Source of the DNA: an uncultured virus (IMG/VR IMGVR_UViG_3300044638_009799)
Lineage: Duplodnaviria > Heunggongvirae > Uroviricota > Caudoviricetes
Reading direction: 5' to 3' (one strand)
Length of the DNA stretch: 20,000 nt
Virus record (IMG/VR): IMGVR_UViG_3300044638_009799
Shown: positions 1-20,000 of the stretch, piece by piece
How the letters are laid out: every line of letters starts with the position of its first letter
Position numbering within the stretch: the stretch's first letter is position 1
Notes under the pieces: generated by a model
Seen by the model: only the letters and a program-made list of their open reading frames with translations
The model's database searches: none
Told to the model about the DNA's origin: nothing
Translations under genes and position numbers: made by a program

Positions 1-729
1 GCAAGGGCTGACAATTTAGAACTTGTTGAATATCTTGTAGAAAAAGGTGCAGAAATAGGTGATGTGGCAGTTTATTATGCAGCAGAGAAGGGCGATTTAG
101 ATTTTGTTAAATATCTTGTAAAAAAAGGTGCAAAAATAAGTTATGATGCAGTTTCTAGTGCAGTAGAGAAGGGCAATTTAGATCTTGTTAAATTTCTTGT
201 AGAAAACGGTGGAAAAATAGATGAATATACAGTTAATCGTGCAGTAAGGATTGACAATTTAGCTCTTGTTAAATATCTTGTAGATGAAAAAAGTGCAAAA
301 ATAAGTGATGACGTAGTTTCTAATGCAATTCATAATGCAGTAATGACTGGTAGTTTAGATACTATTGAATATCTTTTAGAAAAAGGTGCAAAAATAGGCA
401 AATATGACGTTTATAGAGCAGTCGAATACGGCTTTGACAATGGCGTTGATCTTGTTGAATATCTTATAGAAAAAGGTGGAATAATAGATGACGAGACAGT
501 TAGATTGGCAGCAAAAAATAATGATTTAAAATTTGTTAAATATCTTGTAGAAAAAGGTGCAGAAATAGGTGATGCAGTTACTTATGCAGCAGGAACTGGA
601 AATTTAGAACTTGTTGAATATCTTGTAGAAAAAGGTGGGAAAGTAGATAATTATGCAGTTAGATATGCAGCAAATAAGGGCAATTTAGATCTTGTTAATT
701 ATTTGAAATCAGCCATGAATAGAAACTAA
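1..729 (+). CDS. Ankyrin-repeat protein (short ~27-aa repeats), 5'-truncated by the window edge
   Basis: Frame is open from base 1 (ARADNLELVEYLVEKGAEIGDVAVYYAAEKG...). About 9 repeats of A-x-x-x-G-[ND]-L-[DE]-L-V-[KE]-Y-L-V-E-K-G-A, the ankyrin helix-2 consensus. Stop TAA at 727-729. Confidence 0.9.
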   Translation, partial: ARADNLELVEYLVEKGAEIGDVAVYYAAEKGDLDFVKYLVKKGAKISYDAVSSAVEKGNLDLVKFLVENGGKIDEYTVNRAVRIDNLALVKYLVDEKSAKISDDVVSNAIHNAVMTGSLDTIEYLLEKGAKIGKYDVYRAVEYGFDNGVDLVEYLIEKGGIIDDETVRLAAKNNDLKFVKYLVEKGAEIGDAVTYAAGTGNLELVEYLVEKGGKVDNYAVRYAANKGNLDLVNYLKSAMNRN

Positions 730-773
730 ATTTTCCCTGATATTCTCTAAATAATTGCTAAGAGTCAAACTAA

Positions 774-2111
774 TCAAGCTTGACTAAACTTTAGTACAGC
801 TTGACTACCTCTGTTCTCTGAGAGGAATCTAGAGAATAGCAGGTCATGTCTGATTGGATCTACGTCAGTAACACCAAGTAAATATAAGACGAGAGAACCA
901 GCACCAGAACCTCTTCCGGGTCCAACCGCATAGACACCATCCAAACCAGTAATCTCATGACTAATTCTCCTAGCTTCATCAGTAAAACTTTTAACAATTA
1001 AAAAGTAAGATGAAAATTGCTTTCTAAAAATCAAATCTAATTCTTCTAATATTCTCTTGAAATAAACACCATTAGTTTTACTAATCCCTCTCTTCTTCAA
1101 ACCTTGCATCACTAATTCTTTCAATTTCTCCTCTTCATCAACAATCTTAGGCAATTTAACACTTCTGTCCAACTTAACATTCTCTGCCATGCGACATATC
1201 TTAACAGTATTCATCTTGGCTTGTTCAAATATCTCCAAAGGAATTACATCAGAATATTTCTCAAGCCACTTCTTGTTCATTTCATCTTCAGTCTTCATCC
1301 AAAGATTTCTATCCTGCAATTCAAAAACATCAGCATTTTCTGACTTCAACTTTTCAATTTCAGCTAATGTCCTCTTAGTGTTAACCAACATCATTATTGT
1401 CTGATACTTGCTATCTTCCTCATATGCATAATGAACATCATTGCTCATAATCATAGGAATACCATGCTTAAGATGCATTTCTACTAAAAATTGGTCATAA
1501 CCTCTCTGATACTCAAAATCAAGCAACATCATTTCAAGATAAAAGTTATCACCAAACATATCCTTGTATTTCAGAACCATTTCTTCTGCTTTTTCTTTTC
1601 CATATAGCTTCAAAGCTCTTGCTGCTTCTGAAGCGCAACAACAACTAGTAAAGATTATACCTTCTCTGTGTTTCTTTAATAATTCATGATTAACTCTAGG
1701 TTTCCTATAAAAACCTTGTGACCAACCAAGGCTACAAAGTTTAGTTAAGTTTTCGTAACCTTTGTTTGAAACGGCAATGGCTAATATATGACTTGATGTT
1801 TTGAATGCTTCGTATTGATCAGGAGAAAGACTCTTTATGAAGTTATTTCTTTCTTCTTCGTTCTCAGTTGCTTCTGTGTGAATAGGATTAACGTAAAGCT
1901 CGCAGCCAAAAACGGGCTTAAACTTCTTTTTATCAAATTGTTCTGTTTGTGAGATTAGACTTGGAATTGATGCCATAAGTCCATGATCAGTAACACAAAG
2001 ATAGTCGCCATGCGTACTCCATCTGTCGCAATATTCTAAAATTTTCCCAAAACCGTCAAGGATACTGTATTCGCTATGTAAATGAAGGTGTTCAAATCCA
2101 ACAATATTCAT
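774..2111 (-). CDS. dnaE: DNA polymerase III alpha subunit, N-terminal portion only (PHP domain plus start of palm; lacks catalytic aspartates)
   Basis: HLHLHSEYSILDG, TDHG, GCELY, GFYRKPRV, SNDVHY (PHP motifs); FSSYFLIV, GPGRGSGAGSLVLYLLGVTDVDPIRHDLLFSRFL, then stop before the canonical PDIDIDF. Start moved to ATG 2111 (MNIVGFEHLH), which has an AAGGA SD and lies downstream of the promoter. Confidence 0.9.
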   Translation of the reverse strand: MNIVGFEHLHLHSEYSILDGFGKILEYCDRWSTHGDYLCVTDHGLMASIPSLISQTEQFDKKKFKPVFGCELYVNPIHTEATENEEERNNFIKSLSPDQYEAFKTSSHILAIAVSNKGYENLTKLCSLGWSQGFYRKPRVNHELLKKHREGIIFTSCCCASEAARALKLYGKEKAEEMVLKYKDMFGDNFYLEMMLLDFEYQRGYDQFLVEMHLKHGIPMIMSNDVHYAYEEDSKYQTIMMLVNTKRTLAEIEKLKSENADVFELQDRNLWMKTEDEMNKKWLEKYSDVIPLEIFEQAKMNTVKICRMAENVKLDRSVKLPKIVDEEEKLKELVMQGLKKRGISKTNGVYFKRILEELDLIFRKQFSSYFLIVKSFTDEARRISHEITGLDGVYAVGPGRGSGAGSLVLYLLGVTDVDPIRHDLLFSRFLSENRGSQAVLKFSQA

Positions 2112-2149
2112 GTGATTAACTATCCTTGCTAATAACAAATTACCTCCAC

Positions 2150-2178
2150 ATTTTAACATATGGAGTTGTTTTTGTCAA
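2150..2178 (-). promoter_or_regulatory. Sigma70-type promoter for dnaE fragment
   Basis: Minus strand TTGACA (2178-2173), 17-nt spacer ending in TGn, TAAAAT (2155-2150). Confidence 0.75.
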
Positions 2179-2195
2179 TATTCAAACCATTAATT

Positions 2196-2876
2196 TTAAC
2201 TTAAAATGAATGTGTTCCAATGATCTAATGTTCCCACATTAACATAATTTGTTACTTCACATGCCTGAAAAACTTCTTGATTTGCTATCATGCTTGAGAC
2301 AACATGAGACATGAATATTTCTTTATGTTTATCTATAATCATTTTAAAATGGTTGATAAAGCTTGTCTTTTTGCTAAACTGATATCCTCCAACACAAAAA
2401 TCATCTGATACAATTTTCTTTTCAACAACCGAATAAATAATATTGTCTTCATTCTTTACAACATATCCTAATTGTTCTGGATTTTTAATTAATTTATTGT
2501 TAGAGAGTTTTGAAATGAAAACAAAATTTCCATCATTGCAGTTAAAATCAAAAAAACTGTCACAATCTCTTACTAAAAAAGATCCATCATTTTTTGTTTT
2601 CTCAAGTGTCAAAAACACTGTTTCTGCTGGACCTTTTGTTAAATGATCAATTACAACAATTTGTACAAATTCTCCAAACTTCTTTTTAACAATTTCGTAA
2701 GCATTATATTTGTCAATATGTTCTTTAAGTAATGATATGTACACATTGTTATTTTTGTGCATGTTTCCAATAACATTTTCAATCATTAATTTACCTTTAT
2801 TATCTTCTAATAAATATTTTGGTTTTAAATTTGGGAATCTTGAAGATAAACCAGCACAAGGTATAATTATATCCAT
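2196..2876 (-). CDS. Nucleotidyltransferase (GT-A/NTP_transferase fold; sugar- or phosphocholine-type)
   Basis: N-terminal IIPCAGLSSRF...KPKYLL signature, TKGPAETV, DCDS, EKK, GGYQF, VGTL. Likely start ATG 2876, overlapping the end of the upstream kinase gene. Confidence 0.8.
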   Translation of the reverse strand: MDIIIPCAGLSSRFPNLKPKYLLEDNKGKLMIENVIGNMHKNNNVYISLLKEHIDKYNAYEIVKKKFGEFVQIVVIDHLTKGPAETVFLTLEKTKNDGSFLVRDCDSFFDFNCNDGNFVFISKLSNNKLIKNPEQLGYVVKNEDNIIYSVVEKKIVSDDFCVGGYQFSKKTSFINHFKMIIDKHKEIFMSHVVSSMIANQEVFQACEVTNYVNVGTLDHWNTFILS

Positions 2877-3610
2877 AATTTGTTTATCCATTTCAACAAA
2901 AAACTCTTATCTTGATCGTTATCGCAATAAGGAAGAACCCTAAGTAACATCAAAATTAAAATATAATTATTATTTAATTCTGGATATATTTCAGATAATT
3001 TTTTGAATAAATAATTTATTTTATTTTCATGTTTATTAGCATGCTTTCTTGAATGCCAACCGCAAATCAAATCTTGGTTCAATTTGGCGAGATCAAACAC
3101 ATAAGAATCATAAACAGATGTAATGGGATCTATCAAAAAGAATTTTTGTTTTTCTGTGTTATAAAGTATGTTGTCTAAAGTCAAATCACCATGATAGATT
3201 GTTTGAGGTATAGTATCAGGCAATTTTTCTATTAGCTCGTATTTTTTAAATACTAAAAAACTAAAATCGCAATAATTTAATTTTTCCTCATAAGTATTAA
3301 TGTAATTTTTAAGAACAGTGACATGTTTAAGTGTATTAAATATGTTTTTTAAAAATTCTAATAATAAATCAATGTCATAAAAAGAAACAAATTTAATCAT
3401 ATCAATTGATTCTATAAATTCCATATCATAATAATTTTTTTCAATCTTTAATATTTTAGGCATTGAAATGTCAAATTCTTTCAACACTTCATATCTTTCA
3501 ATATTTCTTTGAATGTTTTCAAATTTTCTAACAAAAAAATTATTATCTTTTTTTATCTTTAATATTTTGCTTTTAGAAAAGCCGTAAAATTCTTGAATTA
3601 TTTGTTCCAT
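2867..3610 (-). CDS. APH/choline-kinase-like phosphotransferase
   Basis: Brenner-type motif YHGDLTLDNIL, metal-binding LIDP, FDLAKL. GAGG SD before ATG 3610. Confidence 0.8.
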   Translation of the reverse strand: MEQIIQEFYGFSKSKILKIKKDNNFFVRKFENIQRNIERYEVLKEFDISMPKILKIEKNYYDMEFIESIDMIKFVSFYDIDLLLEFLKNIFNTLKHVTVLKNYINTYEEKLNYCDFSFLVFKKYELIEKLPDTIPQTIYHGDLTLDNILYNTEKQKFFLIDPITSVYDSYVFDLAKLNQDLICGWHSRKHANKHENKINYLFKKLSEIYPELNNNYILILMLLRVLPYCDNDQDKSFLLKWINKLWI

Positions 3611-3688
3611 CAATTTCCTCGATTTTTAGTATATATGTATATATTTAAGGAACGTAATTGATATATGCTAATGATTGCGCCTGCTAAA

Positions 3689-4399
3689 ATGAAAGTTGCA
3701 ATAATTTTAAGTGGCATGCAGAATGTCTATGAAAGATCTATTGCAAGCATAAAAGAAATTGAAAAAAATTACAAAACACATATATTTTGTCATTGTTGGG
3801 AAAATGAATCAGAAATGAGAAATTATGGATTTGAATCAATAAAATATCCATTTCCTTCTTGTCCTGCAAAAAGCGTTTTGGAAAAATATAAAAATATCAA
3901 TTATAAGATATCGAAAAACAGTCTTTATAAAGATTATTTTGATAGTTTGTATGATCAAATCATTAACAAAAATGGACAATCAAATTCAAGTCTTTTTAGT
4001 CAATTCTTTAGCATGAACAAAGCAGATAAATTAAGAAGAAATTACGAACGAGACAATTGCATGAAATTCGACATTGTGATAAGAATGCGTTTTGATTCTT
4101 TAATAAAATCTAAGTTGGTATTTGAAAAATTTGATTTAAAAAAAATAAATGTAGAACGCAGTATGTATCATTTTGCAGAACAGGTGCAGCCGGGCAAGCC
4201 CAAAGGAATTAATGATCAATTTGCTTTTGGACCCTCGGATTTAATGACTTATTACTTTGATGTGTTTGACGAAATGGTAAAAATAGCTAATAAAAAAAAT
4301 TCACGTTTTTGTCCACATTTTATGTTAGGACAACATCTTTTAAATGGAAATATACCTGTAGACTTATTAGGAATTACAGTTAGAGTTCATCAAGACTAA
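3689..4399 (+). CDS. Putative glycosyltransferase-like protein (family often found in viral glycan clusters)
   Basis: MKVAIILSG...HIFCHCW...SQFFS...FDIVIRMRFD...INDQFAFG pattern. Start may be 3665 or 3689. Confidence 0.6.
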   Translation: MKVAIILSGMQNVYERSIASIKEIEKNYKTHIFCHCWENESEMRNYGFESIKYPFPSCPAKSVLEKYKNINYKISKNSLYKDYFDSLYDQIINKNGQSNSSLFSQFFSMNKADKLRRNYERDNCMKFDIVIRMRFDSLIKSKLVFEKFDLKKINVERSMYHFAEQVQPGKPKGINDQFAFGPSDLMTYYFDVFDEMVKIANKKNSRFCPHFMLGQHLLNGNIPVDLLGITVRVHQD

Positions 4400-4624
4400 T
4401 TAAACTGTATTGTTATGTACAAGACTTCTTTTGTATTGATTCTCTAACAAACATAAAGATTCACGAAGCCGATAAATTTCTTTGTTTAATCTTTCAATTG
4501 TCATTTGCTGCAAAGAGTCAATAGATTGAAGTTCTTCGTTAAGTTTTTTAAGTTGATTTATTTGATTAAACATTTCAAGAGGACTTTGTTCAATCAAAAT
4601 AGAAATATCTTGAATGTCATTCAT
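4400..4624 (-). CDS. Hypothetical coiled-coil protein (74 aa)
   Basis: ATG 4624 with AAGGA SD; heptad-rich Q/E/L sequence. Confidence 0.6.
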   Translation of the reverse strand: MNDIQDISILIEQSPLEMFNQINQLKKLNEELQSIDSLQQMTIERLNKEIYRLRESLCLLENQYKRSLVHNNTV

Positions 4625-4728
4625 AATAATCGTCCTTTTTTTGTTGGTTTGAAAAATATGCAATTGTTGTAATAACAATTGTTGTCATTGCTAAGAATAA
4701 CAAATAATCTATTATTTGCATTGCCATT

Positions 4729-5475
4729 TTATGTCTTCACCAAGCCAATCGTTCTTCCACGCAAGTCTCTCCATCCTACCATGTTTGGTCCTTCAATATC
4801 AAGATTTTTCAATAATAAAAGCCCATTTTTTTCTATTTTGTCCATATAAAAAGAAACATCAACGGGCTTGCTCATTGTGTCTAGATATAAAATTTTATAT
4901 TTTTTGTCTTTTTCTAATTGGTAATTTATATTCATATGTTTTCCAAATATATGAGAATTTTTAACAACAAAATCATCCATGACTAATGCTTCTGCATTAC
5001 TCTCTGTGAAAAATAAAGACCATATATAACTAAATGGCATAAAAGAATAGTAATCGCTTAATTTGTAAAATAACTTTGGTTTATTTTGTGAATAAAATTG
5101 CCAAGATTCATTAAACATTTTAAACAAATCGATCCTATTGTAATCTCTAAGAACAAAATTTTTATGTGTATCTGAATCAAATTCCAATTTACATTCAGAA
5201 AACATACCTTTTAAAAGGATATGCTCGCAGTGTTTTTTAATATGAGTTTCAATTAATTGTAATTCTTGCAATACATTATCTGAAAAAAATATATTAACAA
5301 AGGTTTTATGGCTAAGAATGCTTCTAACAAAAAACGAATTAGCTATCGAATGATCGCAAAACAAATAATTTTTATAATTTTTATTTTTTAGGCTTTCATC
5401 AAATTTTTGATACCACTTAGTAAAAGGCAATCCCGGAGCATTTTGAAAAATAAATCTAAAATCTGGATAATTCAT
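4729..5475 (-). CDS. Hypothetical protein, translationally coupled to spoVR
   Basis: 248-aa ORF with ATGA overlap with the spoVR stop. C-terminal YKILYLD...KNGLLLL weakly recalls a Rossmann methyltransferase tail; not supported further. Confidence 0.65.
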   Translation of the reverse strand: MNYPDFRFIFQNAPGLPFTKWYQKFDESLKNKNYKNYLFCDHSIANSFFVRSILSHKTFVNIFFSDNVLQELQLIETHIKKHCEHILLKGMFSECKLEFDSDTHKNFVLRDYNRIDLFKMFNESWQFYSQNKPKLFYKLSDYYSFMPFSYIWSLFFTESNAEALVMDDFVVKNSHIFGKHMNINYQLEKDKKYKILYLDTMSKPVDVSFYMDKIEKNGLLLLKNLDIEGPNMVGWRDLRGRTIGLVKT

Positions 5476-7067
5476 AGTTTATTCAATTGCTCCCTAGTAA
5501 TTGATTTTGGATCAGCTGAATCATAATCACCATTCATATCCTGACAATAATAAAAAACTTCGTCGCCATTATGGTTTTTAGTTTCTAAAACAACTGGCTG
5601 TCTCATTAAGGAACAAATAGACTTCATTACTTCGTATGCATAAGGTTTATAAAGTTCGATACCTTCCCACTTATGTTCCATAAAAAACATATTACCTTTA
5701 AATCTTGGCTCAATCAATTTAATTGATGGTAATCCTCGATTAATATATTTCCTAAGCAACTCTTTCTTGATCTTCTTGTAATCTCTACTTTCAATCTTAA
5801 CTTCACCATTTGGATATCTTTTGTATTCAAAAAATTCGTTCTTTTCGCAAAAATCTTTAGTAAAAAATTCATTAATAAATTGATAATCATCATAGTTTTT
5901 GCAAACTTCAAAAACTTTTTGCTTACCAAGACCAAGCTTTAGATCCCAATTTTCTTTCTCAAGAGGATCAGCACAGTTTTCATAATCTGTACCAAATCTA
6001 CCCTTGTCCCATCTTTCCTCAATATCCATCAAAAGAGTGAATCCAAGTTTATATGGATTCATACTATACTTACCACCAAGAACACCAGCCTTATGAATTG
6101 AATATTCCACAATCCCAGCATCTTCTGTTTCTTGACCAAGGCTACAATAACCTTGTTTTGCAATAATGTGATAATCGCAATAACTCGCAAGTCCTTCATT
6201 CAATGCTTTGGTTTTACCTTGTGGGCTAAAATAAATTGCTTCATTATAAAGAATTTCTGCAATATCTCGTTGCCAAGGTTTGAATGGCGCATTTTCTTTA
6301 ATATAACCAAATATATCAGTCTCTGGTGTAATAAGAAGATTAAGATCTTGCATAATCTCACGTTCTTCAATTTTCTTGTTTTGAGTTTTTATAAAAGATT
6401 TAGTGTTAATCCAATCTTCCATGTAATCATTTTTTGTTTTAATCCTTCGTGGAAATACATAATCTTTATTATCTGTGATGACAACGTCTTTTGCTTTTCT
6501 TTCTTTCCATATATTCATTGGATCGACAAGCGTTTCTATCCTAAATAAATGATCCATAAATTCAGTAACAGTCTCTCTTCCATATCGAGACATATACTTT
6601 CTTACATTTGATCCATTGTTGGCAAGCTCATTGTGAGCATTCGTATTAGTTCTAGAAAAATGAATGTTGTTTTTGAAAAAATGACAATGCCCAAGAGCAT
6701 GAGCAATAACTGTAATATTATCAAGTAAAGTGTTTGAATTTAGGCAATACAAGTAACATGGTGAAGAATTAATCACCATTTCATATATTCTATGATTGCC
6801 ATATAGATATCCTCTTTGCATTTCCTCGTATTCTGCACCAAATTTCCAATGAGGAAACCTTACTGCAAAGCCGCCGTAGCTTGCAACTTCAGACATTTCA
6901 TCATGAGAAAGCATTTGAACAATAGTAGGGTAAAAATCCAAACCAAAATCTTTACAAGCTTGAAAAATAGTGGGAATATGTTTTTGTAATTCTTCTGGAA
7001 TGGGCACACCGGGAGTGGTTGCTGATCCAAACAAAACTGGTGAGCCGAATAAGAATTTATCTGACAT
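5472..7067 (-). CDS. spoVR: SpoVR/YcgB family protein
   Basis: FGLDFYP, RFPHWKFG, IYEMVINSSPC, AHALGHCHFFKNN, PWQRDI, YFSPQGKTKALNEGLASY, MNPYKLG. Confidence 0.93.
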   Translation of the reverse strand: MSDKFLFGSPVLFGSATTPGVPIPEELQKHIPTIFQACKDFGLDFYPTIVQMLSHDEMSEVASYGGFAVRFPHWKFGAEYEEMQRGYLYGNHRIYEMVINSSPCYLYCLNSNTLLDNITVIAHALGHCHFFKNNIHFSRTNTNAHNELANNGSNVRKYMSRYGRETVTEFMDHLFRIETLVDPMNIWKERKAKDVVITDNKDYVFPRRIKTKNDYMEDWINTKSFIKTQNKKIEEREIMQDLNLLITPETDIFGYIKENAPFKPWQRDIAEILYNEAIYFSPQGKTKALNEGLASYCDYHIIAKQGYCSLGQETEDAGIVEYSIHKAGVLGGKYSMNPYKLGFTLLMDIEERWDKGRFGTDYENCADPLEKENWDLKLGLGKQKVFEVCKNYDDYQFINEFFTKDFCEKNEFFEYKRYPNGEVKIESRDYKKIKKELLRKYINRGLPSIKLIEPRFKGNMFFMEHKWEGIELYKPYAYEVMKSICSLMRQPVVLETKNHNGDEVFYYCQDMNGDYDSADPKSITREQLNKL

Positions 7068-7069
7068 GA

Positions 7070-8257
7070 TTAAAACACCCGATTGGCACTTTGGAAAGGA
7101 GACCCTAAAATATCTTTAATAGCTTTCAGAATAGCTTCATTTCTTCTTTCTTCGCTATTGATAACATCAAATGGAATTTCTGCAACAACCACATTGTCTT
7201 CTAAATCGCCTTCTACAATAGCTTTCTCAACAGATTCTGCAACGCTGTGGTTGTAAGCATAAGCTCCTATTTGAGTTACAGCAACGAGATTTACAATATT
7301 TTGACCAAACTCTTTCTTTAACAGTGAAACAAAAACTTCATTATCATTGTCATAGTTTTCACCATCAGTAAAATAAAAGAAATAGATGTTCCAATTGTTT
7401 GGAGGAAATCTGTTTTCAAATTGTTTTGCGACTAGATCTAAAGCTGTAGAGCATGTGGTGCCACCGCCATTTCTTATCCTGTAGAAATCTTTGGCATCGA
7501 CTTCATGAGCGGCAACATCGTGCCATACATAAAGTCTTTCTACTCGTTCATAAAAATTTCGAATATAAGTATCAATCCAATATGCCATGTCAGAAACAAC
7601 GGACACTTTCCTGTCGTCCATAGATCCACTAGCATCTCTGGCAAAGATAACCACAGCATTGCTGGACGGAAATTTAATTTCTTTGTATTGTCGATATCTT
7701 TTGTCAGAGTTAATTGGATTAATCATCTTGACTTTATCTTTAACACCGGGAATTTCATATAAATTGTTAATTTCTCCAGTTCCGCATAGACGCTTCATTG
7801 CTGTAAGCATTGTTCTGCGTGTATGACGAAGAGATTCTGGACCAACAAGAGAAATATTGTTGTATTTTATTTTTATGTCTTCAAGATTAGCTTGTTGTTT
7901 AGGTTTAAGGTCAGGGAGTTGCAATTCATCTTTCATAAAATGAAGGATGTCTTCCATGTCAATCTGAACGATAATGCCTTCACTTTCATCCTGCCCTGCA
8001 CCGTTACCTTGTCCTTGACCTTTGTCTTTCCCTAAGACATCACCTTCTTGACCATCTCCACGTCCAACACCATTGGGATTTTTCCCGTGAAGAAAATGAG
8101 GAATGTCAATTGCAGGAATCTTTATAGAAACTTTGCCATTTTTACCACGGTGACGAAAAATTTCACCACTTTTGATGAACTTCTTTAAGTTCTTTCTAAT
8201 CCTACCGCTGACCACATCCCTAAAGTCTTTGTGGTCAGAATCAATCCTTCTGGGCAA
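7070..8257 (-). CDS. yeaH: YeaH/YhbH (DUF444) vWA-domain protein
   Basis: Gly-rich GVGRGDGQEGD, LQLPDLKPK, SNAVVIFARDASGSM (MIDAS DxSxS), GGGTTCS, WNIYFFYFTDGEN. TTG start with AAGGAG SD. Confidence 0.92.
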   Translation of the reverse strand: MPRRIDSDHKDFRDVVSGRIRKNLKKFIKSGEIFRHRGKNGKVSIKIPAIDIPHFLHGKNPNGVGRGDGQEGDVLGKDKGQGQGNGAGQDESEGIIVQIDMEDILHFMKDELQLPDLKPKQQANLEDIKIKYNNISLVGPESLRHTRRTMLTAMKRLCGTGEINNLYEIPGVKDKVKMINPINSDKRYRQYKEIKFPSSNAVVIFARDASGSMDDRKVSVVSDMAYWIDTYIRNFYERVERLYVWHDVAAHEVDAKDFYRIRNGGGTTCSTALDLVAKQFENRFPPNNWNIYFFYFTDGENYDNDNEVFVSLLKKEFGQNIVNLVAVTQIGAYAYNHSVAESVEKAIVEGDLEDNVVVAEIPFDVINSEERRNEAILKAIKDILGSPFQSANRVF

Positions 8258-8273
8258 TTTTATTCTCCTTAAA

Positions 8274-10349
8274 TTAGAACAGATCTTCTGCTAGATCGCC
8301 TCTTGCAAAAATACTGCTTACATAATCAAGCACATCTGTTGCGCTCTGCTCATTATAACCATATTTTTCAACAAGTCTTTGCTTAACCGCATCAATCTTC
8401 TTTTGAACATCTGGGTCAACTGTTGTCGCTCCAGATGAAAATGCACTTAGCTTAATGTGATCTTTTGTGTCTTCAAACAATTTTGCTTCCAAAGCTTTCT
8501 TAAGGAGGGAATTACTATCCCACCTAAAAACCTTTTGTTTAATAGCAAGATCACCAATAAATGCCGCAATCATTCTTCGGAAGTCATCACAAGTAGATTC
8601 TGGAACATCAATCTTACTCTCAATAGATCGCATTAATTTTTCATCTGGACTTTCTTCTCGTCCAGTAATCTTATTGGTAATTTTTGCTTTATTAATGTAA
8701 GCCATCAAATTGTCGATATAATTTGCACAAAGCCTGACAATTGCTTCTTCATCTCCAACAAGAGCCTTTTGAACTTCATTCTTAAGAATGTCATCAAGCT
8801 TCTTAGTTGCAAGAGTAACACAGTTTTGATACTTGCGCACCAAATCTTTATTAGAAATAAGAGAATGATTATCAAGTCCACTCTTTAAGGCATTTAACAC
8901 CATGAATGGATTGATGTAATCATGTCTGCTTGACAGCGTAGAAGAAATCTTGTCCTGCACATACCTTGCAGACATACCAGTCATGCCTTCATTCGGATTC
9001 TTATCTCTGAGTTCACGAACTCTATCAATTGTCCATCCGGGCAACATCTTTCCATCGTAAAGATCTGCCTTTTCAGTCAAAGTAATCTTATTGTCCTTAT
9101 CATCTTCCAAACGTGTCAACACTGAAAACAATGCAGCAATCTGCAAAGTATGAGGAGCAATATGTTGCTTAATCTTATTCAAATTATAATCTTGTTCCAA
9201 CACCTTAAGCTCCTTGCTCCATTCCAAGAGATAAGGAACTTCAATTCTTACAGTTCTGTCCTTTAAAGCTTCCATGTATTGGTTATTCTTTAACTTTTCG
9301 TACTCAGGAATGTTAGTGTGTCCAATGATAGCTTCGTCAATACTAATCTGAGAAAACTTCTTAGGCTTGATTGACTTCTCTTGTGATGCTCCGAGAAGAT
9401 CATACAAGAAAGCTGTTTCAAGCTTTAACATTTCAATGAATTCAATAACACCACGATTAGCAACGCAGAATTCCCCATCAAAATTGAATGTTCTTGGATC
9501 AGAATCACTTCCAAATGTTGGCAATAAAGCGAAATTAATATCACCAGTAAGCTCTGTACTATCTTGGTTCTTTTCGTCTTTAGGTTGGAAAGAAGCAATG
9601 CCAACTCTATCTGCTTCAGAATATTGCTTTCGGACAACAACAATGTGGTTGTTTACAACTTTAACCCAATCTCCATTATACATCTTGAGTAATTTGTCAA
9701 AGAAAAACTTACATTTTGGATTGATTTCACCTTCTACAGCAAGACTATAGAGAGTTGTTCTTTGTGATGGGTCAGCATTGCCGCTATGAATCTTATTTAG
9801 TTCATCAAGTACTTGCTTCCTTACTGTAAGGGGAAGAAGCTTCAAAGGATCTTCATTCATTGGGCAATCACAAACATCGCTTGTATAAAATCCATTCTGT
9901 CCTGTTGGGAGATTAACCCATTTATATGAATACCAAGCACCATTTTCAGTCTTGGAATAATCTTCCATGTTACGTTTAATTAATCGACAAATAGTAGATT
10001 TAGCAGAACCTACAGGTCCGCATAGAAGAAGTATGCGTTTTTCTGGACCATAATGTCCGGCTGCGCCCTTGAAATGAGCAACCAAAGACTCAAGCTGTTC
10101 TTCAATACCAAAAACTTTAATTTCTTCATGGTTCTCAAAAAACTTATAAGTTACGATCTTCTTGCGATACTTATCAATTTCTTCTGTTCCAAATGAAGTA
10201 ATCATGTCGTAAATTCTTTGATGAGAATTACGAGCCAATTTTGGATTGTTATAACATCTGTTAATATATTCTTCAAAGCCAAGCTCTTCATGGAGCTTTT
10301 TGTAATCATCAAGATTATTGTTATTAGCGAACTGTGTTAAACTAACCAT
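8274..10349 (-). CDS. prkA: PrkA/YeaG AAA+ ATPase (serine protein kinase family)
   Basis: ILLLCGPVGSAKST (Walker A), CPMNEDPL, FQPKDEKNQDSTELTG, SDSDPR, ANRGVIEFIEMLK, EALKDR, HIAPHTL, EGMTGMSAR. Confidence 0.95.
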   Translation of the reverse strand: MVSLTQFANNNNLDDYKKLHEELGFEEYINRCYNNPKLARNSHQRIYDMITSFGTEEIDKYRKKIVTYKFFENHEEIKVFGIEEQLESLVAHFKGAAGHYGPEKRILLLCGPVGSAKSTICRLIKRNMEDYSKTENGAWYSYKWVNLPTGQNGFYTSDVCDCPMNEDPLKLLPLTVRKQVLDELNKIHSGNADPSQRTTLYSLAVEGEINPKCKFFFDKLLKMYNGDWVKVVNNHIVVVRKQYSEADRVGIASFQPKDEKNQDSTELTGDINFALLPTFGSDSDPRTFNFDGEFCVANRGVIEFIEMLKLETAFLYDLLGASQEKSIKPKKFSQISIDEAIIGHTNIPEYEKLKNNQYMEALKDRTVRIEVPYLLEWSKELKVLEQDYNLNKIKQHIAPHTLQIAALFSVLTRLEDDKDNKITLTEKADLYDGKMLPGWTIDRVRELRDKNPNEGMTGMSARYVQDKISSTLSSRHDYINPFMVLNALKSGLDNHSLISNKDLVRKYQNCVTLATKKLDDILKNEVQKALVGDEEAIVRLCANYIDNLMAYINKAKITNKITGREESPDEKLMRSIESKIDVPESTCDDFRRMIAAFIGDLAIKQKVFRWDSNSLLKKALEAKLFEDTKDHIKLSAFSSGATTVDPDVQKKIDAVKQRLVEKYGYNEQSATDVLDYVSSIFARGDLAEDLF

Positions 10350-10350
10350 A

Positions 10351-10677
10351 TTATTCTACCTCTCCAAAGTGGTTACCACTGGAAATATCATCAATACGCC
10401 TATATGGATTTTCTCCAGCGTTTGATGCTTTTTCTGCGTCTCTACGAAGATTCTGAGCTTGTTCTAGATTGTAACCTGCACGATAATTAAAATTGTCAAA
10501 TTTGCTCGTATCTTTCGGTTGAGCAAATTTGACATTGGCATCATTTAACAGTTTTTTCTTTTTCTTTGAATTACAATGTGGACATGAGACACTAGCATAT
10601 CGACCTTTAGGATCGAACAATACTAGTGACTCATAATTTTTATTACAATTATTACACAAAAAATTATATGTAGGCAA
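10351..10677 (-). CDS. FmdB-family zinc-ribbon protein
   Basis: (M)PTYNFLCNNC...CPHCNS, i.e. MPxYxxxCxxC...CPxC. Probable TTG start at 10677 with AGGGG SD; ORF track extends to 10731. Confidence 0.8.
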   Translation of the reverse strand: MPTYNFLCNNCNKNYESLVLFDPKGRYASVSCPHCNSKKKKKLLNDANVKFAQPKDTSKFDNFNYRAGYNLEQAQNLRRDAEKASNAGENPYRRIDDISSGNHFGEVE

Positions 10678-10723
10678 GATACTAACCCCTGAACCAACCT
10701 TAAAATAGTATGGTTCAGGAAAA

Positions 10724-11005
10724 TCATTCACTGATAATTTTTTTTATTTCTTCATATACAATTTTAACTTTTTTCATTCTAGAAGGAATAGACATGAATG
10801 ACCACATCCATGAACCTTTACAAATTTTATATGCTTCTTCAATAAGCTTAGCTTGTATTTCTTGTTCTATGAGTATGTTTTGCTCCATCTGCATAGCAAC
10901 CATCTGTGAGTCGATGAAGGCATTTTCCTTATCATTTTCATCTTCATCTTCATCCTCATCCTCGAACCCATCATCGCCATAAGCAAAATCAAACCTGTTC
11001 TTCAT
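10724..11005 (-). CDS. Hypothetical protein with acidic N-terminus
   Basis: 93-aa ORF with GGAGG SD and a DDGFEDEDEDEDENDKE tract; overlaps the upstream gene end. Confidence 0.7.
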   Translation of the reverse strand: MKNRFDFAYGDDGFEDEDEDEDENDKENAFIDSQMVAMQMEQNILIEQEIQAKLIEEAYKICKGSWMWSFMSIPSRMKKVKIVYEEIKKIISE

Positions 11006-11579
11006 GGCGAACCTCCTGATTTAAAAGAGTTCTTATGCTTTTGGCATCTTCCCATATAGATTCTAATTTAATCTGATTTAAACTTTTATCTCTAGAGAAT
11101 AAACCGATATTATTTACTAGCTTGTGCCTAACTTCTTCAAAATTATTTTTAATATCCCAAAATGTCGCATGACAGTACTTATTTACTGCTATATCTTCAA
11201 TTAAAAATTCTTCATTATCTGGTGTCTCAGAACGCATAATCATAAAATCACTATCAAAATTTTTATTAAATTTAAATTTTCGCATACAAAAAACATTAGA
11301 AGTTACAATTGCGTAAGACTTATCCCAGATGTCAATATCTATAAGCTGATTCGGATGGAAGCAATCATGAATATAAATTACAGGAAAATTTAGTTTTCTA
11401 GCCCACCCAGCAAAATCAAAAGAAGGATTTCCAACAACAATAATAATTGGATTTATTTTTGGCAAATATTTAAAAAATGAGAACCAACATAAAAACGAAA
11501 AAATATCATGAGGTTTGTGCGGAGGGACAATAATTCCTAAATTAAATTTTGAATAATCGGTTTTTGGAAATAAAAGCAT
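10989..11579 (-). CDS. Hypothetical protein
   Basis: About 196-aa ORF; its ATG overlaps the TGA of the upstream 48-aa ORF (TGATG). Confidence 0.7.
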   Translation of the reverse strand: MLLFPKTDYSKFNLGIIVPPHKPHDIFSFLCWFSFFKYLPKINPIIIVVGNPSFDFAGWARKLNFPVIYIHDCFHPNQLIDIDIWDKSYAIVTSNVFCMRKFKFNKNFDSDFMIMRSETPDNEEFLIEDIAVNKYCHATFWDIKNNFEEVRHKLVNNIGLFSRDKSLNQIKLESIWEDAKSIRTLLNQEVRHEEQV

Positions 11580-11725
11580 CAAATCTTAAAGAGTTTTTTC
11601 ATTTCTTTTTTTGCAGAAGCTGGTTGTGGATTTTGATAATTCATCCTCAATACAGTAAAAGAATTATGGCGTTTACCACCATGACCGTTAGCCTCATCCA
11701 TTTTAATGAATTCTTTAAAAGTCAT
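11579..11725 (-). CDS. Small protein (48 aa) with T4 internal-protein-like N-terminus; not in the ORF track
   Basis: MTFKEFIKMDEANGHGGKRHNSFTVLRMNYQNPQPASAKKEMKKLFKI*. ATGA overlap with the upstream gene and TGATG overlap with the downstream gene fill the gap exactly. Confidence 0.75.
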   Translation of the reverse strand: MTFKEFIKMDEANGHGGKRHNSFTVLRMNYQNPQPASAKKEMKKLFKI

Positions 11726-12102
11726 GGGTTGCCACCTAAAGCAACATTTACTAACTGAGAAGCATTAGCTGGAGGATTTGTCTTAGTCAAATCTTGCATC
11801 GCTAATTGAAAATTTGGATCTTTGCGCAAAGTATCAATTGCATCTTTTGTCTTACCAGTTTGATATAACCTTAAAGCAGCTGAATTCTTTTGAGCAGCTG
11901 CATCAAGCTTCTTTCTAACAACAGGATTAATTTGCATTTGTTTACCTGCCTGATTAGGTGCTGATGACTGATTAGGTGCTGATGACTGATTACCAGCAGT
12001 AGGTGCCGCAGGAGCTGTAGGAGCTGTAGGAGCTGTACCAGTAGTTGGAGTGGTTCCTGTTTGTTCTTCTAGATTATTTAGAAATTTTTTAAATGATAAC
12101 AT
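11722..12102 (-). CDS. Low-complexity protein with MLSFKKFL leader (putative virion internal protein)
   Basis: Likely start ATG 12102 (MLSFKKFLNNLEEQ), just downstream of AATAAATA; PTA and NQSSAP repeats. Confidence 0.7.
   Translation of the reverse strand: MLSFKKFLNNLEEQTGTTPTTGTAPTAPTAPAAPTAGNQSSAPNQSSAPNQAGKQMQINPVVRKKLDAAAQKNSAALRLYQTGKTKDAIDTLRKDPNFQLAMQDLTKTNPPANASQLVNVALGGNP
11950..12040. repeat. Coding tandem repeats (18-bp x2 encoding NQSSAP; 9-bp units encoding PTA)
   Basis: ctgattaggtgctgatga x2 and gtaggagct-like units on the + strand. Confidence 0.8.
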
Positions 12103-12107
12103 GTCTA

Positions 12108-12115
12108 TATTTATT
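12108..12115 (-). promoter_or_regulatory. T4-late-like promoter motif AATAAATA
   Basis: Lies 5 nt upstream of ATG 12102; one mismatch from T4 TATAAATA. Confidence 0.5.
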
Positions 12116-12130
12116 GAGGAGGACTCAAAA

Positions 12131-12259
12131 ATGAAAACATTTATCACATTGGTAGTAGCTTTTGTTTTAGGTTTTTTAGTTGGCGTAACTTCAACAATCA
12201 TTGGACAATTTCATTACTGCCCATTTGTTAAAGCAAAACTCATCCATAAGCATGAATAA
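12131..12259 (+). CDS. Small single-pass membrane protein (42 aa)
   Basis: MKTFITLVVAFVLGFLVGVTSTIIGQFHYCPFVKAKLIHKHE*; strong GAGGAGGA SD; hydrophobic segment of about 20 aa. Confidence 0.6.
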   Translation: MKTFITLVVAFVLGFLVGVTSTIIGQFHYCPFVKAKLIHKHE

Positions 12260-13610
12260 TTTTATTAATAATATTAGTTGTTGATAGACCTTCAACTAAA
12301 GGAATGAATTCAATTCTATCAACAACATTGGCTCCAGCAATGTTTTTGCCTCGCCAATCCTCACCTTTGACCAAAACATTCGGCTTAATTGCCTCAATTA
12401 CACTTTGAGGAAACTCTTCTTCCAAAACAACAATAAAATCAACACATTCTATTGCTTTCAACATTTCAATCCTTTGACCCAAAGGAATTATTGGTCTTTT
12501 TTCACCCTTCAATTTAGCTATACTTTCATCTGAATTAATGCCAACGCATAGCTTGTCACCAAAAGATTTTGCCTGTTTTAAAGATGATATATGACCGAAA
12601 TGTGTAAGATCCATGCAACCATTAGTCCAAACTAAATTAAAATCCCTATTCCTCAACACGGCTGGATTAGTAATCAATTTGTCTTTAACAAAAAAATCTG
12701 ATGGATTCAAAGGTTTATTATAACGATTAGCAACATATTTTGTTCCAGCTTCAAATGCAATAGCTATTGCTTCTTGCAAATCAATTCCTGCGCTTAAAGC
12801 CATAGCCAAAAATGCTATATAAGCATCTCCAGCACCAGTCAGGTTTTCCGGTTTTATAGATTTTTTATCAGGAATTACATAATATATTTTTTCATTATGA
12901 TCAATTGCGCTTACACCCTCTCCTGCATTTGTAATCACAACATTATCACATCCCAGCAAAGCTTGAAGCCATTTTAACTGATCTTCAACTTTTTCTTTAT
13001 TAACAAATCTTTTTGCCTCAACAGAATTTGGCTTAAATAAATAACATCCTTCCCAAATATTAAGATTTTTCTTAGGATCAACAAGTGATTTACTTTGCTT
13101 TAAATAATTCTTATGCCAATTTGTAGAAAATAAACCTTTATCATAATCAGAAAATATGTTAATGTCTGAATCAGGAATTTTTATGTCACTTAGATATCTT
13201 GATATATCAAATAAACCAAAATTAGGCTGTTCAATGTCCCACCTAGTTAATGGATGAAAGTCCTTATAAAATCTTTTTTTTATTGGATTTTTAACATCTT
13301 TTGAAACAATAGAATACTTTGTATCAATGCCATTTAGTTCACATATGTCTTGCGTTTCTGGACTAATAAGCGAAATCAAGTTTGTCTTAATGTTAAAATT
13401 ACGGAATTGCATAACAACATTTGCGGCACCACCACACAATACTTTATGCGGTTTGTCTGTAACAGAACAATGAATGGGAATGGGAAACTCTGGACTAATA
13501 CGATCAACTTCTACTTGGTAATACTCATCAATTAAAACATCTCCAATAATATTTATTGTAATGTTTGATTTGTTTAATTTGTCAAAAAAACTTGAAAAAA
13601 AATTGCCCAT
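12240..13610 (-). CDS. hldE: Bifunctional heptose 7-phosphate kinase / heptose 1-phosphate adenylyltransferase (HldE/RfaE)
   Basis: PfkB domain: IIGDVLIDEY, DRISPEFPIP, GGAANV, SDYDKG, VDPK, KPN, TGAGD. C-terminal cytidylyltransferase-like domain: TNGCMDLTHFGH, GINSDESIAKLKG..RPI, KGEDW, GLSTTNII. Confidence 0.93.
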   Translation of the reverse strand: MGNFFSSFFDKLNKSNITINIIGDVLIDEYYQVEVDRISPEFPIPIHCSVTDKPHKVLCGGAANVVMQFRNFNIKTNLISLISPETQDICELNGIDTKYSIVSKDVKNPIKKRFYKDFHPLTRWDIEQPNFGLFDISRYLSDIKIPDSDINIFSDYDKGLFSTNWHKNYLKQSKSLVDPKKNLNIWEGCYLFKPNSVEAKRFVNKEKVEDQLKWLQALLGCDNVVITNAGEGVSAIDHNEKIYYVIPDKKSIKPENLTGAGDAYIAFLAMALSAGIDLQEAIAIAFEAGTKYVANRYNKPLNPSDFFVKDKLITNPAVLRNRDFNLVWTNGCMDLTHFGHISSLKQAKSFGDKLCVGINSDESIAKLKGEKRPIIPLGQRIEMLKAIECVDFIVVLEEEFPQSVIEAIKPNVLVKGEDWRGKNIAGANVVDRIEFIPLVEGLSTTNIINKIIHAYG

Positions 13611-13612
13611 GA

Positions 13613-13620
13613 AATAAATA
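13613..13620 (+). promoter_or_regulatory. T4-late-like promoter motif AATAAATA
   Basis: In the 33-bp gap between hldE and the divergent gene starting at 13644. Confidence 0.5.
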
Positions 13621-13643
13621 GAGTTATAACAGAAGGTAGAAAA

Positions 13644-14969
13644 ATGCTTAATTCATTAGACAAAAAAATATTTGACAAAAAATTTGTTGAATTTTTAGTT
13701 GAGAAAAATATCCATCCTTCACATTTGCTAAAACTAGCACATCAGATTAATTCTGAAACATTACTAAACGAAGAAGGAATGACAGGTTTTTTGGGTGGTA
13801 TTGGAGGAGGACTGACAGGTCTTTACCAAGGATTCAAAGCTGGTTGGGGTACAAAAGATATAAATGCAGCAGAAGACAGATTAAAAGATCAATTAGATTT
13901 TGCATACAGAACATTTTCGAATAGTATTGAAAAAGCTACAGGAAACCCAGCAACAGCACGATTGGTTTTAGACAGACTGAGAACTGGCAGTGATGTTTTT
14001 ACAGACGCTGCTATTGACAAACCAAGTCTTATATCAGGCAGATCACCAACATCACCATCTGGTGGCAGCGGCACCGATTGGCTAAATAATCTTTTAGGAG
14101 GAGGGGGAGGAGGTAGCAGTCCCAGAAGAAGAAGAACAAGAACAACTGCCCCAATAGATCCTCTTGACAGCGATACTCCAGTGGCAATAGCCGAACCACC
14201 ATCAGCATCACCAGTTGCGCCATCACCATCACCAACTACACCATCACCATCACCATCACCATCACCATCACCATCACCATCACCATCACCATCACCATCA
14301 ATTGGTGGATTGACTCCAACGCCAACATCAACACCAACTACCACACCGACTCCTACGCCAACTGCTCCCCCAAAAATGGGACCAGAGAAAGAAAAAACTT
14401 TAGAAAACCTTATCGAAAAAGATTTTTTAGAAAATTTCAACAATTTTGTTGAAAATATTTTTTATAAAATTGAAAATGATGGAGATTTTGTTAAAAGAAA
14501 ATTCCCATTTAAGACTTTAAGTGTCATAAAAAGACTTTATCAATATAAGTCACTTCCACTCAAAATGTCATATTTTGATCTTCACAGAAAAAACATGAGA
14601 ATCATAGGTGCAAAAAACTGGAAAGAAATGATGAAGGAGATTATAAAAACATTTGAATCTAATAAATGTGATTTTGGCAATGAAGAGTTTGTTAAAGATA
14701 TTGGAACCATTTTTAATGACACTTACAATGCAGGTGGATATTATGAGAGGTTAATAACTGATTTAACTAGATATAATGATAATTGGAAAAATTTAATAAA
14801 GGCTTTGAAAGAAATAGGAAAATATATTGATGATTTTTGCGAAAAAAATCCAAACAAATGTTCTGACAAAGGCGGAAAATATGGTGAAAAACTTTTAAAT
14901 AATCTAGAAGAAAATAAAAACATCACTTTTGCAAATTGGTTATTAATTCAAGAAAATATACTATTTTAA
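13644..14969 (+). CDS. Hypothetical protein with Gly-rich segment and Pro-Ser/Thr linker (putative virion protein)
   Basis: 441-aa ORF; KKFVEFLVE near the N-terminus; LLNEEG followed by a Gly-rich amphipathic stretch; (PS)10 and (TP)n linker. Confidence 0.8.
   Translation: MLNSLDKKIFDKKFVEFLVEKNIHPSHLLKLAHQINSETLLNEEGMTGFLGGIGGGLTGLYQGFKAGWGTKDINAAEDRLKDQLDFAYRTFSNSIEKATGNPATARLVLDRLRTGSDVFTDAAIDKPSLISGRSPTSPSGGSGTDWLNNLLGGGGGGSSPRRRRTRTTAPIDPLDSDTPVAIAEPPSASPVAPSPSPTTPSPSPSPSPSPSPSPSPSPSIGGLTPTPTSTPTTTPTPTPTAPPKMGPEKEKTLENLIEKDFLENFNNFVENIFYKIENDGDFVKRKFPFKTLSVIKRLYQYKSLPLKMSYFDLHRKNMRIIGAKNWKEMMKEIIKTFESNKCDFGNEEFVKDIGTIFNDTYNAGGYYERLITDLTRYNDNWKNLIKALKEIGKYIDDFCEKNPNKCSDKGGKYGEKLLNNLEENKNITFANWLLIQENILF
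14241..14300 (+). repeat. Perfect hexamer tandem repeat (CCATCA)10 encoding (Pro-Ser)10
   Basis: Directly visible in the sequence. Confidence 0.95.
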
Positions 14970-14996
14970 TAGTAAGTACAGTCACTTGGAGAAAAA

Positions 14997-15746
14997 ATGA
15001 AATTTTTGTTGCATATTTTTATTATTGCCATGTTTTCACTGTCATGTTTTGGTGCTGATTCATTAGTAGCAGTTGAGCCACCACCAATTCCCCAATCACC
15101 TGTATACAGTATTACCAATAAAGTCGAAGGTTTAGAACTTCCTGAACCAATCACAGTCGATAGCAGTGAAGGATTTCTTGTTGTCCAAGCTAAATCTAAG
15201 GGACAAGTTAAATGGTTTGTTGTCGGCAACAACAAAGTTAAATATGTTGCTAATGACGCTGCAAACAGTCTTATAGTTTCTGTCCCTCAATCTGGAAGTG
15301 TTAATGTTTTTGCAATTGCTCTTGTAGATGGAAAATTAACAGATTTTGCAAGAACAGACATTACTGTAAAAGGCGTAAAGCCAGATCCTGTCAAACCAGA
15401 TCCAACCGATCCTATTGATCCAGATGTAGTAATAGAAAAAGTTCCAGAAGGTTTGCATGTTACGTTTTTGACAGATTACAATGAGTCAACACCAGATATT
15501 GCAGCTGTTTTAAACAGCAAAGAAATTAGAGACATTGTCCTAAAAACAAAAAGTTTTTACAAAGTTTATGATGTTAATAGCTTAGTAGTTAAACAAAAGA
15601 AGATGGACACACTGCTTAAAAAATTAAGCAGTAACAACCTTTTTGTTGTTCAAAAGACTGATGGAACTGTTCTTTACTACAGTTCTATTCCAAAAACAGA
15701 AGTAGAAGTCGTTAAAATCCTAAATAAAATTACAAAAGGAGAATAA
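14997..15746 (+). CDS. Secreted protein with Pro/Asp-rich linker
   Basis: N-terminal signal peptide MKFLLHIFIIAMFSLSCFGA; beta-rich domain; KPDPVKPDPTDPIDPD linker; GGAG SD. Confidence 0.8.
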   Translation: MKFLLHIFIIAMFSLSCFGADSLVAVEPPPIPQSPVYSITNKVEGLELPEPITVDSSEGFLVVQAKSKGQVKWFVVGNNKVKYVANDAANSLIVSVPQSGSVNVFAIALVDGKLTDFARTDITVKGVKPDPVKPDPTDPIDPDVVIEKVPEGLHVTFLTDYNESTPDIAAVLNSKEIRDIVLKTKSFYKVYDVNSLVVKQKKMDTLLKKLSSNNLFVVQKTDGTVLYYSSIPKTEVEVVKILNKITKGE

Positions 15747-15747
15747 C

Positions 15748-16554
15748 ATGAGTTTTCCATCAATATATTTCGACGGCTATTACCGTATCCTTTCCCATAC
15801 CCCAAGCCCAGAAAACGATACTCCAAAATTTGGAGATTCATTCAGGAGCTTTGATGCTGCTGTTCTAAAAGAAATTGATATGTCTTGGCAAGGGCATAAA
15901 ATCTTAAACCAAAAATCAACTAACAGTTGTGTTGGTCATGCATCTACTGCTGGAATGGAGATTTTGCAAAAGCAACGTCAAAATGTTCAAAAAAGCTTTA
16001 ATCCATTCTTTCACTATGCGTTAATTAATGGTGGACAAGATGGTGGGGCTTATATTTCAGATAGCCTTAACATGCTTAGAAAGTATGGAATCTGTGAAAC
16101 AAGTGCGTTTCCACATGACCGTGTTTATTACAAGAGCAGTTTAACCAAAGCTGCTTATGATAATGCTGCTAGATTTAAGCTAGGATATGCTTATCAATGT
16201 AACACATTCGAAGAAGTTTGCCAAGCAATCAGCCTTGGTTTTGTTGTAAACATCGGCATCCTTGTTGGATCTAACTTTGCCAAAGTCGATTCAGAAGGCA
16301 TTGCTCCACTTCCAAATGGTGGTGGTGGCGGACACTCAATGCTTGCCTGCGGAATAAAGCAACACAGCAAATATGGCTGGTTGGTAAAGCTCCAAAATAG
16401 TTGGGGTTCAAACTTTGGATTAGGTGGCTATTGCTATGTTAGAAAAGAACATTTTACAAGCCGAAGCAAGCTTGATTGTTTTGCGTTCCAAGGTGTTGTA
16501 GAAGATCATCTAGATCAAGATAAGACAGACGATGTACCTGTTGTTAAAGTATAA
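15748..16554 (+). CDS. Papain-like cysteine peptidase (C1A family)
   Basis: NQKSTNSCVGHA (oxyanion Gln and catalytic Cys), GGHSMLACG (His), LQNSWG (Asn), GGQDGGA, FGLGGYCY. Confidence 0.92.
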   Translation: MSFPSIYFDGYYRILSHTPSPENDTPKFGDSFRSFDAAVLKEIDMSWQGHKILNQKSTNSCVGHASTAGMEILQKQRQNVQKSFNPFFHYALINGGQDGGAYISDSLNMLRKYGICETSAFPHDRVYYKSSLTKAAYDNAARFKLGYAYQCNTFEEVCQAISLGFVVNIGILVGSNFAKVDSEGIAPLPNGGGGGHSMLACGIKQHSKYGWLVKLQNSWGSNFGLGGYCYVRKEHFTSRSKLDCFAFQGVVEDHLDQDKTDDVPVVKV

Positions 16555-16564
16555 GGAGCTTGAA

Positions 16565-17041
16565 ATGAGCGAACCAGAAACAAGATATTCGTTGGCTGAT
16601 GTTGAGGTAATGAAAGAAAATGCCCTTAATATGGGGGCATCCACTGAATTTATTGCCGATTGTTTAAACAAGTATGGTCCTGAAGTCCTTAGCACTGTCA
16701 CAGAAGGATTAAGGAATGGATTTTCGTTTGCATTCATTCTTGAAAGTTTCAGATTGTTTGGTCCATTTGTTTTAGACTTCTTTATTTCCTTGATGTCTAA
16801 GAATAAAATGCAAGCAAATCTAATGGAAATCGCAAATCAAGAAACGCTAGGAGCAGCTGCTTTTAGCAGAGAAGATATCAATAATTTTGTTAAAGATGAA
16901 AATATTGACCTAATGAGTTCTAATCTCATTAAAGTTTTTATTGAAAAAATTCTTCCATATATTGGTAAGAAATATGGTCCTATTATCATCGAAGCAATTA
17001 TTGATGCAATTACAAAAGCTGTCGATGAGGACAAATTGTGA
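16565..17041 (+). CDS. Hypothetical helical protein
   Basis: Likely start ATG 16565 (AAGGAG SD); repeated KYGP/LFGP/KYGP helix-turn motif. Confidence 0.75.
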   Translation: MSEPETRYSLADVEVMKENALNMGASTEFIADCLNKYGPEVLSTVTEGLRNGFSFAFILESFRLFGPFVLDFFISLMSKNKMQANLMEIANQETLGAAAFSREDINNFVKDENIDLMSSNLIKVFIEKILPYIGKKYGPIIIEAIIDAITKAVDEDKL

Positions 17042-17388
17042 GATATCTAACTCTTGCTTTACTGTTTGCATTTAGCAAAATTTGCTTTGGTGAAGAATTA
17101 CCAGTTATAAAATTTCCAAACAAAAAAGAAATCGAAAAAGCAAAAATTAAAGAATTAATTAAAGAACTTGATGTAAACAGTAAAGAAGAGCTATCAAAGG
17201 CAGACCAACAAAAAAAAGAACTAAAAGAAAATCTAAAAGAAGAAATAAAACCTCTTCCGTCAACCGCTTCCAATCCATCTTCCCTCAAATTGTATAACAT
17301 GCCAACAACCAACAAGCCTATTTATACAACAAAGCCAATTTATTATAAAAAATCATCAATTAGATCGAAAGCATACTGTCCTACTTGA
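17038..17388 (+). CDS. Secreted Lys/Glu-rich protein ending CPT-TGA; possible CxxU selenoprotein extending to 17397
   Basis: GTGA overlap with the upstream gene; signal peptide MRYLTLALLFAFSKICFG; 3' end TAC TGT CCT ACT TGA CCA AAG TAG. Confidence 0.75.
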   Translation: MRYLTLALLFAFSKICFGEELPVIKFPNKKEIEKAKIKELIKELDVNSKEELSKADQQKKELKENLKEEIKPLPSTASNPSSLKLYNMPTTNKPIYTTKPIYYKKSSIRSKAYCPT

Positions 17389-17420
17389 CCAAAGTAGGAC
17401 AGAAGCCTTCGGTCGAAGGT
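17376..17420. other. Two adjacent hairpins between convergent genes (SECIS-like element and/or terminator)
   Basis: ctgtcctactt-gacca-aagtaggacag (11-bp stem, 17376-17402) and gccttc-ggtc-gaaggt (17405-17420). Confidence 0.7.
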
Positions 17421-17422
17421 AA

Positions 17423-17851
17423 TTATTCTGAAATTACTGAATCAATAACAGAAGTTTTGGTCACAATCATTCTTCCTCGAATTCTTTCTGCATAAGACTT
17501 GCAGAAAGCTTTCATTTTAACAATCACATTATCATTTTTATCATTTTCTTTAGAAGAAAACTTTGGTTCTTTTAACCTAATACTTTTGTTATCACTAATT
17601 TCAAAAAAAACAATATTAATATTATCCAAAAATTGATTATCAATTATTTGTACACTTGGATTAGAGGAAACAATCCAATTAATACTTTCAAGATATAATG
17701 TTTTGTTGGCAAGTTGTTTTGCAAGCTCTACTTCATCAATCTTTGGACCAGATGTTGGCGGCGTTTTAGCTGTTACTAAAATCATAATACCTAAAAGCGT
17801 CAACGAATGAAAACTCAAAAATAAATATCTCCAAAATCCGTGACAATTCAT
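17423..17851 (-). CDS. Hypothetical membrane-anchored protein
   Basis: ATG 17851 with GGAGG SD; N-terminal hydrophobic helix YLFLSFHSLTLLGIMILVTA. Confidence 0.7.
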   Translation of the reverse strand: MNCHGFWRYLFLSFHSLTLLGIMILVTAKTPPTSGPKIDEVELAKQLANKTLYLESINWIVSSNPSVQIIDNQFLDNINIVFFEISDNKSIRLKEPKFSSKENDKNDNVIVKMKAFCKSYAERIRGRMIVTKTSVIDSVISE

Positions 17852-17879
17852 AAGCACCTCCACTTTAAATTAGTGGAAG

Positions 17880-18749
17880 TTATGCATAAAAGTCATTAAT
17901 CTTCTGTTGCCACTCAGTTTGTTCCCGTTTATTATCAGAGCAAATATCCGATAATTTAGATTGTTCAACATTGTCTTTTAAAGATTGAGACAGAGATTCT
18001 ACTTCCAATCGTGTTAACTTCATAGCTCCACGCATTGGATGATAATCATTCCAAGCTTCAATCGTATATGGGATCAAAGGCGTAATAAGCTTGAGAATAG
18101 CATCAGCATACACCCTAATTTCCTTCTGAGCGTGTGCATCTGCCCGAAGAGACAAAAGATGCAACAAATTATGTAAGTTTTGTTTCCAGTACCATTCTGT
18201 ATAAAGATTAAGCGGCAAAACCATTCTGGCTTGTTCTCTTGAAACACCAGCATCTAACATTTGCAAATAAACAGAATATGCATCTTTGCAGCTTAAATCA
18301 ATTTTATCAACAAATTCTTGAGATGTTTCCTTGTCCAAAATCTCTTCACCACCTTGCTTATTAGTTTTTGATTGTTTGCGTAAATCTTCAACATCAGGAA
18401 TATAAAATTCATCCTTCATGACAGAATATCTTCCTGAAATTTCATTGAGCGACACAGTTCTGTGCCTTATCATTTGTCTAGCAATGAAGATAGGCATTTT
18501 CATGTGTAGCTTAAAATCAATTCCCTCGAATGGAGAAGTGTGATTGTGTCTTAGAAGATAACGTATTAATCCTTTATCTTCATTTACAGATTTTGTTCCA
18601 TCTCCATAACTAACCCTTGCCATCTGAGCAATTGCATAATCACATGTTTGTCCATCAGGAACAATTCTTGGCATGACATCAATTAATTTTACAAAACCTT
18701 TATCAAGGCATTGAACTTCTTTAATAGGAACTAAATCAAGTGCGTCCAT
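17880..18749 (-). CDS. thyX: FAD-dependent thymidylate synthase ThyX
   Basis: ARVSY, HTSPFE, PIFIARQMIRHRTVSLNEISGRY (RHRx7S), REQARMVLP, NLHNLLHLLSLR, HAQKEIR. Confidence 0.97.
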   Translation of the reverse strand: MDALDLVPIKEVQCLDKGFVKLIDVMPRIVPDGQTCDYAIAQMARVSYGDGTKSVNEDKGLIRYLLRHNHTSPFEGIDFKLHMKMPIFIARQMIRHRTVSLNEISGRYSVMKDEFYIPDVEDLRKQSKTNKQGGEEILDKETSQEFVDKIDLSCKDAYSVYLQMLDAGVSREQARMVLPLNLYTEWYWKQNLHNLLHLLSLRADAHAQKEIRVYADAILKLITPLIPYTIEAWNDYHPMRGAMKLTRLEVESLSQSLKDNVEQSKLSDICSDNKREQTEWQQKINDFYA

Positions 18750-18773
18750 TGTATCACCCTCTAAGATTTTATT

Positions 18774-18801
18774 ATTATAATGTAGAAGATAATAAATGCA
18801 A
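18774..18801 (-). promoter_or_regulatory. Sigma70-type promoter for thyX
   Basis: Minus strand TTGCAT (18801-18796), 16-nt spacer, TATAAT (18779-18774); GAGGG SD follows. Confidence 0.6.
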
Positions 18802-18803
18802 AT

Positions 18804-18834
18804 AAAAAAGCGGAGGTTTTTAGGAAACCCCCGC
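18804..18834 (-). terminator. Rho-independent terminator
   Basis: GCGGGGGTTT-CCTAA-AAACCTCCGC (10-bp stem with one G-U pair) followed by TTTTTT. Confidence 0.8.
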
Positions 18835-18899
18835 CAGAAAAACCTGACATATGTCTATTAAAATTTTTTTACTTATTTATATTAGGATTTTAACATTAA

Positions 18900-18915
18900 G
18901 GAGATCGAAACCTCC
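18900..18915 (-). terminator. UUCG-tetraloop hairpin downstream of the 18945 gene
   Basis: GGAGGT-TTCG-ATCTCC followed by TTAATGTT; weak U-tract. Confidence 0.5.
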
Positions 18916-18944
18916 ACAAGTATGTATGCAGCAACACATTATTT

Positions 18945-19511
18945 TTAATCTGGTCTAATAACTCCTCTTTGTGGAATTGGTATATTTGGATTAAGTGGTC
19001 GAATTCTTTTTTCAGATTGTTGATACATATTATGAGTTGCTGCTATGCTATCTTCAATTTCTTGTAATGCTTTTTGAATACTGTCAGAAATTTCTTGACC
19101 TTGTTTAGTTTGTTTCAAAGAAGGACTATTTTTAATAGCATTAGAATAATCAACAAGAGCAGTCTGTAGCTCTAAGTACTTTCTTTTAATGTCTTTCTGA
19201 TCATCAGCATTCTGACCAAATATCGCTTTCCCAAGTCCTGTAGTAGTATCCATAGCTCCTTTGCTAATAGCATCCATAGCTCCTATGGCAGCACCTTTGA
19301 ATCCTTCTCCATCCTTAACTCTTTTTTCAATAGCATCCTTAACTCCTACGATAGTGTTTCTAGTTCCTTGTCCTACAGCTTTACCAGCATCACGCATTTT
19401 ATTGTTAACACCTGATCCGTCAAGAAATCCATCAATGAATGGATTTATTACGCCTTGTTCCTGAACAAGAGATATTTTTTTATTTTTTAAAAAATTATAA
19501 AATGTTTTCAC
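18945..19511 (-). CDS. Hypothetical protein with MKTFYNFL leader (putative virion internal protein)
   Basis: Likely GTG start at 19511 with GGAG SD 6 nt upstream; LVQEQG followed by a Gly/Ala-rich segment and a helical C-terminal domain. Confidence 0.75.
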   Translation of the reverse strand: MKTFYNFLKNKKISLVQEQGVINPFIDGFLDGSGVNNKMRDAGKAVGQGTRNTIVGVKDAIEKRVKDGEGFKGAAIGAMDAISKGAMDTTTGLGKAIFGQNADDQKDIKRKYLELQTALVDYSNAIKNSPSLKQTKQGQEISDSIQKALQEIEDSIAATHNMYQQSEKRIRPLNPNIPIPQRGVIRPD

Positions 19512-19542
19512 TATTAACTCCAATTATTTTATTGTAGATAAA

Positions 19543-20000
19543 TCATCTCGTGTTTTGCCGAATAGCGTTTCCAAGCTCTTTCAAATCGTCATTAATGCCG
19601 TTAACAAGATCATTAACCTGCTGATTCCTCGCATAAACAGGATTACTTCTTAAGATATTAGCATAATTATTAAGAGTGGCTTGAATCTGTCGATGATTTC
19701 TAGTAATAGCTTGTCCATATCGAGCTTGTTGTTGTCCTTGTTGTTGTCCTTGTTGTTGTCCTTGTTGTTGTCCTTGTTGTTGTCCTTGTTGTTGTCCTTG
19801 TTGTTGTCCTTGTTGTTGTCCTTGTTGTTGTCCTTGTTGTTGTCCTTGTTGTCGTCCTTGTTGTCGTCCTTGTCGTCGTTGTCGTCCTTGTTGTTGTCCT
19901 TGTTGTTGTCCTTGTTGTTGTCCTTGTTGTTGTCCTTGTTGTTGTCCTTGTTGTTGTCCTTGTTGTTGTCCTTGTTGTTGTCCTTGTTGTTGTCCTTGTT
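19543..20000 (-). CDS. Gln-rich repeat protein, 5'-truncated by the window edge; paralogue of the downstream gene; not in the ORF track
   Basis: Open frame ...(QQQG)n-QQQARYGQAITRNHRQIQATLNNYANILRSNPVYARNQQVNDLVNGINDDLKELGNAIRQNTR*, TGA at 19545-19543. Confidence 0.8.
   Translation of the reverse strand, partial: QGQQQGQQQGQQQGQQQGQQQGQQQGQQQGQQQGQQQGRQRRQGRQQGRQQGQQQGQQQGQQQGQQQGQQQGQQQGQQQGQQQGQQQGQQQARYGQAITRNHRQIQATLNNYANILRSNPVYARNQQVNDLVNGINDDLKELGNAIRQNTR
19726..20000. repeat. 12-bp tandem repeat (TTGTTGTTGTCC)n, about 22 units, encoding QQQG on the minus strand
   Basis: Directly visible. A few CAA->CGA (Q->R) variants and one 18-bp unit near 19850-19890. Continues past the window end. 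Confidence 0.95.

Follow-up and report, generated by a model that had tools for sequence, protein, structure and literature searches.

The UGA that closes the gene for a small 116-aa protein in this phage is probably a real stop codon, lying within a conserved RNA structure at the 3' end of the gene. The window, that is, the whole 20,000-nucleotide stretch that we analysed, has two hairpins at this point. Ribosomes presumably stop at the UGA, and the hairpins would function in termination or stabilisation. We envisage the UGA as the true stop of a small phage protein with a Cys-Pro-Thr end and predicted export, and the two hairpins as a structure shared by the RNA 3' ends of two transcription units that converge here; this lake-water phage would have a genome of ~570 kb. 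The features that bear on this interpretation are as follows.

14997..17041, plus strand: upstream operon genes, encoding a 249-aa protein, a C1 peptidase and a 158/169-aa protein.
15748-16554, plus strand: the C1 peptidase gene (PF00112).
17038..17388, plus strand: gene for the 116-aa protein, with a GTG start and a product ending in CPT (from the ORF list; 26 family proteins).
17377..17385, plus strand: TGT CCT ACT, the codons of the conserved C-terminal tripeptide Cys-Pro-Thr (18 of 26 proteins end in CPT).
17386..17388, plus strand: TGA, stop or candidate selenocysteine (Sec) codon (TGA in 17 of 17 loci).
17389..17397, plus strand: CCA AAG TAG, a further stop in frame after two sense codons (second stop in 17 of 17 loci).
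17376..17402, no strand assigned: hairpin 1, an 11-bp stem with a 5-nt loop, about -16.5 kcal/mol by folding, in the long-form clade only.
17405..17420, no strand assigned: hairpin 2, a 6-bp stem with the loop GGTC at 17411-17414, kept across the whole family.
17423..17863, minus strand: convergent gene, 146 aa, whose TAA stop is 2 nt from hairpin 2.

The 116-aa gene is the final gene of the plus-strand operon, and its GTG start overlaps the TGA of the preceding 158/169-aa gene. The peptidase assignment of the first-pass annotation is borne out by the PF00112 match (27.8 bits vs a cut-off of 20.7). The 116-aa protein has no family match in Pfam, PHROG or NCBIfam. Its hydrophobic N-terminus leads into a middle rich in Lys and Glu, then into a segment rich in Pro, Ser and Thr, and its basic C-terminus carries Cys-Pro-Thr. 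It had been described as secreted; the hydrophobic N-terminus is indeed conserved in alignments, and from this feature export is predicted. The 249-aa upstream protein also has a hydrophobic N-terminus. Operon synteny is kept in locus L130, and in LR756511.1 without the 116-aa gene. The convergent arrangement is kept in both L129 and L130, and the gap between the two convergent genes is 27-34 nt (34 nt in the window). The dN/dS of the 116-aa gene is ~0.45-0.5 and that of the convergent gene 0.05-0.30. The 116-aa gene itself has a low dS, and measured against this the unchanging hairpin region stands out less than it does next to the neighbouring genes. A eukaryotic giant virus is an unlikely source of the DNA, given the Shine-Dalgarno motifs, start codons that overlap stop codons, and a DnaE-type polymerase.

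Among named records LR756511.1 is the nearest; only DnaE and the peptidase led to it, and it encodes a 611-aa protein in place of the 116-aa gene, so it is uninformative on the TGA. Searches of named phages with 3.9 kb of DNA (blastn) and with the 116-aa protein (tblastn) gave no match. Scanning IMG/VR with the arms of hairpin 1 returned seven loci that were already in the set and, in L018, a coding sequence that is unrelated, and scanning with the 3' end of the convergent gene returned 34 loci, eight already known and the remainder unrelated. Protein-guided IMG/VR scans (P0016; alignment A5) found no new locus, and a protein atlas gave scores near chance only. Among sequencing runs, which were searched as assembled contigs and not as reads, 19 from lake-water DNA each contain at least half of the words sampled from the stretch, and one RNA library contains a relative.

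At the end of the gene, the sequence is as the first-pass annotation gave it: the ORF at 17038-17388 ends TGT CCT ACT TGA CCA AAG TAG. Read directly, the codons are TAC (17374-76), TGT (17377-79), CCT (17380-82) and ACT (17383-85), followed from the stop onward by TGA (17386-88), CCA (17389-91), AAG (17392-94) and TAG (17395-97). Besides the 18 family proteins that end in CPT, three end in CPTWPK and five are truncated, frameshifted or tail-less, with P0017 and P0027 lacking the CPT tail. The Cys, Pro and Thr codons all vary synonymously (TGT CCA ACC in L129; TGC CCG ACA in L130) while the TGA stays invariant, and accordingly none of the 17 loci has TAA or TAG at that codon. The codons past the TGA are conserved in the sense that an in-frame second stop follows one or two codons on at every locus, as TAG in 16 and as TAA in L009. 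In L130 the TGA is followed by CCA TAG and in L129 by TTG TAG, a 3-nt length difference relative to the window that keeps the frame. Orthologue pairs between two lineages keep TGA in 14 of 19 cases.

Hairpin 1 consists of an 11-nt 5' arm (17376-17386), the loop GACCA (17387-17391) and a 3' arm (17392-17402), and its stem has five G-C pairs. The earlier description of the UGA at the apex of an 11-bp stem is correct: the stem closes on the T of the TGA, and the loop starts with its GA. Identity peaks locally over the hairpin region, at 93% vs 56-80% in the flanks. In the L004 group the outermost C-G pair is replaced by U-A, which is one compensatory change. Hairpin 1 is absent from L129 and L130, and since it occurs in one clade only it can be no part of any ancestral recoding signal. 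Hairpin 2 was also described correctly, as gccttc-GGTC-gaaggt with six pairs, the outermost a G.U pair, and a loop 22 nt after the UGA; its energy is -6.6 kcal/mol alone and -7.6 kcal/mol in a 30-nt context (ViennaRNA). The two hairpins fared differently in the comparison of homologues. Whereas hairpin 1 is clade-specific, hairpin 2 covaries, with all six pairs replaced in L129 and L130 and GGUC kept; the pairs were counted by a script from the loop outward, as the MAFFT alignment left the L130 loop out of register. Across four lineages hairpin 2 has the loop GGUC(U) and a stem of 6-7 bp, the loop lies 18, 19, 19 and 22 nt past the UGA, and the stem starts 12-16 nt past it.

Folding at this site bears out both hairpins. 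An 81-nt stretch folds at -31.5 kcal/mol on the plus strand (z -6.46) and at -29.8 on the minus strand (z -6.24), and in each case none of 200 shuffles was as good. For a 65-nt stretch the minimum-energy fold is exactly hairpins 1 and 2 (-25.2, z -4.73). When more sequence is included, a competitor of hairpin 2 becomes possible, in which the two flanks of hairpin 1 pair with each other; we favour hairpin 2 over this flank pairing because of its covariation. In L129 and L130 the sole remaining structure is an AU-rich hairpin of 6-7 bp (-3.6 and -4.4 kcal/mol), and the region folds no better than shuffles (z -0.26 and -0.98).

Hairpins are a general feature of gene ends in these phages. Across 260 kb of related contigs, where a strong hairpin falls outside a gene it is located at a gene end, and four other convergent junctions have stems of 11 to 17 bp, with the stop codon in or against the stem at two of them. 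The arrangement at the 116-aa gene resembles a bidirectional intrinsic terminator, in having a strong hairpin in a 34-nt convergent gap with loosely U-rich tails on both strands, and in recurring at other junctions of related contigs. By a simple scan, 26 sites look like terminators, vs 9.1 +/- 3.1 in shuffles, among them a canonical hairpin followed by a T run at 18809-18835. The terminator scan flags hairpin 1 on the minus strand and hairpin 2 on the plus strand, and on these same strands the two hairpins pass a loose U-tail rule (5 T in 8). In the sequence itself neither hairpin is followed by an uninterrupted run of at least four T, and the lack of a clean U run is one difference from bidirectional terminators. 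Others are that the stem of hairpin 1 is coding sequence with the stop in its loop, and that two hairpins stand in tandem here, the older of which is weak and has a conserved loop. Hairpin 1 provides the stable stem-loop with G+C that a terminator needs right behind a gene, but L129 and L130, whose only hairpin is weak, lack one. One contig of the RNA library spans 17302-17729, i.e. both hairpins; the breaks that DNA contigs show at the palindrome are an effect of assembly.

The first-pass annotation had named, as the alternative to its own proposal, that the hairpins are only terminators between convergent genes. Several observations do not fit such a function. The hairpins of L129 and L130 are too weak for a typical intrinsic terminator. 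Termination gives no reason for an invariant GGUC loop on a stem in which all six pairs have changed, and the loops of the other junction hairpins in related phages are unrelated to GGUC. It also leaves unexplained the kept second stop (through a TAG-to-TAA change and a 3-nt indel) and the fixed spacing of 18-22 nt from the UGA. We picture two elements of different age. Hairpin 2 would be the older one, occupying most of the intergenic gap and selected as a structure with a sequence-specific GGUC loop for a putative partner. Hairpin 1 would have arisen in the long-form clade alone, and may act like the strong hairpins of other convergent junctions in these phages, as a bidirectional terminator or to protect the 3' end. 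It happens to draw on the four final codons of the gene, which puts the stop in the loop; the 3' arm, complementary to the coding arm, holds the second stop TAG in the long-form clade.

The proposal of the first-pass annotation was that the UGA encodes Sec. In the form considered here, host SelB would bind hairpin 2 as a minimal fdhF-type SECIS just past the coding region, the ribosome would unfold hairpin 1, which would play no part in recoding, and the exported protein would end in Cys-Pro-Thr-Sec plus one or two residues, with a C-terminal CxxU redox centre; a redox coupling to the C1 peptidase, also raised in that annotation, is conjectural. We consider this unlikely, and the evidence is mixed. 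The invariant TGA beside a Cys-Pro-Thr that is conserved through synonymous changes in three codons, the in-frame second stop kept despite a 3-nt length difference between clades, and the SECIS-like loop kept at its distance from the UGA while every stem pair covaries all speak for it. In addition, hairpins with a GGTC loop and a stem of 5 bp or more, placed 16-24 nt past a TGA, are rare in related contigs (9 of 10,999 TGA triplets); three of the nine sites are this locus and the other six close no ORF of more than 30 codons. Cys at position -3 occurs in 2 of 95 TGA-ended ORFs, both of them the 116-aa gene.

Likewise, the geometry of hairpin 2 in four lineages (stems of 6-7 bp, spacing of 18-22 nt) fits the bacterial SECIS model as given in the available part of PMC13188914 (a loop of 3-9 nt with a G in its first two positions, on a stem of 4-16 bp, at a distance of 16-37 nt from the UGA). 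The fdhF element of E. coli, which we fetched and folded, reads UGA, 18 nt, loop GGUC, and fdnG has G and U at the same positions. Hairpin 2 is like it in being a small stem-loop with GGUC and in the Cys three residues before the UGA. The G and U of the fdhF SECIS, at about positions 23-24 from the U of the UGA, are matched exactly in L130, with an offset of 1 in L004 and L129 and of 4 in the window.

There are also differences from fdhF. The reading frame past the UGA has only 1-2 codons in the 116-aa gene, while fdhF continues for hundreds, and hairpin 2 lies beyond the second stop, outside the coding region and untranslated. This would be atypical for bacteria, where the available part of the same source describes SECIS elements as located inside coding regions (PMC13188914). 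Hairpin 2 lacks the bulged U that fdhF has and that E. coli SelB requires, it has no covariation-conserved lower stem, and its stems are weaker (-3.6 to -6.6 kcal/mol alone). Against a criterion of -7.5 kcal/mol, as computed with ViennaRNA and not with the original program, the window barely reaches it in context (-7.6) and the downstream regions of L129 and L130 barely miss it (-7.1 and -7.3). A search of 16900-17900 against Rfam at E values up to 10 returned no SECIS, only a chance IsrM match.

Homologues and machinery argue against Sec as well. Cys at the TGA position, expected of a Sec family, is found in none of the 26 proteins and at none of the 17 loci, a negative that is weak evidence as the family is small; the lack of known Cys homologues is a further difference from fdhF. 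L005 and L006, two of 15 close loci, have a 1-nt deletion upstream of the tail that removes the CPT-TGA frame, and both retain the two hairpins letter for letter; P0017 and P0027, having no tail, likewise count against a Sec function. On the phage side, where Sec genes had been suggested as a check, no SelA and no tRNA-Sec above cut-off were found in G001-G005, G067, G068 or LR756511.1, and the SelB wing 3 domain was not found in G001, G067, G068 or LR756511.1; these records are 7-23% complete, with no estimate for LR756511.1 (595 kb). The sole hint of a host is a related 546-kb phage contig that was binned with a Bacteriovoracaceae genome, and SelA is strong in only 2 of 61 Bacteriovoracaceae genomes searched. 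That same contig also carries the closest hit in bacterial genomes to the PrkA of the phage (65%), and since the contig is itself phage-like the hit says little on the host. A list of other CxxU/UxxC candidates in 260 kb of relatives consists mostly of non-coding frames, with nothing usable. The only viral selenoproteins named in the available part of the literature searched are the glutathione peroxidases of the poxviruses molluscum contagiosum and fowlpox (PMC8310308), with no phage case. They are virus-encoded proteins in which UGA means Sec and which rely on host machinery, as a Sec reading would here, but they belong to eukaryotic viruses, use a eukaryotic SECIS and are captured cellular genes with clear Cys/Sec homologues.

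The genetic code of the phage was also considered. Phages in which TGA is reassigned to Trp (code 4) exist, and a TGA=Trp reading of L009 yields CPTWPK, the ending of the three exceptional database proteins in the family. We rejected code 4, as coding density in related contigs does not gain when TGA is read as sense (0.911-0.923, vs 0.936-0.947 under code 11). Unlike in code 4 phages, TGA accounts for ~30% of stops (95 of the 314 crude ORFs from three related contigs) and closes 8 of 23 ORFs in the window; neither the window nor 260 kb of relatives yielded a tRNA. The code in use is the standard one, with TGA as an ordinary stop.

The same CPTWPK endings could come from a leaky stop, with low-rate read-through of the UGA by a near-cognate tRNA (Trp), the second stop as a fail-safe, and a hairpin that modulates termination or is unrelated to decoding. 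UGA followed by C is a weak stop in E. coli, and a C-terminal Pro affects termination; here the base after the UGA is C in 16 loci and U in L129. The second stop, in frame throughout and conserved even as TAG became TAA, is what a back-up would look like. Read-through nonetheless seems very improbable to us. It is hard to see what an extension of 2-3 residues would do, which leaves nothing to programme; the simplest account of the CPTWPK proteins is code 4 gene calling on short low-GC contigs; and the conserved GGUC loop is left unexplained.

That loop might instead be one half of a regulatory RNA switch or of a DNA-level site, since UGACC(A) at the stop is complementary to (U)GGUC(A) in the loop. 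The two segments would form a helix alternative to hairpin 2, or a protein-bound DNA inverted repeat, and in both cases the conservation of the two segments would be accounted for. There are 6 bp of complementarity in the window (UUGACC/GGUCGA) and in L130 (UGACCA/UGGUCA), two C-to-U changes in L129 keep the pairing via G.U, and the minimum-energy fold of L130 uses the UGACCA/UGGUCA helix and not hairpin 2. Still, we regard this as a long shot. The complementarity was noticed after the fact, and a match of four to six bases may be fortuitous; the helix excludes hairpin 2, and its 5' partner is locked in hairpin 1 in the long-form clade. For a DNA site in particular, rescue by G.U speaks against it, and there is no candidate binding protein. 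A kissing loop or pseudoknot between the loops of hairpins 1 and 2 was rejected on inferred steric grounds.

With the UGA as a stop inside a 3'-end structure, the likeliest reading, the locus would be a well-conserved gene-end RNA structure in a huge phage, and ordinary as such. Should the UGA encode Sec after all, the only case in which the locus would be of wider importance, the small exported protein of a giant freshwater phage would carry a Cys-Pro-Thr-Sec redox centre at its C-terminus. We found no phage selenoprotein reported in the literature searched, so it would be the first, and hairpin 2 would be a natural bacterial-type SECIS outside a coding region. An fdhF-like hairpin whose loop is kept while the whole stem is replaced, at a constant 18-22 nt past a conserved Cys-x-x-UGA, makes a clean and cheap test case.

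ORF 17038-17388 is the final gene of a + strand operon and encodes a 116-aa protein. Its 3' end reads TGT CCT ACT TGA CCA AAG TAG, and the stop of the convergent gene 17423-17863 lies 34 nt beyond it. The first-pass annotation suspected that the UGA (17386-17388) encodes selenocysteine (Sec) in a CxxU motif, and described an 11-bp stem with the TGA at its apex (hairpin 1, 17376-17402) and a 6-bp stem with a GGTC loop (hairpin 2, 17405-17420). The ORF end and both hairpins are where it placed them, and the folding energy of this region is well below that of shuffled sequences (+ strand, -31.5 kcal/mol, z -6.46; - strand, -29.8 kcal/mol, z -6.24). The minimum-energy fold of a 65-nt stretch contains both hairpins together. 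On balance, we lean towards reading the UGA as a genuine stop inside a conserved 3'-end structure.

The DNA is low-GC phage DNA (G+C about 33%), and Shine-Dalgarno motifs, together with start codons that overlap stop codons, point to a bacterial host. Its annotated features include:

774-2159, - strand, DnaE-type polymerase fragment
5472-10349, - strand, SpoVR / DUF444 / PrkA block
12240-13610, - strand, HldE-like kinase/nucleotidyltransferase
15748-16554, + strand, C1 peptidase
17880-18749, - strand, ThyX
18809-18835, canonical terminator (consensus terminator scan)

Completeness ratings of 7-18% for related IMG/VR records of 40-91 kb imply a genome size near 570 kb. Among named records, a 595-kb uncultured phage, LR756511.1, is nearest (peptidase, 43.4% identity; DnaE, 49.9%). 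Of the polymerase, the window encodes just an N-terminal piece of 461 aa, covering the PHP domain and the beginning of the Pol III alpha domain, and an ankyrin gene occupies the place expected for the remainder. The short form recurs in LR756511.1 (338079-339389) and at L127 (G006:C90:148898-150232, 54%), both in phage genomes of roughly 550-600 kb, suggesting a polymerase that is conserved in split or truncated form. The SpoVR / DUF444 (YeaH-like) / PrkA block is complete. Long low-complexity repeats occur in a protein of 441 aa (13644-14969; Pro-Ser and Pro-Thr runs) and at 19543-20000, where a Gln-Gln-Gln-Gly repeat continues past the window end.

Several findings fit an ordinary gene end. 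TGA closes 8 of 23 window ORFs and, across 260 kb of related contigs, about 30% of crude ORFs; coding density in these contigs is 94-95% with the standard code and slightly lower with TGA as sense. A tRNA search of the window and these 260 kb found none. At L125 2532-2625, ARAGORN predicts a tRNA with a four-base anticodon; Rfam recognizes it as an ordinary tRNA (59.8 bits) whose anticodon loop carries a 23-nt insertion, making it an intron-bearing tRNA of the huge-phage contig.

Fifteen long-form loci (protein identity 62-99%) all end TGA CCA AAG TAG, except L009, whose second stop is TAA. In the L004 group, each hairpin has a compensatory C-G to U-A change, at the outer pair in hairpin 1 and at one pair in hairpin 2. 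In L005 and L006, loss of one nucleotide from an A run puts the Cys-Pro-Thr (CPT) tail and TGA out of frame while both hairpins are intact, which argues against Sec. Three protein clusters end in CPTWPK; translation of L009 by table 4 yields the same tail, so these would most simply be code-4 gene calls on short low-GC contigs. At this stage, before distant homologues were added, the Sec reading looked weak. Between clades the 116-aa gene has a dS of only 0.37-0.49 (dN/dS about 0.45-0.5), and both neighbours reach 1.1-1.3 (dN/dS 0.05-0.3). These neighbours have mosaic histories, the upstream gene having a dS of 0.39 against the L004 group and 1.17 against L003. LR756511.1 carries, where the 116-aa gene would be (L024 4771-7347), 611-aa and 243-aa proteins; each has a CxxCH haem-binding-type motif, proline-rich linkers and a hydrophobic N-terminus.

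Six family proteins came from a full HMMER search against 1.84 billion representatives, and 26 from a word search based on a broader alignment. The C-terminus is CPT in 18 of 26 and CPTWPK in 3; the other five (P0008, P0012, P0017, P0027, P0028) are partial, frameshifted or without the tail. The distant members form a short-form clade (92-95 aa, 39-49% identity to the long form), represented at the DNA level by two lineages with unchanged gene order, which end as follows:

L129, TGT CCA ACC TGA TTG TAG
L130, TGC CCG ACA TGA CCA TAG

At L130 (1194-2477), one 427-aa open frame spans the C1 peptidase and the 158-aa protein that follows it, so their separate window counterparts may belong to a single functional unit.

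These homologues shifted the weights between readings of the UGA. Since all three CPT codons vary synonymously, the tripeptide is under protein-level selection. TGA is retained at 17/17 loci, and the in-frame second stop is preserved despite a 3-nt length difference between clades. All this favours Sec, which we nonetheless consider unlikely. A leaky stop with a back-up stop is more doubtful again. The Cys/UGA correspondence expected for Sec did not appear, as none of the 26 proteins has Cys directly after the Thr, and two lack the tail. TGA conservation itself counts for little, since between two lineages 14 of 19 TGA stops persist in any case. Of the two hairpins, hairpin 1 is missing from L129 and L130, and the covariation sought is seen in hairpin 2, whose stem is wholly different (six pairs altered on both sides, with one additional pair in L129), yet whose loop still starts GGUC.

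For comparison, E. coli K-12 fdhF was folded from its UGA. Its apical GGUC loop lies 18 nt past the UGA (G and U at positions 23 and 24, as in fdnG). Distances from UGA to hairpin 2 are:

L130, 18 nt to loop, 12 nt to stem
L129, 19 nt to loop, 12 nt to stem
L004, 19 nt to loop, 12 nt to stem
window, 22 nt to loop, 16 nt to stem

L130 thus matches fdhF exactly in loop and register, and the others are 1-4 nt off. The SECIS-like geometry also agrees with the published consensus model (PMC13188914), with borderline energy (window -7.6 in context; downstream regions of L129 and L130, -7.1 and -7.3). The stems alone are weak (-3.6 to -6.6 kcal/mol across lineages) and lack the bulged U of fdhF, and hairpin 2 lies past the second stop, unlike the bacterial SECIS elements inside coding regions described there. 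GGTC-loop hairpins of at least 5 bp, 16-24 nt past a TGA, occur at 9 of 10,999 TGA triplets in related contigs; three are this locus, and no ORF of more than 30 codons ends at any of the remaining six. A looser consensus (G in the first two loop positions) fits 7.6% of TGA triplets, and all four model criteria are satisfied by 9 of 829 in the window.

The machinery expected for Sec did not emerge: SelA and above-cut-off tRNA-Sec are absent from all related phage records searched, including the 595-kb LR756511.1, and the SelB wing 3 domain from the five records searched for it. Window PrkA is closest (65%) to a 546,147-base contig (G006 C90, L039) filed under a Bacteriovoracaceae metagenome-assembled genome; with this phage-like contig set aside, identities to proteins from many bacterial phyla are about 49-55%. 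Dense tRNA arrays and the phage-type DnaE fragment (54%) mark this contig as a phage in its own right, probably a huge one whose near-complete genome was binned together with bacterial sequence; the bin's bacterial dnaE (1199 aa) sits on a different contig. A strong SelA match occurs in 2 of the 61 genomes searched from this bacterial family, and SelA is absent from this bin. As an indication of the host, this is weak at best. In the literature searched on the subject we found no report of a phage selenoprotein; in passages of PMC8310308 two poxviruses are the sole viral cases named, and passages of PMC9402790 describe few or no viral sequences in selenoprotein families.

The stop-codon and loop regions are complementary (6 bp in the window and L130), G.U pairs preserve this in L129, and the L130 minimum-energy fold adopts the stop-region/loop helix. 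An RNA switch or DNA site would accommodate these observations, although the complementarity was spotted post hoc and we regard this explanation as improbable.

Also in favour of an ordinary gene end, a consensus scan finds 26 terminator-like sites in the window, against 9.1 +/- 3.1 in shuffles, and picks hairpin 1 on the - strand and hairpin 2 on the + strand. Strong non-genic hairpins of related contigs are located at gene ends, with 11- to 17-bp stems at four further convergent junctions; at two of these four a stop codon lies inside or against the stem. DNA assemblies from two lake runs have contigs that end at 17397 and 17425 and begin at 17405-17406, an assembly effect of the inverted repeat. 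A 14-base stretch one base off the hairpin 2 core lies within an HldE-like gene (G002 83185-83198, G003 27268-27281), read as Pro-Leu-Val-Glu-Gly, a motif also in the window HldE-like protein; the near-match is probably chance. The second stop of the long-form clade, TAG, is inside the hairpin 1 arm complementary to the coding arm. With the UGA as a true stop, hairpin 1 would act as a bidirectional terminator or protector restricted to its clade, and hairpin 2 may be an older element recognised by a putative sequence-specific partner.
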